Assembly (NCBI GenBank): GCA_012842045.1
Contig: DUTP01000001.1
Location: 94,534 to 143,121, forward strand
Length of the DNA stretch: 48,588 bases
Source of the DNA: Candidatus Dojkabacteria bacterium
GTDB lineage: Bacteria; Patescibacteriota; Dojkabacteria; SC72
Direction of reading: 5' to 3'
Shown here: positions 1 to 48,588 of the stretch, one piece after another
How the letters are laid out: each line of letters starts with the position of its first letter
Numbering within the stretch: position 1 is the first letter of the stretch
The notes under the pieces: model-generated
The model's input: only the letters and a program-made list of their open reading frames with translations
Databases searched by the model: none
What the model was told of the DNA's origin: nothing
Made by a program: the position numbers and the translations under genes

Positions 1-203
1 AACATTTCAGAGAGACCCATTAAATAAATAGCTATATCTGCAAGCTCCTCATTTAAATCTTCTTTCTTTTTTCTATAAGCATCATAAGCTTCTGCTACCT
101 CACCATACAATAAGCAAAACTCTTTATTAACATCAGTTGTATTAAACCCTTTGTTAATTTTATTACACCATATTTCTTTTTGTATCTCCTTAATACTCAC
201 CAT
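1..203 (-). CDS. MazG-like all-alpha NTP pyrophosphohydrolase (3' end runs off the window; not in the ORF track)
   Basis: Hand translation from ATG at 203: MVSIKEIQKEIWCNKINKGFNTTDVNKEFCLLYGEVAEAYDAYRKKKEDLNEELADIAIYLMGLSEM. It has the ExxE...EELAD MazG signature and an AGGAGG RBS upstream. Confidence 0.8.
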   Translation of the reverse strand, partial: MVSIKEIQKEIWCNKINKGFNTTDVNKEFCLLYGEVAEAYDAYRKKKEDLNEELADIAIYLMGLSEM

Positions 204-1752
204 ATTTTTCCTCCTTAAATCTTTGATAGTAATCTATTATTTCTGCTATTTTGGATGTAAAAAATTCTTTCAACTTTATTTTAGATAACATTTTATTATT
301 ATTAATAGTATATACTGGATATTCTTTATCATTTAAATTAATAAAACCTCTACCATTACCTATTTCCTCGTATTTAAAAATATCTTCTTTGTACACATTA
401 TCCATTGTATCATCAGAAACAAAATGCCCTCCATGATCATGTCTGATTTTATTACGTTCTTTTCTATTTTTCAAATTTGAAATTAAATTAACAATAATAG
501 TATTTTCTTTATTTTCTAATTCCTCAAGAACTATATTTAAACTCCTGTTATAAACATCATGACCATATAATTTTTCATATTCTACATCTCTCCCACGCGA
601 AAACTGTATAATGTTATTTTCTCTTTTTAAAATCGATACTGATTTTCTTAAAATAATATCCCATAAGTTAGGATTTATTATGTCGTACCCACAACCATTT
701 TTCGCAATTCTAGAATAATGATTAATGTTTGGGAAATCATCTAAATATTGTTCATATATATCTCTCATAAATATCAAATTATCTTTTATTTGCTTTAAGT
801 CTTCTAAACTATTCTTCGAAGATATATCATCAATCATAAACATTTCCAATAATGGTGCCAAGTCATCTATATCAGTATAAATGTTATAATGTGATTTGAA
901 AAAATCAACAAAAGTAGTCTTTCCTGCACAAGAATTACCAATAACGATAATATTTTTAGGTAATTCATTGGTATTTGGAGTATAGTTGATTTCTGAAATT
1001 TCATCTATTGGTCCATATCTTGTAATTGAATAGCTAGCATTTTTTATTCCTTGAATCACTGCATCATCAAGTATTTTCTTCTCAGAATACTTAGCTAAAA
1101 AGCCACCTATAAATGAATCTCCTGCTCCCGTAGTTGAAATTAGATGCAAATTTTGTGGAACAGTGTAATAAATGTTTTTCCGATGTTGAATAACTACAAC
1201 TGGTTTATCCTGATTTGTAACAATAGTAACAGGTAAGTCAGTTATTCGATCTTTTAATATATGATATTCATCACAATTACAAAAAATAATATCAATTTTA
1301 TCTTTGTATTTTTTTATAACAGAAACGACACTTTCAATGCTATGAATCATCACATCGATTGATAAATGTCTATACCTGATTTTATCATTATGTAAAATAC
1401 CATATATATCGACCCCCTTCCTAAATGAAATATGTAAATAATCAATGTTTATATTTTGATTTATTTCAAATTTTTTACCAACTCGTTTTAGAAAACTACA
1501 AGTTCCTAATTTCTCATCAATTTCAAATGTAGTTATTTCATCACACACATTTTCAAATAATTCAATTTGTTTAACATCTAAAACTTTTTTCAAATTATCA
1601 TTAACGTGACTAATTATACCAATCCTTTTATTAGAAACACTCCGACAAGAAAAAGAACTATATATAGCACTACCTCCATATACTTTTCTTCTACCATTCG
1701 GATTTAATATATAATCGATGGAACTGTTACCAACAAAACATAAATCTATCAT
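190..1752 (-). CDS. PfkB/ribokinase-family kinase fused to a C-terminal P-loop nucleotide-kinase-like domain
   Basis: PfkB motifs GGSAIYSS and STTGAGDSFIGGFL (about aa 1-250). Second domain has Walker A GNSCAGKTT. Confidence 0.82.
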   Translation of the reverse strand: MIDLCFVGNSSIDYILNPNGRRKVYGGSAIYSSFSCRSVSNKRIGIISHVNDNLKKVLDVKQIELFENVCDEITTFEIDEKLGTCSFLKRVGKKFEINQNINIDYLHISFRKGVDIYGILHNDKIRYRHLSIDVMIHSIESVVSVIKKYKDKIDIIFCNCDEYHILKDRITDLPVTIVTNQDKPVVVIQHRKNIYYTVPQNLHLISTTGAGDSFIGGFLAKYSEKKILDDAVIQGIKNASYSITRYGPIDEISEINYTPNTNELPKNIIVIGNSCAGKTTFVDFFKSHYNIYTDIDDLAPLLEMFMIDDISSKNSLEDLKQIKDNLIFMRDIYEQYLDDFPNINHYSRIAKNGCGYDIINPNLWDIILRKSVSILKRENNIIQFSRGRDVEYEKLYGHDVYNRSLNIVLEELENKENTIIVNLISNLKNRKERNKIRHDHGGHFVSDDTMDNVYKEDIFKYEEIGNGRGFINLNDKEYPVYTINNNKMLSKIKLKEFFTSKIAEIIDYYQRFKEEKYGEY

Positions 1753-2246
1753 TTTAAAAACAATTTCTTAGTATTATTTTGAATTTCTTCTTTACCCATT
1801 TTATGACTATCCAATGTTAGAATATCAATGAAAACACTACTGTAATCCATAATTTCCTCGTATCGAGCATTTAACAACTCATAGTATTTGTCTATCATAT
1901 TATAATCCTTTAAATCATTAGCACGTCTAGATAACAATACACCTTTTGGCGATGTTAAATAAACGATGATTGCTTCATGTTTTTTATATTCTTGCAACAA
2001 TTGTGTATACTGCTCTAAAGTTAATTTACAATTATTTCTTAATATAGGACCATATACCATTTCACTTACAAAGGATCTATCAAAAACAATACTACTTGTA
2101 TCTTCATTTAAAACAACCATATATTTACTAAATAAATCCTTGTTTTTTTCATCATAATCAAAATGGTATTTTTTCATACCATTACTAACCAAATAATCTA
2201 CTAATGTTGTTTTACCGACTCCATCTAATCCTTCAATTATTATCAT
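1749..2246 (-). CDS. Thymidylate/dNMP kinase-like P-loop kinase
   Basis: IIIEGLDGVGKTT P-loop and FDRSFVSEMVYGP motif. GGAGG RBS; 4-nt overlap with the next gene. Confidence 0.8.
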   Translation of the reverse strand: MIIIEGLDGVGKTTLVDYLVSNGMKKYHFDYDEKNKDLFSKYMVVLNEDTSSIVFDRSFVSEMVYGPILRNNCKLTLEQYTQLLQEYKKHEAIIVYLTSPKGVLLSRRANDLKDYNMIDKYYELLNARYEEIMDYSSVFIDILTLDSHKMGKEEIQNNTKKLFLK

Positions 2247-2260
2247 CTTGAATCCTCCAA

Positions 2261-3022
2261 CTATTTTTTACATTTAAAGCTTGTATGCACCATTTTTGCT
2301 AAGGGACATTCATCTGGCTTATGTTTGTTACAATAATGTCTCTTGTAATATATCAAAACTAAATGAACCCACCAACAAGCATTATTATAATCTGGTATAT
2401 TTAATTTGTCATATCCGTTCTGTATTATAATATCTTCCATATTGTTATCTTTTACTAATTCTTGTAATTGCTTCCTTAGAATATCATGTCCAAATGCATT
2501 ACTATATTTTTCAAACCCTAAACATGGAAGTTGTATATCTTTCATACCACTATCAACAGGCATTATTCCACAATAATAACCTCTTGTGTACAAAACACAA
2601 CATTGAGCCACTTTATATGATGCACCAACAACATTCTCAGCTATCATTTTTATTAAATCATCATTTGATTTTGCTAATATCTCATCTTTATATTTTTCAA
2701 TAAAACTTATCATTGATTTTAAATATTTATACCTCGCATTAGCAAGTCCTAATCCTTTTATTATCGCAATAAGTTCTTCCTTCTCCATTAATTTGATTTG
2801 TTCATAACTATATTTATTGAGTTTGTCAATTACACTTCTATAACTGTAAATCATATTATAAGATACTCGTGTCGATAAACCTGCTATAAGTAATCTTTTT
2901 CTATAATCTTCCACTTCTAATGGCCACCACATATTATTATCATGGTTTTTAAAAACATCTTCTTTGACATCAGCCATACTTGAACATATAGAGATAATTT
3001 CTTTGAATTCTTTTTTTGTCAT
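2261..3022 (-). CDS. HhH-GPD / endonuclease III-like DNA glycosylase homologue
   Basis: IIKGLGLANAR helix, HhH-like GASYKVA, catalytic-type MPVD, and C-terminal YCNKHKPDECPL resembling a partial Fe-S motif. Confidence 0.68.
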   Translation of the reverse strand: MTKKEFKEIISICSSMADVKEDVFKNHDNNMWWPLEVEDYRKRLLIAGLSTRVSYNMIYSYRSVIDKLNKYSYEQIKLMEKEELIAIIKGLGLANARYKYLKSMISFIEKYKDEILAKSNDDLIKMIAENVVGASYKVAQCCVLYTRGYYCGIMPVDSGMKDIQLPCLGFEKYSNAFGHDILRKQLQELVKDNNMEDIIIQNGYDKLNIPDYNNACWWVHLVLIYYKRHYCNKHKPDECPLAKMVHTSFKCKK

Positions 3023-3023
3023 T

Positions 3024-3674
3024 TTATCGCTTTATTACTTCTTTTTTTATTTTATTAAATAAGCAGGAATTACTCGAAATAATATTGTTTTCAAGTTTCG
3101 ATTCCAACTCATTAATCACCGATATTGTAGGAAAATTAGTACACGAAATTATTATATTTTCATACTCTTTTTTATAATTATCTATGATGAAGTCTTTTAG
3201 CTTATTTATTCCAAAATCAAAATAATCATTTGTCTTAATTAAATTAATATTTATATTTTTACAAACACAAATGTCTCTCTTTTCTAGTTCATTTTTCAAA
3301 TTACCTCCTATTATCTCATCATAAGGTGTTATCAATAAACATTTTTCTATATTTTTTTGCTTAGCTTCCTCTATTATGGCATTAAAAGGATTATTATCAA
3401 TTACAACATTAGAATTAATAATTGCTGATGAAGTACAAAAGAAACTTATATAATCTACACCTAGATATTCTAGATCTTTAATTTTATTTTTACTATCTAC
3501 AACTAAATCATTCAAAAATCTTTTCTTGTCTTTCTTATAACTTATTTTATAATCTAATTTTGACACATAGAACACCACGTCTTGAATACTAAAAAATTTT
3601 TTACTAAATAAATACTGTAATTCATATTCAACAGTAAGATTTGTTTTTGGTATAAGTAAGCCTACTTTTTTCAT
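3024..3674 (-). CDS. Asp/Glu/hydantoin racemase - maleate isomerase superfamily protein
   Basis: N-terminal KVGLLIPKTNLTVEYE, paired catalytic-type cysteines FCTSS and ISCTNF, LITPY and ISSN motifs. Confidence 0.75.
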   Translation of the reverse strand: MKKVGLLIPKTNLTVEYELQYLFSKKFFSIQDVVFYVSKLDYKISYKKDKKRFLNDLVVDSKNKIKDLEYLGVDYISFFCTSSAIINSNVVIDNNPFNAIIEEAKQKNIEKCLLITPYDEIIGGNLKNELEKRDICVCKNININLIKTNDYFDFGINKLKDFIIDNYKKEYENIIISCTNFPTISVINELESKLENNIISSNSCLFNKIKKEVIKR

Positions 3675-5176
3675 AATACTTCTCCTAGAAGAGTACGATC
3701 TCCAATATATCCAATAATTCTAACATTATAGAAATCATCTAACTTTAATTCTGTGTTTTTGATAACAACTCTAACTGGACATGTGGCCATTTGGCGTAAA
3801 ATAGAATCTCCATTTCTAAACATCTCCATTCTCAAATCCTTTATTACTAACCCAACTGGAAAAACTTTTTTTAACATAGGAATAGTAAATTCTTTCCTTA
3901 TCTTACAATTCCAATACTCGAACTCTTCAAGTTTATCTTTTGTATATTTGTCAAATTGCTCACCGTATGGGGATGTTAATTTACGAACAAACACTCTTCT
4001 TACCCAACTTCCGGAATCTAACATTTTTCTAAAATTAGTTAAATTATAGTCTAATGTCTTATTGGATTGCCCATCTAATCCATATATTATATTTATCCCC
4101 GGTAATAATTTAGGCAAACCGTTTTCCCCTCTTTCTTTTCCATATTTATTTATCATATTAATTGATTCATGGATATCATCTAAACTACCGTTTAGATTAC
4201 ACAATTCTCTTATTTTAGGATCGAAGGACTCAACTCCGAATGGTGCAATATTTCCTGCAGTTGTGTATTTAGCAATAATTTCAGTTATCTTAACACCTTC
4301 AAGTGTATTTACATTGTGTGGACTAACATTATCAATATGTAGTGTTTTTATATTAGGGCATTCTTCCCAAATTCTTTGAAACAACTTTTCTATTGCATTT
4401 GGATTACAATTCTTATATGCATAAAAATTGGGTTGTCTACCTAGTCTAAAATACAAAGCACCTTTATCATATAAACTTTTAATTTCTGCAACTATATCTT
4501 CTATCTCTCTAAACTGTAGTGGTAAACCCCTCATACCTTCTATACAAAAAGTACAACCTGGTTTTCTATTACATCCAATAGCTGTCTCTACCTCTATAAC
4601 TAGTGGTCTAGATAGTTGATTTAATATTGATGAAGAACTAATAGCTATTGTTCGTAATCTATCATAATTAGGTGTAAATTTATTATTTTTTTCACCAATA
4701 AAATAATTATATGTATTTCCAAATATGATATCACTAAATAATCCTTGTGGTACAGTCTTTCTAATGTTTTCTCTAGTTAACTCATTACCACCTAATGAGT
4801 AAAATAACAATTTATTACAATTATACTCTTTCATTAGTTCTTCGACTTCTACAAAAGATGGTGGTTCAGCAGAAACATATTCATATTTTACAAAGCAACC
4901 CATTACAATGTATATGTTTTCTGCATTAGCTAGAATATTTCTTACATCATTTTTATTCTTGGTTACATTAAGAATTCTTTTATTATAAGATGCAACATCA
5001 TGTGTTTCTCCAGCATTAAACCTTAAATCATCTATTGTTAAGTAATAATATTTCCTTTTATTATCCTCCAAAGTACCTGCTATATACCTAGAATGAACAC
5101 TTAAAAATGGTGGAACACCTAACCCTGAAGGTTCATCGGTATAGCAGTCAACTATAACATCATAATTCATAAACAC
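3671..5176 (-). CDS. Radical SAM protein resembling the COG1031-like family, with a C-terminal TRAM-like domain
   Basis: N-terminal DCYTDEPSGLGVPP family motif, cluster motif GCNRKPGCTFC, FRLGRQP, GVESFD. ATG at 5170 is an alternative start. Confidence 0.82.
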   Translation of the reverse strand: MFMNYDVIVDCYTDEPSGLGVPPFLSVHSRYIAGTLEDNKRKYYYLTIDDLRFNAGETHDVASYNKRILNVTKNKNDVRNILANAENIYIVMGCFVKYEYVSAEPPSFVEVEELMKEYNCNKLLFYSLGGNELTRENIRKTVPQGLFSDIIFGNTYNYFIGEKNNKFTPNYDRLRTIAISSSSILNQLSRPLVIEVETAIGCNRKPGCTFCIEGMRGLPLQFREIEDIVAEIKSLYDKGALYFRLGRQPNFYAYKNCNPNAIEKLFQRIWEECPNIKTLHIDNVSPHNVNTLEGVKITEIIAKYTTAGNIAPFGVESFDPKIRELCNLNGSLDDIHESINMINKYGKERGENGLPKLLPGINIIYGLDGQSNKTLDYNLTNFRKMLDSGSWVRRVFVRKLTSPYGEQFDKYTKDKLEEFEYWNCKIRKEFTIPMLKKVFPVGLVIKDLRMEMFRNGDSILRQMATCPVRVVIKNTELKLDDFYNVRIIGYIGDRTLLGEVL

Positions 5177-5178
5177 CT

Positions 5179-5670
5179 TTAATCAAATAATGTAATAACA
5201 TGATATGGAACTACTTTATCACCTAATTCCTTTATTGCCAGAAATAAAACATCATGTGTATCATCTATCATTATAGCTTTTTCATATTTTCCATCTATGG
5301 TTTGCTTTATCTTATCAATTTTCAACATTTTCCTATCTTCAAATGTATTTGAAATAACAAATAATTGATTCTCTTTCTTTATAAATGGCATATTTTTTTC
5401 TAACCATTTACTCTTCTCTCCTATTTGTTCAGAATATCTACACGAACTTAAAATAAACATTTCAAAATCAAATTGCTCATTTACTTTTTTAAGGATATTA
5501 ATAGATGTTTTTATTGGTCTTTTATATAAATATGTACCATAAACATTATTCTCAATATTTTCCCCTTCACCAAACCTATAATCTGCGACAACACCATCCA
5601 TATCAATGAAAAGTGCTATTCCCCCAGTACAATTATACCTAATTTTATGTAATTCCTTAATAAAGTACAT
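5179..5670 (-). CDS. HAD-superfamily phosphatase, 5'(3')-nucleotidase-like
   Basis: FIDMDGVVAD motif I, ILSS motif II, MIDD motif IV; GGGAG RBS. Confidence 0.75.
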   Translation of the reverse strand: MYFIKELHKIRYNCTGGIALFIDMDGVVADYRFGEGENIENNVYGTYLYKRPIKTSINILKKVNEQFDFEMFILSSCRYSEQIGEKSKWLEKNMPFIKKENQLFVISNTFEDRKMLKIDKIKQTIDGKYEKAIMIDDTHDVLFLAIKELGDKVVPYHVITLFD

Positions 5671-5702
5671 ACTTCAACTCCCTTGAACAACCTCTTTAGG
5701 CT

Positions 5703-5730
5703 ATTATACCAGACGAAAACAAGTTTTCAA
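5703..5730 (-). promoter_or_regulatory. Sigma70-type promoter of the islet operon with overlapping inverted repeat
   Basis: Minus strand TTGAAA-N16-TATAAT with extended TG. Inverted repeat GAAAAC-AA-GTTTTC at 5715-5728. Confidence 0.55.
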
Positions 5731-5731
5731 T

Positions 5732-5998
5732 TTACTTTTCAAAGCTATTTCTAATAGCAGCCTGTGCAGCAGCAAGTCTTGCAATAGGTACTCTGTATGG
5801 TGAACAACTTACTAAGTCCATTCCAATCATATGACAGAACTCTACTGACTTAGGATCTCCTCCATGCTCTCCACAAATACCAATCTCAATATCCTTACTC
5901 ATACCCTTAGCTTACTTAAAAGCATTCTTCATCAATTCACCAACCCCTTCCTTATCAATTGTTTGGAAAGGACCATCTGTTAATACACCCCTCTTCAT
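5732..5998 (-). pseudogene. ppdK: 3' remnant of pyruvate phosphate dikinase with an internal stop
   Basis: Hand translation: [87 protein letters not shown]. This is the PPDK C-terminus; TAA at 5912-5914. Confidence 0.92.
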
Positions 5999-6885
5999 TT
6001 CAAGACACTTTTAGTCGTTTTAAAACTCACCTTTGCAACCTTCTCTAACTCATCAGCCCCATACCTCTTAACAAACTCCTTCCCTTTCTCTATCACATGA
6101 GTTGCCCCTTTAGGAAAATCAAAATCATACTCCTTCCTCATCTTCTCCATCTCTTCTAAGAATATTCCTCTAGCTAAAACAGAAGCACAAGCAACAGCAA
6201 TATCTGACTCCCCTTTGTGATACTGTTCAAAATTAGCCTCTTTTCCTAACTCACCCAACTCATCCTTAACCCTATCATCCCTACTTGAAAACTGATCTAT
6301 AACCACACTATCACACCTAACTCCTTTCTCTTCCAAATCCTTCAAACCCTCCTCAATTACCTTAGAGTGTTGTTTTGCAAGAAGTATAGCTACATTACCT
6401 GTTTCTTTCACCAATGCATTGTATTCTTCTGGCATAACAATGGATGAATAGTAATATTCATAATCCTTCATCTGCTCATACATCTTCATTATCTTCCCAT
6501 CAGAAAACTTCTTAGAATCCCCCACCCCAATATCTAAAAATTTCTTAGCAGACTCCTCATTCACAAAACAAGCAACTACTACAAGTGGACCAAAGTAATC
6601 ACCCTTCCCAACCTCATCAACACCAATATGTGGTTTTACGGCAACCTCTTTTGCCACAAGACCCTGCTTCACCCTCGAAACAATCTCATCAAAATCTTCC
6701 TTACCTTGAAAAACCAACTTTCTACTTGTATAGAGGATTGCAACAGAACCATTATCATTTTCCATTCTAAACACAACATACTCATTCTCCATTGGTTCCT
6801 TTCTCCAACCAGCATCTCTAAAGGTTTTCTCTAAACCTAAACATTCATCCAAACTTAATTGTATTGAAACAGTATTTTGCATCAT
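5995..6885 (-). CDS. rnhC: Ribonuclease HIII
   Basis: N-terminal TBP-like domain (LYTSRKLVFQG), IGVDEVGKGDYFGP, DSKK, VACASVLAR. Confidence 0.92.
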   Translation of the reverse strand: MMQNTVSIQLSLDECLGLEKTFRDAGWRKEPMENEYVVFRMENDNGSVAILYTSRKLVFQGKEDFDEIVSRVKQGLVAKEVAVKPHIGVDEVGKGDYFGPLVVVACFVNEESAKKFLDIGVGDSKKFSDGKIMKMYEQMKDYEYYYSSIVMPEEYNALVKETGNVAILLAKQHSKVIEEGLKDLEEKGVRCDSVVIDQFSSRDDRVKDELGELGKEANFEQYHKGESDIAVACASVLARGIFLEEMEKMRKEYDFDFPKGATHVIEKGKEFVKRYGADELEKVAKVSFKTTKSVLK

Positions 6886-6907
6886 ATTTTACTTACAAAC
6901 AGATTCA

Positions 6908-7531
6908 TTAAAAATCCCTTCTTCCTTCCAATGCTTTCTTTAAAGTCAATCTATCAGCATACTCAAGATCAGCACCTGTAGGCAACCCCATTGCCAACCT
7001 GGTTATCTTCAGTTTACCTTCTTTCATTTGACTTTGAAACAGGTCATATATGTAGCTAGCTGTAGCCTCACCTTCCAAACTAGGATTTGTTGCAATGATA
7101 ATCTCTAAGTTACCTACCTCCTTTAACAACTCCTCAACCCTTGCTTTCAACTCTTTGAATCTTAATTCCTCAGATGTAATGCCATCTGCAGGAGAAATTA
7201 CACCGCCAAGTACAAAATATATTCCGTCATATACACCAGAATTTTCAAAAGCTACAACATCCAATGGTTCTTCAACTACACATATCCTTTCCTTCTTCCT
7301 TAATGGACTAGAACAAATATTACACTCCTCATGATCCGTTACATTAAAACACTTTTTACAATTCACAACACTCTCATCCATCTCTACAAGAGCATTAGCC
7401 AGCTTGGTCGCATCCTTGTTAGGTGATCTTAGATAGTGATATGCCATCCTTGATGCAGACTTAGGACCAACACCTGGTAGCCTACCAAACTCCTCTATTA
7501 CTTTTTCAACACTTTTGGGTAATACTGTCAT
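6908..7531 (-). CDS. recR: Recombination mediator RecR
   Basis: LPGVGPKSA HhH, C4 zinc finger CKKCFN...CNIC, TOPRIM VVEE, ATNPSLEGEATA. Confidence 0.97.
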   Translation of the reverse strand: MTVLPKSVEKVIEEFGRLPGVGPKSASRMAYHYLRSPNKDATKLANALVEMDESVVNCKKCFNVTDHEECNICSSPLRKKERICVVEEPLDVVAFENSGVYDGIYFVLGGVISPADGITSEELRFKELKARVEELLKEVGNLEIIIATNPSLEGEATASYIYDLFQSQMKEGKLKITRLAMGLPTGADLEYADRLTLKKALEGRRDF

Positions 7532-7534
7532 ACT

Positions 7535-7834
7535 CTATTTTCCAAACATACTTTTTATCTGATCTAAATCCATATCTTGAACCATCTCCTTCTGTAGTTT
7601 CTTCTGGTAGTCTTTGAATGCTTCCTTAAAGCCTTTTTTAATCTGATCTATCATATCTGGGTCTAGATACTCTTCATCAATATATACATCTTCAAATTCC
7701 TGTGCTCCGTTCATATATATTCTAACCATTCCATTCCTTGATTCACCTTTGACCTTCTTCTCTCTTAACCTATTCTGCATTTTTTTAGCTTCATTTTGCA
7801 TTTTTATTAACTCGATTGGATTTGGTAATGCCAT
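7535..7834 (-). CDS. ybaB: YbaB/EbfC nucleoid-associated protein
   Basis: QNEAKKMQ..L..GESRNGMVRIYMNG pattern; adjacent to recR; start moved to ATG 7834. Confidence 0.85.
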   Translation of the reverse strand: MALPNPIELIKMQNEAKKMQNRLREKKVKGESRNGMVRIYMNGAQEFEDVYIDEEYLDPDMIDQIKKGFKEAFKDYQKKLQKEMVQDMDLDQIKSMFGK

Positions 7835-7963
7835 ATGTTTAAAAACAAAAAAATTTATATATCCACAGCTATTATACATGAAAAGAAGAGAGAGAAGGAA
7901 AAAACAGAGATTAAAGCAAAGAAAAGCTATTATCTAAAGTAGTTTTCTGATATAATTAGGATT

Positions 7964-8701
7964 ATGTCAAACAATGACAAAACAACTCCTGCCACTAAAA
8001 GCAAAAGATTAAAAGATTTCTCTTTTATAAAAGGTACTATACCCACGGAGTTAATTAATAAAGATTCATTAACTAACTCCTATATGTTCTACAAAGGTAA
8101 CCTAAATCTTTTGAGAGATAGAGCTAACATCTCCGCTATTGTTGGTGCTAGAGATCCACTCCCTGAATCACAAAAATTAACAAGAGACTTAGTTAAATAC
8201 CTAGTAACTAAAGAACAGAAAACTATAATATCTGGATTTGCAAAAGGCATAGACAGTATTGCTTTAGAAACAGCATTAGAATTCAATGGAAACAGAATTG
8301 GTATTCTATCTATATCTATAGAAGAGTTCATGAAATCTCACAAAAAACTTGTTTTTGATGACTCTCTCCTACTTCTCAGTTTAGTTAATGGAAGTATTCC
8401 TTTGTCACCTTTTGAATACAAAACTAATCCATTAAGAAGAAACAAATATATTTATGCTCTTTCTAGCGAATCTTTTGTTGTTGAGTGTAACAAAATAAAT
8501 CAAGGAGGAACTTGGGCAGGTGCTAAACAATATCTGAGGAAAATATATCTTAATGTTGAAAAAAAATCTAATGTATATATTGCAATAAATGAAAATTTCC
8601 CAGCACATGCAAAATTATTAAAAGAAAAAGGTGCAAAACCGTTCAGATTAAAAGATGGAAAACTTAAAAGAGACTGTGAGCAACAAGAGCTATTTATTTA
8701 A
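7964..8701 (+). CDS. DprA/Smf-like Rossmann-fold protein (ShosA-like)
   Basis: YKGNLNLL, AIVGAR, IISGFAKGID, RRNKYIYALS, GGTWAGA. Confidence 0.82.
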   Translation: MSNNDKTTPATKSKRLKDFSFIKGTIPTELINKDSLTNSYMFYKGNLNLLRDRANISAIVGARDPLPESQKLTRDLVKYLVTKEQKTIISGFAKGIDSIALETALEFNGNRIGILSISIEEFMKSHKKLVFDDSLLLLSLVNGSIPLSPFEYKTNPLRRNKYIYALSSESFVVECNKINQGGTWAGAKQYLRKIYLNVEKKSNVYIAINENFPAHAKLLKEKGAKPFRLKDGKLKRDCEQQELFI

Positions 8702-8724
8702 ATTACGACATTATATGCTTAAAT

Positions 8725-9363
8725 ATGAATGAGTGGAAACCTAAAAGTATTTACATCTCTAGAAATAACAAACACTATGAAGGATATGCCCTATCCTATT
8801 ACTACAAAAAAGAAGGAGAACATGAAAGATTACCTCTTGCAGAAGAAATTGTGAAGATAAAACAGAAAGTGTGGCAATTTTCAAAAAGCGGGAAAATAAT
8901 AGGATACTTAAATAAATTCTTTAGATTAAATCCAAAGCTTTTTGTCGATATTGATCTAATTACATATGTCCCTAGCAACATTTATAGTAATAATAGGATG
9001 GGAAATTTAGCAAAGTATATTGCTGATAAATTGAACAAACCTCTTTACAACTTAATTACTTGTTCTAGTACATCTTCTAATTATCATACACAAAAAGAAT
9101 TTACAAAAGAATATCAAGAGAAATTGAAGAAATTTGATATAAAAGATGAAGCATCTAGAATAAGTAAGAAAAATGTATTATTGATTGATGATATTTGTAC
9201 AACAGGAGCAACTTTGTTTGTATGTGCCTCAAAACTGGATGAATTCAGTCCTGCAAATATCACACTATTCACACTGTGTACTTCTAGAAATCAATATAAT
9301 GGATTTGATAACGAAGAAAAAGAGAACCAAAATGATTCATTTGAAGAAGATTTACCATTTTAA
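8725..9363 (+). CDS. ComF-like phosphoribosyltransferase (ShosT-like)
   Basis: ITYVPS and PRPP-binding loop VLLIDDICTTGATL. Confidence 0.82.
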   Translation: MNEWKPKSIYISRNNKHYEGYALSYYYKKEGEHERLPLAEEIVKIKQKVWQFSKSGKIIGYLNKFFRLNPKLFVDIDLITYVPSNIYSNNRMGNLAKYIADKLNKPLYNLITCSSTSSNYHTQKEFTKEYQEKLKKFDIKDEASRISKKNVLLIDDICTTGATLFVCASKLDEFSPANITLFTLCTSRNQYNGFDNEEKENQNDSFEEDLPF

Positions 9364-9384
9364 TTATCTTACACTCTTCAACTG

Positions 9385-9723
9385 CTAATGAAACTTCTCA
9401 TCCTTAGGTTTATCAAACTTGTTCTTCTCTTTATCGTAAGTCCTTTTCTCAGAATACTCTATCTTCTCCTTCATCACATCTACCAACTTCTCTGTATTAT
9501 GAAAATCTTCAGCTATATTAGCAACCTTACATGCAAAAACAATCACATCTGTCACCTCTGCAAGAACACCATCCCAATCCTTCTCCAATATTGCCTTAGA
9601 CACCTCACCTACCTCTTCAGTAAGTTTAAGCATTGCAATCTTTACAGCCTTCTCCTCATCCTGTGCTATTCCTTTTCTTTTTGTAAAATCTCTCTCCCAT
9701 GTTTGTATATCTTTAATATTCAT
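9385..9723 (-). CDS. MazG-like nucleotide pyrophosphohydrolase
   Basis: KLTEEVGEVSKA...AEVTDVIVF. Confidence 0.8.
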   Translation of the reverse strand: MNIKDIQTWERDFTKRKGIAQDEEKAVKIAMLKLTEEVGEVSKAILEKDWDGVLAEVTDVIVFACKVANIAEDFHNTEKLVDVMKEKIEYSEKRTYDKEKNKFDKPKDEKFH

Positions 9724-9770
9724 ATTGTTTTCAGTGAAATTTTAGATGTTTGATTATAACAAAACAACAA

Positions 9771-11339
9771 CTATACACCCTCAAATATTGCTTCAATATC
9801 ACTAGCTGTAGCTTTCTTTGGTTTCTCTTCAGTTTCTTTCTTCTTAGGGATAACAGGAAGATTTTTCAACACAACATCTGCATCAGCCTTCTCAACAGGT
9901 TTAATATCAGGATTAACATAACACTCAACCTTACAAGGTGCACCATACACTTTCCCAAACACCTCCGATATGATATTTCTACTCTTAGGTGTCTCTATCC
10001 TATCCTTATGAAAACTAAATGGGACTTCCAAATGTAATGTACCTCCCTCAAATGATCTAATATGTCCTCCACCAATAAAAGCATAAAGATGATGATTAAA
10101 AGGTTTAATCTCATCTACAAACTTATCCCAACCCTCTTTTATCTCCTCAACTGTCACTGTCTTCTCACCATTTACTTTTACCTCTTCTTTCTTCTTTTCA
10201 TCTTCTTTTTCCTCTGTTGTAGGTAAACTCTTCTTCACATCCCTATTCACCATCTTTATCTCACTCTTTACATTAGGCTTCATCATCTCTGGAATAATCA
10301 TTAACAATACTAATGCTTGATTATGTGCATATCTAATCTTGTTCTCCGCTTCTAAAAAGAGGTTAATTAACTTATGAATATCCCTAATATCTATATCCTT
10401 ACTAAATGGGAAATCTTTCCTAAAATCATTCTTTATCTTCTGAGAGAGAATACTTCTAAGGTAGTCGAGAACAAAACTTGTAAATTGCTGAAGATTAACA
10501 CCATCGACTTCCAAACTCTCTATGATAGCAAGTGCCTCAGCTCCATCACCAGCAAGAAGATATTTAAGTAGTAAGATAACTTTCTCTGAATCTGGAAGAC
10601 CCAATGTTTTCTGTACCTCATCCAAAGTTATCACATTTTTATCTTTCTCCTGTCCACTATATACTACATCTAAGATTGATAGAGCATCTCTGTAACTACC
10701 CTTTGCATTTTTAACAATGATATCAAGAGCATCATCCTCTATCTTAATCTTCTCTTCATTAGCTACAGATTTAATTAAGTCAGCAATCTCATCATCAGTA
10801 CCTAATCTAAAATCATACCTCTGACATCTTGAAAGGATCGTGGGGGGCAGTTTATGTACATCGGTTGTGGCCAAAATGAAAACAACATGCTTTGGAGGTT
10901 CTTCCAAAGTCTTCAAGAGTGCATTAAATGCTTCTGTAGTAAGCATATGAACCTCATCAATGATATATACCTTGTATTTACCCTCAACAGGCGAAAACTC
11001 TATTCTTTCCTTCAACTCTCTAATCTGATCAATCCCCCTATTTGATGCTGCATCTATCTCAATCAAATCCAAGAATGTACCATCTGCAATTGCTTTACAA
11101 TTCTCACATTCTAAACACGGATTACCATCTTTCTTAGGGTTCTTACAATTAATAGCTTTTGCAAAAATTCTAGCAGTGGATGTCTTTCCTGTCCCTCTAG
11201 AACCAACCAAAAGATATGCATGTGCTATTTGCTCCTTCTGCACTGCATTCTTTAGCAGTTTAACAACATTATCCTGTCCTTTTAGTTGGTCAAAGTCTTG
11301 TGACCTATATTTTTGATAGAGTACTGAAGACATGGTCAT
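9771..11339 (-). CDS. dnaX: DNA polymerase III subunit gamma/tau
   Basis: LYQKYRSQDF, GSRGTGKTS, zinc motif, EIDAASNRGID, IIDEVHML, SRCQ. Confidence 0.97.
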   Translation of the reverse strand: MTMSSVLYQKYRSQDFDQLKGQDNVVKLLKNAVQKEQIAHAYLLVGSRGTGKTSTARIFAKAINCKNPKKDGNPCLECENCKAIADGTFLDLIEIDAASNRGIDQIRELKERIEFSPVEGKYKVYIIDEVHMLTTEAFNALLKTLEEPPKHVVFILATTDVHKLPPTILSRCQRYDFRLGTDDEIADLIKSVANEEKIKIEDDALDIIVKNAKGSYRDALSILDVVYSGQEKDKNVITLDEVQKTLGLPDSEKVILLLKYLLAGDGAEALAIIESLEVDGVNLQQFTSFVLDYLRSILSQKIKNDFRKDFPFSKDIDIRDIHKLINLFLEAENKIRYAHNQALVLLMIIPEMMKPNVKSEIKMVNRDVKKSLPTTEEKEDEKKKEEVKVNGEKTVTVEEIKEGWDKFVDEIKPFNHHLYAFIGGGHIRSFEGGTLHLEVPFSFHKDRIETPKSRNIISEVFGKVYGAPCKVECYVNPDIKPVEKADADVVLKNLPVIPKKKETEEKPKKATASDIEAIFEGV

Positions 11340-11579
11340 ATGTTAGTCCAAACTTTCAACCTTGCCAAGTGAACATTATTTACCCAGCATATATATTTGA
11401 TGAGTTTAAGGCTATGTAGTAAGGAGAAAAAGAGGTTAAAAGAAATTATTTTTCAATTCTATAGGTGGTTTCTTTTGGGAATATAGTGATTTTCAAGACA
11501 ACCACTCTATCTTCTAAACACTTACCAATAAAGGACTTTCAATCAGTCGAATGTAGATATGTTCATAAACTTACTACAA

Positions 11580-11939
11580 TTATTTCCACCCTCTGTTGCC
11601 ACGCCTTCGCCTACCACAACCATGTCCGCAACCTTGTCCCTCTCCATCACAAAGTCGATACTCACCACCCTCTATTAACAAAGGAATTCCGTTTACCAGA
11701 GACTCTGCAAGCTTTCTTCTAGCTTCAACATAAATACCCTGAACCGTACTACGAGCAACATTCATCTGCTTAGCACATTCCTCTTGAGTAAAACCTTCTA
11801 AATCTATTAACCTTATCGTTTCGTACTCATCTACAGTCATGGTAATATGATCCTCTATGTCTGTAACCCCACCCAGAGGTCCAAACCTATTATTCTTAGG
11901 TAAACTACAAACATTTCTCCATTTCCTTGGTCTAGCCAT
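11580..11939 (-). CDS. DUF134 (UPF0251) predicted DNA-binding protein
   Basis: MARPRKWRNVC, DEYETIRLIDLEGFTQEECAKQMNVARST. Confidence 0.88.
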   Translation of the reverse strand: MARPRKWRNVCSLPKNNRFGPLGGVTDIEDHITMTVDEYETIRLIDLEGFTQEECAKQMNVARSTVQGIYVEARRKLAESLVNGIPLLIEGGEYRLCDGEGQGCGHGCGRRRRGNRGWK

Positions 11940-11955
11940 ATCAGTTGTTCTTACA

Positions 11956-12198
11956 TTAAAGATTCTCTAGTTGTTTATCAACAGCTTCGAGTTGATTTTG
12001 CAAAATAGCTTTCTGCTCTGTTAATAGTTCTTTTTCTGTTTTTGAAGAGTCCTTTTGATTAACTAAACTTCTTCCCAGACCCCTACCCATTCCTCGACCA
12101 GTTCCAAACTTCTCATTGTCACTATTATTACATTTACCTAAACCTCGACCTGTCATAGGTCCTTGTCTCATAGGACCTGTTCCATCTCTCTTTGGCAT
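11956..12198 (-). CDS. DUF5320-family small protein
   Basis: MPKRDGTGPMRQGPMTGRGLGKC plus C-terminal coiled coil. Confidence 0.8.
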   Translation of the reverse strand: MPKRDGTGPMRQGPMTGRGLGKCNNSDNEKFGTGRGMGRGLGRSLVNQKDSSKTEKELLTEQKAILQNQLEAVDKQLENL

Positions 12199-12241
12199 AT
12201 TCTTTACCCCCTTTCAAAACATTTATATTATATACACCACC

Positions 12242-12269
12242 ATTATACATAGTTTCTGGCATATGTCAA
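12242..12269 (-). promoter_or_regulatory. Consensus sigma70 promoter of the DUF5320-DUF134 cassette
   Basis: TTGACA-N16-TATAAT with TG extension. Imperfect palindrome TGGCATATGTCA (12257-12268) overlaps the -35. Confidence 0.7.
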
Positions 12270-12286
12270 TAACCCTGTATAGGAAA

Positions 12287-14704
12287 TTAGCTAACAGTTT
12301 TTTCCTTGTAACTATCAACCGCTTCAGCAAGCATCTGTGAATACAAACCATAACCCACAGAATTAATAGCTCCTGATTGATTTCTTCCTAATATATCCCC
12401 CGCCCCTCTAATCTCCAAATCTCTGTTTGAAAGAAGAAAACCAGACCCTAACTCTTGAGAACTCTTTAATGCTTCCAACCTCAAAGCAGAATCTCCCCTC
12501 AGTGTATCAAAGAAGAAATATGCATTAGCTTGAACCTTGGACCTCCCTATCCTCCCCCTAATCTGATACATTTGTGCAAGACCCAACATTGTAGCATCAT
12601 CAACTATCAAAGTATTTACACTTGGGATATCCAACCCATTCTCAATTATCGTAGTACAAAGCAATATCTTAGCATCCCCCTTTACAAAACTCTCCATATT
12701 CCTAGACAAAGTTTGAACACCCATCTGACCATGAACCACTACCGTTTGCACATGGGGAAACAACTTGACCAACCTATCATATACATTCTGTATTGTCTCT
12801 ACCCTATTATGCAAAAAATACACCTGCCCACCCCTATTCAACTCCTTCTGTATTGCCTCTCTTACACTATCCCAATTAAACTTACCAAAATGATTCAATA
12901 TCTCCTGCCTACCACTAGGAGGTGTTGCTAATACAGAGATATCCCTAATACCAAGTAGAGCCATATTTAAAGTTCTAGGTATGGGAGTAGCTGTAAGGGA
13001 AAGCACATTAGTATTTAACTTCTTCCCTTTTATCTTCTCCTTCTGCTTCACTCCAAACTTCTGTTCCTCATCTACAACAAGAAGACCCAAATCTTTGAAA
13101 TTTACACTATCACTCAAAAGTGCATGAGTTCCAACTACAATATCTACACTACCGTTTTTCAAACCCTCAATTACCTTCTGTTTTTCTTCTTCTGATACCA
13201 TTCTAGAGAGTGCTTGAATATTAAAAGGTGTACCTTCAAATCTTTTTCTTAAGACAGCAAGATGCTGGGATACCAAAATTGTTGTTGGTGCAAGAAGAGC
13301 AACCTGTTTTCCACTATTAACAACTGCAAACATAGCTCTCATAGCAATCTCTGTCTTACCATACCCTACATCTCCAACCAACAACCTATCCATCGGCTTA
13401 CCACTCTGTAAATCATCCACCAATTGTTTAGTTGCTAGAAGTTGGTCATCAGTATCCTTGTATTCAAAATTATTAACAAAAACTTCAAACTCACTTAACT
13501 CTCCTTCTTCTAAAAGTGCTGGATCAATAGTTGAAGTTTCTCTCAATGCATAAAGTTGGAGAAGTTCCTTTGCAATACTCTCAGCTCTCTCTCTTGCCTT
13601 CTTAGAAATCCTCCTCCAAGCCCCGCTATTAAGCCCTGTTAAAACTGGCTTGGCTTTTGCTGCACCAATGTACTTTGTAAGCTTCTCAGAGGCTGTGAGG
13701 GGCACAAACAACCTATCTTTACCTGCATATGATATCTGAATGTAATACCCACCCTCTCTCATCTGTATATCTACATATCTACCAATACCATGATCTTCAT
13801 GTACAACATAGTCACCAGGTATTATCTTCTTCAAAATCTCAACCGAACCAGGATCCATTCCCATATTTTTAGTCCAGAATTCAGAAAGGTCTACCTCACC
13901 CAACACCTCCATATCTGTTAAAACCAATACATTTTGTTTAGAAAAAACAAACCCCCTTTTAATTAGGTTTTTCCAAACACCCATATCACTGTATACCAAG
14001 TCAATTTCACTCTTAAGACTATCCTCAACCTCCAATTTGTATCTATCATAGTTACCAGTTAAATACAGAATTGTGTAACCCCTACTCTTAAAATTCTTAA
14101 CTATTTCTCTAACTGCATGTACAGATGAATACATCTCTAAATTAGGGATTGAATGAATACCTAAATTAACAGCTTCATCTGGTAAAAGACCAATATTCTC
14201 TTTTACTTCAATTCTAATCGAATCTTCTACATCCTCATTACCTAAAATCAAATCTGAAGACTCACTTAATAATACCCTTCTCTTAACAGATTCTATCTTC
14301 TTCCTACTATCACTTGTAACAATATCAATACTCTCTATCTTCTCTCCTAGGAAGCTTACCCTTAGAATATTCTGCATGCTAAAAGCCCAGATGATTAAAA
14401 TATCTCCTAGGATAGCAAATTCTCCTTCATTCCATACTCTATCTACCCTTTCATATCCTAAACTTGATAACTTCTTAATATCTAGTTTTCCACCTTCTTC
14501 AATCAAAAGAGAGTTTTCATCAGAGAGTATGTCTTCTTTGTTTTTACTTCTAGTAAGCCATACAGATTTACCTAAAAGAAGACCTAAGTACTCAGCTACA
14601 AATTCTAGATATTGTTCATCTACACCTGTAACAGCTCTTACCTCTGATATCTTCTCTTTCAAATCTGCAGAATTAGAGAGAAGTTTTTCACTAAAAGTAT
14701 CCAT
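12287..14704 (-). CDS. mfd: Transcription-repair coupling factor, shortened
   Basis: GDYVVHEDHGIG RID domain, GDVGYGKTE, VDEEQKFG, TATPIPRT, QIRGRIGR, RDLEIRGAG; 805 aa. Confidence 0.93.
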   Translation of the reverse strand: MDTFSEKLLSNSADLKEKISEVRAVTGVDEQYLEFVAEYLGLLLGKSVWLTRSKNKEDILSDENSLLIEEGGKLDIKKLSSLGYERVDRVWNEGEFAILGDILIIWAFSMQNILRVSFLGEKIESIDIVTSDSRKKIESVKRRVLLSESSDLILGNEDVEDSIRIEVKENIGLLPDEAVNLGIHSIPNLEMYSSVHAVREIVKNFKSRGYTILYLTGNYDRYKLEVEDSLKSEIDLVYSDMGVWKNLIKRGFVFSKQNVLVLTDMEVLGEVDLSEFWTKNMGMDPGSVEILKKIIPGDYVVHEDHGIGRYVDIQMREGGYYIQISYAGKDRLFVPLTASEKLTKYIGAAKAKPVLTGLNSGAWRRISKKARERAESIAKELLQLYALRETSTIDPALLEEGELSEFEVFVNNFEYKDTDDQLLATKQLVDDLQSGKPMDRLLVGDVGYGKTEIAMRAMFAVVNSGKQVALLAPTTILVSQHLAVLRKRFEGTPFNIQALSRMVSEEEKQKVIEGLKNGSVDIVVGTHALLSDSVNFKDLGLLVVDEEQKFGVKQKEKIKGKKLNTNVLSLTATPIPRTLNMALLGIRDISVLATPPSGRQEILNHFGKFNWDSVREAIQKELNRGGQVYFLHNRVETIQNVYDRLVKLFPHVQTVVVHGQMGVQTLSRNMESFVKGDAKILLCTTIIENGLDIPSVNTLIVDDATMLGLAQMYQIRGRIGRSKVQANAYFFFDTLRGDSALRLEALKSSQELGSGFLLSNRDLEIRGAGDILGRNQSGAINSVGYGLYSQMLAEAVDSYKEKTVS

Positions 14705-14706
14705 AT

Positions 14707-15267
14707 TTAAAGTAGTATCTCTCCTAGAATTGATTTAAGTGCATCTTGAAATACTTCATCTAAGAGAAGTTGTTCATCTTCACTAAAGTTCATCAACACA
14801 AATGCATCCCCTGGAATCTCCTTACCTGTTCTACTCTCAATTCCTAATCTTAATCTTAAAAATTCTTTAGTTTTTAAAATGTTCTCGACATCTATGACTC
14901 CATTATGACCATCTGGAGATTTTTCATATTGTAATTTGTATTTACCTAGAGGCAAATCTAAATCATCATGTACTAGTATTAAATCTTTCTTGACATCAAT
15001 ATCATACTTTTTAACAATTTTTCCTACTGCTTGACCAGAGTTGTTCATAAAAGTTAAGGGTTTTTGAAAGATGGCTACAACCTGAGAACCTTTTTTAAGA
15101 AAAGATAGTTCAGACATGAATGTTTTCTCTTCTTCCCATTCTGTTACTCTGTATCCTTTTTGAAAAAGGAATGTTTCTCTAAGCATATCAAGAAAGAGAA
15201 ACCCTGTATTATGTCTAGTTGTTTGATATTTTTTACCTGGATTTCCTAATCCTACTATTAGTTTCAT
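14707..15267 (-). CDS. pth: Peptidyl-tRNA hydrolase
   Basis: LIVGLGNPG..Y..TRHN.GF, KPLTFMNNSG, VHDDLD, HNG. Confidence 0.97.
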   Translation of the reverse strand: MKLIVGLGNPGKKYQTTRHNTGFLFLDMLRETFLFQKGYRVTEWEEEKTFMSELSFLKKGSQVVAIFQKPLTFMNNSGQAVGKIVKKYDIDVKKDLILVHDDLDLPLGKYKLQYEKSPDGHNGVIDVENILKTKEFLRLRLGIESRTGKEIPGDAFVLMNFSEDEQLLLDEVFQDALKSILGEILL

Positions 15268-15324
15268 TGAAGTATGTTTTGAACTATTGATAAATTATAT
15301 CCCATCCCAATTATTATTCACAGA

Positions 15325-15357
15325 GTTAATCTAGATTTAATTTCTTTTGTTTAGAAT
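15325..15357 (+). promoter_or_regulatory. Conserved box plus -10 element (copy 1)
   Basis: GTTAATCTAGATTTAAT (15325-15341), N10, TAGAAT, N6, ATG 15364. Confidence 0.75.
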
Positions 15358-15363
15358 CTATGG

Positions 15364-15873
15364 ATGAGGAAAGTTGTTTCTAAAACAAAGAGTCTTAAAG
15401 CTATACGAAAACCTAAGCTATCAAAGATAGAATTGAGGAAGTTAAGAGATACTCCTTTACACAAGAGGATTGGACTGAATTTAGAAGATTATGAGAATAG
15501 GGATATCTTAAAGACAGAAGAAAAAGATTTTACACAAAAGTTTACAGATTTGGGATATACAATTACTTGGATAAACAGAGCTCAACCCTCTCCTAAAGGT
15601 GGTTATATCCCCACAAAGGACTTTATATGGAATGGTATTGAGTGGGAATTGAAGAGACCAGCAAAACAAAGTTATGGAAGTATCTCTGGACTAATTAAAC
15701 GAGGAGTTATTTCTGGTAAAAAGTATTATATTATAGATTTGAAAGGAGCTTCTTTAGAAAGAAAAGTTGCAGAACAGTTAAGTATGTACAACAAGAGAAA
15801 TAGAGGCAAAGAAATATCTAGATTGTTAATCTTTGACAGAGAAGGGTTAAAAGAGATTATTCTTAAAAAATAA
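15364..15873 (+). CDS. Putative PD-(D/E)XK nuclease resembling CdiA C-terminal tRNase-type domains
   Basis: TKDFIWNGIEWELKRP followed by YYIIDL; basic N-terminus; opposite strand to its neighbours. Confidence 0.5.
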   Translation: MRKVVSKTKSLKAIRKPKLSKIELRKLRDTPLHKRIGLNLEDYENRDILKTEEKDFTQKFTDLGYTITWINRAQPSPKGGYIPTKDFIWNGIEWELKRPAKQSYGSISGLIKRGVISGKKYYIIDLKGASLERKVAEQLSMYNKRNRGKEISRLLIFDREGLKEIILKK

Positions 15874-15957
15874 AGCTGGGTGACTACCCCCCCTTACTAG
15901 CGATCTTTTTGATAAGTTTCCCTATCTCAATCGAGGACGGGGTCTGCCCAGCCTTCT
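15866..15957 (-). ncRNA. Candidate small hairpin RNA A
   Basis: Extended -10 TGGTATAAT (hexamer 15964-15969), then AGAAGGCTGGG...CACCCAGC and a U-rich tract. Long imperfect stem 15875-15952. Confidence 0.55.
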
Positions 15958-15981
15958 ATTTTAATTATACCATAAAAACAG

Positions 15982-16407
15982 TTAGAGTGTATTAAAAATC
16001 TTCTTAACAATATCCTCCTGTTTAACCAACATTTCTGTTTTTTCCATATCCTCACCATGGTCGTATCCTACTATGTGTAAAAGACCATGAACTATATTCC
16101 TAACTATCTCTTCTTCAAAAAGTGATGGTTTTGTATTAGAAAATATATACTCAGGACAAATGTATACTTCTGCAACTAATGGCTCTGTATCAAGGTTAAA
16201 TGATAACACATCTGTAACATAGTCCTTCTTTCTATACTCTAAATTAAGCCTATGTATATACTCACTATTAACACAAACTATACCCACCTGAAAAAGATTG
16301 TACTCAGAAAATTGCTCTTTTAGAGCTTTTTCTAAATTTTTTGAAGAAATTGAAAATTTAGGAGAAACTTCCTTAAGTAATTCCCAGTTATATATATCTA
16401 ATTTCAT
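15982..16407 (-). CDS. ybeY: rRNA maturation endoribonuclease YbeY
   Basis: LNLEYRKKDYVTDVLSF and VHGLLHIVGYDH. Confidence 0.95.
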   Translation of the reverse strand: MKLDIYNWELLKEVSPKFSISSKNLEKALKEQFSEYNLFQVGIVCVNSEYIHRLNLEYRKKDYVTDVLSFNLDTEPLVAEVYICPEYIFSNTKPSLFEEEIVRNIVHGLLHIVGYDHGEDMEKTEMLVKQEDIVKKIFNTL

Positions 16408-16409
16408 TA

Positions 16410-16853
16410 TTACTGTAAGTGTTTTTGAACAATCTGTTTTACTAAATTACCATCAGCTTTTCCAGAGATTTCTTTCATGACAACTCCCATTACCTTGCCC
16501 ATATCACTCATTCCTTGAGCACCTACCTCCTCTATTTTCCCCTTAACTATCTTTTCTACCTCTTTTTCAGACATTAGTTCTGGTAGATACTCTTCTAAAT
16601 ACCCCAGCTGTTCTTTTTCTTTCTTTACTAAATCTTCTCTACCCATTTGACCAAACTGTTCTATCGATTCTTCTATCTTTTTAACTTCTTTTCTTAGAAC
16701 CTTCTCTACCTCTTGATCTGTTAGTTCCTTACCTTGAGCTATCTCTTCATTTCTAAGAGTTGCTAAAGCCATCTTAAGGATATCCATCTTGGATACATTC
16801 TTCTCTTTTGTAGCCAAAATCATATCTTTTCTCAAAGTTTCTAAAAGGGACAT
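16410..16853 (-). CDS. GatB/YqeY domain protein
   Basis: YqeY pattern E..Q.GREDL..KE...L..YLP, MGKVMG; lies downstream of rpsU. Confidence 0.9.
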   Translation of the reverse strand: MSLLETLRKDMILATKEKNVSKMDILKMALATLRNEEIAQGKELTDQEVEKVLRKEVKKIEESIEQFGQMGREDLVKKEKEQLGYLEEYLPELMSEKEVEKIVKGKIEEVGAQGMSDMGKVMGVVMKEISGKADGNLVKQIVQKHLQ

Positions 16854-16871
16854 AATGGTTTGTAGATTAAA

Positions 16872-17072
16872 TTATCTAGCTCTTCTTGCAGCTGCTCTTC
16901 TTCTTCTCTTTCTTTTTGCCCATTCTTTTCTCTTGGCAATCTTAAGGTCAGATTTTTTAATTCTGTACTGCTTGTTTTTGAAAGTTTCTAAAGTTTTTTC
17001 CCTAAGAACTTCTCTGTGAAGTCTTCTTAAAGCACTGTCTATGTTTTCGTTAGAGTGTACGATAACTGCCAT
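16872..17072 (-). CDS. rpsU: 30S ribosomal protein bS21
   Basis: ENIDSALRRL...KRKEWAKRKRRR. Confidence 0.92.
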   Translation of the reverse strand: MAVIVHSNENIDSALRRLHREVLREKTLETFKNKQYRIKKSDLKIAKRKEWAKRKRRRRAAARRAR

Positions 17073-17119
17073 AGTAACCTCCTTAAATTAAAAATGCAAT
17101 CTGATTATATCATAAGGTC

Positions 17120-19981
17120 TTACTTTTTGACTACCTTTTCTTCAAACTTCTTCTTTCTTCTCTCTTTAGTCTTCTGCTCATACATCTTTTTTCTTTGAAC
17201 TAGTTTACCATTGACCAAGAGATATGTTTTACTAATCCATCTCCACCCTAAACCTGTTAGTAGTAAAGCAGTACCCATTATTACAATATTCTTAGAATTA
17301 TTAAATAGGCCTGTTCTTGGTTGTACTGGAGGCTTCTCTGGAGGAATACACTGACAAGTTTGTTGATCACATTGACTCCATGGACAAGAAGCATCTTCTG
17401 GGTCTCCTGCCTCACAGGTTTCGCCTGGATCTAAGTTTCCATCTCCACATGTCATACATGTACAATATATCTCAAAGCCACGCTCTAAAGTTGTACCATC
17501 TCCCTTTGTAACAACTACATTATTCTTGTAAACACCAAAATTCTCTTTGTTTACCTTTAATTTGTAGGTAAATATCTGAACTCTGTCCTCAGGTGTGGCA
17601 TCTGGATCAGCTGTACCTTTGAGTACTAGAGGAGGATCAAATGTCCATGTTATTGTTCTTGTTGCCTCGTCATATACCCCACCATCTGGAGTAATATCAT
17701 AAGGGGCAGACATAGTAGCAGCGTTTTGGTCTAAAGTATCAACAACCTTTGCTATCTCGCCATCAGCCTCCCCATTGTTTTGTAATTTAATTTCATATTC
17801 AAGGATAGCATAAGGGTTGGCAGGGTCATCAACAACACACTTGGAAACACCTGTCTTCCTTAAGATTAAATCAGCAGGCATCAGTTCTATACAATCAGGT
17901 TCTACAGTTGCATCTGTTCTTATTATATTATCATCACCATCAGTCACCCATACTGTGTTTTTATAGATCACACCGCTCTTAAAATGTTCAGTAGGTATTA
18001 GTACTTGATATGTATAGGTTAGCTTTCCTCCAGCAGGTATTTCTTTTCCTTTTGGATAGGACCATACTATCTTCCCATTTTCAAACTGACCATCATTGGG
18101 TCCATCTGGTCCTTGAATGTTTTTTATCCATTCTCCATAGAGAATTTTAGTATCTAATACATCTTCGACTTTCTTAACTCTACCTGTGTCGACACCAGGT
18201 TTATTTTCAATTGTTATAGTGTATGAAAGCTCTACAGTAAGATGGTCAGTATTGTTATCTTTACATTCGGGGTCTCCCTTCTTCTCAACAGTAAGGCTTG
18301 CTGGTGCTATCCTATCACAACCAATATCAACCTTAGCTTCCGCTTCTTTGCTCTCTCCTACCATCGGAACAAGTATAGCTTTATTGATATACCTCTCTTT
18401 TTGATCTTTTGGAGGCACTTTGTCTGTAGGTATTTTAACTGTATAAGTAAAGGTTTTCGTTTCTCCTTCTCCTATATTAAAAGGCCCCTCCCATATTATC
18501 TTCCCATTACTATATTTCCCTGGACTTGAAATACCTGTTACTTCTACACCAGCATAGGAAACTACTTTCCCATCTAAAGTATCTACTATTCTCTTAAATT
18601 GACCTGCATTTTGTGTATTTTTAACAGATATTGTATACGCTATTTCTACTATTGGTGTTTGCGTACCATCACCTTCGCACTTAGGATCACCTTTTTTTGT
18701 TATATTCAATACTGGTGCAGGAGTATCACAATGACACGTTATATCAGCTTCTGCAGAGAGATCTGGACCATCATGTTGCGTGACTGTAACACTGTTATTA
18801 TATAGTATCTCAAACTTCTCTTTTGGTATTTTTACCTTATACGTAAATACTTTCTTCACTCCTGCTTCTACAGCCAATCCCTTACCACCATTTTCGGATT
18901 CAAAATTCCATGTAAGTGTTCCATTTGAATATGAACCATTACTTGGGCTGATATTTGTTGGGGCATTAGGGAATTGGGGATTTGCCTTATCAACAACTTT
19001 TTTGATATATCCCGTAGCACTACCATAGTTTTCAACAGTTACTGTATATGTCAAAGTTGCAGATTGGTTACCAGAATCACATTGTTGTGTTACTTCCTTG
19101 TTAACAGAAAGCAACGGGTTTTCAGGATCTTGCTGCCTTACAGCTATTATTAGAAAATAGTCATTGAAGTCATAGTCACCTATCCATTCTAACCAGTCAG
19201 CCCAACATTGTTTACTTACTATCGTATTTCTAGAATCGTCATTCTGAGCCCATGCTATTTCAGAAGCAACATCTGGTTTGGCATATCTACAACATCTTCC
19301 ATTCTGTGGAGGACCCCAAAAACCAGTACCACAAACATTACCCTGGGGTTCAACCCAACCCAGCGATTGATATTTATTATCATTCCCAGGAGGACAGACT
19401 CTATTACCTGGTTTTTTAGCCCATTCTTGAAAACCATTACTCACAAAGGAAGATATATAGAAAGTCTCCCCTCCCCCTACAGATATACCTGTTTCTCTTT
19501 TCTGTCTACCTTGAGAATCTAAGTTATTCATCAGGAAATCTTTCCCTCCAAGCCCAAACGAAGCATGCATTATCCCATCCAAAGAAGCGTAATACAAAAC
19601 TAGTTCCCCTTTGACACCTGTAGGAATTGTAAATACAGATTCTTTCGAATATGTTGAATTACTTTGAGACTTATGTGCAGCCTGCTGTCCAACCGGATTC
19701 CGATAAAACGGTTTCTGATTCCAACTGTCTAACTGTGCCTTAACTTCCTCCCATGTACCACAACTAGGATCTTCTGGATAACAATTCTCACGACATTCTC
19801 CTGTTTGATCTCCACTTATAGTTTGACCTCCATCACCACCAGCCTCACTCTCTACAGGAGCAACCGTTTCTTGTTGATTAACTCTCCATAACAGATAACC
19901 ACCAGCACCACCTATTATTAAAAATAATAATGATAGTATAACTATTGTCTTTTTACTTGCTCCTACCCTAACATTTTTCAT
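17120..19981 (-). CDS. Large surface protein with four DUF11/CnaB-like Ig repeats, a Cys-rich knot and a PxTG-TM anchor
   Basis: N-terminal TM. Repeats start LSVNK/LNITK/LTVEK/LILRK and end YNNSV/YINKA/YKNTV/YKNNV. C-terminal QPRTG, TM, basic tail. Confidence 0.75.
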   Translation of the reverse strand: MKNVRVGASKKTIVILSLLFLIIGGAGGYLLWRVNQQETVAPVESEAGGDGGQTISGDQTGECRENCYPEDPSCGTWEEVKAQLDSWNQKPFYRNPVGQQAAHKSQSNSTYSKESVFTIPTGVKGELVLYYASLDGIMHASFGLGGKDFLMNNLDSQGRQKRETGISVGGGETFYISSFVSNGFQEWAKKPGNRVCPPGNDNKYQSLGWVEPQGNVCGTGFWGPPQNGRCCRYAKPDVASEIAWAQNDDSRNTIVSKQCWADWLEWIGDYDFNDYFLIIAVRQQDPENPLLSVNKEVTQQCDSGNQSATLTYTVTVENYGSATGYIKKVVDKANPQFPNAPTNISPSNGSYSNGTLTWNFESENGGKGLAVEAGVKKVFTYKVKIPKEKFEILYNNSVTVTQHDGPDLSAEADITCHCDTPAPVLNITKKGDPKCEGDGTQTPIVEIAYTISVKNTQNAGQFKRIVDTLDGKVVSYAGVEVTGISSPGKYSNGKIIWEGPFNIGEGETKTFTYTVKIPTDKVPPKDQKERYINKAILVPMVGESKEAEAKVDIGCDRIAPASLTVEKKGDPECKDNNTDHLTVELSYTITIENKPGVDTGRVKKVEDVLDTKILYGEWIKNIQGPDGPNDGQFENGKIVWSYPKGKEIPAGGKLTYTYQVLIPTEHFKSGVIYKNTVWVTDGDDNIIRTDATVEPDCIELMPADLILRKTGVSKCVVDDPANPYAILEYEIKLQNNGEADGEIAKVVDTLDQNAATMSAPYDITPDGGVYDEATRTITWTFDPPLVLKGTADPDATPEDRVQIFTYKLKVNKENFGVYKNNVVVTKGDGTTLERGFEIYCTCMTCGDGNLDPGETCEAGDPEDASCPWSQCDQQTCQCIPPEKPPVQPRTGLFNNSKNIVIMGTALLLTGLGWRWISKTYLLVNGKLVQRKKMYEQKTKERRKKKFEEKVVKK

Positions 19982-19990
19982 ATTAGTATA

Positions 19991-21601
19991 TTATCTCTCC
20001 TTTTTCTTAAGACTTATCTTAGATGGTAGATATGGTAACAACATACCTAAACTCAATACCAATGTACCAACAACTATGATGTACAAAGAACCCTCTGGTG
20101 ATGCAGCTGCACCTGGCAAACCACTATCATCCCCTGTTCCTGCACCATCCTTACCTCCTGTCGATGGAGGTGTCGTACCATCTCCTGCTCCTGGTGGTGT
20201 TGTACCATCCCCCGGTGGCGTAGTATCATCGTCTGGTGGAGTTGTTATACCTTCACCAACTTTCTCATAATGAGCTGTTAATGATATATTCCTCCTAACA
20301 TCTATATCTTGTCTAGGATTTGTAGTAGCTAAAGAACTAGTATCTTTTTCCCTTGTATTATTATCTATCCAATATGCAAACTTAAAATCTTCATTTGGAA
20401 TAGCTTCTACCCTAGGTCCCCTCTGACCTTCTTTAACTTCAACTACAATAGTATTACTGGTGGGAATTCCCCCATCCTGACTTAACTTACCATTTCCCTC
20501 CGTAGAATATCTCAATGTGTACATTGTTGTAGGATCTGGATCAGGATCTGGGTCTGGATCTGGGTCTGGGTCAACAACTGTAGAACCTTTATAAAAAGCT
20601 GTAAAATCTTTGGCTCCTACTCTTACACACTTATCAGCTCTTGGATTATTCGTACTTACAGTACCACTCCCTCCCTCTTTCCAATGGAGAAAATCATATC
20701 CATCATCACCAACTGCTGTAATAGAAGGACCCATATTTCCTCTCTTAACACTGACAACTATCTTCTTTTTCAGAGAATCTCCTCCTTTTTTAATCCACCC
20801 ATTATCACTTGCAGTATATGTAAACACACACTCCTCTGGCTCTTCTCCATCCCGTATTTCATACTCAGCAACAAAAGTTCTTGTTGTTCCTGATCCCTCT
20901 GCCCTATCTGCTCTCTTTGCTTCTTTTTTACCATCAGACCAAATTTTAAACTTACAAACAGCAGAATCTGTAGCCTCAACTGCCATGTAAGGAAGACCTA
21001 TTTCATCTGTCTGGTTTAGGCAATAAGTAGGATCATTGAAAGGCCTGTTTTCCCCTGGATCCTGACACTTTAAATTCTCTTCACACTGAACAGGATTCGC
21101 CTTGTAAATCACTCTTGCAGAACCATCAGGAACCTTATCTTCAACAAATATAGCCTCTAATTTAGTATCTCCTTTCAGATGTGATGCCTTCACTTGTATC
21201 GGATTCTCTGTAAATTCCTCACCATGATTAGACTTCCAATGTACAAATTTATACCCATCTCCAGCTTTTGCTTCCATCCAAACACCTAACTGACAGGTAT
21301 CTGTAAACCTCATTCTATACACTGACCCAACAAGCTCTGCCTTTACAAAATCATCCTTACCCAAGCTAGGGTCTCTATAACTAACAAAAACATACCCACC
21401 TTTCCCTTCTTCTTCTTTTGCAGGATAAAAATCAACTACAAAATTTATAGGGTTACAATCCGTAGCATCACTATCTGTCGGACCCACAGACCTTTCTTGG
21501 TTAATCCTCCAAAGTAAATAACCACCAGCTCCCCCGAACAGGATAAGTAGAACAGCAAATATCGCTATAATCTTCTTCGAAGCAAATTTTATATTAGCCA
21601 T
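19991..21601 (-). CDS. Surface protein with InlB B-repeat-like domains and a C-terminal TM
   Basis: Repeated A...GY.F..W motifs, (DP)6 and TTPP linkers, LPGAAA plus TM, N-terminal motif shared with both neighbours. Confidence 0.7.
   Translation of the reverse strand: MANIKFASKKIIAIFAVLLILFGGAGGYLLWRINQERSVGPTDSDATDCNPINFVVDFYPAKEEEGKGGYVFVSYRDPSLGKDDFVKAELVGSVYRMRFTDTCQLGVWMEAKAGDGYKFVHWKSNHGEEFTENPIQVKASHLKGDTKLEAIFVEDKVPDGSARVIYKANPVQCEENLKCQDPGENRPFNDPTYCLNQTDEIGLPYMAVEATDSAVCKFKIWSDGKKEAKRADRAEGSGTTRTFVAEYEIRDGEEPEECVFTYTASDNGWIKKGGDSLKKKIVVSVKRGNMGPSITAVGDDGYDFLHWKEGGSGTVSTNNPRADKCVRVGAKDFTAFYKGSTVVDPDPDPDPDPDPDPTTMYTLRYSTEGNGKLSQDGGIPTSNTIVVEVKEGQRGPRVEAIPNEDFKFAYWIDNNTREKDTSSLATTNPRQDIDVRRNISLTAHYEKVGEGITTPPDDDTTPPGDGTTPPGAGDGTTPPSTGGKDGAGTGDDSGLPGAAASPEGSLYIIVVGTLVLSLGMLLPYLPSKISLKKKER
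20532..20572. repeat. 6-bp tandem repeat encoding (Asp-Pro)n linker
   Basis: ggatct/gggtct units. Confidence 0.9.
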
Positions 21602-21624
21602 TTTAAACGTATTGAACAGTTTAA

Positions 21625-23964
21625 CTACTTCACTCTTTTCTCTAACCTTCTTCTCCTACTCTCTCTTTCTCTGACTATGCTTTTCTTCTTAGCTGTAGTC
21701 CGAGATGTAGATATAGATGAAGAAATCCTAGATACTATATTTGACATTGTAGCATAAACCTTACCAGGAAGTGTAGCTATCCATGTCCACCCCATACCTA
21801 ACACCAAGAGTGCTACCCCCATTATTACAATATTCTCTGTTTCATCAAAGAGACCTGTTGATGGAACAGAGCCATCTGATTCTTCACCTTCGGAATCTTT
21901 ACAGTCTTCCGGACAATTTTCATCATCCTCTTCATCTGTACAATACCCATCTCCACATTCCTGAGGGCAATCCTCTGGACAGTTTTCCCTATTTTCATCA
22001 TCGGTACAAACATCATCACCACAGTTTGGAGGACAGTCTTCTGGACATGTCTCTGGACTCTCATCGTGAGTACACAGATTATCACCACAGATTGCCGCAC
22101 AATCTTCTGGGCATCGTCTAGCATTTTCATTATGTGTACAGAGCTCATCACCACATTCTGGAGGACAATCTTTACCACAGGTCTCCGCATTTTCATCAGG
22201 AGAACAATATCCATCACCACATGCAGCATCACAGTCCTCTGGACAGATTCTTGAATCTTCCCAACTATCACAGGTCTCATCACCACAAGCATTGACAAAC
22301 AGAGCTGTAATTACAGTACTACCTTTGACTTCACTATCTGTTCTTGAGGCTTCAATTCCATCTGGTGTTACTGAAGTATTTGGCGTAACATTAGCAGGTT
22401 TGTCTACCTCCCATTTATCAAACTTGAAAAACTCTTGTTTCTCTAAATCAGAAACACCTCTAACAACAACTCTTCTACCTGTCCCACCCTTTGCAACCTC
22501 TTGCTCTTGATCTGCATTACCACTCCCTTTGAAAACTCCATTAGGACCAACTTTGTACGTAAGAGTATATTTCACAATTTCCTCATCTTCTTTTCGAAAA
22601 TGTGCAAAATATGTTTGTGCTGATTTAACATTAGTAACTGTTAGACTTGAACTATTCCCAACATTAACACCACTTCTTTCCCAATAATCAAACACATACC
22701 CTGTCTTAGCTATTGCTGTTACTGTCTTTGCATTATGTCCAGCCCTTACATCCTGCTCTATACGTTCCTTCTCCTCCCCACCATCTAGTTTAATATTTCC
22801 ACCAGTTGCATTTTCAGCCCCACTAGTTTTAATCTTGTATGTTATTTTATATATTTTATCTTTCTCTTTAAACTCAGCTCTGTATGCGTATGTACCTGCA
22901 CCTGTGACATTTTTAATAACAATACTATTTCCACTTATCTCTGGAGTACCACCTCCAGAACCACGCCATCCAGTAAATTCGTATTGAGATTGATCTTTAG
23001 TGTTTGCTGTTACCCTTTTTGTACTGAGATTCTTGTTTGGTTCAACCTCTTGAGTAAGTGGTCCTGGAGAATCTGCAGGTCCCCCTTCTTGAGTGAGGGT
23101 ACCCTTACTATCTACTGTAAATTTAAAGGTAGCTTTGGGCACTTTTTTATATTTATATATCGCACGAATTCTTTTAATCCTCTCACCTGGGAAAGGATCA
23201 TAGAAACCACGATTATCAGACCCAAAAACTCCAGGTGTGTCTGTTCTTGTTCGTTCTGTTGTTCCATCACTCCATTTGATAAATTCGTAATTAATACCAT
23301 CATGTGCAGTTACAGATTTTCCCGGCTGTTCCCAAGGTATGTCTCTTTGTTCGGTCTCACCTTCTATATACCCCCCACCGTTTTCTCTTGCACCATTACC
23401 ATCAGTGGTATAACTTAATCCGTACTTCGCATTTCGCATCACACCGATATGTGCACAGGCATTACCCCCACATGTAGTTTGAGGATCAAAACAAAACTGA
23501 CCGCAAAGATAACCGTACTTGCTCCAAAACTTTGATCCTCCATCACCACAATTACAACATCTCCAAGCATAACGGCATGTGGAATTCCCCCATCTAAATA
23601 TCCCCCCAACACCTCTATCAGTTCTCCCGAAATCATCTTCTTCACACCACATCCCTTCTTTTCCCCGGCATTTGTAACTCGTGCTCCGACAACATTGATG
23701 ATAGTCATTTATACGATAATTTGCTTCACAGGACTGGCAATAAGATTGTGTAGGATAATCACAATAATCAGCCCTTTTATGGGGAGGTTGTGAATAACAA
23801 CAATAACACTCTTCATGCCCCGCCTCACTCTCAGTAGGAGCAACAGTCTCCTCTTGATTAACTCTCCATAATAGATAACCACCAGTACCACCTAATATAA
23901 CAAAAAATAATACTAGAAGTATAATAAGATTCTTTCTACTAACCCTAACACTAATTCTACCCAT
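21625..23964 (-). CDS. Surface protein: Cys-rich N-domain, InlB B-repeat-like domains, Cys-rich CGD repeats, PxTG-TM anchor
   Basis: GYVFDYW/FIKWSDG motifs, six CGD..C...E....CP.DC units, VPSTG plus TM and basic tail. Confidence 0.72.
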   Translation of the reverse strand: MGRISVRVSRKNLIILLVLFFVILGGTGGYLLWRVNQEETVAPTESEAGHEECYCCYSQPPHKRADYCDYPTQSYCQSCEANYRINDYHQCCRSTSYKCRGKEGMWCEEDDFGRTDRGVGGIFRWGNSTCRYAWRCCNCGDGGSKFWSKYGYLCGQFCFDPQTTCGGNACAHIGVMRNAKYGLSYTTDGNGARENGGGYIEGETEQRDIPWEQPGKSVTAHDGINYEFIKWSDGTTERTRTDTPGVFGSDNRGFYDPFPGERIKRIRAIYKYKKVPKATFKFTVDSKGTLTQEGGPADSPGPLTQEVEPNKNLSTKRVTANTKDQSQYEFTGWRGSGGGTPEISGNSIVIKNVTGAGTYAYRAEFKEKDKIYKITYKIKTSGAENATGGNIKLDGGEEKERIEQDVRAGHNAKTVTAIAKTGYVFDYWERSGVNVGNSSSLTVTNVKSAQTYFAHFRKEDEEIVKYTLTYKVGPNGVFKGSGNADQEQEVAKGGTGRRVVVRGVSDLEKQEFFKFDKWEVDKPANVTPNTSVTPDGIEASRTDSEVKGSTVITALFVNACGDETCDSWEDSRICPEDCDAACGDGYCSPDENAETCGKDCPPECGDELCTHNENARRCPEDCAAICGDNLCTHDESPETCPEDCPPNCGDDVCTDDENRENCPEDCPQECGDGYCTDEEDDENCPEDCKDSEGEESDGSVPSTGLFDETENIVIMGVALLVLGMGWTWIATLPGKVYATMSNIVSRISSSISTSRTTAKKKSIVRERESRRRRLEKRVK
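21901..22288 (-). repeat. Six Cys-rich, Asp/Glu-rich tandem peptide repeats
   Basis: CGDxxCxxxExxxxCPxDC units of about 21-22 aa. Confidence 0.85.
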
Positions 23965-23980
23965 CTTTTAACAAACAATA

Positions 23981-25126
23981 TCAACTAAATATATTCTTAA
24001 TAATATCTATATTAATAATATCTTTTATTATTATAAATAGTATCAAAATTATCAAGAATATAAAAGAGATATTGATGATTCTACTCTCTACTTTCTCATC
24101 TAACTCTTTACCAACTATCCATTCTATAAGTAATATCATTATCCTACCACCATCCAATGCAGGAATCGGTAATATATTAATCAAAGCTAAAGACATAGAA
24201 AGATCAGCAACCATACCCAAGAAAGGCACAACACCAAACTTTTTAAAGTAATCTATTACAAAATATATACCAACTGGACCAGAAACAGAGTTAGATAACT
24301 CACTGTAATCACCTGTCTTTCTAGCTTGAGAGAACATATCCCTCATCTTACTGAATATTAGTTTAAAATTGTTTAAAACATGTGCAAATCCAGAAAAAAC
24401 CTTATTATCTTTATATGAAAGAGACATGTAATAGTTAGCAGGAAGTAAAATTCCTATCTTACCTTCCTCTGAAGTAGTAACTGTATACTCAGTACAAAGA
24501 TCCTCCTGACAAACATTTAAGATGACATCCTCATTCTTTTTACTAGCCAACATCTTAGACACATCATCAGAGTATTCAACCTTCTTACCATTTATACTTC
24601 GAAGAATACCACTCTCTGGCATTCCAGCTTTCCTAGCCTGTCCATCTTCTATTAACTCTGAATATTCAACATCACCCTCCTTAATTCTACTAACTGTAGC
24701 TCCGATTGGTTTAAAGTCAGCAAACTCATTATTTAAAACCAACTCCCAATCATTAGAGAAAAGAACTATGTAGAAGATAACAATGCCTAAAAATATATTC
24801 ATTGTTACACCTGCAGCCATCACTATTATCTGTTGCCATTTTGGTTTCTTACTTAAATCCCTCTTTGCATCCCCCTTCTTTATTTTTTCTTCTCCTGGGT
24901 CTCCATCTCCTAAGATTTTTACATAACCTCCTAGTGGTAGTAATCTAATACTGTATTCAGTCTCACCTATTTTCTTAGATATTAGTTTTGGACCAAATCC
25001 TATTGCAAATTCAAAGACTTTTGCACCTACAGCCTTTGCCGCTAAGAAGTGTCCTAATTCATGTACAAATGTAAGGATAGATACTACTAAAATGAAGAGA
25101 AGTATGTTTATGATAAAAGATGGCAT
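23981..25126 (-). CDS. rseP: RseP-like M50 intramembrane zinc protease with PDZ domain
   Basis: HELGH, GGYVKI, NILPIPALDGGR. Confidence 0.92.
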   Translation of the reverse strand: MPSFIINILLFILVVSILTFVHELGHFLAAKAVGAKVFEFAIGFGPKLISKKIGETEYSIRLLPLGGYVKILGDGDPGEEKIKKGDAKRDLSKKPKWQQIIVMAAGVTMNIFLGIVIFYIVLFSNDWELVLNNEFADFKPIGATVSRIKEGDVEYSELIEDGQARKAGMPESGILRSINGKKVEYSDDVSKMLASKKNEDVILNVCQEDLCTEYTVTTSEEGKIGILLPANYYMSLSYKDNKVFSGFAHVLNNFKLIFSKMRDMFSQARKTGDYSELSNSVSGPVGIYFVIDYFKKFGVVPFLGMVADLSMSLALINILPIPALDGGRIMILLIEWIVGKELDEKVESRIINISFIFLIILILFIIIKDIINIDIIKNIFS

Positions 25127-25143
25127 ATTGCAGTTTCAAAAAA

Positions 25144-25689
25144 TTATATTGTTAGTAATTCTTTCTCTTTATCTATTCTGATTGTTTCGATATCTGCATT
25201 AGCATCTTTAACTACTTTTTCTGCTTCTTCCCTTATCCTATCTGCTTCATCTTCTGATAATCCAGATTTCTGTTGTTCATCAATCCCTTGCATAAATTTC
25301 TGTCTTACCTGTCTTACTGCAACTCTTCCATCTTCTATTCTCTCTTTCATAATCTTTACATACTCTTGTCTTCTCTCTTCGGTAAGATCTGGAAGTTTTA
25401 CAATAACTCTATCTCCCTCAATGATAGGTAGAAACCCTAAGTTTGCAGAAGAAATTCCCCTTGAAATGTTCTCTAGTATTGTTTTATCCCAAGGTTGAAT
25501 AGAGAGGCTTTTAGCATCCATAGCACTAATGCTTGCTAAATTCTTTATTGGAGACTGAGTCTCATATGCATTTACTAAGATTTCCTCTACGAGTTCAGGT
25601 GTAGCTCTACCTGTTCTTATCTGTGAGAGATCTTCTTTTACATGGTCTATACATTTTGATATATCCGTTTTAAAAGTATTAATATCCAT
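25144..25689 (-). CDS. frr: Ribosome recycling factor
   Basis: IRTGRATP, IQPWD, LTEERRQE. Confidence 0.97.
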   Translation of the reverse strand: MDINTFKTDISKCIDHVKEDLSQIRTGRATPELVEEILVNAYETQSPIKNLASISAMDAKSLSIQPWDKTILENISRGISSANLGFLPIIEGDRVIVKLPDLTEERRQEYVKIMKERIEDGRVAVRQVRQKFMQGIDEQQKSGLSEDEADRIREEAEKVVKDANADIETIRIDKEKELLTI

Positions 25690-25760
25690 ACCAATATCCC
25701 AACTATATTAATATGGCTATTGTATCTCAAGTTGTAAGAGATGTCTATATTGAAGTTAAA

Positions 25761-26477
25761 CTACTTCCCTAACTCCCAAAGAAGAATTCTTTTAATTGTT
25801 AGAGGTTCCCCTATCTTCTGAGTAGCCTCATCTAAAAGGTCTTTAATTGTCTTACTCTCATCTTTAAACCATTTCTGTTCTAAAAGACATTTCTCAGAAA
25901 GATACTTCTTCATTTTTCCTTCAACTATCTTCTCAACCATTTCCTTTGGTTTCTTCTCTGCTTCTACTTCTTTTCTAAATGATTCTTCTAACTCCTTAAG
26001 AACTTTTTCATCTATAGATTCTTTTGAAACAAACTGTGGCTTCATTGCTGCAACTTGAAGAGCAATCTCATGTACAAAATCTCTAAAGTCGTCATTCTTA
26101 GAAACAAAGTCAGTCTTACATGTAACCTCTGCTAAAGCCACAAGTTTTCTATCAGCACCATGTACATATGCATCAATTACTCCTTCTACTTTTCCATCCA
26201 CGTCACCTTCTATTGGGTTGTCCCATCCTTTCTCCTTAATTATCTCAACAGCCTTCTCAAAATCTTTTTCTGCCTCTTCATATGCTAGCTTGCAATGACC
26301 AATTTTAGCACCTGTAAGGTTTTTTAATCGTCCAATGACATCACTTCTCTTGTTAATATATTCTATTGCTTTCTTCATATCTCCATCAGATTTAACCAAT
26401 GCTTCTTTACAAAGAGCCATACCTGCTGATGTTTTCTCTCTTAAATCTTTAATATCATTTATTGTTACTTTTGCCAT
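25761..26477 (-). CDS. tsf: Elongation factor Ts (short form, duplicated N-terminal domain)
   Basis: LREKTSAGMALCKEAL, CKTDFV, CLLEQ; between rpsB and frr. Confidence 0.95.
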   Translation of the reverse strand: MAKVTINDIKDLREKTSAGMALCKEALVKSDGDMKKAIEYINKRSDVIGRLKNLTGAKIGHCKLAYEEAEKDFEKAVEIIKEKGWDNPIEGDVDGKVEGVIDAYVHGADRKLVALAEVTCKTDFVSKNDDFRDFVHEIALQVAAMKPQFVSKESIDEKVLKELEESFRKEVEAEKKPKEMVEKIVEGKMKKYLSEKCLLEQKWFKDESKTIKDLLDEATQKIGEPLTIKRILLWELGK

Positions 26478-26499
26478 AAGTTCTTTTAAAACAAATTAT

Positions 26500-27636
26500 T
26501 TACTTAAGTGCTTTTTTAATATCCTTGATTGATTTCTCTCCCAATCCTTTGATATTTGTTAATTCCTCATCTGTGAGAGCTTCAAGTTGTGCAACTGACT
26601 TAATTCCTGCAGCTTCTAGACTATTTACAATTCTAGTAGGGAGACCTAACTCCTCCATGCCTTTCTTGTCCTCAACTTTCTTAACCTCTTCAGCTTGCTT
26701 TACTTCTTTCTCGATATCCTTTTCTTTCTTAACAACCCTAACAACAGAACCAGTACCAACAGATGCAACTTTACCTTCCCTTAGTGCTTTTGTCCTTTCC
26801 TTTTCTTCTGCTTCCATCTTTAGTTGTCTCTCCTTCTCTTCCTGTGCTTCTTTGGTTAATCTTGCCAACAAAGCTTCATTGTCTCTCCTTAATGAAATTA
26901 CAGAGAGACTCCTCTTTGAGTTTGCTACAACATCACCAAACAAATTCACAAACAGAGAAATACTCTTAAGAGAGTCGTCATTTGCTGGAATTGGATAATC
27001 AATTAAGTCTGGATTACAGTTGGTATCTATTAAAGCAATGATTGGAATTCCAACATTCCTTGCCTCCCTTATTGCATTGCTTTCAACCTGACTATCTATT
27101 ACCAAAATAGCTGTAGGTAATTTGTCCATAAATTTGATTCCTTTGTAGATCTTGTTTAGTCTCTCAATCTCCCTCTCAAGAAGTAGAATTTCTTTTTTAA
27201 CTAAACCTGCACCACCTCTTGCTAACTGCTCTTCCATCTTTACTAATGATTGTACACTCTTTTTGATAGCATCAAAGTTTGTAAAAAGACCACCAGGCCA
27301 TCTCCTATTGATGTAGAACATACCTGTTTTTTCTGCAACATTTTCAACAATTGTTGCAGCCTGTCCCTTTGTACCAACAATTAGAATGTTTCCATTCTGT
27401 GCATATTTATGCAGATTGGTTAATGCGACATCTAGATTTTCCAATGTCTTAACCAAATCTATGATATGTGTTCCATTTCTCACTTCGTAGATATATCTTT
27501 GCATCTTAGGATTCCATGCTCCTTTTTTATGACCAAAGTGAGCACCTACCTTGAGCAAATCTAGAAGTTCGGGCATTTGAAAACTTTTGTTTTTAGTCTC
27601 TGTTTTCTTAGAGACTGTTTTTGTGGCTTCTGCCAT
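26500..27636 (-). CDS. rpsB: 30S ribosomal protein uS2 with C-terminal coiled coil and alpha-CTD-like HhH domain
   Basis: GAHFGHK...WNPKM, RRWPGGLFTNF, DTNCNP..IDYPIPANDD; ~135-aa extension. Confidence 0.97.
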   Translation of the reverse strand: MAEATKTVSKKTETKNKSFQMPELLDLLKVGAHFGHKKGAWNPKMQRYIYEVRNGTHIIDLVKTLENLDVALTNLHKYAQNGNILIVGTKGQAATIVENVAEKTGMFYINRRWPGGLFTNFDAIKKSVQSLVKMEEQLARGGAGLVKKEILLLEREIERLNKIYKGIKFMDKLPTAILVIDSQVESNAIREARNVGIPIIALIDTNCNPDLIDYPIPANDDSLKSISLFVNLFGDVVANSKRSLSVISLRRDNEALLARLTKEAQEEKERQLKMEAEEKERTKALREGKVASVGTGSVVRVVKKEKDIEKEVKQAEEVKKVEDKKGMEELGLPTRIVNSLEAAGIKSVAQLEALTDEELTNIKGLGEKSIKDIKKALK

Positions 27637-27728
27637 ATGCTTATTCCTTTCCTTTTAATTAATATTCCTGAAGGATATCTCTATCCAGGATTGGTTCAGA
27701 AATATATGAGATATATTAAACAGGTAGG

Positions 27729-27757
27729 ATTATACAAATATATGTATTATTTTGCAA
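27729..27757 (-). promoter_or_regulatory. Sigma70 promoter of rpsB-tsf
   Basis: TTGCAA-N17-TATAAT. The leader has a GAGA-tetraloop hairpin at 27666-27690. Confidence 0.65.
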
Positions 27758-27762
27758 ACCTA

Positions 27763-28398
27763 TCAAATCTCTACTATTCTCCATTCATCCTTTCCAACTA
27801 CAATATGATCTAAAAGAGTGAGCCCTACAAGTTCTAAGCTCTCTTTAATTCTTTTTGTTATCTCTATATCCCCCATACTAGGTGTACTATCACCTGATGG
27901 ATGATTATGTGCCATTACTACACTACTAGCATTTACTTCCAATGCAGGAATTATGATATCTCTAGGTAGAACATTTACACCATCAAGTGTTCCTATACAT
28001 ATCGTTCTTTTTGAAATTACTTCAAACCTGGAGTTGAGGAATATAGCTACAACATGTTCCTGTTTTCTCTTCCCTATATATCTCAACATCTTGTATGCAT
28101 CCTCTGAACATTTAATTCTCTTCTTTTGCTCACTTCCAAGGTCATATATTCTTCTTCCTAGTTCAATACCACAAAGGATTTTCATACCAGTAACCTTTCC
28201 TATTCCTGTAACTTTACATATACCCTCAAGGGTAATTGGTTGACCTTTTTCAAGAATACTCCTAATTTTGCTTAGTACACTTCTAGATACAGACATGAAA
28301 TCTTTACCTTTTACACCTCTTCCTACTAGAATGGCTAGTAGTTCCATATCTGAGAGTGCATCTATACCTTTTTTAAGATATTTTTCTCTTGGAAGCAT
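27763..28398 (-). CDS. radC: RadC / JAB-domain protein
   Basis: LPREK..KGIDALSDMELLAIL, GIGKV HhH, HNHPSGDSTPS..D, LLDHIVVG. Confidence 0.96.
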   Translation of the reverse strand: MLPREKYLKKGIDALSDMELLAILVGRGVKGKDFMSVSRSVLSKIRSILEKGQPITLEGICKVTGIGKVTGMKILCGIELGRRIYDLGSEQKKRIKCSEDAYKMLRYIGKRKQEHVVAIFLNSRFEVISKRTICIGTLDGVNVLPRDIIIPALEVNASSVVMAHNHPSGDSTPSMGDIEITKRIKESLELVGLTLLDHIVVGKDEWRIVEI

Positions 28399-28404
28399 AC
28401 CTAG

Positions 28405-28437
28405 ATTATATTGAGTAATTATTAAATCTAGATTAAC
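28405..28437 (-). promoter_or_regulatory. Conserved box plus -10 element (copy 2, radC)
   Basis: Minus strand GTTAATCTAGATTTAAT, N10, TATAAT, N6, ATG 28398. Confidence 0.8.
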
Positions 28438-28501
28438 TATTTGTTATGGGACAAGGTATTCTTAATTGTACTGGGAAGCTAAAAATAGTATAATTGTTCT
28501 A

Positions 28502-28572
28502 AGAAGTTGGGTGGTACCCTCCGCCGGCTGTAATAATGCCGCTATGTTGTGGAGGAAGACACCCAGCTTTTT
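28502..28572 (+). ncRNA. Candidate small hairpin RNA B
   Basis: TTGTAC-N17-TATAAT promoter (28466-28494), then AGAAGTTGGGTG...CACCCAGC and TTTTT. Confidence 0.55.
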
Positions 28573-28579
28573 ATTTATC

Positions 28580-30733
28580 TCACTCCTCCTTTTTCTTCTT
28601 ACTCTTTGCTTTCTTGATATATTTACAATCTGGATAATTACTACACCCTACAAACTTTCTTCCCCACTTACTCCTTCTCTCTACCAAGTTATGACCACAT
28701 TCTGGACACTTCTCCTTTAATAGTAATGGAAGTGTTCCTTTACAATCTGGATACTTCTCACATGCCCAAAACTTACCATATTTCCCAATCTTAAGGATTA
28801 GTTTACCACCACACTCTGGACACTTCTCAGGTCTAGCATACTTCTCAAAATCAATACTCTCTTCCTTCCCTTCAATATCTTTCATACCTTTACAATCAGG
28901 GAACTTAGAACAACTCAAAAACTTACCATACCTACCAACCCTAACAACCATTCCTGCACCACACTCAGGACATTTCTCCTCTGACTTACCCAATATCACA
29001 ACATCTTCCTTCTTAACATTCTTCTCTGCCTCTACTATACCCTCAACAAGCATCTTGTATTCCTTGTCAATAACAGGAACATACTTCTTCTTACCAAGAG
29101 AAATATCATCTAAATCATTCTCTACATCAGCAGTATATGCATAGTCAACTAATCTAGAAAAATTCTTCTTTAAGAAATTGGTTACCAACCTTCCTACATC
29201 TACAGGGACTAATGCTTTCTGTTCCTTAACAACATATCCTCTTGCCATAATTGTGGAGATAATAGATGCATAGGTAGATGGTCTACCAATACCTAGTTGC
29301 TCTAATTTTTTGATTAAAGAAGCCTCTGTAAATCTAGCAGGTGGTTGAGTAAACTTCTGTTCATTGACAAACTCAATCTTCTTCAACACATCTCCCTCTT
29401 CTACACCATACATCTCCTGTAGATCATCCTCCTGACTTTTGATGTGTAATACTTTCCTAAAACCATCAAAAAGAACTTTCTCACCACCCATCGTAAACTC
29501 ATACTCTGGTTTCTTAGGATTCTCAGGAACAATACTCACTGTCAAGATCTCAACCTCCTTGTTGCTCATCTGGCTTGAAACAGCCCTCTTCCATATCAAT
29601 TCATACAACCTACCTGCAAAATCTCCTAGCTCCTTACTAACCTTCTTAGAATCAACAAAGAAGTCAGTCGGTCTAATAGCTTCATGAGCCTCCTGTGCAT
29701 TCTTAGCTTTTGTTTTGTAATAATTTGGTTTCTCTGGAATATATTCCTTACCATATCTCCCTTCTACGAGTTTTCGTATAGCATCTATAGCTTTTTTACT
29801 TAAGAAAACTGAATCAGTTCTCATATATGTAATGTAACCTGCTTGATACAAACTCTGAGCTACATTCATAGTTCTTTTTGATGTAAAGCCAAGAGTATTG
29901 TATGCAGACTGTTGAAGAGTAGATGTTGTAAATGGTGGATATGCATGTTTACTGGCTTTCTTCTTTGTTACACTCTTTACTACAAAATCACTACTACCTA
30001 TCTCTTTCTGAAAATCTAAAACTTCTTTCTCTGTCTTTGGAATATATTTCTTTCCATCTTTTCTTTGTAATTTAGCTTTGAGCTTGTACTTCTTACTGTC
30101 CTCTACAACAACTATGACTTCCCAATATTCTTCAGATTTGAATGCTTCTCTCTCTTCCTCTTTCTCTACTATTAATCTCAAAGCAACAGACTGTACTCTT
30201 CCTGCAGACAAACCATACCAAATCTTTTTCCAAAGCAATTCAGAAAGTTTGTATCCTACCAACCTATCAAGCACTCTTCTTGCTTTTTGTGCATCAACAA
30301 GATTCATATCTATACTCCCAGGTTTCTTTACAGCATCTTTAATAGCTGTTTCTGTTATCTCATGGAATGTTACTCTCTTTGGTTCTTTCAGTTTCAATTC
30401 ATTTGATACATGCCAAGCAATGGCCTCTCCTTCTCTATCAGGGTCCATTGCTAGATATACATTGCCTTCTTTAGGAATGGCTTTTTTAAGATCCTTTAGA
30501 ACTTTACCCTTACCATATATTACTTCCCAAAGAGGCTCGTACTTGTTATCGACATCTACACCTAACTTACTTTTTGGTAAATCTATTACATGACCTACTG
30601 TAGCCATTACCTTGTATTCTTTACCTAGATATTTGTTAATGGTTTTAGCCTTAGATGGGGACTCTACAATTAACAGATTGTTGTACCCCTTTGTTTCTTT
30701 TTTAGTTGTTTTTTTCGCTTTTGTTTTTGCCAT
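28580..30733 (-). CDS. topA: DNA topoisomerase I
   Basis: LIVESPSKAKTI, DPDREGEAIA, SAGRVQS, ITYMRTDS, GIGRPSTY, C-terminal zinc ribbons. Confidence 0.98.
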   Translation of the reverse strand: MAKTKAKKTTKKETKGYNNLLIVESPSKAKTINKYLGKEYKVMATVGHVIDLPKSKLGVDVDNKYEPLWEVIYGKGKVLKDLKKAIPKEGNVYLAMDPDREGEAIAWHVSNELKLKEPKRVTFHEITETAIKDAVKKPGSIDMNLVDAQKARRVLDRLVGYKLSELLWKKIWYGLSAGRVQSVALRLIVEKEEEREAFKSEEYWEVIVVVEDSKKYKLKAKLQRKDGKKYIPKTEKEVLDFQKEIGSSDFVVKSVTKKKASKHAYPPFTTSTLQQSAYNTLGFTSKRTMNVAQSLYQAGYITYMRTDSVFLSKKAIDAIRKLVEGRYGKEYIPEKPNYYKTKAKNAQEAHEAIRPTDFFVDSKKVSKELGDFAGRLYELIWKRAVSSQMSNKEVEILTVSIVPENPKKPEYEFTMGGEKVLFDGFRKVLHIKSQEDDLQEMYGVEEGDVLKKIEFVNEQKFTQPPARFTEASLIKKLEQLGIGRPSTYASIISTIMARGYVVKEQKALVPVDVGRLVTNFLKKNFSRLVDYAYTADVENDLDDISLGKKKYVPVIDKEYKMLVEGIVEAEKNVKKEDVVILGKSEEKCPECGAGMVVRVGRYGKFLSCSKFPDCKGMKDIEGKEESIDFEKYARPEKCPECGGKLILKIGKYGKFWACEKYPDCKGTLPLLLKEKCPECGHNLVERRSKWGRKFVGCSNYPDCKYIKKAKSKKKKEE

Positions 30734-30768
30734 ACGCTTTTAAAAATACAGCAATTATACTACATTTG

Positions 30769-31431
30769 TCAAAAAAAGAATTTTCTTTGATCTTCAAAAA
30801 CACCCACTATTTCTTTAAAATCTGAGAGTGAAGTAAGAATATTTGCACCTTGTTGAGCTAACATATTACAACCTTTTGAAACTTCACTCGTTATATTCCC
30901 AGGTACAACATATACATCTCTGTTGTAGTCTAATGCTAGTTTTGCAGTTGTGAGAGAGCCACTGTTTTCACCTGCTTCAATTATTACAGTTGATTGTGAT
31001 ACCCCTGCCAGTATTCTGTTTCTTTGTATATACATATATTTGTTAAACTTTATACCTTCTGGATACTCTGCAACTACAAGGTTAGTTTTAATCATTTCTT
31101 TACAAACCTTTCTATTAGAGAAAGGTATTGCACTATCAATACTTCCAGGTACAACTCCAATTGTTTTTATACCTCTCTCTAAACACTTTTTATGTGTATA
31201 TGCATCAACCCCCTTAGCCAAACCACTAACAACAACTATATCCAACTTTTTAAGTAAAGGAGTAAGAAACATATCTAAGACTCTAGCTCCATACTGAGTC
31301 ATCTTTCTAGTTCCTACAATGGTTAGACACTGTTTCTCCAACAGAGATTCATCTCCGTAGCAATATAGCTGTTGGGGTGGATCTGATATTTTCATTAGAA
31401 GACTATTGGGTCTAGGTTTAACTATTCTCAT
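30769..31431 (-). CDS. dprA: DNA-processing protein DprA (housekeeping copy, Rossmann domain only)
   Basis: IVGTRKMTQYG, VSGLAKGVD, RNRILAG, EAGENSGSLTTA; directly upstream of topA. Confidence 0.95.
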   Translation of the reverse strand: MRIVKPRPNSLLMKISDPPQQLYCYGDESLLEKQCLTIVGTRKMTQYGARVLDMFLTPLLKKLDIVVVSGLAKGVDAYTHKKCLERGIKTIGVVPGSIDSAIPFSNRKVCKEMIKTNLVVAEYPEGIKFNKYMYIQRNRILAGVSQSTVIIEAGENSGSLTTAKLALDYNRDVYVVPGNITSEVSKGCNMLAQQGANILTSLSDFKEIVGVFEDQRKFFF

Positions 31432-31436
31432 AGCCA

Positions 31437-31469
31437 ATAATACAGGGGAATTATTAAATCTAGATTAAC
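31437..31469 (-). promoter_or_regulatory. Conserved box plus -10 element (copy 3, dprA)
   Basis: Minus strand GTTAATCTAGATTTAAT, N10, TATTAT, N5, ATG 31431. 21 nt are identical to the radC copy. Confidence 0.8.
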
Positions 31470-31483
31470 CCAATTATTAACTA

Positions 31484-33481
31484 CTACAACTTTCCATTCT
31501 CCTTCATCCAGATAATCATCTCCCTTGCAACTTTAGCAGTATTGTAGCTCTGTCCTCCATCCTCTAAAAACATAGTTAAAACATACTTAGGTCTCTCTGA
31601 AGGAAAGAATGTTGTAACCCAAGCATGGGTATGTTCATAGACACCCTTCTTGTTTAATTTACCAAACTCAGCCGTACCTGTCTTTGCAGAAACAGAAACA
31701 CCTGGAATTCCTGCTAAATATCTAATAGTCGCTCTTGGACCATTTACTGCATTCCACATACCTTCCCTGACTATTTTTAGAGAATCAGATGAAACGATAT
31801 CTGTTCTAATGGGTTGGACTTCAACCTCATCCTTCTTACCATCTTCACCCTCAAAAGATTTAGCTAAATGAGGAACATTTAACTTACCTCCGTTTGCTAC
31901 TGCAGCTGTCCAATTAGCCATCTGTATAGGTGTTGTTAGGGTAATACCCTGCCCAATTACAGTATTACAAGAGTCTCCCTCAGGATACCAAACAGGTTCA
32001 AGCCAAGGACTGGTCTTCGAAAGTTCAATCTTGTTTGCTGGTGATGGCAGTCTTCCAGGAGCTTCCCCAGGAACATCTATACCTGTATACTCACCAACAC
32101 CAAATTTCTCGAGATATGGTACCAACCCATTCATATCCCACTTCCTTATCATCTCACAGAAATATATGTTTGAAGAAACAGAAATTGCATCTATTAGATT
32201 CAATGGACCATGTGATCTGTTCCCATACTCTTGAAAAGAAGCTCCTCCTGTGAAGGTATAGCCAGCTCTACTTACATAGATTGTATTCCTAGTGAGAACA
32301 CCTGCATCTAAACCTCCTGCCGCAACTAAAATTTTAAATGTAGAACCTGGAGGAACCTGTGCTGCAATTGCTCTATTAAGCAAGGGATTTCTAGGATTTC
32401 TCAACAATTTATCATACTCTTTCTGAGATATCCCCCCTACAAAAAGATTGTTATCATAGCCAGGATTAGAGACTAAAGCCAATAACTCACCATTGTTCAC
32501 ATCCTCAATAATAGCGGCACCACCCACCGCTCCATAGTCAACAACCGCTTTTTCCATTAGTTCATAGAGCTTCTTCTGGATATCTACATCAAGTGCTAAA
32601 TACAAATTCTTACCAGCTACTGGTTCTTTCACAACATATCCCTCTTCATTAATTTTCCTACCAAAAGAGTCCACCTCCCAAGCAATCTCTCCATCTTCAC
32701 CAAGTAAATATTCATCATACTGCTTCTCCAACCCTGTCCTACCTACTACATCGGTCAATTTAACATAATCTAGTTTCTTCAAATCTTCTGCAGTTACATT
32801 ACCCGTATAGCCTAAGATATGAGCAAAAGCATCACCATGTACGTATTCTCTCTTACTACCACTATCTATATACACACCAGGTAAATCATTGGTACTAGCC
32901 TTAATCTTAATCGCCATATCATCATTAATATTTCTAGCAACAAGAATCTCTGTAAAGTATGTATTCTTTTCATATGTAGAATATATCTTCTCTGACAAAG
33001 TTGTAAATTCTTCGGTCTGTTCTGCACTCTTCCATAGATCACCAATAATACCCCCTAGGGTATTTAGTGTTGTTTCTAACCTTTCAGTATCAATATACCC
33101 ATTCTCATCTATATACCTCTCAATTGAGATATATACATTCATAGAAGCAACATTCTTTACAAGCAGTTTTCCGTTTCTATCCATAATAACACCTCTCAAA
33201 GCCTTTTCCTCCCTTATACTAACTTGATTTCTCTTAGATTTTGCAAGAAAATGCTCACCCTGAACTACCTGTAAAGAAACAAGTTGAAATATTAAGAAAC
33301 CAAAGAGAAAAAGAAAGAGTGCCAAAAGCAAAACAGCATTCCAAGCAGGATTAAAACTATCATTACCTTTCGACTTTATACCACCCTTCAAAGTATCAAA
33401 TATTCCTTTACGAGAAAGCTTCAAAACAGATCTCTTCCTCTCTATTTTACTCTCTAATTTTTTTGAGATTTTCAAATCCAT
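31484..33481 (-). CDS. mrdA: Penicillin-binding protein 2
   Basis: RGVIMDRNG; SxxK (GSTFK), SxN (SSN), KTGTAE. Confidence 0.93.
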   Translation of the reverse strand: MDLKISKKLESKIERKRSVLKLSRKGIFDTLKGGIKSKGNDSFNPAWNAVLLLALFLFLFGFLIFQLVSLQVVQGEHFLAKSKRNQVSIREEKALRGVIMDRNGKLLVKNVASMNVYISIERYIDENGYIDTERLETTLNTLGGIIGDLWKSAEQTEEFTTLSEKIYSTYEKNTYFTEILVARNINDDMAIKIKASTNDLPGVYIDSGSKREYVHGDAFAHILGYTGNVTAEDLKKLDYVKLTDVVGRTGLEKQYDEYLLGEDGEIAWEVDSFGRKINEEGYVVKEPVAGKNLYLALDVDIQKKLYELMEKAVVDYGAVGGAAIIEDVNNGELLALVSNPGYDNNLFVGGISQKEYDKLLRNPRNPLLNRAIAAQVPPGSTFKILVAAGGLDAGVLTRNTIYVSRAGYTFTGGASFQEYGNRSHGPLNLIDAISVSSNIYFCEMIRKWDMNGLVPYLEKFGVGEYTGIDVPGEAPGRLPSPANKIELSKTSPWLEPVWYPEGDSCNTVIGQGITLTTPIQMANWTAAVANGGKLNVPHLAKSFEGEDGKKDEVEVQPIRTDIVSSDSLKIVREGMWNAVNGPRATIRYLAGIPGVSVSAKTGTAEFGKLNKKGVYEHTHAWVTTFFPSERPKYVLTMFLEDGGQSYNTAKVAREMIIWMKENGKL

Positions 33482-33484
33482 ACC

Positions 33485-33988
33485 CTATTTTAACCGAATT
33501 TGACTAGCATTTCCTCTACCTCTCCAACCTTTCAACAAAACCTCTAGCAACCAAAGCAAAACTGTTGTAGCCAAAGCTTTCACTACACATATCAACACCA
33601 TCTTCCAATCCAAGAACCCAAACACTCCTCTCTCCAAAAAATCTGGAAGAATATAGTTAAGAATGTAAAAGAGAAAAGAAGAGAAAAAGTTTGTAACATG
33701 TAAACCAACTATACTCTCTAATGAAAAGATTTTTGAAGAAAGCCAAAGTAGAAATGCAGGAAGAACAAACAGTGCCAAATTTGTACCTAATCTGTAGTTC
33801 ATAGTCACATCAAAAGCCACAGACACTACAACCACGACTGGAAGCAATTTCTTCCAATCAATTCTCTTGTACCATGCTAGAAAAAGAACAAAACTTAATC
33901 TAAAACCAAGAAGAGCCAAGAAAAAGCTCTCAAAGAACTGTAAAACAAATATTCCTACTATTGTGCCTAAAACAGTTAAAACTTGCAT
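33485..33988 (-). CDS. mreD: Rod shape-determining membrane protein MreD-like
   Basis: Multi-TM protein between mreC and mrdA; assigned mainly by synteny. Confidence 0.6.
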   Translation of the reverse strand: MQVLTVLGTIVGIFVLQFFESFFLALLGFRLSFVLFLAWYKRIDWKKLLPVVVVVSVAFDVTMNYRLGTNLALFVLPAFLLWLSSKIFSLESIVGLHVTNFFSSFLFYILNYILPDFLERGVFGFLDWKMVLICVVKALATTVLLWLLEVLLKGWRGRGNASQIRLK

Positions 33989-33989
33989 T

Positions 33990-34838
33990 TTACTTTTTAA
34001 TATTAACAAATACACTCATTAAATATCGACTATCCAACATCATCTCAACCCTACCATTCTTAGAAGTCTCTGCAGGATTCGAGGAAAGACCAACAACTTT
34101 ACCCACAACAAGATAGTCACCAACTTTCGAATCACTAATTACAACGACATCACCATCCTCTACATTAGAATTGCTTGAAATATTCTCAATTCGGATATAA
34201 TCGCCAACACCCTGGATTACTCCCTTGCTTACAATCTGCACTTCATCTGCATTAACTACTCCTTGCTCTACACCAACTTTTGTAATGAAAACTTCATAAC
34301 TACTACCCTTTGCTGTTGGTAGTAAAACCTTGGAAGAATACTCGTCCACTCTTTCCACAACACCTAGAAACAAATTTCCCAACGAGACAGCGTCACCGAC
34401 ACCTACACCATCACTCTTCCCCTTATTAATCCTCAAGAACTCTATTCTCTCTTCTCCCAAAACTTTTGCCATTAGGTATTCCCCATCTTTATTGGCTAAA
34501 TTTAATTGTTTCTGCAAAGCATCTTTCTCCTCTTGTAGAGTTACAAAGTAACTATTGTTCACATCTTTTTCATACATATCCAACTTCATCTGATTGAACT
34601 CTTTTTGAAATTTAGAAATTTGAACAATTATTTCAAATTTCTTGTTAATCCTACTTCCTAAATCACTACCATCTGCAGATATTGGTTGAAAAAGAAAAGA
34701 CACACCAGTTCGAAGTGGTTGTAACAACTTAGTACCATCTAAGAAAAACAGAAGAAGCATTACCAAAACCGCAATTGGAAGAAAAAGATTCTTATCAGCA
34801 AGTGTAAAAGCCTTCTTTTGCTTCTTCATAGCTTTCAT
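33990..34838 (-). CDS. mreC: Rod shape-determining protein MreC
   Basis: TM, coiled coil, INKGKSDGVGVGDAV. Confidence 0.85.
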   Translation of the reverse strand: MKAMKKQKKAFTLADKNLFLPIAVLVMLLLFFLDGTKLLQPLRTGVSFLFQPISADGSDLGSRINKKFEIIVQISKFQKEFNQMKLDMYEKDVNNSYFVTLQEEKDALQKQLNLANKDGEYLMAKVLGEERIEFLRINKGKSDGVGVGDAVSLGNLFLGVVERVDEYSSKVLLPTAKGSSYEVFITKVGVEQGVVNADEVQIVSKGVIQGVGDYIRIENISSNSNVEDGDVVVISDSKVGDYLVVGKVVGLSSNPAETSKNGRVEMMLDSRYLMSVFVNIKK

Positions 34839-34845
34839 ATTTCAA

Positions 34846-35907
34846 TTAAACTAACTCTTCCCAAGATTTTTGTACTCTATCCAACAAATCTATATGATCC
34901 AACATTAAAGCAGTACCTCTTGCTGCTGCTGTTAAAGGATCTTCTACTACCTTTACTGGAAGACCCAACTCCTGTGTCCAAAATGTATCCAATCCTCTAA
35001 TTAAAGCTCCTCCACCTGCAATATATATACCAGAAGATACCAAATCTCTGAGTAATTCAGGAGGAGTTTCCTCTATTGCGTCCTTCAAAACTTCCGTTAT
35101 CTGAGAAATTGTATTCATTATTGCTTCCCTAACCTCCCTACTACTTAATTCAATTGTTTTAGGTAAACCTGTTAACAAGTCCCTACCTTGTATTGGATAT
35201 TTCCTTTCCTTCTTCAATGGGACAGCTGAACCCATCATGATTTTAATATCCTCGGCACTTCTCTCTCCAATCAAAATATTGTACTTTGTTTTAATGTAAT
35301 CGATAATGTCTTGATCCATCTCATCACCAGCAACCTTCATTGTTCTATCAACAACGATATCTCCTAAAGAGAAAACGGCAATATCTGTAGTACCACCACC
35401 GACATCAATTATCATACTACCTGATGCCTCCTCAACCGGAAGTCCTGCACCGATAGCTGCTGCCATTGCTTCCTCTACTATGTACACTTTTCTTGCTTGT
35501 GCTGTTTTAACAGCATCTATCACCGCTTGCCTTTCGACCTCAGTCACAGAAGATGGTACACCTACAATGACTCTGGGTCTCTGTAACTTAAAAGGTTTAT
35601 TAAAACTTTTGTGTGTCTTAGTTATGAAATGATGAATCATTGCTTGTGTTGTATCAAAGTCAGAAATGACACCATCCTTTAGTGGTCTTACAGCAACAAT
35701 ATTTCCAGGTGTTCTACCTATCATCTGTCTAGCATCTTTACCAACGGCAAGTACTTCTTTTGTTCTTTTGTTTATAGCGACAACAGATGGTTCAGACACT
35801 GCAATACCGTGATTCCTCATATATACCTTGGTATTTGCTGTTCCTAAATCTATACCCAAATCATATGTGAGAATTTCCTGTAACCTATCAAACATACTAA
35901 TGAACAA
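34846..35907 (-). CDS. mreB: Actin-like MreB
   Basis: GIDLGTANT, EPSVVA, RPLKDGVISDF, DVGGGTTD, GGGAL; start may be the second Met. Confidence 0.97.
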   Translation of the reverse strand: MFISMFDRLQEILTYDLGIDLGTANTKVYMRNHGIAVSEPSVVAINKRTKEVLAVGKDARQMIGRTPGNIVAVRPLKDGVISDFDTTQAMIHHFITKTHKSFNKPFKLQRPRVIVGVPSSVTEVERQAVIDAVKTAQARKVYIVEEAMAAAIGAGLPVEEASGSMIIDVGGGTTDIAVFSLGDIVVDRTMKVAGDEMDQDIIDYIKTKYNILIGERSAEDIKIMMGSAVPLKKERKYPIQGRDLLTGLPKTIELSSREVREAIMNTISQITEVLKDAIEETPPELLRDLVSSGIYIAGGGALIRGLDTFWTQELGLPVKVVEDPLTAAARGTALMLDHIDLLDRVQKSWEELV

Positions 35908-36006
35908 AATATTTATAATTAATTAGCTGATTTTACCATTTAGATGGCAAAATTTCGAGAGTAACAAATTGTTTGTACAGAAAGGGAAAGGGGTTATGAA
36001 GAGAAA

Positions 36007-36219
36007 TTACTCCTGCTCTTTTCTAAGTCTTTTGTAACACTTCATACAAGCATTAATCCTCTTAGGAGTTCCTTCAATATCAACATCTATTTTCCTAAGG
36101 TTAGGCACAAAAGCCCTCTTTGTCTTAGGTGCTTTATACCTCCACCCGACAGAGTGCTTATGCTGTATTCTGTTTCCAGACACTGTAGATTTTCCACAAA
36201 GTTCACACATTTTTGCCAT
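36007..36219 (-). CDS. rpmB: 50S ribosomal protein bL28
   Basis: CELCGK...GN...H...TKRAFVPNL...CMKC. Confidence 0.93.
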   Translation of the reverse strand: MAKMCELCGKSTVSGNRIQHKHSVGWRYKAPKTKRAFVPNLRKIDVDIEGTPKRINACMKCYKRLRKEQE

Positions 36220-36345
36220 GGGAGGGATTATATATCAAAAGTTTAAATATTACAAATATTTAATTGTATCTAATGTCTAAGATTGTAAGCAAAGGAAGTC
36301 TATAATTCTACAGAGACCTATCAAGCATGTAGTATTGATATTTCC

Positions 36346-36363
36346 GATACCCCTAGGGGTATC
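36346..36363. promoter_or_regulatory. Perfect 18-bp palindrome, candidate operator
   Basis: GATACCCCTAGGGGTATC in the divergent rpmB / protease intergenic region. Confidence 0.55.
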
Positions 36364-36411
36364 TGTTTCTAAGGAACACATATCCCCAATATCCAAGATA
36401 CTGTATAATGT

Positions 36412-37056
36412 ATGTATATGAACCTATTAAACCTCTTAACACCTCAAACAATATATTGGATACTCTTTGCAATACCTTCGATATTAATTGCTTCCACTGT
36501 TCATGAATATGCACATGCTTGGGCAGCAATGAAACTAGGTGATCCTACAGCAAAAGCGGCAGGCAGATTAACCTTAAACCCCCTATCACACATAGACCCT
36601 ATCGGTGCAATTTCTATGCTTATTTTCAGATTCGGTTGGAGCAAACCTGTGCCAATAAATGAGTATAACTTCGAAAGAAGGGAAAGAGACACAGCTCTTG
36701 TTTCCTTGGCAGGTCCAGTATCAAACATCCTACTATTACTACTAGCAGCTGGAATTAATATACTATTCAAACCAGATCCTTCATCCTGGGTATATACACT
36801 TCTTACATCCTTCGCAATGATTAATGGTGTCTTAGCAGTATTCAATCTAATACCAATACCTCCACTAGATGGCCACAAGATTGTTAGAGCTATAATCCCA
36901 AAGGGGAAACTAAGATATTACTGGGAAGCATTAGAAAGTTATTACTATATACCTCTCATCTTATTACTATTACCTATATTCCCATTCGGCTCAGTTGCTT
37001 CGGTTATAATAGGAAAAACATTAACAAAAGTTATGACACTACTAGGCTTTTTCTAA
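36412..37056 (+). CDS. Site-2 protease family (M50) protein
   Basis: HEYAH, GDPTAK..GRLTLNPL.HID, AGPVSN, NLIPIPPLDG. Confidence 0.93.
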   Translation: MYMNLLNLLTPQTIYWILFAIPSILIASTVHEYAHAWAAMKLGDPTAKAAGRLTLNPLSHIDPIGAISMLIFRFGWSKPVPINEYNFERRERDTALVSLAGPVSNILLLLLAAGINILFKPDPSSWVYTLLTSFAMINGVLAVFNLIPIPPLDGHKIVRAIIPKGKLRYYWEALESYYYIPLILLLLPIFPFGSVASVIIGKTLTKVMTLLGFF

Positions 37057-37288
37057 AATCTTTACTACAAGCCCTATCCTATTGGCAATCATTTTTTTCT
37101 CATGGGATAATATATTGCTCTAGAAGAATACAGGCGGTTTCATAGCTCCATAAAATAGAGCTAGGGATCCCAAATAGATATAATCACTCTGCTCCTTGGG
37201 GTAGAGTTGAGGGAACCCACCTTCTTAAAAGAGAGCTCTATGAATCTGCCTCCTTCTGGAGCATACATTTTTACTAAGGTTTTAAGAT

Positions 37289-38383
37289 ATGAGTAGTATC
37301 CCTGGATCCTCAACGGAAACAGAACTAGAAAACAACAATATCCATGAAATTGAAGGCGATAGTAAGGATAGTCAAGTAAAAGATGAAGCAGATCAGGTTT
37401 TTGATTTCTTAGAAAAGACCCGTTTCCTAGAATTAATAGAGAGTGACAGTGATAATTTTGACACATGGTTGCAAAACACACCCAATGAAAGACTATTGCG
37501 ATACACCACAATATTAAACAATGTACTCAGTGGAAAACATATTAGTAACAGAGATATAGCAAAAGAGGGTAACTATATCGGTTCGCTGGTAGGAGGAAAA
37601 CACTTCCTAGCTCCTGACACTGAAAGTAAACTCTCCCTTTTCAACAAATCCCTTGATACTATTAAAGCACTAGATAACAACCAAGACAGAGCCCTTCTAG
37701 CCTACTACACTCTCCAAAACCTTCACCTTTATACCGATGCTAATGGAAGAACAGGACGTTTACTATTCAGTTTACTTAACTCGGTAGGAAAAGGTCTAAA
37801 AGTTGAAGAAGTTAGAGATATTATAACTCACCAGAAAAGCGAAACTGCAGGCAGAGTCATTTTCAAAAACAAAGTTCTTCGTCCTCAGGATGTAAACCGC
37901 TTTGTTAACAAAGAATTGTTCAGGGAGTTGAGAGGTCATGAGATTGCCGAGAAATATAGACTTTTTACAGCTGGTATACATGCCGGCGATGTAAAACTAC
38001 CTGAGAAATATAGAAATCTTGTTCCTACAAGAAAACTAAAAAAAGTAGAGGATATCCTAGGAGAAAATCACACTCGAGACTTGGTCTTATTAGAGCTGAT
38101 TAATCGCTATCCAGATTTAGAGCAATTCGTAGTACTAAAAGAAGCTCGTGAATATATGGGGGTGGCGGTTGATCCATTATTAAAAATCAATGCTGACAAA
38201 CTAATAGAGAGCGATCTGTTAACCCGTGATAGGCTTGTCGAAATAACGGAGATTCACAAAGAGCTCAAGAAAAAACAAATAGCAAAACTCCTAGATATAT
38301 TCGAACACCCACAAAAGTACACTACTACAAATAAAAACGGAGAGGAAGTCCCCATCAAAGACCTATTCTTAATTAAAGATTAA
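37289..38383 (+). CDS. Fic-domain protein
   Basis: HLYTDANGRTGR matches the Fic motif HxFxDGNGRxxR. Confidence 0.82.
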   Translation: MSSIPGSSTETELENNNIHEIEGDSKDSQVKDEADQVFDFLEKTRFLELIESDSDNFDTWLQNTPNERLLRYTTILNNVLSGKHISNRDIAKEGNYIGSLVGGKHFLAPDTESKLSLFNKSLDTIKALDNNQDRALLAYYTLQNLHLYTDANGRTGRLLFSLLNSVGKGLKVEEVRDIITHQKSETAGRVIFKNKVLRPQDVNRFVNKELFRELRGHEIAEKYRLFTAGIHAGDVKLPEKYRNLVPTRKLKKVEDILGENHTRDLVLLELINRYPDLEQFVVLKEAREYMGVAVDPLLKINADKLIESDLLTRDRLVEITEIHKELKKKQIAKLLDIFEHPQKYTTTNKNGEEVPIKDLFLIKD

Positions 38384-38396
38384 AAATTCATTAACT

Positions 38397-38603
38397 GAGG
38401 TCTGACCTAGGCCTTACCTTAGTTAAGAAAATTTTAACACTGGCATTTTATGCTCTACACAAGGATCCCCAAGCCGCACCTCTAAAGAGTTACAGAAGTT
38501 ATGGCTTAGGAAACCACAAGGCACTTGTAAAAGACAAGTAGTAGAAAACCATCAGGAGATTATTAACAACATATGAACCAGGGACAGACCTAGGCCAGAC
38601 CTC
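38397..38603. repeat. REP-like doublets forming a 15-bp imperfect inverted repeat pair
   Basis: GAGGTCTGACCTAGG (38397-38411) versus CCTAGGCCAGACCTC (38589-38603), one mismatch. Confidence 0.55.
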
Positions 38604-38653
38604 TTATGTGGCATTGACTAGCATTTTAAGATATAATAGACTCCATAAGTTAA

Positions 38654-38730
38654 GCCCGAGTAGCTCAGTTGGTCAGAGCAGCTGTTTTGTAAACAGCAGG
38701 TCGAGAGTTCGAATCTCTCCTCTGGCTCCA
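38654..38730 (+). tRNA. tRNA-Thr (TGT)
   Basis: Cloverleaf, TAGCTCAGTTGG D-arm, TGT anticodon, GTTCGAA T-loop, encoded CCA. Confidence 0.95.
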
Positions 38731-38731
38731 T

Positions 38732-38814
38732 GCAGGAATGGCGGAGTGGTCAATCGCGGCAGACTGTAAATCTGCTCCCTTCGGGGTTCATTGGTTCAAA
38801 TCCAATTTCCTGCA
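38732..38814 (+). tRNA. tRNA-Tyr (GTA)
   Basis: GCAGGAA/TTCCTGC acceptor stem, GTA anticodon, long variable arm, CCA not encoded. Confidence 0.93.
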
Positions 38815-38856
38815 TATTTATTTTATCTTCATTCAAATCTTATGGAAGGAGAATAT

Positions 38857-39573
38857 ATGGGCGTAATCATTTTTATCCTCACAACAATCTTTAGTCTACT
38901 CTTCACAGCAGGAACAATATATTTGATTGTTTACTTAGTTAGGAACAAAGATAAAAAGATTAATTTAGGTGTCAATACCTTACTTCATATTTATCTCTAC
39001 ATCATCAGTTTTATAACTCTAGCAATTGCAACTATAGGTACAGTCGTCTTCATAAATGCAGCAGCTTCATACAAATTTGGAATACCCTTCTCATATCAAC
39101 TAGAAGAACCATATGCAGAAGTAAAAGATGAAATCGTTTACACACCAGATACTGAAAGTAATGCAGAACCATCCTGTTATCAAGGAGAATTAATGGAAAT
39201 AGAGGGAGAAGAAGTTTGTTTTGATACAACAAAACAGAAAAAAGGTTTAGTAAATGGAGCAACTCTAACAATATCAATGCTAATTCTTTTTGCAATTCAT
39301 AGAATCACCCTACTCTTCCTTGAAAAAAAGAACACTATCTCATGGTTGAAAAAGGCATACAACTTCATATCGTTAATTATATACAGTGTATTAAGTATAA
39401 TTAGCATTCCACTATCTATTTATCTTTTAGTCAACTACATCTACTTTAAACCCGAATATATTATTAGAATAGAAGCTCCAGGAAGTATGGTAGCACTAGC
39501 TATTGTCTCCATACCTCTTTGGATTACATTCTTAGTTTTAACTCTAAAGCTGAGAGAAAAGAAAGAGAAATAG
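38857..39573 (+). CDS. Multi-pass membrane protein (DUF5671-like)
   Basis: Five or six hydrophobic segments, IYLYIISFITL motif. Start moved to ATG 38857 (AAGGAG upstream) because the longer ORF overlaps tRNA-Tyr. Confidence 0.6.
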   Translation: MGVIIFILTTIFSLLFTAGTIYLIVYLVRNKDKKINLGVNTLLHIYLYIISFITLAIATIGTVVFINAAASYKFGIPFSYQLEEPYAEVKDEIVYTPDTESNAEPSCYQGELMEIEGEEVCFDTTKQKKGLVNGATLTISMLILFAIHRITLLFLEKKNTISWLKKAYNFISLIIYSVLSIISIPLSIYLLVNYIYFKPEYIIRIEAPGSMVALAIVSIPLWITFLVLTLKLREKKEK

Positions 39574-39574
39574 C

Positions 39575-39650
39575 GCTGAATTAGCTCAGTTGGTAGAGCA
39601 CATTCTTGGTAAGAATGAGGCCCCGAGTTCGATCCTCGGATTCAGCTCCA
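39575..39650 (+). tRNA. tRNA-Thr (GGT)
   Basis: GCTGAAT/ATTCAGC stem, GGT anticodon, encoded CCA. Confidence 0.95.
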
Positions 39651-39688
39651 TTGCCCCAATAACTTTTAAAAAACATTAAGGTTACATC

Positions 39689-40144
39689 ATGACAGAAAGA
39701 TATCAAAGTCAGAATGAAGTTGAATTACAAGACAATGAGAAGGGTTTGATAGAGGATAATATCGACCATTTAGATACAATCGTAATATCGTTATTTGATA
39801 ACCTAGATGAGCTTGACAGGGTTGAAAGACAAGTAGCTATATACAATGCAGACACTTGTACTCCTATAGGAATTCATTTAGGATATTCAATATGCGGTGA
39901 TCCAGAGATACAGACAGACCCTAAACATAACGAATTTGAACAGTTTTACAAATTAGTTATAGGTGATGAATTTGTAAAAATACACCTCAATAGAGATTAC
40001 AGCATACAAAAGATAATAACGAATATTGCAACTAACAAACCTTATGCTGTTGCTCATTGGTTGGATAGAGCATACAAAACATTTGACTATTTACTTAATG
40101 CCTCTGAGAATTTTTACTTAGAATGGGAACATTTTTCATTTTAA
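39689..40144 (+). CDS. Hypothetical protein
   Basis: 151-aa ORF with coding-like composition; no recognised motif. Confidence 0.6.
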   Translation: MTERYQSQNEVELQDNEKGLIEDNIDHLDTIVISLFDNLDELDRVERQVAIYNADTCTPIGIHLGYSICGDPEIQTDPKHNEFEQFYKLVIGDEFVKIHLNRDYSIQKIITNIATNKPYAVAHWLDRAYKTFDYLLNASENFYLEWEHFSF

Positions 40145-40205
40145 TAGTGTGTCTTCCCATGCTAATCTGATATCATAGGTTATTAATTTATTACTATATA
40201 TCAAA

Positions 40206-40799
40206 ATGATGAAAGAACCTGGTAGAATTCCTAGAGCTGCTTGGGGTAGAAAAGTAGACAATATATTAATGAATAGATGGGAGCCAGCAACACCACCCAT
40301 ACCCCTAGAAGTTACAAATCAAGAGACACTCCGAATAGTAAAACAAGAATTAGACTATGTATTTAACCTATATCCTGTCAAAAAAAGTATGGAATATGCA
40401 GATGAAGTTACTCTAATCCTTCAAAAAGGAGAGGAGAGTAAAAGGAATCTCCTACAAAATACCCCCAGAATTAGTATTGACAATATTCAAAGAAACAGCC
40501 AAGGAGATATTATCGAAAAGACATTAACATTCCGAAGAGATGCTAAGAACTGTCAATTTATCTTCTCAAAAACTCTTGAAGGAGAAGAAATAAGTATAGG
40601 AAAGAATAATTTAGATCAAGGGTACAATGAAGCTATACAAGGTTGGGTAGAGACAGGAATGAAGTTATTCAAAAACGCCATAGAACAGGATCACTACACT
40701 CCTACAACCAATGTAGAAATTACATATACAGATACCTCTACTCCAAATACCTCAACACCTTCAACAGTAGAAGATATAAAAGGTCCAATGGAAATCTAA
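40206..40799 (+). CDS. Hypothetical protein
   Basis: 197-aa ORF with Thr/Pro-rich tail; no recognised motif. Confidence 0.6.
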   Translation: MMKEPGRIPRAAWGRKVDNILMNRWEPATPPIPLEVTNQETLRIVKQELDYVFNLYPVKKSMEYADEVTLILQKGEESKRNLLQNTPRISIDNIQRNSQGDIIEKTLTFRRDAKNCQFIFSKTLEGEEISIGKNNLDQGYNEAIQGWVETGMKLFKNAIEQDHYTPTTNVEITYTDTSTPNTSTPSTVEDIKGPMEI

Positions 40800-40808
40800 G
40801 TAAAATAT

Positions 40809-40837
40809 TTGACCTCACCATCAATTTACAATATAAT
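40809..40837 (+). promoter_or_regulatory. Sigma70 promoter upstream of rpmG
   Basis: TTGACC-N17-TATAAT. Confidence 0.65.
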
Positions 40838-40886
40838 ACGCTAGTATTTCCCATAATAAATATTCTAATTTAGTTTCGTTCCGGGA

Positions 40887-41054
40887 ATGGCAAAAGTAAA
40901 AAGAGACATAATAGCCTTTAAATGTACAAAATGTGATAGTAAAAACTACACCGTATACAAGACTAGAAATGTTAAAGATAAAATCGAACTAAAGAAGTTC
41001 TGTAAGACTTGCAAAGGTCATACTGAACATAAGGAGACTAAAGTAAAACAGTAG
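40887..41054 (+). CDS. rpmG: 50S ribosomal protein bL33 (zinc-ribbon form; not in the ORF track)
   Basis: MAKVKRDIIAFKCTKCDSKNYTVYKTRNVKDKIELKKFCKTCKGHTEHKETKVKQ. Confidence 0.95.
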   Translation: MAKVKRDIIAFKCTKCDSKNYTVYKTRNVKDKIELKKFCKTCKGHTEHKETKVKQ

Positions 41055-41078
41055 TTTCTGTGTTGTTCTTACCAATAC

Positions 41079-41154
41079 GGGCCCATAGTTTCAATTGGTA
41101 AAACAGCGGTCTCCAAAACCGTAGTTCACCGTTCGAGTCGGTGTGGGCCTGCCA
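41079..41154 (+). tRNA. tRNA-Trp (CCA)
   Basis: Cloverleaf with CCA anticodon, between rpmG and secE. Confidence 0.95.
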
Positions 41155-41172
41155 AATTAAATAGAGAAGAAT

Positions 41173-41346
41173 ATGAAATTTTTAAAAAACATAATAGCTG
41201 AATTGAAAAAAAGTACATGGCCTTCCAAGAAGGATGTTCTTAACATGACAATCTATGTACTAATTATCAGCATACTCCTCTCTCTTACAATGGTTTTCCT
41301 AGACTTAGGATTAGCACATATAAGAGATTGGTTTCTTAAAATTTAA
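41173..41346 (+). CDS. secE: Preprotein translocase SecE (not in the ORF track)
   Basis: MKFLKNIIAELKKSTWPSKKD followed by one TM. Confidence 0.93.
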   Translation: MKFLKNIIAELKKSTWPSKKDVLNMTIYVLIISILLSLTMVFLDLGLAHIRDWFLKI

Positions 41347-41357
41347 TAAGATTGAAA

Positions 41358-41951
41358 ATGGCAGAGAAAAAGGTTGCAAAAAAGACAAAAGAAAAGAAGG
41401 ATGTCCAGACAGTAAAGAAGGACAATCCTAATGCAAAGTGGTATGTATTGAATATTAGAAATGGATATGAGAACAAGATTCAAAAAGAAATAAAACAGAG
41501 AGCTGAAGCCACAGGTATGGAAGATAAGATTACCGACATGCTTGTTCCTGTACAGAAAAAGATTTTCGTAAAGAAGGGAAAACAGGAGATAAAAGAAGAG
41601 AAGATATTCCCAGGTTACATCCTAATTAAAATGGAATTAGATAACAAAACATGGGATTTGGTACAAAACACTGACGGTGTAAGAGGTTTTGTAAAAACAG
41701 ATAGATATCCAAAGCCATTGGCAGAGAGTGAAGTAAAAGCAATTACCAAATTCATGGAAGTAGAACAACCATCATTCCAGACATCATTCAGTATTGGAGA
41801 AGCAGTTAAAATCACAGAAGGTGCATTTGCTGATTTCATAGGAAGTGTCCAAGAAATAGATACAGCTAAGGGTAAGATAAAAGTCCTCATCTCATTCTTA
41901 GGTAGAGAAGCTCCTGTAGATTTAGAGCTTTCTCAAGTAACAAAACTTTAG
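41358..41951 (+). CDS. nusG: Transcription factor NusG
   Basis: WYVL..GYENK, IFPGYILIKM, KOW GEAVKITEGAFADFIG. Confidence 0.97.
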   Translation: MAEKKVAKKTKEKKDVQTVKKDNPNAKWYVLNIRNGYENKIQKEIKQRAEATGMEDKITDMLVPVQKKIFVKKGKQEIKEEKIFPGYILIKMELDNKTWDLVQNTDGVRGFVKTDRYPKPLAESEVKAITKFMEVEQPSFQTSFSIGEAVKITEGAFADFIGSVQEIDTAKGKIKVLISFLGREAPVDLELSQVTKL

Positions 41952-41967
41952 TTAAATATATAAAAAT

Positions 41968-42396
41968 ATGGCAAAAGAGATTAAACAAATCATTAAAATC
42001 ACAATACCTGCAGGACAAGCATCTATGGCACCACCCATTGGTCCTACCCTAGCCCCTTACGGTATTAACACACAAGACTTCTGTACACAGTTTAATGAAA
42101 AAACAAAGGAAGCCAATGGTATTCTTACTCCAGTAGTTTTAACAATCTACGAAGATAGAACCTTCTCCTTCATCCTTAAAACTCCCCCTACTTCAGAACT
42201 AATCAGGAGAGAATTAAACATCAAAAAAGGATCAGGACAACCAAACTTAAAGAAAGTCGGCAAGTTAACAAAAGAACAGATCATGAAAATCGTTGATATT
42301 AAACTACCTGACCTTAATACATCAGACCCAGAACAAGCAGCAAAAATAGTTGCAGGTACTGCAAAACAAATGGGTATTGATACTGATATTAACTAA
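41968..42396 (+). CDS. rplK: 50S ribosomal protein uL11
   Basis: APPIGPTLAPYGIN, KTPPTS, GTAKQMG. Confidence 0.97.
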   Translation: MAKEIKQIIKITIPAGQASMAPPIGPTLAPYGINTQDFCTQFNEKTKEANGILTPVVLTIYEDRTFSFILKTPPTSELIRRELNIKKGSGQPNLKKVGKLTKEQIMKIVDIKLPDLNTSDPEQAAKIVAGTAKQMGIDTDIN

Positions 42397-42409
42397 ATAG
42401 AACAAATAT

Positions 42410-43090
42410 ATGAAAAGAGGAAAAAACTACAAAAAAATTGCAAAGGATTTAGATAGGACTGCTACATATACCTTAGAAGAGGGAGTAAAGAAAGCAAAAG
42501 AGCTCTCATACTCCAAGTTCACTGGTTCATTAGAACTCCATGTAGACCTAAAACTTCCTAAGGATAAAGATCCAAAGTCACTAAAGGGAGCAGTATCACT
42601 ACCATATTCCACAGATACTAAAGAAGTAAAGATTGCAGTATTCTGCACACCTAATAAAGAGGAAGAGGCAAAGAAAGCAGGAGCAGACATTGTCGGTTTG
42701 GACAACTTAATTAAGGATATTAAAGCAGGGAAGATTGATTTTGATGTAGCAATTGCAACACCTGATGTAATGCCAAAGATTGCTATATTAGGAAAAGAGT
42801 TAGGACCAAAAGGTCTTATGCCAAGCCCTAAGAATGGTACGGTCACCGATGATATCGCAGATGCAGTATCTGAATACAAAAAAGGAAAACAGACATTTAC
42901 ATGTGACCCATCTGGAGTTGTACATATGAATGTTGGCAAACTAGACTTAGAAGATAAGAAGCTAGTTGAAAATATTAACGCTGCATTACTAGCTATCTCA
43001 GAGGTTGTTGGAAGAACACCAGAGTTAATGATAAACAAGATGCACTTAGCTCCAACAATGGGACCAAGTGTAAAGATTAATTATAGTTAA
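42410..43090 (+). CDS. rplA: 50S ribosomal protein uL1
   Basis: LGPKGLMPSPKNGTV and TMGPSV. Confidence 0.97.
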   Translation: MKRGKNYKKIAKDLDRTATYTLEEGVKKAKELSYSKFTGSLELHVDLKLPKDKDPKSLKGAVSLPYSTDTKEVKIAVFCTPNKEEEAKKAGADIVGLDNLIKDIKAGKIDFDVAIATPDVMPKIAILGKELGPKGLMPSPKNGTVTDDIADAVSEYKKGKQTFTCDPSGVVHMNVGKLDLEDKKLVENINAALLAISEVVGRTPELMINKMHLAPTMGPSVKINYS

Positions 43091-43109
43091 TCACGGTAAC
43101 CTCTCAAGG

Positions 43110-43175
43110 TTTACCTTATACAGTACAGACTATAGTCGTTCTTTTACGATTAGTTAATACACTACAGGACAGAAG
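43110..43175 (+). ncRNA. Possible vestigial L10-leader-like RNA
   Basis: CAGACTATAG..hairpin..TTAA..CTACAGGAC pattern right after rplA resembles the L10 leader; recognised by eye only. Confidence 0.35.
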
Positions 43176-43189
43176 AATAGGTACAAAAC

Positions 43190-43453
43190 CTAACACTCAT
43201 AACGAGTCCACATCCGGTAAACGAAAACCTCATTCATTTTTCTATCAACAGAATATACTAATCTGTGCTGTATATTTATTCTTCTAGAATAATATCCTTC
43301 TAGCTCCCCTCTTAAGCTCTCATAACTAGGTGGAGTTTGAAATGGGTCCTCAGTTAACACTTTCAACAACCCCCTAGCCTTCTTTTCCAAACCTGCCTCT
43401 TTGAGTAACTTCCTGTCTTTCAATGCTTTCTTTGAAAGAAAAACCTTGTACAT
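43190..43453 (-). CDS. yoeB: YoeB/Txe-family mRNA interferase toxin
   Basis: DPFQTPPSYESLRGELEGYYSRRINIQHRLVY. Confidence 0.93.
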   Translation of the reverse strand: MYKVFLSKKALKDRKLLKEAGLEKKARGLLKVLTEDPFQTPPSYESLRGELEGYYSRRINIQHRLVYSVDRKMNEVFVYRMWTRYEC

Positions 43454-43707
43454 TACCACTCCTCCTCTTCCTTATACCCCTTCCATCCATCCTTCTTACC
43501 ACTCTTCATCTTCTTAACATCTTTTACAAAATTAGGTAAAGAAGTTAAAAACAGTGTTTCCTGAATATCTCTCCAATCTTGTTCTGATATTAAAACAGCA
43601 CTACCTCCCCTATTATTAACAATCGTTACTGGATTAAACCCATTATTCACTCCCTCTACTAAACCAAAAAGATCTTTTCTAGCTTGTGTAATATTAATTG
43701 TATTCAT
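43453..43707 (-). CDS. yefM: YefM/Phd-family antitoxin
   Basis: ITQARKDLF, AVLISEQDW..IQETLFL; TAATG overlap with the toxin. Confidence 0.92.
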   Translation of the reverse strand: MNTINITQARKDLFGLVEGVNNGFNPVTIVNNRGGSAVLISEQDWRDIQETLFLTSLPNFVKDVKKMKSGKKDGWKGYKEEEEW

Positions 43708-43730
43708 AACTTGTTTCCCTTAGTTTGCTG

Positions 43731-43764
43731 CGTACAGTATAACGTACACTCACTTAAATGTCAA
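43731..43764 (-). promoter_or_regulatory. TA operon promoter with autoregulatory-type repeats
   Basis: TTGACA-N17-TATACT, with two GTAC palindromes flanking the -10. Confidence 0.75.
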
Positions 43765-43837
43765 AAGAAATAGAAATTACAAATGGCTTTCTGTCTTACA
43801 TTTGACTACATATAGAAACCATATATAATAAAAAAGT

Positions 43838-44818
43838 ATGGTCATAGTAACAGGAGGATCTGGTCATGTAGGGAATGTATTAGTGAGAGCCCTACTCTCT
43901 AAAGGCTATAAGGTTGGAGTTATCGACCGAGATCCAAGAGACAAAGCCTTAAAAGGATTAGATATTGAATACCATCAGGGTGATATCAGAGACTTAGATT
44001 TCCTTACCAATATATTCAAAAAAGCAAAATATGTATGCCACCTAGCAGGAATCATATCAATAGCACCAGGAAAAGAAAAACTCATGTATGATGTTAATGT
44101 TGAAGGTACAAAAACTGTTATAGAAGCATGTAAAAAAGCAAAGGTAAAAAGACTACTCTACACAAGCTCTATACACGCACTCTACGAACCACCAAAGGGT
44201 ATCCCTATCATTGAAAAATTAGCTAAGATAACAGGTATAAAAGATGAATATGGAAAAACAAAAGTACTGGCGACCAGAGAGGTATTAGCAGCAGCAAAAG
44301 AAGGACTAAACACAGTTGTGGTCTACCCTACGGGAATTGCAGGACCATACGACTTTAGACACTCAGAATTTGGTAGTTTGATAAAAGATGCTAGAAAATA
44401 CTCAAAAGTATTCTATATAGAAGGAGGATATAATTTTGTAGATGTAAGAGATGTTGCAAATGGTATTATCCTTGCATTAGAAAAAGGAAGAACAGGAGAA
44501 GGTTACCTACTCGCAGGACAAAGTATAACCATCTTTGAACTCTTCCAACTATTAGCAAAGATAACAGATACACCTGGACCAAAAATAAAAGCTCCTACAT
44601 GTATAATTAAATTCCTTGCTCCAATTGCAGAATTCTTTTATAAATTATTAAAAAAGAAACCTGTATTTACAGAATATGCTATTGAGGTACTACACTCTAA
44701 CCACCTAACAGATAGTAGTAAAGCAGAGAAAGAGCTAGGATTTAAAGCTAGGGACATTCACAAGACAATACAAGACACTCTTGATTGGTATGAAGAAAAA
44801 GAAGTAGAAATTCAGTAA
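43838..44818 (+). CDS. NAD-dependent epimerase/dehydratase (extended SDR, dihydroflavonol-reductase-like)
   Basis: TGGSGHVG, YTSS, YGKTK, FVDVRDVA. Confidence 0.9.
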   Translation: MVIVTGGSGHVGNVLVRALLSKGYKVGVIDRDPRDKALKGLDIEYHQGDIRDLDFLTNIFKKAKYVCHLAGIISIAPGKEKLMYDVNVEGTKTVIEACKKAKVKRLLYTSSIHALYEPPKGIPIIEKLAKITGIKDEYGKTKVLATREVLAAAKEGLNTVVVYPTGIAGPYDFRHSEFGSLIKDARKYSKVFYIEGGYNFVDVRDVANGIILALEKGRTGEGYLLAGQSITIFELFQLLAKITDTPGPKIKAPTCIIKFLAPIAEFFYKLLKKKPVFTEYAIEVLHSNHLTDSSKAEKELGFKARDIHKTIQDTLDWYEEKEVEIQ

Positions 44819-44830
44819 AAATATTTAAAA

Positions 44831-46348
44831 CTATGGTTGATCTTTACACTTCCTATATATATCTAACCATATTCTAAAGTCTTCCATACTTATCCTACTA
44901 TCATCATTAAGATCTCCATGTAATAGATATTCTCCTTGTTTGACTTCTACAGGGGTATTACTACTTGTATTTCCACCATTGCCGAGTTGACCAAATCCAT
45001 TATGCCCCCAACAGTAGGTTTGACCATTATCTCCTAAACCACAGGTATGTACATCCTCAGCATTTATACTCTTTAATTTTACAGTAGAAGAAATTTCACC
45101 CTGTTTAACTACCACAGGCGTATTACTATTTTTGTTACTACCATCACCCAGTTGACCATTTTTATTCCATCCCCAACAGTAGGCTTGACCATTATCTCCT
45201 AGACCACATGTATGCATAACCCCGGCATAGATGCTAGTTAGTGTTATACCAGAAAGGACACCATCATGTTCCACTGCTACAGGCATATTACTATTTTTAT
45301 TCCCACCATTACCCAGTGCACCCTCACCATTAAACCCCCAACAGTAAGCCCGACCATCATTTCCTAAACCACAAGTATGAAAACCTCCTGTACGTATACT
45401 TGTTAATTTCACAGTAGAAGGTATTGCACCTGGTTTAACTGCTACTGGTATATTACTTGTTTCATAATTACCATTACCTAATTGCCCATTTGTATTTTGT
45501 CCCCAACAGTAAGTCTGTCCATTATTCCCTAAACCACAAGTGTGATAACTTCCTGTATTTATACTTATCAATTTCACAGTAGAGGGTATCTCTCCTAGCT
45601 TAACTGCTACTGGGGTATTACTATCTACATTATCACCATTGCCTAGTGCACCATAATAATTACTTCCCCAACAGTAAGCCCGACCATCATTTCCTAAACC
45701 ACAACTATGTATATATCCTGTACTAATACCTGTTAATTTTACAGTAGAAGGTATTACACCTGGTTTAACTGCTACGGGTGTATTACTATCTGCATTATCA
45801 CCACAACCTAACTGACCATTCTTATTCCTTCCCCAACAGTAGGCTTTACCATTACCACCTAAACCACAAGTATGCATACCCCCTGCTTTTATACTTGTTA
45901 ATGTTACAGAAGAAGGAATGGCTCCTTGCTTAACTATTACGGGCATATTACGGTCTGCATCTTCACCACTCTCTCCATTACCTAATTGACCATACTCATT
46001 ATATCCCCAACAATAGGCTTGACCATTAGAATCTAAACTACAAGTAGTACCACTCCCCGCATCAATCTCCTTATACCCATAACCATTAGACTTAAAATTC
46101 CTAAAATAGGTTAACCATAATCCAAAATCTACCATACTAACCTTACCATCACCATTAAAATCTGCCTTCTTATACTCCTCTGGTAACTCTAAGATACTCG
46201 CCTTACTCCTACTATCAAAACTATCTCCCCTATTAACCGTATATATTAATACTGAAAATGCTGTAAGAAAAAGAAATGATAGTACAAAGAAAGGTATAGC
46301 CTTCTTATCTCTCATCTTTATATTTTTAAAAATATTGTTCATTATCAC
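44831..46348 (-). CDS. Seven-repeat RCC1/BLIP-II beta-propeller surface protein flanked by two dockerin-like half sites
   Basis: N-terminal TM, DFNGDGKVSMVDF, seven YCWG.N..G.LG.G repeats, DLNDDSRISMEDF. Confidence 0.85.
   Translation of the reverse strand: MIMNNIFKNIKMRDKKAIPFFVLSFLFLTAFSVLIYTVNRGDSFDSRSKASILELPEEYKKADFNGDGKVSMVDFGLWLTYFRNFKSNGYGYKEIDAGSGTTCSLDSNGQAYCWGYNEYGQLGNGESGEDADRNMPVIVKQGAIPSSVTLTSIKAGGMHTCGLGGNGKAYCWGRNKNGQLGCGDNADSNTPVAVKPGVIPSTVKLTGISTGYIHSCGLGNDGRAYCWGSNYYGALGNGDNVDSNTPVAVKLGEIPSTVKLISINTGSYHTCGLGNNGQTYCWGQNTNGQLGNGNYETSNIPVAVKPGAIPSTVKLTSIRTGGFHTCGLGNDGRAYCWGFNGEGALGNGGNKNSNMPVAVEHDGVLSGITLTSIYAGVMHTCGLGDNGQAYCWGWNKNGQLGDGSNKNSNTPVVVKQGEISSTVKLKSINAEDVHTCGLGDNGQTYCWGHNGFGQLGNGGNTSSNTPVEVKQGEYLLHGDLNDDSRISMEDFRIWLDIYRKCKDQP
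44848..45041. repeat. 194-bp direct repeat, copy 1 (copy 2 at 48296-48489)
   Basis: Hand alignment shows three mismatches. Confidence 0.9.
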
Positions 46349-47008
46349 CTATATCTTCTCCTCAAACTTCTTCCTCCTACTTTCCTTCTGTATGAATACA
46401 AACTTCTCCTTACCCTCACTTACAAACGAAGAAAGTACAGACCATGAGATTCCTAATAGTAACAAACCTGTACCTAGAAGAATAGTTCCATTTGTATTAT
46501 CAAACAGACCTGTTTTTGGTGTTTCTGTTGTTTCTCTCCTTTCCGTGGAACCTGACTGAAGAGTGAGGATATAATTTCCTCCTGTACTCTTTGCAGAGGT
46601 AGGATCAAGCCTTGTAAATGTAAATGTTGAATCTCCCTCACCAGTAGCCTTAAACAGTAATGAGATCACTGCCCCATTGTACGGTGCAGGTGTTTGCTCC
46701 CCCGTATTGAAACATTCTACATTTATAACAGCACCTCCTGATTGAGGGAAAACATTCAGAGTACCACACTTACCTGCTACCTGAGTTGCAGAAACAAACT
46801 CTACTGGTCCTGTAAATGACATATCCAAATCTATTCCTATAAACTCATCTGTCCCACTATCTACACTTATTTCTAAGTATGTACCATCTTTCGTTATAGT
46901 TCCTGATGAAGGAACCAAAGATACTGAATTATATTCAGCAGAAGCTATACCAACAGACAGAAGTAAGAAAAACACTGTCAATATGAATATCTTTCTATAT
47001 TTTTTCAT
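46349..47008 (-). CDS. Secreted cohesin-like beta-domain protein with PxTG-TM anchor
   Basis: Signal peptide ending IASA; beta-strand pattern SVSLVPSSG...GIDLDMSF...VISLLFKATGEG; TPKTG plus TM and basic tail. Confidence 0.55.
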   Translation of the reverse strand: MKKYRKIFILTVFFLLLSVGIASAEYNSVSLVPSSGTITKDGTYLEISVDSGTDEFIGIDLDMSFTGPVEFVSATQVAGKCGTLNVFPQSGGAVINVECFNTGEQTPAPYNGAVISLLFKATGEGDSTFTFTRLDPTSAKSTGGNYILTLQSGSTERRETTETPKTGLFDNTNGTILLGTGLLLLGISWSVLSSFVSEGKEKFVFIQKESRRKKFEEKI

Positions 47009-47069
47009 AGGGCATTTGTATATATATTATTTATTTTTATACTAATTTAAATAGTATTTTAGTATCAAT

Positions 47070-48489
47070 TTATTCTATAACTAATACAGGCTCATTACTG
47101 TTTACATTCTTACCATTACCTAACTGACCAAAACCATTATCCCCTCAACAATAGGTTTTCCCTGTACTACTAACATAAGCACAAGTATGAAGATTCCCTG
47201 AAGAGACGGTTGTGAATACCACCCCTGAAGGAAGAGATACTGGCACGGCTTGTAATCTACCTTGATTACTCCTATCACCCAACTGACCATAATCATTCCT
47301 TCCCCAACAATACGTCTTACCATTACCTATCCCACAGGTATGATAACCACCAGCACTAATACTCTCCAAAGATGATACACCAGTAGGAAGTAATACTAAA
47401 ACAGGAATCTCACTTTGTGTATTACTATTATTACCAAGTTGACCGTAATCATTGTTACCCCAGCAATATCCCTTATTATCACTACCTATCGCACAGGTAT
47501 GACGGGCTCCTGCACTGATACTAACCAACTTTACAGTATTAGGAATTGCACCCTGTTTGACTTCTACAGGGGTGGTTCTTTTATCACGGCTATCACGGCT
47601 ACCATCTCCCAACTGTCCGTATGAATTTAATCCCCAACAATAGGCTTTTTGATTATTACCTAAAGCACAGGTATGAGAACTCCCTACACTAAGATTACTG
47701 AAAGATGTTACCCCTGCAGGAAAAGGAATTAAAATGGGTGCAATATTATTATTGTCATCGTCCCAACAATATACTCTATTATTACTACCCAAAGCACAAC
47801 CATGTCGGTTCCCTACACCAATACTGGTTAACCTTACACCACTAGGAATTTCACCTAATGGAGTCGCTACAGGAACGTTGCTAGTAACAGGATTGGGACC
47901 TAGGCTTAAATAATTTCCCCAACAGTAAGCTTTACCATCATCACCTATACTAAATACACGACTAGCTTCAGTACTAATACTAGTAAGCTTCACGTTATTA
48001 GGAATTGCTCCTTGTTTGACTGCTACTGGTATATTACTATCTGCATTATCACCATTACCTAACTGACCTTCGAAACCAAAACCCCAACAGTAGGCTTGAC
48101 CATCACCATTTATATTACATGTAGTTCTACTACCAACACTAATTAGAGTTGAAGTTAGTCCCTCCCCAGGAGGCATGTTTTCTCCAGGAGGCATGTCTTC
48201 TCCAGGAGGTACTTCTTCGTCAGGAGGTAATTCCACACCAGGTGGTGTTTCCCCTGGGGGTACTTCCTCATCAGGTGGTGTCATTTCACCTTTATACTTC
48301 CTATATATATCCAACCATATTCTAAAGTCTTCCATACTTATCCTATTATCATCATTAAGATCTCCATGTAATAGATATTCTCCTTGTTTGACTTCTACAG
48401 GGGTATTACTACTTGTATTTCCACCATTGCCGAGTTGACCAAATCCATTATACCCCCAACAGTAGGTTTGACCATTATCTCCTAAACCA
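47070..48489 (-). CDS. Second RCC1-repeat/dockerin-like protein; 5' part missing, TGA in the last repeat
   Basis: One repeat, dockerin half, PPGE linker, then seven repeats. The frame continues past TGA 47145-47147 as GDNGFGQLGNGKNVNSNEPVLVIE to TAA 47070. Confidence 0.75.
48161..48280. repeat. 18-bp tandem repeats encoding a (PPGE/D..)n linker
   Basis: Recurring ccaggagg/tcaggtgg units. Confidence 0.85.
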
Positions 48490-48588
48490 ACTCGGCAATG
48501 GTGGAAATACAAGTAGTAATACCCCTGTAGAAGTCAAACAAGGAGAATATCTATTACATGGAGATCTTAATGATGATAATAGGATAAG
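48488..48588. repeat. Terminal inverted copy of 48337-48437
   Basis: Exact reverse complement over 101 nt. Confidence 0.9.

Follow-up and report, generated by a model that had tools for sequence, protein, structure and literature searches.

Phage modules that supply modified nucleotides include that of T4, which combines a dCTPase, a dCMP hydroxymethylase and a dNMP kinase, and those of SPO1/SPbeta type, with a dUTPase, the NT5C-like YorS and the dNK-like YorR. Prokaryotic viperins follow a different logic, that of a radical SAM enzyme plus a nucleotide kinase. Phage thymidine hypermodification, with 5-HMUDK, aGPT-Pplase, a radical SAM isomerase and a PLP decarboxylase, takes place post-replicatively on DNA and requires 5-hmdU (PMC8989533). 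Qng1, whose HhH fold carries a conserved Lys/Asp pair, hydrolyses queuosine-5'-monophosphate (PMC9881137), and QueK and QueL, a glycosidase and a radical SAM lyase encoded in one operon, salvage preQ1 (PMC11477304).

Here we analyse an operon from Candidatus Dojkabacteria (CPR; DUTP01000001.1) which resembles each of these systems in part. Its seven closely packed genes lie on the minus strand at positions 1-5730 of the window, the whole 48,588-nucleotide stretch of DNA analysed, and encode, in order, a HAD nucleotidase, a radical SAM enzyme, an isomerase, an HhH-GPD-fold protein, a dNK/TMPK-like kinase, a PfkB::P-loop kinase fusion and MazG; that is, a radical SAM enzyme, an isomerase, a glycosylase-like protein, three kinases and two phosphatases. 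As in the phage modified-nucleotide modules, an all-alpha NTP pyrophosphatase, a 5'-deoxynucleotidase and a dNK/TMPK-like kinase surround a base-modifying step. However, this step would be taken by a MiaB-fold radical SAM enzyme and a Cys/Cys isomerase instead of a thymidylate-synthase homologue, an HhH-fold enzyme and a PfkB kinase are added, and the genes are cellular or plasmid-borne. With thymidine hypermodification the operon shares, at the superfamily level, a P-loop kinase, an HhH glycosylase-like protein, a radical SAM enzyme and possibly a carboxylate-side-chain enzyme, but the HhH and radical SAM parts have no detectable sequence kinship, and the gene fusions of the operon point to free nucleotides. 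The HhH protein is similar to Qng1, which acts on a nucleoside 5'-monophosphate, in its fold and conserved Lys/Asp pair, and the pairing of a glycosidase with a radical SAM enzyme in one operon recalls QueK/QueL; unlike QueK/QrtT/QueL queuosine salvage, the operon has neither a preQ1 riboswitch nor a dedicated transporter. Viperin loci also link a radical SAM gene to a nucleotide kinase gene, with a nucleotide analogue as a possible common product, but the operon differs from them in its radical SAM fold and in its much larger fixed gene set. In agreement with the preliminary description, made from the sequence of the window, this gene combination was not found as a named system in PADLOC, Pfam, NCBIfam, PHROGs or the literature.

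Gene content and origin of the operon

All seven genes were found on the minus strand where the preliminary description had placed them (Table 1), with catalytic residues intact in every enzyme. Its account of their organisation also held: neighbouring genes overlap by up to 14 nt or lie up to 14 nt apart, an AGGAG-like Shine-Dalgarno motif precedes five of the seven starts, and GC content is 26.9% (positions 1-5670) against 36.1% in the remainder of the window. Recovery of the sequence to the left of position 1 from the full contig completed the MazG gene (100 aa; L001 11550-11852; PF12643, E 9e-8). The description had allowed for more than seven genes but, since the GC trough stops exactly past MazG, the acquired unit comprises these seven and no more. 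The single promoter that it had proposed is plausible on sequence grounds, with a sigma-70-like match upstream of the first gene (L001 6023-6050, corresponding to window 5730-5703); promoter-like sites in this AT-rich region are not above chance in number.

Table 1. Features of the operon and its upstream border (window positions).
Feature	Position	Strand	Basis or remarks
MazG-like all-alpha NTP pyrophosphohydrolase, first 67 codons	1..203	-	remainder left of window
PfkB::P-loop kinase fusion, 520 aa	190..1752	-	two kinase domains
Second P-loop kinase domain, uncharacterised	190..966	-	GNSCAGKTT, EFSRGxD, RNxxRxxxGGHxV
PfkB (ribokinase-family) domain	967..1752	-	GAGD motif
Small P-loop deoxynucleoside/dTMP-kinase-like kinase, 165 aa	1749..2246	-	EGxDGxGKTT, DRSFxSExxYG
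HhH-GPD-fold glycosylase-like protein, 253 aa	2261..3022	-	predicted fold, Lys/Asp pair
Asp/Glu-racemase-superfamily enzyme (Amdase/maleate-isomerase-like), 216 aa	3024..3674	-	two invariant Cys
Radical SAM enzyme, 499 aa	3671..5170	-	PF04055, E 4e-11; alternative GTG start 5176
HAD 5'(3')-deoxyribonucleotidase-type phosphatase, NT5C family, 163 aa	5179..5670	-	DMDGV motif; PF06941
Best sigma-70-like promoter match	5703..5730	-	TTGAAA, 16 nt, extended -10 TGgTATAAT; 11/12 matches
ppdK 3'-end remnant	5732..5992	-	56-aa ORF, out-of-frame upstream piece

The ppdK remnant shares 63-75% identity with the C-terminal end of the full-length ppdK which, in gut Bacilli, lies directly upstream of the same cluster, an arrangement stable in several genera. 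It is absent in the sister strain L090, and the island is missing from the Dojkabacteria sister strain, where the comparison marks the operon as accessory. As judged from these sequences, the remnant was carried in from the donor together with the island. The GC trough, this co-transferred donor fragment and the absence of the island from the sister strain show that the operon was, as the preliminary description had it, horizontally acquired, with gut-type Firmicutes as the source.

The insertion region itself is a variable low-GC hotspot, with RhuM/GNAT-type cargo alongside it in the sister strain. A solo copy of the HhH-like gene is also present in a sister strain.

Folds and catalytic residues of the encoded enzymes

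The radical SAM enzyme consists of a flavodoxin-like N-terminal domain with an invariant DCYTDEPSG, a core with the CX5CX2C motif (C200/C206/C209) and a C-terminal TRAM-like beta-barrel. Its AlphaFold2 model (pLDDT 90.4) finds MiaB, MtaB and RimO as the best Foldseek matches (E ~1e-17 to 1e-15; TM 0.55-0.68) over the full length, and thus has the N-terminal domain, core and TRAM architecture of the MiaB/RimO type. Unlike these methylthiotransferases, with which it shares all three domains and which are its best structural match, the enzyme is partnered with nucleotide enzymes, scores far below the family cut-offs (24.8 bits; cut-off 251 bits), and lacks the three N-terminal Cys of the auxiliary [4Fe-4S] cluster: among 18 diverse homologues these are missing, and C9 is the only invariant Cys outside CX5-6CX2C. 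A prokaryotic viperin (pVip), the likeness drawn in the preliminary description, was rejected, as the radical SAM enzyme matched 0 PADLOC families and its fold is that of MiaB.

The protein described as a racemase or isomerase does belong to the Asp/Glu-racemase superfamily, but its closest relative is maleate cis-trans isomerase (PDB 4fq7, E 1.7e-17, full length), so the racemase label was changed. This homology and the catalytic Cys pair, C80 in FCTS and C178 in SCTN, both invariant, place it in the maleate isomerase/arylmalonate decarboxylase branch.

The HhH protein scores below the cut-off of Pfam HhH-GPD (E 0.007; 17.1 bits, cut-off 26.2). Its structure model (pLDDT 86) shows the two-lobe all-helical fold with an HhH motif, and matches EndoIII, MagIII, OGG1, MutY and MIG in Foldseek (probability 1.0, TM 0.55-0.7). 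K137 (GASYKVAQC) and D157 (PVDSGM), a Lys/Asp pair of OGG1/EndoIII type, are invariant in 13 diverse members and present in the Streptomyces orthologue, and this region aligns with the GxGxKVAxC...PxD of an OGG-type glycosylase. The Qng1 family (DUF2419) gave no Pfam match, nor did Qng1 appear in the top 50 Foldseek matches of the model. The family is small and sharply bounded: 1.84 billion proteins contain no more than 115 cluster representatives of it, in which HhH::dNK-like is the most frequent architecture and HhH::PfkB is also seen. The EndoIII-like assignment of the preliminary description stands as regards the fold, but the stripping of a mark from foreign DNA, one of the two roles that it had offered, is not supported: because the protein is mostly fused to the small-molecule kinases of the cluster, its target is more likely the glycosidic bond of a free nucleotide, which it would cleave or make by analogy with the HhH-fold enzyme Qng1.

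Of the kinases, the small one matches phrog_761 (E 1e-18), has phage SPbeta YorR (2axp, E 7e-13) as nearest solved structure and also matches the dNK 8puu, and in other lineages is fused to the HhH-like protein, HAD or PfkB. For PfkB orthologues the top-scoring models are those of ribokinase, ribose-1-phosphate kinase and nucleoside kinase, and only the P-loop region of the second domain resembles known kinases; the two are separate genes in L036, L043 and L046. The HAD protein passes the Pfam NT5C cut-off (27.1 bits; cut-off 24.8).

Distribution of the gene cluster

A six-gene core, composed of the radical SAM, isomerase, HhH, dNK-like, PfkB and NTP pyrophosphatase genes, occurs together in about 45 loci of Bacilli, Clostridia, Patescibacteria, Alphaproteobacteria, Gastranaerophilales, Chloroflexi and Streptomyces plasmids. 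Gene order varies, and the flanks show no conservation (259 families among 361 neighbours). Fusions include glycosylase::kinase, dNK::pyrimidine 5'-nucleotidase, PfkB::P-loop::MazG and dNK::PfkB. With homologues together in so many loci of several phyla, in changed order and with genes fused, the clustering is far beyond chance, and the synteny across phyla and the fusions support one functional nucleotide-centred unit, as the preliminary description had proposed.

Every lineage has an NTP pyrophosphatase, but a non-orthologous one, MazG or Ham1. In Alphaproteobacteria, a Ham1-type enzyme takes the place of MazG, and HAD/NT5C is replaced by a pyrimidine 5'-nucleotidase domain (TIGR01993, E 3.5e-40) that forms one protein with the dNK-like kinase; the HAD of this version is XMP-phosphatase-like. 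The Streptomyces version, found near the ends of linear plasmids in cultured, prototrophic hosts, includes a PF05014 nucleoside 2-deoxyribosyltransferase. Otherwise, hosts are mostly reduced-genome, salvage-dependent organisms, largely of gut, rumen and digesters. No homologue was found in IMG/VR or GenBank phage. No transporter is linked to the cluster among the neighbour families, Rfam searches of 16 loci returned tRNAs as the only matches and no riboswitch, and the cluster contains no thymidylate-synthase-like or hydroxymethylase gene as a source of 5-hmdU. As side observations, one Firmicutes lineage has a WYL-domain regulator upstream of the cluster, and in the alphaproteobacterial version there is in addition a small ASCH-like protein.

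Possible products of the operon

Judging by the fusions and accessory enzymes, the substrate of the operon is probably not DNA but a free 2'-deoxynucleotide, probably of a pyrimidine, and our best guess, tentative and at somewhat less than even chances, is that it makes a non-canonical nucleotide. MazG, or the Ham1-type enzyme in Alphaproteobacteria, would convert a dNTP to the dNMP; hydrogen abstraction by the MiaB-fold radical SAM enzyme would begin a C-H-based change on the nucleotide, which the two-cysteine maleate-isomerase-like enzyme would complete by Michael-type or acid-base isomerisation; and the dNK/TMPK-like, PfkB and extra P-loop kinases would phosphorylate the product, or its nucleoside, further. 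Nucleotide that competes or is in excess could be cleared by the NT5C-type phosphatase together with the HhH-fold Lys/Asp N-glycosidase, or these two enzymes might exchange or free its base; a non-canonical deoxynucleotide would be the net output. The same logic underlies phage modules in which a base-modifying enzyme works with a dNTPase, a dNMP kinase and a nucleotidase. The genes present, their folds and catalytic residues, the conserved linkage, the fusions and the horizontal transfer are demonstrated here, while we infer which class of substrate is used, how the steps follow one another and, most of all, in which direction they run, namely synthesis and not breakdown.

The fusions tie the enzymes into one small-molecule pathway, and an NTP pyrophosphatase with up to three kinases fits monophosphate supply followed by re-phosphorylation of the product. 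Hints of a deoxy-pyrimidine come from the NT5C motif, the TIGR01993 match, the TMPK/dNK motifs, the Streptomyces PF05014 protein and YorR as the nearest solved kinase, whereas Ham1 and the XMP-phosphatase-like HAD of Alphaproteobacteria hint at purine-like substrates. Against this reading, enzymes that combine a MiaB-like fold and a TRAM-like barrel typically act on RNA or protein, not on mononucleotides; further points against it are the mostly reduced-genome, salvage-dependent hosts, the solo HhH-like gene and the lack of a thymidylate-synthase-like or hydroxymethylase gene. It is a long shot, but the radical SAM enzyme and two-cysteine isomerase may constitute a new pyrimidine-modifying step in the position of thymidylate synthase or dCMP/dUMP hydroxymethylase, for example a folate-independent dTMP route or one to a new C5-substituted dUMP. 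If so, cells of several phyla would make an undescribed deoxynucleotide, which enters DNA or serves as an antimetabolite.

The kinase::glycosidase fusions that predominate in the HhH family would, by analogy with Qng1, suit breakdown or salvage at least as well. In such a scheme, which we consider somewhat less likely than synthesis, the kinases would trap a modified (deoxy)nucleoside taken up from outside or set free as nucleic acids turn over, the HhH-fold N-glycosidase would split the nucleotide, the radical SAM enzyme and isomerase would restore a usable base or nucleotide, and MazG/Ham1 and the nucleotidase would keep the modified form from polymerase pools. The QueK/QueL precedent, the lifestyle of most hosts, the stable housekeeping setting beside ppdK in Bacilli, the ASCH-like protein and the solo HhH-like gene, which could act alone as a sanitising glycosidase, are consistent with this. 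However, a linked transporter is missing from every locus and a riboswitch from the 16 searched, three kinases plus an NTP pyrophosphatase exceed what trapping needs, the cluster is also carried on plasmids of prototrophic Streptomyces, and it is accessory in Dojkabacteria. An antiphage role, in which the product would be a nucleotide analogue with antiviral action or a mark that protects DNA, was the proposal of the preliminary description and seems improbable to us. The viperin-like pairing of radical SAM enzyme and kinase, the variable hotspot with its RhuM/GNAT-type cargo, the WYL-domain regulator, the plasmid-end position in Streptomyces and the prediction of similar nucleotide-modifying domain sets as defence candidates (PMC13092281) would favour it. 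But PADLOC-DB 2.0 gave only generic P-loop matches, for the small kinase, and none for a specific component; among 136 neighbour families, defence genes were scattered generic matches only, with no enrichment or defence-island signal; the radical SAM fold is not viperin-like, the cluster sits stably beside ppdK in several Bacilli genera, and no sensor or effector is evident.

More doubtful still is action at the polymer level, in which the radical SAM enzyme, with its TRAM-like domain, and the HhH protein would introduce a modified base into DNA or tRNA/rRNA, or edit or repair one there, while the nucleotide enzymes supply or police precursors, on the model of phage thymidine hypermodification. 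That system as such was rejected, given no aGPT-Pplase homologue, no viral copies and no thymidylate-synthase-like gene. In hhalign comparisons, neither the M6 aGPT-Pplase2 nor the M6 radical SAM enzyme is homologous (probability <1%; 0.1% for the HhH-like alignment versus gp51, with no Pfam aGPT-Pplase match), and both P-loop kinases reach 82% with M6 gp54 (5-HMUDK), the level of generic P-loop kinases. A DNA enzyme would hardly be expected to be fused to PfkB and dNK-like kinases as the HhH protein is, and there is no linked restriction or reader partner and no 5-hmdU-forming enzyme. What speaks for the polymer is that the combination of P-loop kinase, HhH-like protein and radical SAM enzyme mirrors the phage M6 cluster (PMC8989533), that bifunctional DNA glycosylases share their fold and Lys/Asp pair with the HhH protein, and that the radical SAM enzyme is closest to the tRNA and protein modifiers MiaB, MtaB and RimO, C-terminal barrel included. 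Its archaeal homologues occur alone, outside the cluster, as a housekeeping modifier might.

Operon structure and conservation

The radical SAM protein and its associated nucleotide enzymes at window positions 1-5730 are encoded by a seven-gene minus-strand operon; the operon of the preliminary description is thereby confirmed, by gene content and tight packing. Neighboring genes overlap by at most 14 nt or are separated by at most 14 nt, and an AGGAG-like motif precedes five of the seven starts. That a single promoter drives the operon is plausible only: the top sigma-70-like site of the region (TTGAAA-16-TGgTATAAT, 5703-5730) lies just upstream of it, but such matches in the AT-rich DNA of the island are not enriched over shuffles.

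Features of the seven-gene operon and of a second low-GC insertion, in window positions
Feature	Position	Strand	Length and supporting match
HAD phosphatase, NT5C type, DMDGV motif	5179-5670	-	163 aa; PF06941, 27.1 bits (cut-off 24.8)
Radical SAM protein	3671-5170	-	499 aa; PF04055, E 4e-11
Amdase/Asp-Glu-racemase-like protein	3024-3674	-	216 aa
HhH-GPD-like protein (weak match)	2261-3022	-	253 aa; E 0.007
dNK/TMPK-like kinase	1749-2246	-	165 aa; phrog_761 'thymidylate kinase', E 1e-18
PfkB kinase and second P-loop kinase domains, fused in that order in one protein	190-1752	-	520 aa
MazG-like gene	starts at 203, exits window	-	100 aa in full; PF12643, E 9e-8 (full contig)
DprA/Smf-like gene (second insertion)	7964-8701	+	
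ComF-like phosphoribosyltransferase (second insertion)	8725-9363	+	
Second MazG-like gene (second insertion)	about 9385-9723	-	112 aa

Homologs of these genes remain clustered across phyla, with gene fusions among them; dispersed homologs would have refuted the preliminary description, and the cluster is real. With each species represented by a single genome, a scan for relatives of the radical SAM protein recovered at least 574, and 88 fetched loci were searched with the proteins of the window. The collinear seven-gene set was found at about 35 of these loci, in Bacilli, 'Tenericutes', Clostridia and Erysipelotrichaceae, and a core with varied gene order (radical SAM, isomerase, HhH-like, dNK-like, PfkB and P-loop kinase) in a Patescibacteria single-cell genome, Gastranaerophilales, gut Alphaproteobacteria, Chloroflexi and Kordiimonas. 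The cluster is also carried by linear plasmids of cultured Streptomyces strains, in the order radical SAM, Amdase-like, HhH-like, PfkB, PF05014 nucleoside 2-deoxyribosyltransferase, dNK-like and MazG-like; the radical SAM protein is here 31% identical to that of the window, and the HhH-like protein, matched with an hhalign probability of 100%, retains its Lys/Asp pair. Our search of plasmids returned solely Streptomyces and one haloarchaeal homolog, and a sequence-run search found the island solely in DNA runs, from biogas and digester metagenomes.

The flanks are not conserved, as 361 flanking neighbors fall into 259 families, with only three recurring: ppdK (pyruvate phosphate dikinase), a Ham1-type NTP pyrophosphatase and an ASCH-like 112-aa protein. 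Within the cluster, fusions join HhH-like to dNK-like (at loci L043, L048 and L049, as in most of the HhH-like family's full-length representatives), HhH-like to PfkB, dNK-like to a pyrimidine 5'-nucleotidase (TIGR01993, E 3.5e-40), dNK-like to PfkB, and PfkB to P-loop kinase and MazG. An NTP pyrophosphatase is present in every lineage, namely, MazG in some and Ham1 in others. The cluster is one conserved, mobile enzyme unit.

Two local variants were also seen. In the alphaproteobacterial version, Ham1 is preceded by a conserved protein of 112-115 aa (L046 5525-5872, L047 6938-7276, L052 5518-5856, L054 4772-5110), which had no match in Pfam and resembles the small Pyrococcus proteins PH0355/PF0455 (PDB 2z0t, 1s04; E 1e-7), presumably ASCH-type (PUA-like) domains. 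In one gut Firmicutes lineage (L004-L007, 6745-9392), the cluster comes after genes for an HTH-WYL regulator and for a 661-aa protein whose PfkB kinase domain is accompanied by a weak SIS-like region; immediately downstream of MazG there is a tRNA gene.

Enzymes of the cluster

The AlphaFold2 model of the radical SAM enzyme (pLDDT 90.4) has a flavodoxin-like domain at the N-terminus, ahead of the radical SAM core, and ends in a beta-barrel. Its best full-length structural matches are MiaB, MtaB and RimO, followed by MgmA, TsrM and AprD4. The enzyme is nevertheless not a methylthiotransferase, since it lacks the three Cys by which those enzymes bind their second iron-sulfur cluster, its only invariant Cys being C9 and those of the CX5-6CX2C motif. 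The invariant block DCYTDEPSG, together with others, marks the N-terminal domain as a putative binding site of its own. Archaeal homologs from DPANN, Methanosarcinales and Thermococci (L057-L088) are 36-39% identical; no partner genes were found at these loci, where membrane protein genes, CDP-alcohol-phosphatidyltransferase-like ones among them, are often nearby, such membrane- or lipid-type neighbors being weakly conserved. NCBIfam holds no specific named model for this archaeal family, for which the archaeosine enzyme RaSEA is a lead only. A literature search on COG1031 returned nothing about function.

The isomerase is closest to maleate cis-trans isomerase over its full length (4fq7, E 1.7e-17). 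Because both catalytic Cys, C80 and C178, are retained, its mechanism should be thiol addition or two-base proton transfer rather than that of a one-Cys decarboxylase. The HhH-like protein is modeled (pLDDT 86) with the fold of EndoIII, OGG1, MagIII and MutY, and its invariant signature, GASYK(137)VAQC...PVD(157)SGM, provides the Lys/Asp pair of bifunctional glycosylases. An exhaustive profile search of 1.84 billion proteins yielded just 115 cluster representatives of this family and no gradient into ordinary DNA glycosylases. In the case of the kinases, the small enzyme has the motifs EGxDGxGKTT and DRSFxSExxYG and is nearest to YorR of phage SPbeta and to deoxynucleoside kinases; the PfkB domains score highest against ribokinase, ribose-1-phosphate kinase and nucleoside kinase models; and relatives of the second P-loop kinase are recognizable by the P-loop alone.

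Possible synthesis or salvage of a modified nucleotide

The radical SAM-type cluster has two enzymes of uncharacterized chemistry at its center, and its enzymes can jointly shift a compound among base, nucleoside, mono-, di- and triphosphate. We infer that the substrate is a free nucleotide, since small-molecule kinases are the habitual fusion partners of this glycosylase-fold protein, and since Qng1, which shares its HhH fold and Lys/Asp pair, hydrolyses a nucleoside 5'-monophosphate (PMC9881137). The NT5C- and TIGR01993-type phosphatases, the TMPK/dNK motifs and the 2-deoxyribosyltransferase of Streptomyces indicate that this substrate is probably a 2'-deoxy, and probably a pyrimidine, compound; a purine-like one is possible, given the Ham1 enzyme and an XMP-phosphatase-like HAD domain.

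Our best reading, a tentative one, is that the cluster synthesizes a non-canonical deoxynucleotide. The pyrophosphatase would supply a monophosphate, to be changed by the radical SAM enzyme and the isomerase; the kinases would lift the product to higher phosphates, and the phosphatase and glycosidase would clear competitors or surplus. This logic is that of phage modules built around thymidylate-synthase homologs. The main rival runs in the opposite direction, the cluster salvaging or de-modifying a modified nucleoside; we consider it somewhat unlikely, albeit consistent with the kinase-glycosidase fusions, the reduced genomes of the hosts, the solo glycosidase gene of the sister Dojkabacteria locus L090 and the precedent of QueK/QueL. 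A role at the level of the polymer, DNA or RNA, to which the MiaB-like fold of the radical SAM enzyme would point, appears improbable.

Known systems were also considered. A viperin-like system is ruled out by fold and by the absence of a PADLOC match. The parts list resembles that of phage thymidine hypermodification, but hhalign comparison of phage M6 gp51-gp54 with the cluster gave no specific homology, the kinases sharing generic P-loop similarity. A queuosine salvage operon was rejected, the cluster being without its riboswitch, transporter or family membership; upstream of 16 clusters we found no riboswitches, only tRNAs. Phage origin was likewise rejected, with no IMG/VR or GenBank phage match. 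Within the library searched, no paper describing this gene combination turned up. Of the earlier proposal, the acquired nucleotide-centered pathway is upheld by the GC trough, a ppdK remnant and conserved clustering, whereas the defense and DNA-stripping roles find no contextual support: cluster neighborhoods show no defense-island signal, and the cluster is absent from defense catalogs.

Synthesis of a new deoxynucleotide would add a cellular and anaerobic radical-SAM route of nucleotide modification, spread horizontally among reduced-genome bacteria of gut, rumen and digester and into a CPR lineage. Salvage would show how organisms unable to make nucleotides handle the modified ones in their forced diet. 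In either direction the cluster is built, on known nucleotide-modification or salvage logic, from three uncharacterized families, which are hereby defined: a radical SAM enzyme of MiaB fold that lacks the auxiliary cluster, a small family with the HhH fold, and a new kinase of the P-loop type. Since cultured Streptomyces carry copies on plasmids, the pathway question is directly testable.

Acquisition and insertion site

GC content is 26.9% in the island and 36.1% across the remaining window, and in the full contig (L001; NCBI GCA_036836175.1, 752,854 bp) the trough begins at the HAD gene and stops after MazG. The backbone genes recR and RNase HIII belong to protein clusters named Candidatus Dojkabacteria. 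Between RNase HIII and the island, a 56-aa ORF and an out-of-frame piece correspond to the 3' end of ppdK, which is found in full length (876-878 aa) directly upstream of the cluster in gut Bacilli/Erysipelotrichaceae MAGs (L010, L021, L024, L025, L028, L029 and L037). Since the ppdK C-terminus of these loci is 63-75% identical to the remnant, and their cluster proteins 53-87% identical to those of the window, the island, on sequence grounds, derives from a donor of this type, with the ppdK end carried along.

The sister locus L090 (GCA_035271645.1) shares 92.7% nucleotide identity with the backbone of the window through the end of RNase HIII and lacks the island. At the corresponding spot (10001-13300) it has a solo HhH-like gene (257 aa), a 214-aa gene with no match in a family search, a reverse-strand GNAT and a RhuM-family gene, each of them low in GC. 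The solo protein is 70% identical to that of the window, and the genes are just 74% identical at the nucleotide level against 92.7% for the left backbone, which suggests separate acquisitions at one site. The insertion spot is a variable hotspot. At another locus, L008, a 178-nt direct repeat (93% identical; 9180-9357 and 14594-14771), consisting of a stretch of an acylphosphatase gene, encloses the entire cluster, a pattern expected from single-crossover integration.

Compared with L090, where ybaB directly follows dnaX, the window has a second insertion of low GC (about 29-30%) between these two genes, at 7964-9723 (L001 1983-3868), which could be another small nucleotide-related cassette. 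In addition, in the Dojkabacteria backbone some 9-10 kb beyond the left edge of the window (L001 20393-21563), an IF-2B-family protein adjoins a Glycos_transf_3/PYNP_C protein, a pair that we take to be ribose-1,5-bisphosphate isomerase and AMP phosphorylase of the nucleoside-to-RuBisCO salvage route, which is common among CPR bacteria; a Dcd/dUTPase-family gene is found near this pair.

Follow-up and report, generated by a model that had tools for sequence, protein, structure and literature searches.

The window analysed here is a stretch of 48,588 nucleotides from a 737-kb, 93%-complete genome of Candidatus Dojkabacteria. Dojkabacteria / WS6 is a lineage within Patescibacteria, the candidate phyla radiation. 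The genome possesses a single uS2 gene (one match in a genome-wide search), rpsB, which is followed on the same strand by tsf and frr. Homologues of this gene are publicly annotated as '30S ribosomal protein S2', and their sources include Candidatus Dojkabacteria and candidate division WS6. The encoded protein consists of an N-terminal extension, a canonical core and a C-terminal arm of 140 residues, which comprises a charged helix, a conserved motif, a variable spacer and a terminal (HhH)2 domain. The following features were mapped at the locus:

25144..25689, minus strand: frr, downstream of rpsB.
25761..26477, minus strand: tsf, downstream of rpsB.
26500..27636, minus strand: rpsB, encoding a uS2 of 378 residues that is extended by a C-terminal arm bearing an alpha-CTD-like domain; the stop codon occupies 26500-26502.
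26503..26658, minus strand: alpha-CTD-type (HhH)2 domain, residues 327-378 (52 residues), from PF03118, PDB matches, AF2 and Foldseek.
26659..26715, minus strand: charged spacer, residues 308-326, with a short helix at residues 308-321 in the AF2 model.
26716..26778, minus strand: conserved arm motif EGKV-x6-SVVRVVKKEKD, residues 287-307, disordered and of low confidence in the AF2 model.
26779..26916, minus strand: long charged, ER/K-rich helix, residues 241-286 (46 residues), AF2 pLDDT ~85-92.
26917..27573, minus strand: canonical uS2 core, residues 22-240, from PF00318 and Foldseek.
27574..27636, minus strand: conserved N-terminal extension of ~21 residues, MAEATKTVSKKTETKNKSFQM, predicted to be disordered.
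27645..27652, minus strand: Shine-Dalgarno-like GGAAAGGA, 8 nt upstream of the rpsB ATG, as read from the sequence.
27729..27757, minus strand: promoter-like TTGCAA-17-TATAAT upstream of rpsB, a consensus match only.

The region upstream of rpsB is only 126 nt long. Promoter-like consensus sites are not enriched over shuffled sequence (16 observed versus 13.2 ± 3.3 in shuffles), and the Rfam scan of the window matched tRNAs only, with no rpsB leader RNA. These data bear on two functions that a first-pass annotation of the locus had suggested for the C-terminal domain of uS2, namely leaderless initiation and rpsB autoregulation. Neither found support: rpsB itself has a Shine-Dalgarno-like sequence, and no Rfam leader is present. 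It is established knowledge that uS2 autoregulates rpsB-tsf in E. coli, and the rpsB-tsf-frr order kept in the window would suit a domain that binds the rpsB leader. However, E. coli performs this regulation with core uS2 alone, and the short upstream region without a recognisable leader argues against it here. That the domain serves autoregulation of this kind, or else is a neutral passenger without function, appears most improbable to us.

The core of the protein is typical of its family. The Pfam model Ribosomal_S2 (PF00318) covers residues 27-238 with an E-value of 1.4e-75 and 253.7 bits (cut-off 26.1), and the NCBIfam model TIGR01011 (rpsB) scores 273.7 bits against a cut-off of 76.3. In Foldseek comparisons, the AF2 model of the core aligned with ribosomal uS2 chains at an rmsd of ~2-3 Å and a target-normalised TM of 0.8-0.89. 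Profile, fold, single copy and rpsB-tsf-frr context all match, and the rpsB product is a bacterial ribosomal protein uS2. The N-terminal extension (…KTETKNKSFQ…) displays three invariant residues in the family alignment, V8, T14 and S18, and has AF2 pLDDT values below 50 for residues 1-21. In one species of the same genus (L040; G195:C22:11040-12173), rpsB contains an in-frame TAA at codon 154, which is probably an error of the metagenome-assembled genome and possibly the mark of a pseudogene.

The translation of the rpsB reading frame ends with ...MEELGLPTRIVNSLEAAGIKSVAQLEALTDEELTNIKGLGEKSIKDIKKALK. This is the C-terminus, identical in its last 50 residues to the one quoted there, in which the first-pass annotation had recognised a fusion of uS2 to a domain resembling the C-terminal domain of the RNA polymerase alpha subunit, and that reading was confirmed. 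The Pfam model RNA_pol_A_CTD (PF03118) matches residues 317-378 of the whole protein with an E-value of 4.4e-16 and 58.8 bits, well over the gathering cut-off of 23.8, and the tail alone with an E-value of 2.4e-17 and 62.8 bits. HHH_5 also matches the tail, as do several NCBIfam rpoA equivalogs over their last ~80 positions. In a sequence search of the PDB, the best matches of the tail were all RpoA alpha-CTDs, with Thermus thermophilus 1DOQ at the top (E 2.8e-10; 27 of 52 residues identical, ~52%); identity to the E. coli alpha-CTD amounts to 34%. The AlphaFold model of the tail alone (pLDDT 78) contains five short helices, and the HhH2 domain reaches a pLDDT of ~80 in the full-length model. 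The best 27 matches of the tail model in a Foldseek search of the PDB were all RpoA alpha-CTDs, which made up 46 of the 50 among the matches listed; the rest of these best 50 were of the RAD51/Dmc1 type or an RPOA-RPOC model. Stand-alone alpha-CTD chains superimposed on the model with an rmsd of 0.7-1.2 Å over 52-53 residues. The tail of uS2 is thus fully supported as a true alpha-CTD-family (HhH)2 domain.

Two other assignments of the tail were considered and rejected. It is not a part of RpoA, because its host is uS2 and the true RpoA is encoded by a separate gene for 319 amino acids (G000:C6), which keeps its own CTD. These two proteins carry the only PF03118 domains of the genome, and their domains share only 36% identity. 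The CTD of Dojkabacteria RpoA (L002 754-1713; P0267-P0386) represents a long-branch variant with high conservation (…LPISKRSKTGLL…PGFGNKSLNE…), in which N268 is replaced by T and which scores lower with PF03118 (44.6 bits) than the uS2 tail (61.9 bits). Nor is the tail an AR-type domain of NusA, since again the host is uS2, the NusA of this genome has no HhH domain, and no NusA AR domain occurs among the best 50 structural matches in the PDB.

The linker to this domain had been described in the first-pass annotation as a charged coiled coil. It is more than that, as it includes a long ER/K-type helix (residues 241-286) and a conserved motif, LREGKV-x6-SVVRVVKKEKD. The fraction of E, K and R in the helix is 0.48 and that of hydrophobic residues is 0.22. 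Since an E+K+R content of 48% is typical of stiff single-helix spacers, the modelled helix is probably a spacer of this kind, ~7 nm in length. Eight residues of the motif (R286, E287, G288, V298, R300, V301, V302, and K303) are invariant among 40 family members. Versions of the form (K/R)EGK...VVR(V/I)V(K/R) recur across the order, including uS2 proteins that end right behind the motif (L021, L025). No model in Pfam or NCBIfam matched the arm alone (residues 241-326), motif included. The segment of residues 287-307 is probably a docking motif. The spacer that follows ranges from ~10 to more than 70 residues between families and varies widely in composition as well. The full-length AF2 model shows no docking of the terminal domain within the molecule and predicts a flexible arm. 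In some uS2 proteins of family f2 (L022, L023, L024), the arm ends in a Lys/Thr/Ser-rich, histone-H1-like polybasic tail of 60-100 residues, not in an HhH domain.

To determine the distribution of the fusion, the protein was used as query on the complete set of 220 species genomes of the class, which belong to anonymous GTDB families numbered f1 to f22; for some families, the census is based on alignment coverage and ORF length. Nearly all of the 99 genomes that represent the window's family have the fusion. It also occurs in the other families of the window's order, partly in f2 and uncertainly in f5, and in five further families: f7, f9, f11, f12, and f17. In total, it was found in the window's family and nine other families of the class, in more than 100 species and without stop codons. 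In the remaining families, uS2 ends at or before the arm. Three genera of the window's family (g15, g9, and g6) have uS2 without the domain, and the alpha-CTD of RpoA is their sole alpha-CTD. A split gene was rejected as the reason, because these genera have no spare copy of the domain elsewhere; these are therefore true losses, and the domain is dispensable.

Outside the class, all 58 examined Patescibacteria with at least two PF03118 domains possess a plain uS2. When 185,579 species genomes were scanned with a pattern, the only uS2 hosts recovered came from Dojkabacteria-type MAGs. The tail was also searched against 1.8 billion representative proteins; the best matches were free-standing tandem PF03118 arrays of up to 11 copies, and this search is uninformative on uS2 hosts.

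The ungapped BLASTP alignment pairs residues R335, N338, G366, K368, and S369 of uS2 with R265, N268, G296, K298, and S299 of the E. coli alpha-CTD, the sequence of which was entered by hand. All five DNA-binding equivalents named in the first-pass annotation are therefore present in the window's protein; within this '265 determinant', the C269 equivalent is S. The family as a whole retains a part of this set. Among 94 distinct uS2 tails, the R265 equivalent is R in 88 and K in 4, the G296 equivalent is G in all 94, as is the equivalent of N294, and the K298 equivalent is K in 93. The R265, G296, and K298 equivalents are thus kept in 94-100% of the tails, but the positions of N268 (K in 62, N in 26) and S299 (A in 66, S in 23) are usually occupied by K and A, so that a specificity of the UP-element type is not indicated. 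The E261 equivalent is G in 69 of the 94 tails, and the positions of the 287 determinant vary. This pattern suggests that the elements of the HhH fold that grip a nucleic-acid backbone experience the strongest constraint, and that the family has not kept the residues to which the E. coli alpha-CTD owes its specificity for UP elements and activators.

Selection was assessed at the codon level by the Nei-Gojobori method using 21 genes of the genus. With dS high and near saturation, the resulting dN/dS values are rough: 0.09 for the core, 0.17 for the long helix, 0.21 for the motif, 0.15 for the spacer, and ~0.22 for the alpha-CTD-like domain. The uS2-alpha-CTD fusion is under purifying selection. 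A dN/dS of 0.22 in the domain and its conservation over ten families argue against a neutral passenger.

The module is not restricted to uS2, and copies with 40-55% identity to the uS2 tail were found on other proteins in related lineages. Namely, NusA ends in a single PF03118 domain, confirmed with Pfam, in WWE3 as well as in many families of the class (L081, L090, L092, L100, and L129-L135 with the exception of L133); the WWE3 NusA tail scores 77.5 bits with the profile of uS2 tails. A ribosomal protein bL21 of 168 amino acids (L083; CAZUPF010000001.1) combines Ribosomal_L21p (E 1.2e-25) with a C-terminal PF03118 domain (E 3.1e-11), and an FtsE-like ABC ATPase of 317 amino acids (L136; G102:C4) also ends in an alpha-CTD-like domain. 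In the window's genus, a protein of 506 amino acids (L133; G193:C14) has an alpha-CTD-like domain at its N-terminus, followed by a helix-turn-helix resembling region 4 of sigma-70; this type of protein is absent from the window's genome. Since NusA, uS2, bL21, FtsE, and sigma-like proteins all carry the module, the alpha-CTD fold does not belong to RpoA alone but is a portable adaptor. For annotation, this means that a PF03118 match alone is no evidence of RpoA.

Two further observations were made in the course of this survey. ORFs of a size similar to that of the FtsE-like protein and with PF03118 matches are present in other f2 genomes. Also, RpoA proteins with two or three tandem copies of the CTD occur in L118 and L119 (Caldisericota) and in P0157.

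In domain trees, the uS2 tails are placed clearly apart from the long-branch CTDs of Dojkabacteria RpoA. When NusA tails and canonical RpoA CTDs were added, the uS2 tails mixed with those. The alignment holds only ~60 columns, so the trees cannot single out a donor of the domain.

The NusA of the window's genome (387 amino acids; L048 1486-2649) is composed of an NTD, an S1 domain and two KH domains (NTD-S1-KH-KH), followed by a strongly acidic tail of ~45 residues (…EEEQKEDKKEEVEKTEEDKEEITEETVEESTDETAKEE). It contains no AR/HhH domain, and NusA proteins of the window's family lack an alpha-CTD-type tail. The first-pass annotation had also proposed that the uS2 domain binds NusA; binding in the manner of E. 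coli AR2 is therefore excluded in this genome. The search with a tailed NusA covered the 99 genomes of the window's family plus 80 from the other families. Tails are present on uS2 and not on NusA in f1, f4, f12, and f17, on NusA and not on uS2 in f2, f8, and f16, and on both in f3, f7, f9, and f11, while f15 has mostly neither. With all four combinations represented at the family level, the idea that uS2 and NusA tails replace each other was rejected.

These results have to be weighed against the possibility that the domain is a protein-protein adaptor, which would pair with another HhH2 domain or with a component of the transcription machinery (candidates being the RpoA alpha-CTD, the NTD of NusA and region 4 of sigma) in the way E. 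coli NusA AR2 pairs with the alpha-CTD, and would link RNA polymerase and the ribosome through two flexible leashes. The AR2-alpha-CTD heterodimer is established, and its structure (PDB 2JZB) is among the PDB sequence matches of the tail. The NusA tails of WWE3 and many families of the class occupy the position of the E. coli AR domains, and uS2 contacts NusA in the coupled complex TTC-B (bioRxiv 10.1101/2024.03.13.584796). The unusually conserved, long-branch CTD of Dojkabacteria RpoA could be a co-evolved partner. However, the genome's own NusA offers no AR/HhH domain, uS2 and NusA tails are distributed in all four combinations with neither replacing the other, and the equivalents of the 261 and 287 determinants are not conserved. 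The best 50 Foldseek matches also consist mostly of alpha-CTDs and include no AR domain. An adaptor of this type appears rather unlikely to us.

Binding to RNA on or at the ribosome would be a different solution. Here, the domain might dock on a helix of 16S rRNA as a lineage-specific element, or it might act in mRNA recruitment, together with bS1 or in its place, by holding structured mRNA or the Shine-Dalgarno duplex close to the mRNA exit. A precedent is the Kohler expressome, where uS9 and 16S helices 38/39 were the site modelled for a native alpha-CTD, and uS2 is the docking site of bS1, near the mRNA exit (PMC6566652). The conserved VVRVV motif in the arm likewise suggests some docking contact. 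Yet the AF2 model shows a flexible arm with no intramolecular docking, and a spacer of such unequal length is not what a fixed position on the rRNA would lead one to expect. The loss of the domain in several genera, its replacement by polylysine in others, and the presence of the same module on non-ribosomal proteins also speak against this explanation. Finally, the genome encodes a bS1-like protein with four S1 domains, by which a loss of bS1 was rejected as the reason for the arm. On this balance, we regard RNA binding as an unlikely function of the domain.

We tentatively prefer, with less than even confidence, to view the domain as a ribosome-tethered, sequence-nonspecific grip on nucleic acid, probably DNA, that would keep ribosomes near transcription. 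The residues predicted to grip the backbone are kept and those for UP elements and activators are not, which makes a nonspecific grip on double-stranded nucleic acid the most likely mode of binding. Four lines of evidence point to it: backbone residues are retained, a polybasic tail takes the place of the domain in sister lineages, the spacer varies, and the module is promiscuous in its hosts. The conserved equivalents of R265, G296, and K298 fit binding to a nucleic-acid backbone. The wide variation in spacer length fits a tether, not a fixed structural contact, and the same module on NusA, bL21, FtsE and the sigma-4 protein fits a portable, generic binding module. The Lys-rich tail that takes the place of the HhH domain in f2 suggests that generic binding of polyanions may be the selected property.

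According to this scheme, uS2 on the solvent face of the 30S subunit would allow the arm, with an estimated reach of more than 10 nm, to sweep the area of nascent mRNA, RNA polymerase and template DNA. The domain would grip a double-stranded nucleic-acid backbone via the equivalents of R265, the G-x-G hairpin and K298. By holding 30S subunits or ribosomes beside transcribing genes, it would favour co-transcriptional translation in very small cells. A role in transcription-translation coupling is, from the sequence data, a plausible candidate function and our leading idea. The background to it is that RNA polymerase and NusA of E. coli touch the ribosome on the solvent face: uS2 is part of the 30S-RNAP interface (PMC6566652), it contacts RNAP omega in the collided expressome (bioRxiv 10.1101/2020.03.01.971028), and NusA KH1 sits in the uS2/uS5 pocket of the E. 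coli complex TTC-B (bioRxiv 10.1101/2024.03.13.584796).

Several observations count against a nonspecific grip. The terminal domain of the window's uS2 has a net charge of ~-1 and a pI of 5.3. HhH2 domains, such as NusA AR2, can be purely protein-binding. With K and A as the usual equivalents of N268 and S299, minor-groove reading as performed by the alpha-CTD cannot be assumed. Three genera of the window's family have lost the domain, and its presence on FtsE has no obvious explanation by a logic of DNA binding or coupling.

A more far-reaching version would make the arm a built-in device for coupling. The domain would bind template DNA, or else the alpha-CTD or NusA of RNA polymerase, and would leash the ribosome to the transcription complex without bridging of the NusG type. 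It would then be one case of a broader habit, in which bacteria with small genomes connect NusA, ribosomal proteins such as uS2 and bL21, and other machines with the nucleoid by attaching this one portable alpha-CTD module to them. We hold this version to be doubtful, if possible.

In E. coli, transcription and translation are coupled through factors, and B. subtilis largely lacks such coupling. A lineage of ultra-small bacteria with an RNA-polymerase-type domain on the ribosomal protein that faces RNAP and NusA offers a testable candidate for a new form of coupling or of ribosome-to-nucleoid tethering. The fusion also bears on how minimal gene-expression machines are thought of. A full-text literature search revealed no paper describing a uS2-alpha-CTD fusion, and the term 'uS2' does not occur in a survey of CPR ribosomes (PMC9297842). 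Additional new findings of this analysis are the modules on NusA, bL21, FtsE and the sigma-4 protein, the polylysine tails of f2, and the lack of complementarity between uS2 and NusA tails.

Among known systems, the closest is the alpha-CTD of RpoA itself (PF03118; T. thermophilus 1DOQ, E. coli 1LB2/3K4G), which shares with the uS2 tail the (HhH)2 fold, a flexible linker and the R265, G296, and K298 equivalents. The uS2 domain, however, is attached to a ribosomal protein and not to the N-terminal dimerisation and assembly domain of RpoA (PF01000/PF01193). Its linker includes a probably stiff helix and a conserved motif and is ~90 residues long, as opposed to roughly 15-20 residues in RpoA, and the uS2 family lacks conserved N268, S299 and the determinants for contacts with activators and sigma. 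In NusA, too, an HhH2 module terminates a flexible tail, and the protein works as a factor at the RNAP-ribosome interface; this applies to the AR1/AR2 domains and to the single alpha-CTD-like tails seen in WWE3 and Dojkabacteria. They differ in the host, which in our case is a ribosomal protein, and the structural matches of the uS2 domain favour the alpha-CTD over the E. coli AR.

Extensions of uS2 at the same hot spot, projecting from the solvent face of the 30S subunit, are represented by the NCBIfam S2 long form PRK12311, the 'sunset domain variant' NF051451 and chloroplast uS2 of Chlamydomonas. Unlike uS2 of Dojkabacteria, they have no alpha-CTD domain. Should the coupling idea be true, the arm would also resemble the bridge formed by the KOW domain of NusG/RfaH and uS10, as both would flexibly tether the 30S subunit to RNA polymerase or its DNA. 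The putative uS2 tether differs from this bridge in that it is built into the ribosome and ends in an HhH2 domain, not in KOW.

Follow-up and report, generated by a model that had tools for sequence, protein, structure and literature searches.

A candidate cohesin-dockerin surface-display system with a propeller-split dockerin in a Dojkabacteria bacterium

Cohesin-dockerin pairs, the "plug and socket" of cellulosomes, are the textbook case of modular extracellular assembly and a workhorse of synthetic biology. Structures of clostridial type I pairs referred to here are 1OHZ from Clostridium thermocellum, 2VN5 and 2VN6 from C. cellulolyticum, and 6KGF from C. acetobutylicum. Known type I dockerins bind in two modes, each of them dominated by one helix. 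ScaE of Ruminococcus flavefaciens (2ZF9) is a sortase-anchored LPXTG protein with a single cohesin, through which the cellulosome is fixed to the cell wall. 2XDH is a cohesin of Archaeoglobus fulgidus, and 2JH2 and 2W1N are cohesin-like modules of Clostridium perfringens, all of them non-cellulosomal. To our knowledge, the surface biology and partner recognition of CPR bacteria, which are not culturable, are almost entirely unknown. In the literature that we searched, we found no description, for these bacteria, of an operon that combines a sortase-anchored single cohesin with variable cargo bearing N-terminal dockerins; a search for split dockerins returned no papers, and a search combining Dojkabacteria and dockerin returned only biogas MAG surveys. 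In giant proteins of Omnitrophota, in-silico models place dockerin helices on both sides of a CBM35-like beta-barrel (bioRxiv 10.1101/2023.11.21.568195).

Here, we describe a locus in the 737-kb genome of an uncultured, ultra-small Dojkabacteria (CPR) bacterium that is a rare natural variant of the cellulosomal cohesin-dockerin pairing. Within the window, that is, the whole stretch of 48,588 nucleotides that was analysed, the locus consists of three genes, all on the minus strand: g1 (44831..46315), coding for a secreted RCC1-propeller protein with a split dockerin; g2 (46349..47008), coding for a 219-aa protein with a predicted single cohesin and a sortase-type anchor; and g3 (47145..48489), a second, 5'-truncated gene of the g1 type. 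In our judgement, they probably form a minimal non-cellulosomal cohesin-dockerin surface-display system in which the two halves re-form a dockerin. According to this proposal, g2 would be exported, a sortase would couple its TPKTG signal covalently to the cell wall, and the protein would show a single cohesin module, carried on a short stalk rich in Ser and Thr. The product of g1, and that of g3 if intact, would be secreted via a Sec signal, which we infer to be cleaved in g1, and would carry the N-terminal type-I-like dockerin of the lineage; a whole seven-bladed RCC1 propeller appears to have entered the linker between its Ca-binding repeats, which is 8-10 residues long in this dockerin family. 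Because closure of an RCC1 propeller brings its first strand next to its last and the connectors are short, the two repeats would be held side by side and would come together as a normal dockerin with two helices and two calcium ions. The re-formed dockerin would then plug, in a calcium-dependent manner, into the cohesin of g2 and bring the propeller, a putative ligand- or protein-binding platform, to the cell surface. RNA runs were also searched for the locus; none of them contain it, and no expression data were found.

For g1, the ATG at 46315 (MRDKK..., 494 aa) is a likelier start than the GTG at 46348 (505 aa). The protein begins with a hydrophobic helix (46235-46300, within a feature at 46199..46300) that is probably a Sec signal, followed by a conserved FDSRSKA motif (46199-46219) containing an S-x-A site at which cleavage would occur. 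This layout, M-KKK-helix-G.FDTRS.A, is common to 14 related dockerin proteins. FD(T/S)RS.A was considered as a dockerin-specific motif and rejected, since sortase-anchored di-cohesin proteins have it after their signal helix as well.

The initial annotation had read the remainder of g1 as the two Ca-loop halves of a dockerin-like domain separated by a complete seven-repeat RCC1 propeller, and the motifs, Pfam and AF2 all agree with this description. Repeat 1, DFNGDGKVSMVDF (DFNGDGKVSMVDFGLWLTYFRNFK), is a Ca loop plus helix at 46091..46162, and repeat 2, DLNDDSRISMEDF (DLNDDSRISMEDFRIWLDIYRKCK), lies at the C-terminus (44843..44914). Their loops, DFNGDGKVSMVD and DLNDDSRISMED, have D or N at positions 1, 3, 5 and 12 and are followed by an amphipathic helix (DF..WL...R..K). 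Thus, g1 has the two Ca-loop-plus-helix (F-hand) repeats with 12-residue loops that characterize type I dockerins, but the repeats are not contiguous, their loop starts being 416 aa apart. In the AF2 model of g1 (pLDDT 90.8, pTM 0.83), the half-dockerin helices are at residues 32-46 and 448-462 (mature numbering), with pLDDT of about 80-91.

Between the repeats, at 44933..46075, Pfam, AF2 and Foldseek consistently indicate a closed seven-bladed RCC1-like beta-propeller. A Pfam scan, one of the checks suggested with the initial annotation, recovers seven RCC1 repeats (RCC1 E 7.8e-66; WD40_RLD E 1.5e-71), and the model contains 28 strands in seven blades with pLDDT above 90. Foldseek matches the model to UVR8 (E 2.7e-41, TMt up to 0.93, rmsd 2.0 A), and its matches, to UVR8, HERC2 and RCC1 with TMt of 0.74-0.93, cover the propeller only. 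The 385-aa propeller is joined to repeat 1 by a connector of only ~5 residues and to repeat 2 by one of ~10. In the same Pfam scan, Dockerin_1 (PF00404) reaches 22.5 bits on g1 against a gathering cut-off of 22.9, matching half of the profile only. A profile of contiguous dockerin modules matches g1 in two stretches (E 6.5e-26; second stretch, iE 1.2e-6), and across the whole genome such motifs are found only in g1 and g3; for these two reasons, the pair in g1 is not a chance match.

Related dockerin loci were searched with a 5-sequence dockerin alignment, and 14 contiguous two-repeat dockerins of related Dojkabacteria were aligned onto g1 with MAFFT. The alignment used (A9) comprises 14 dockerin modules, two split homologs and eight propellers; alignments with many RCC1 rows (A6 and A7) were discarded because they misplaced the short dockerin rows. 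In A9, the propeller is flanked by repeat 1 on its N-terminal side and by repeat 2 on its C-terminal side and thus occupies the place of the linker that joins the two repeats of the dockerin; the contiguous modules have no residues aligned to the propeller stretch between their repeats. The loop-to-loop spacing, 416 aa in g1, is 33-34 aa in 23 of the 37 cluster representatives. The split form is rare, being found in three to four of about 40 representatives, and takes more than one shape. P0204/L024 is a syntenic ortholog with 50% identity to g1; P0191 is a paralogous form in which repeat 1, RCC1 and repeat 2 are followed by Laminin_G_3, a lectin-like payload; and P0277 carries a different, unrelated repeat insert. 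Dockerin_1 gives 24.1 bits for P0191 and 23.7 for P0277, compared with 30.4 for P0162 and 26.9 for P0207. In the split homologs, neither half has lost any Ca ligand or the DF..WL...R..K core, and the half-repeats are conserved to the same degree as the propeller. These sequence comparisons support the interpretation of the g1 motifs as two halves of one dockerin-type module.

It is conceivable that the halves never re-form one dockerin, each repeat being a weak one-helix ligand of cohesin and the propeller bridging two cohesins or binding in two orientations. The identical DF..WL...R..K face of both repeats would suit such ligands, as would the dominance of one helix per binding mode in known type I dockerins, and at one related locus (L011) the neighbour gene has a single recognisable repeat. 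We nevertheless consider this quite improbable: we know of no isolated dockerin repeat that folds stably without its partner helix, 25 of the 37 family representatives have two contiguous repeats, and the very short connectors to the propeller would place the halves together.

The product of g2, the gene adjacent to g1 on its upstream side, had been described as secreted, PxTG-anchored and cohesin-like, and each of these properties is seen again here. It consists of a signal peptide (46937-47008), the cohesin module (about 46556-46936), TPKTG (46508-46522), a 23-aa hydrophobic TM segment (46421-46489) and a basic tail, KEK...RRKKFEEKI (46352-46420). The module was identified as a cohesin by fold comparison alone. 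Pfam Cohesin (PF00963) finds no match in g2 and matches only two of the 37 members of its family (best E 0.0063), and NCBIfam and PDB sequence and profile searches of g2 likewise gave no cohesin. In contrast, the AF2 model (37-row MSA, pLDDT 81.4) shows beta-sandwich strands over residues 26-148, and together with Foldseek it points to the nine-stranded jelly-roll topology of cohesins. In PDB, the best 33 Foldseek matches are without exception cohesins, and the best 39 almost without exception: 6kgf ranks first (E 4.9e-8) and 2xdh fourth, 1ohz has the highest TMt (0.67), and 2vn5, 2vn6 and the sortase-anchored ScaE cohesin 2zf9 are included. The CLIPPER adhesin domain 9ifr is also among the matches. 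Lack of a cohesin fold in the 219-aa protein had been named beforehand as an observation that would count against the proposal; the modelled structure instead supports such a fold.

The anchor of g2, with its pentapeptide, hydrophobic segment and basic tail, has the structure of a sortase substrate. Pfam Gram_pos_anchor matches eight of the 37 family members below threshold (E of at least 0.04). Since 39 homologs have LPxTG (for example, LPSTG, LPQTG and LPATG) and the genome encodes three sortases (PF04203 above cut-off, E 6.6e-27 to 2e-24), g2 is most likely anchored to the cell wall via sortase rather than to the membrane, as had been supposed. The tail (RR..FEKKF) is conserved, long and common to other surface proteins of the class. 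Two other ORFs of the window (17120-19981 and 21625-23964) were considered as cohesin paralogs and rejected; they share the C-terminal sorting tail only.

The suggested pairing of the two kinds of gene agrees with their linkage across genomes. Dockerin-module and cohesin genes adjoin in 11 of 12 informative related loci (six of seven reached via the cohesin and five of five reached via the dockerin), and a full-length cohesin is also present in all 13 dockerin-module genomes of the class (overall, in about 35 of 220 genomes). Several cohesin-positive genomes have no strong dockerin match at E 1e-12. In the present genome, the sole cohesin gene adjoins the sole two dockerin-bearing genes; on the ortholog contig L024, no cohesin is found in the 540 nt upstream, up to the contig end. 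A search of the genome contigs with a 6-sequence cohesin alignment found no related loci. The sampled payloads of the dockerin proteins are binding modules or a protease and vary between genomes, and no glycoside hydrolases were found among them, in keeping with the earlier idea of a non-cellulolytic system with interchangeable cargo.

This linkage is hard to account for if the motifs are an EF-hand-like Ca clamp that closes the propeller and is unrelated to g2, with g2 being a sortase-assembled adhesin or pilin-type subunit. EF-hand Pfam families do match eight of eight related dockerin modules, with scores about equal to those of Dockerin_1, which matches seven of eight (best E 4e-7), and the failure of g2 in cohesin tests at the sequence level and its match to 9ifr would also fit. 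However, the relatives have the module contiguous and N-terminal to unrelated payloads, and it is thus not a propeller accessory; moreover, the 34-aa loop spacing and the Asp at position 12 of the loops match dockerins, as the best fold matches of g2 match cohesins. We therefore regard this explanation as very unlikely and retain the cohesin-dockerin pairing.

A second dockerin/RCC1 gene had also been reported. The gene, g3, is indeed present, but its 5' end is missing, a nonsense codon interrupts it, and only repeat 2 is seen. A repeat search showed that 48490..48588 (no strand assigned) duplicates 48337-48437 perfectly in inverted orientation (101 nt, 100%) and is an assembly artefact. True sequence stops at 48489, where contigs of four runs break and beyond which a second, independent assembly continues differently; g3 is therefore 5'-truncated at an artefactual contig end, and the TTG start listed for it is spurious. 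The remaining part encodes the last blade of a first propeller (48381-48488), dockerin repeat 2 (48291-48362), to which the dockerin profile matches, a PPGE-rich linker (48159-48290) and a second RCC1 propeller (47148-48158), ending in a premature TGA (47145-47147) at the conserved Trp of YCWG. Beyond the TGA, 24 in-frame codons (GDNGFGQLGNGKNVNSNEPVLVIE) finish the last blade before a TAA (47070..47147). A related strain from an independent digester metagenome has C at 47145 (plus strand), which gives TGG at this site. Recoding of TGA as Trp was rejected, since all other Trp codons are TGG, table 11 ORFs are tight and the related strain has TGG. The version of g3 in L001 is longer, with at least 745 codons, and its 5' end is still open.

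The last blade and repeat 2 of g1 and g3 are 97% identical, so mixed pairs of the two proteins would be compatible, and split two-helix modules can in principle undergo domain swapping. Repeat 1 of one molecule might then combine with repeat 2 of another into propeller dimers or chains, whether docked on the cohesin or not; the short connectors and adjacent propeller termini favour the intramolecular form entropically, and we regard such complementation as highly improbable. Finally, that the insertion broke the dockerin and left decaying, non-functional remnants, or that repeats were joined into a chimeric gene during assembly, is extremely improbable: although g3 has a nonsense codon, the repeat-rich region broke the assembly and the split form is uncommon, the g1 protein is identical to P0006 of an independent assembly and thus occurs in two assemblies, a 2036-nt Logan contig covers g2-g3, and the 50%-identical ortholog and P0191 preserve both halves, which are no less conserved than the propeller.

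If the intramolecular re-formation of the dockerin in g1 is true, a dockerin tolerates an internal domain of 385 residues, and the module can be split and then re-formed by the domain nested in it. The g1/g2 pair would be experimentally tractable because both proteins are small and soluble, and a simple sortase-anchored display system would be documented in CPR bacteria. The g2 family would likewise represent a set of unannotated cohesins missed by current Pfam models. A further proposal starts from the nesting of whole domains in the dockerin linker, which has occurred at least once with an RCC1 propeller and, in P0277, with the unrelated repeat domain. Such nesting of binding domains could couple the folding of the cargo to docking, and the linker of this CPR dockerin family would then be a natural, reusable insertion site: the dockerin would form, and the cohesin retain it, only with a closed propeller and calcium, as a quality-control or switchable display, and the arrangement would provide a design principle for the engineering of split-dockerin proteins. 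We consider this extension unlikely.

In comparison with the clostridial type I pair, the present system shares the beta-sandwich fold of the cohesin (Foldseek E down to 4.9e-8 for g2) and, in the relatives, dockerins made of two Ca-loop-plus-helix repeats of about 22 residues, 34 aa from start to start, with Asp at position 12. It differs in that the payloads sampled here include no glycoside hydrolases, the Dojkabacteria dockerin is N-terminal, right after the signal peptide, whereas the clostridial one is C-terminal, each anchor has one cohesin in a genome without a scaffoldin, the cohesin sequence of the g2 family is below Pfam detection, and the repeats of g1 and g3 are parted by a whole propeller. 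ScaE resembles g2 in having a signal peptide, a single cohesin, a spacer and an LPxTG-type signal, and is among its fold matches; however, ScaE has a type III cohesin whose partner is the X-dockerin of ScaB, whereas g2 has TPKTG and a conserved long tail. The non-cellulosomal modules of A. fulgidus and C. perfringens likewise place cohesin-dockerin use outside cellulose degradation, but the dockerins of those systems are contiguous. The RCC1-like propellers UVR8, HERC2 RLD and RCC1 have the same seven-bladed fold, with seven Pfam repeats; unlike them, the propeller of g1 is bacterial, secreted and nested within another domain. The Omnitrophota giant proteins are the sole precedent that we found for two dockerin helices flanking an inserted beta domain. 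There, the arrangement is a repeated unit with a beta-barrel insert and without an identified cohesin partner, whereas in g1 the dockerin is single and N-terminal and has contiguous homologs, its insert is a 385-aa RCC1 propeller, and a cohesin gene adjoins.

Three genes, all on the minus strand, occupy the final 3.7 kb of the window, which is the end of contig C4 of a 737-kb Dojkabacteria/WS6 (CPR) genome that is 93% complete. The first gene, g1 (44831-46315), encodes a protein that opens with M-RDKK, a hydrophobic helix and FDSRSKA, continues with a Ca loop and helix (DFNGDGKVSMVDFGLWLTYFRNFK) N-terminal to seven RCC1 repeats (Pfam RCC1, E 7.8e-66), and closes with a second Ca loop and helix (DLNDDSRISMEDFRIWLDIYRKCK), three residues and the stop. 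The initial annotation took the two motifs for dockerin halves split by a complete seven-repeat propeller, and both parts of this reading are borne out. Genes adjoining g2 homologs encode proteins with a g1-like opening (M-KKK-helix-G.FDTRS.A), in which the two repeats are contiguous (ADLNxDxKISIADFSIWLSxFRxFKxN, 8-10 residues, SDLNDDGxIxIxDFxxWLxLWREYK) and unrelated payloads lie C-terminal to the module. Seven of the eight contiguous modules match Pfam Dockerin_1 (best E 4e-7), with EF-hand family scores about equal to those of Dockerin_1, and their Asp at loop position 12 and loop-to-loop spacing of 34 aa are dockerin-like; a spacing of 33-34 aa occurs in 23 of 37 N-terminal family members. 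When g1 was aligned using MAFFT, first with eight contiguous modules and then with 14, the unprompted alignment both times matched repeat 1 to the N-terminal motif and repeat 2 to the C-terminal one, leaving a gap of about 385 columns over the propeller. Judged by sequence, the two g1 motifs belong to a single dockerin-type module, one half each; they have its repeats and not their contiguity.

Searching 1.84 billion representatives with a profile of the module gave 106 proteins at E <= 1e-10. P0204 has the g1 architecture at 50% identity, and its gene in locus L024 is syntenic, lying beside rplA-rplK-nusG; P0191 shares the g3 layout, its RCC1 part lying between repeats 1 and 2 and a Laminin_G_3 payload following repeat 2; P0277 (367 aa, representative library) carries both repeats around a non-RCC1 insert. 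Because these proteins carry it, the split is a real, inherited and recurrent architecture, with halves that retain every Ca ligand and core residue.

The P0277 insert is built of a unit of about 55 aa (…VEVLICDGKIYRQ…DWENR.GW…), present four or five times, that has no Pfam match. In the window, the interval between g1 and the rplA-rplK-nusG cluster contains a YefM/YoeB-type toxin-antitoxin pair (PhdYeFM_antitox, YoeB_toxin; 43190-43707) and an NAD-dependent epimerase (43838-44818); in L024 a different ORF, of 261 codons, takes their place. Upstream (5') of the g1 ortholog, L024 1-540 contains no ORF of 50 or more codons in any frame, has GC-rich stretches prone to pairing, and may hold a small RNA gene.

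The third gene, g3 (47145-48489), encodes a last propeller blade, then dockerin repeat 2 and, beyond a PPGE-rich linker, a second propeller. The final 99-101 nt of the window (48490-48588) repeat 48337-48437 perfectly in inverted orientation (101 nt, 50-nt spacer); this is a hairpin-type assembly artefact, and the TTG start that it gives g3 is false. Since, in addition, L001, a 752,854-bp contig that starts inside g3 in a second assembly of this organism, has further RCC1 blades instead of this copy, and the contigs of four public runs all break at 48489, g3 is 5'-truncated, and both assemblies leave its signal and first repeat unassembled. The likely cause of the break is a 205-nt direct repeat, 97% identical (44837-45041 and 48285-48489; last RCC1 blade and dockerin repeat 2), which lies at the 3' ends of both g1 and the first g3 propeller and suggests a recent duplication or gene conversion. 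The g3 stop, a TGA at 47145-47147, falls exactly on the invariant Trp of the RCC1 YCWG motif, and 24 further in-frame codons complete the blade. Recoding of this TGA is ruled out, since a related strain from an independent digester metagenome reads TGG; the TGA is a strain-specific nonsense change that, in this strain, leaves the second propeller 24 residues short at its C-terminal end. The proposal of a second dockerin/RCC1 gene beside g2 holds for the propeller parts and repeat 2; the gene itself is truncated and interrupted by the nonsense codon. In one low-depth wastewater-run contig, 47111 is joined to 48051 and the entire second propeller (47112-48050) is skipped, whether through a genuine deletion in that variant or because RCC1 repeats were collapsed.

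Between these genes lies g2 (46349-47008), whose 219-aa product starts with an AxA signal peptide; a domain of about 125 residues follows, and a short polar spacer separates it from TPKTG, after which come a hydrophobic segment and a basic tail. Its 39 homologs come from Dojkabacteria-type genomes only. The Pfam cohesin scan that had been proposed as a check gave no match, nor did other sequence and profile searches. The AlphaFold2 model (37-row alignment) is a confident beta-sandwich (pLDDT 81.4), and its Foldseek matches in the PDB are nearly all cohesins: the best is 6kgf (E 4.9e-8), the fourth is 2xdh, a non-cellulosomal A. fulgidus cohesin, and they include 1ohz (TMt 0.67) and 2zf9, the sortase-anchored ScaE cohesin. 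On this model, g2 is predicted to have a cohesin fold, and is cohesin-like by fold and not by sequence. Its description as PxTG-anchored agrees with the TPKTG, hydrophobic segment and basic tail, with LPSTG, LPQTG or LPATG at that position in homologs, and with three sortases encoded in the genome.

The g2 tail past the TM segment (RR..FEKKF) recurs in further surface proteins, both in the window and across the class. Besides g2, large unrelated surface proteins of many genomes in the class carry the full conserved C-terminal sorting tail (PxTG-LFD, TM, ...RR..(F/L)EKK(F/V)), including those at 17120-19981 and 21625-23964 in the window; most weak cohesin-profile matches in the class-wide search are to this tail only.

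The reported adjacency of cohesin and dockerin/RCC1 genes is confirmed: the single cohesin gene of this genome lies together with its only two dockerin-bearing genes. In six of seven informative loci found through the cohesin, one or two dockerin-module genes adjoin it, and a cohesin gene lies 0.7-1 kb downstream in all five informative loci found through the dockerin (named genomes). Across the class, a full-length cohesin-family gene occurs in about 35 of 220 genomes and the dockerin module (E <= 1e-12) in 13; every dockerin-positive genome is also cohesin-positive, usually with both genes on one contig within 3 kb. The family payloads are Ig/fn3, Ig_Rha78A_N, Laminin_G_3, Gly_rich_2, and Big_2 plus a clostripain-type peptidase; those sampled include no glycoside hydrolase, in keeping with a non-cellulolytic system.

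In some related loci, the dockerin and cohesin genes flank a divergent, opposite-strand gene of about 200 aa (L005 5291-5866, L011 5282-5902, L020 6757-7398; minus). It is absent from the window; its weak cohesin-family profile match (E ~1e-8, positions 5-121) is such that the product may be a second, unanchored cohesin-like protein. In another family of the order (genomes G214 and G215), L075 4295-5932 and L076 4596-6125 encode scaffoldin-like proteins of 510-546 aa with two tandem cohesin-family modules and an LP(D/E)TS sorting signal; these start with the helix and FD.R..A motif of the dockerin proteins, and a single-cohesin gene is adjacent.

The g1 model is confident (pLDDT 90.8, pTM 0.83; pLDDT about 80-91 for both half-dockerin helices) and shows a propeller of seven blades, with a superposition on UVR8 at 2.0 A. 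The helix of repeat 1 (32-46) ends five residues short of the first strand, and the repeat-2 loop follows the last strand (423-428) by about 10 residues. Because the first and last strands of RCC1-type propellers are adjacent at closure, the nested propeller could stand in for the 8-10-residue linker and keep the halves near each other. We infer that the halves would re-form a two-calcium dockerin, which would plug into the wall-anchored cohesin; a role in host recognition is speculation.

A literature search found no paper on a split dockerin, an RCC1 insert or a CPR cohesin-dockerin operon. In models of giant Omnitrophota proteins, dockerin helices flank a CBM35-like barrel (preprint, bioRxiv 10.1101/2023.11.21.568195). 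The g1/g2 system resembles the cellulosomal anchoring pair in its proposed way of working, but is non-cellulolytic and minimal, and the closest analogue of g2 is ScaE.
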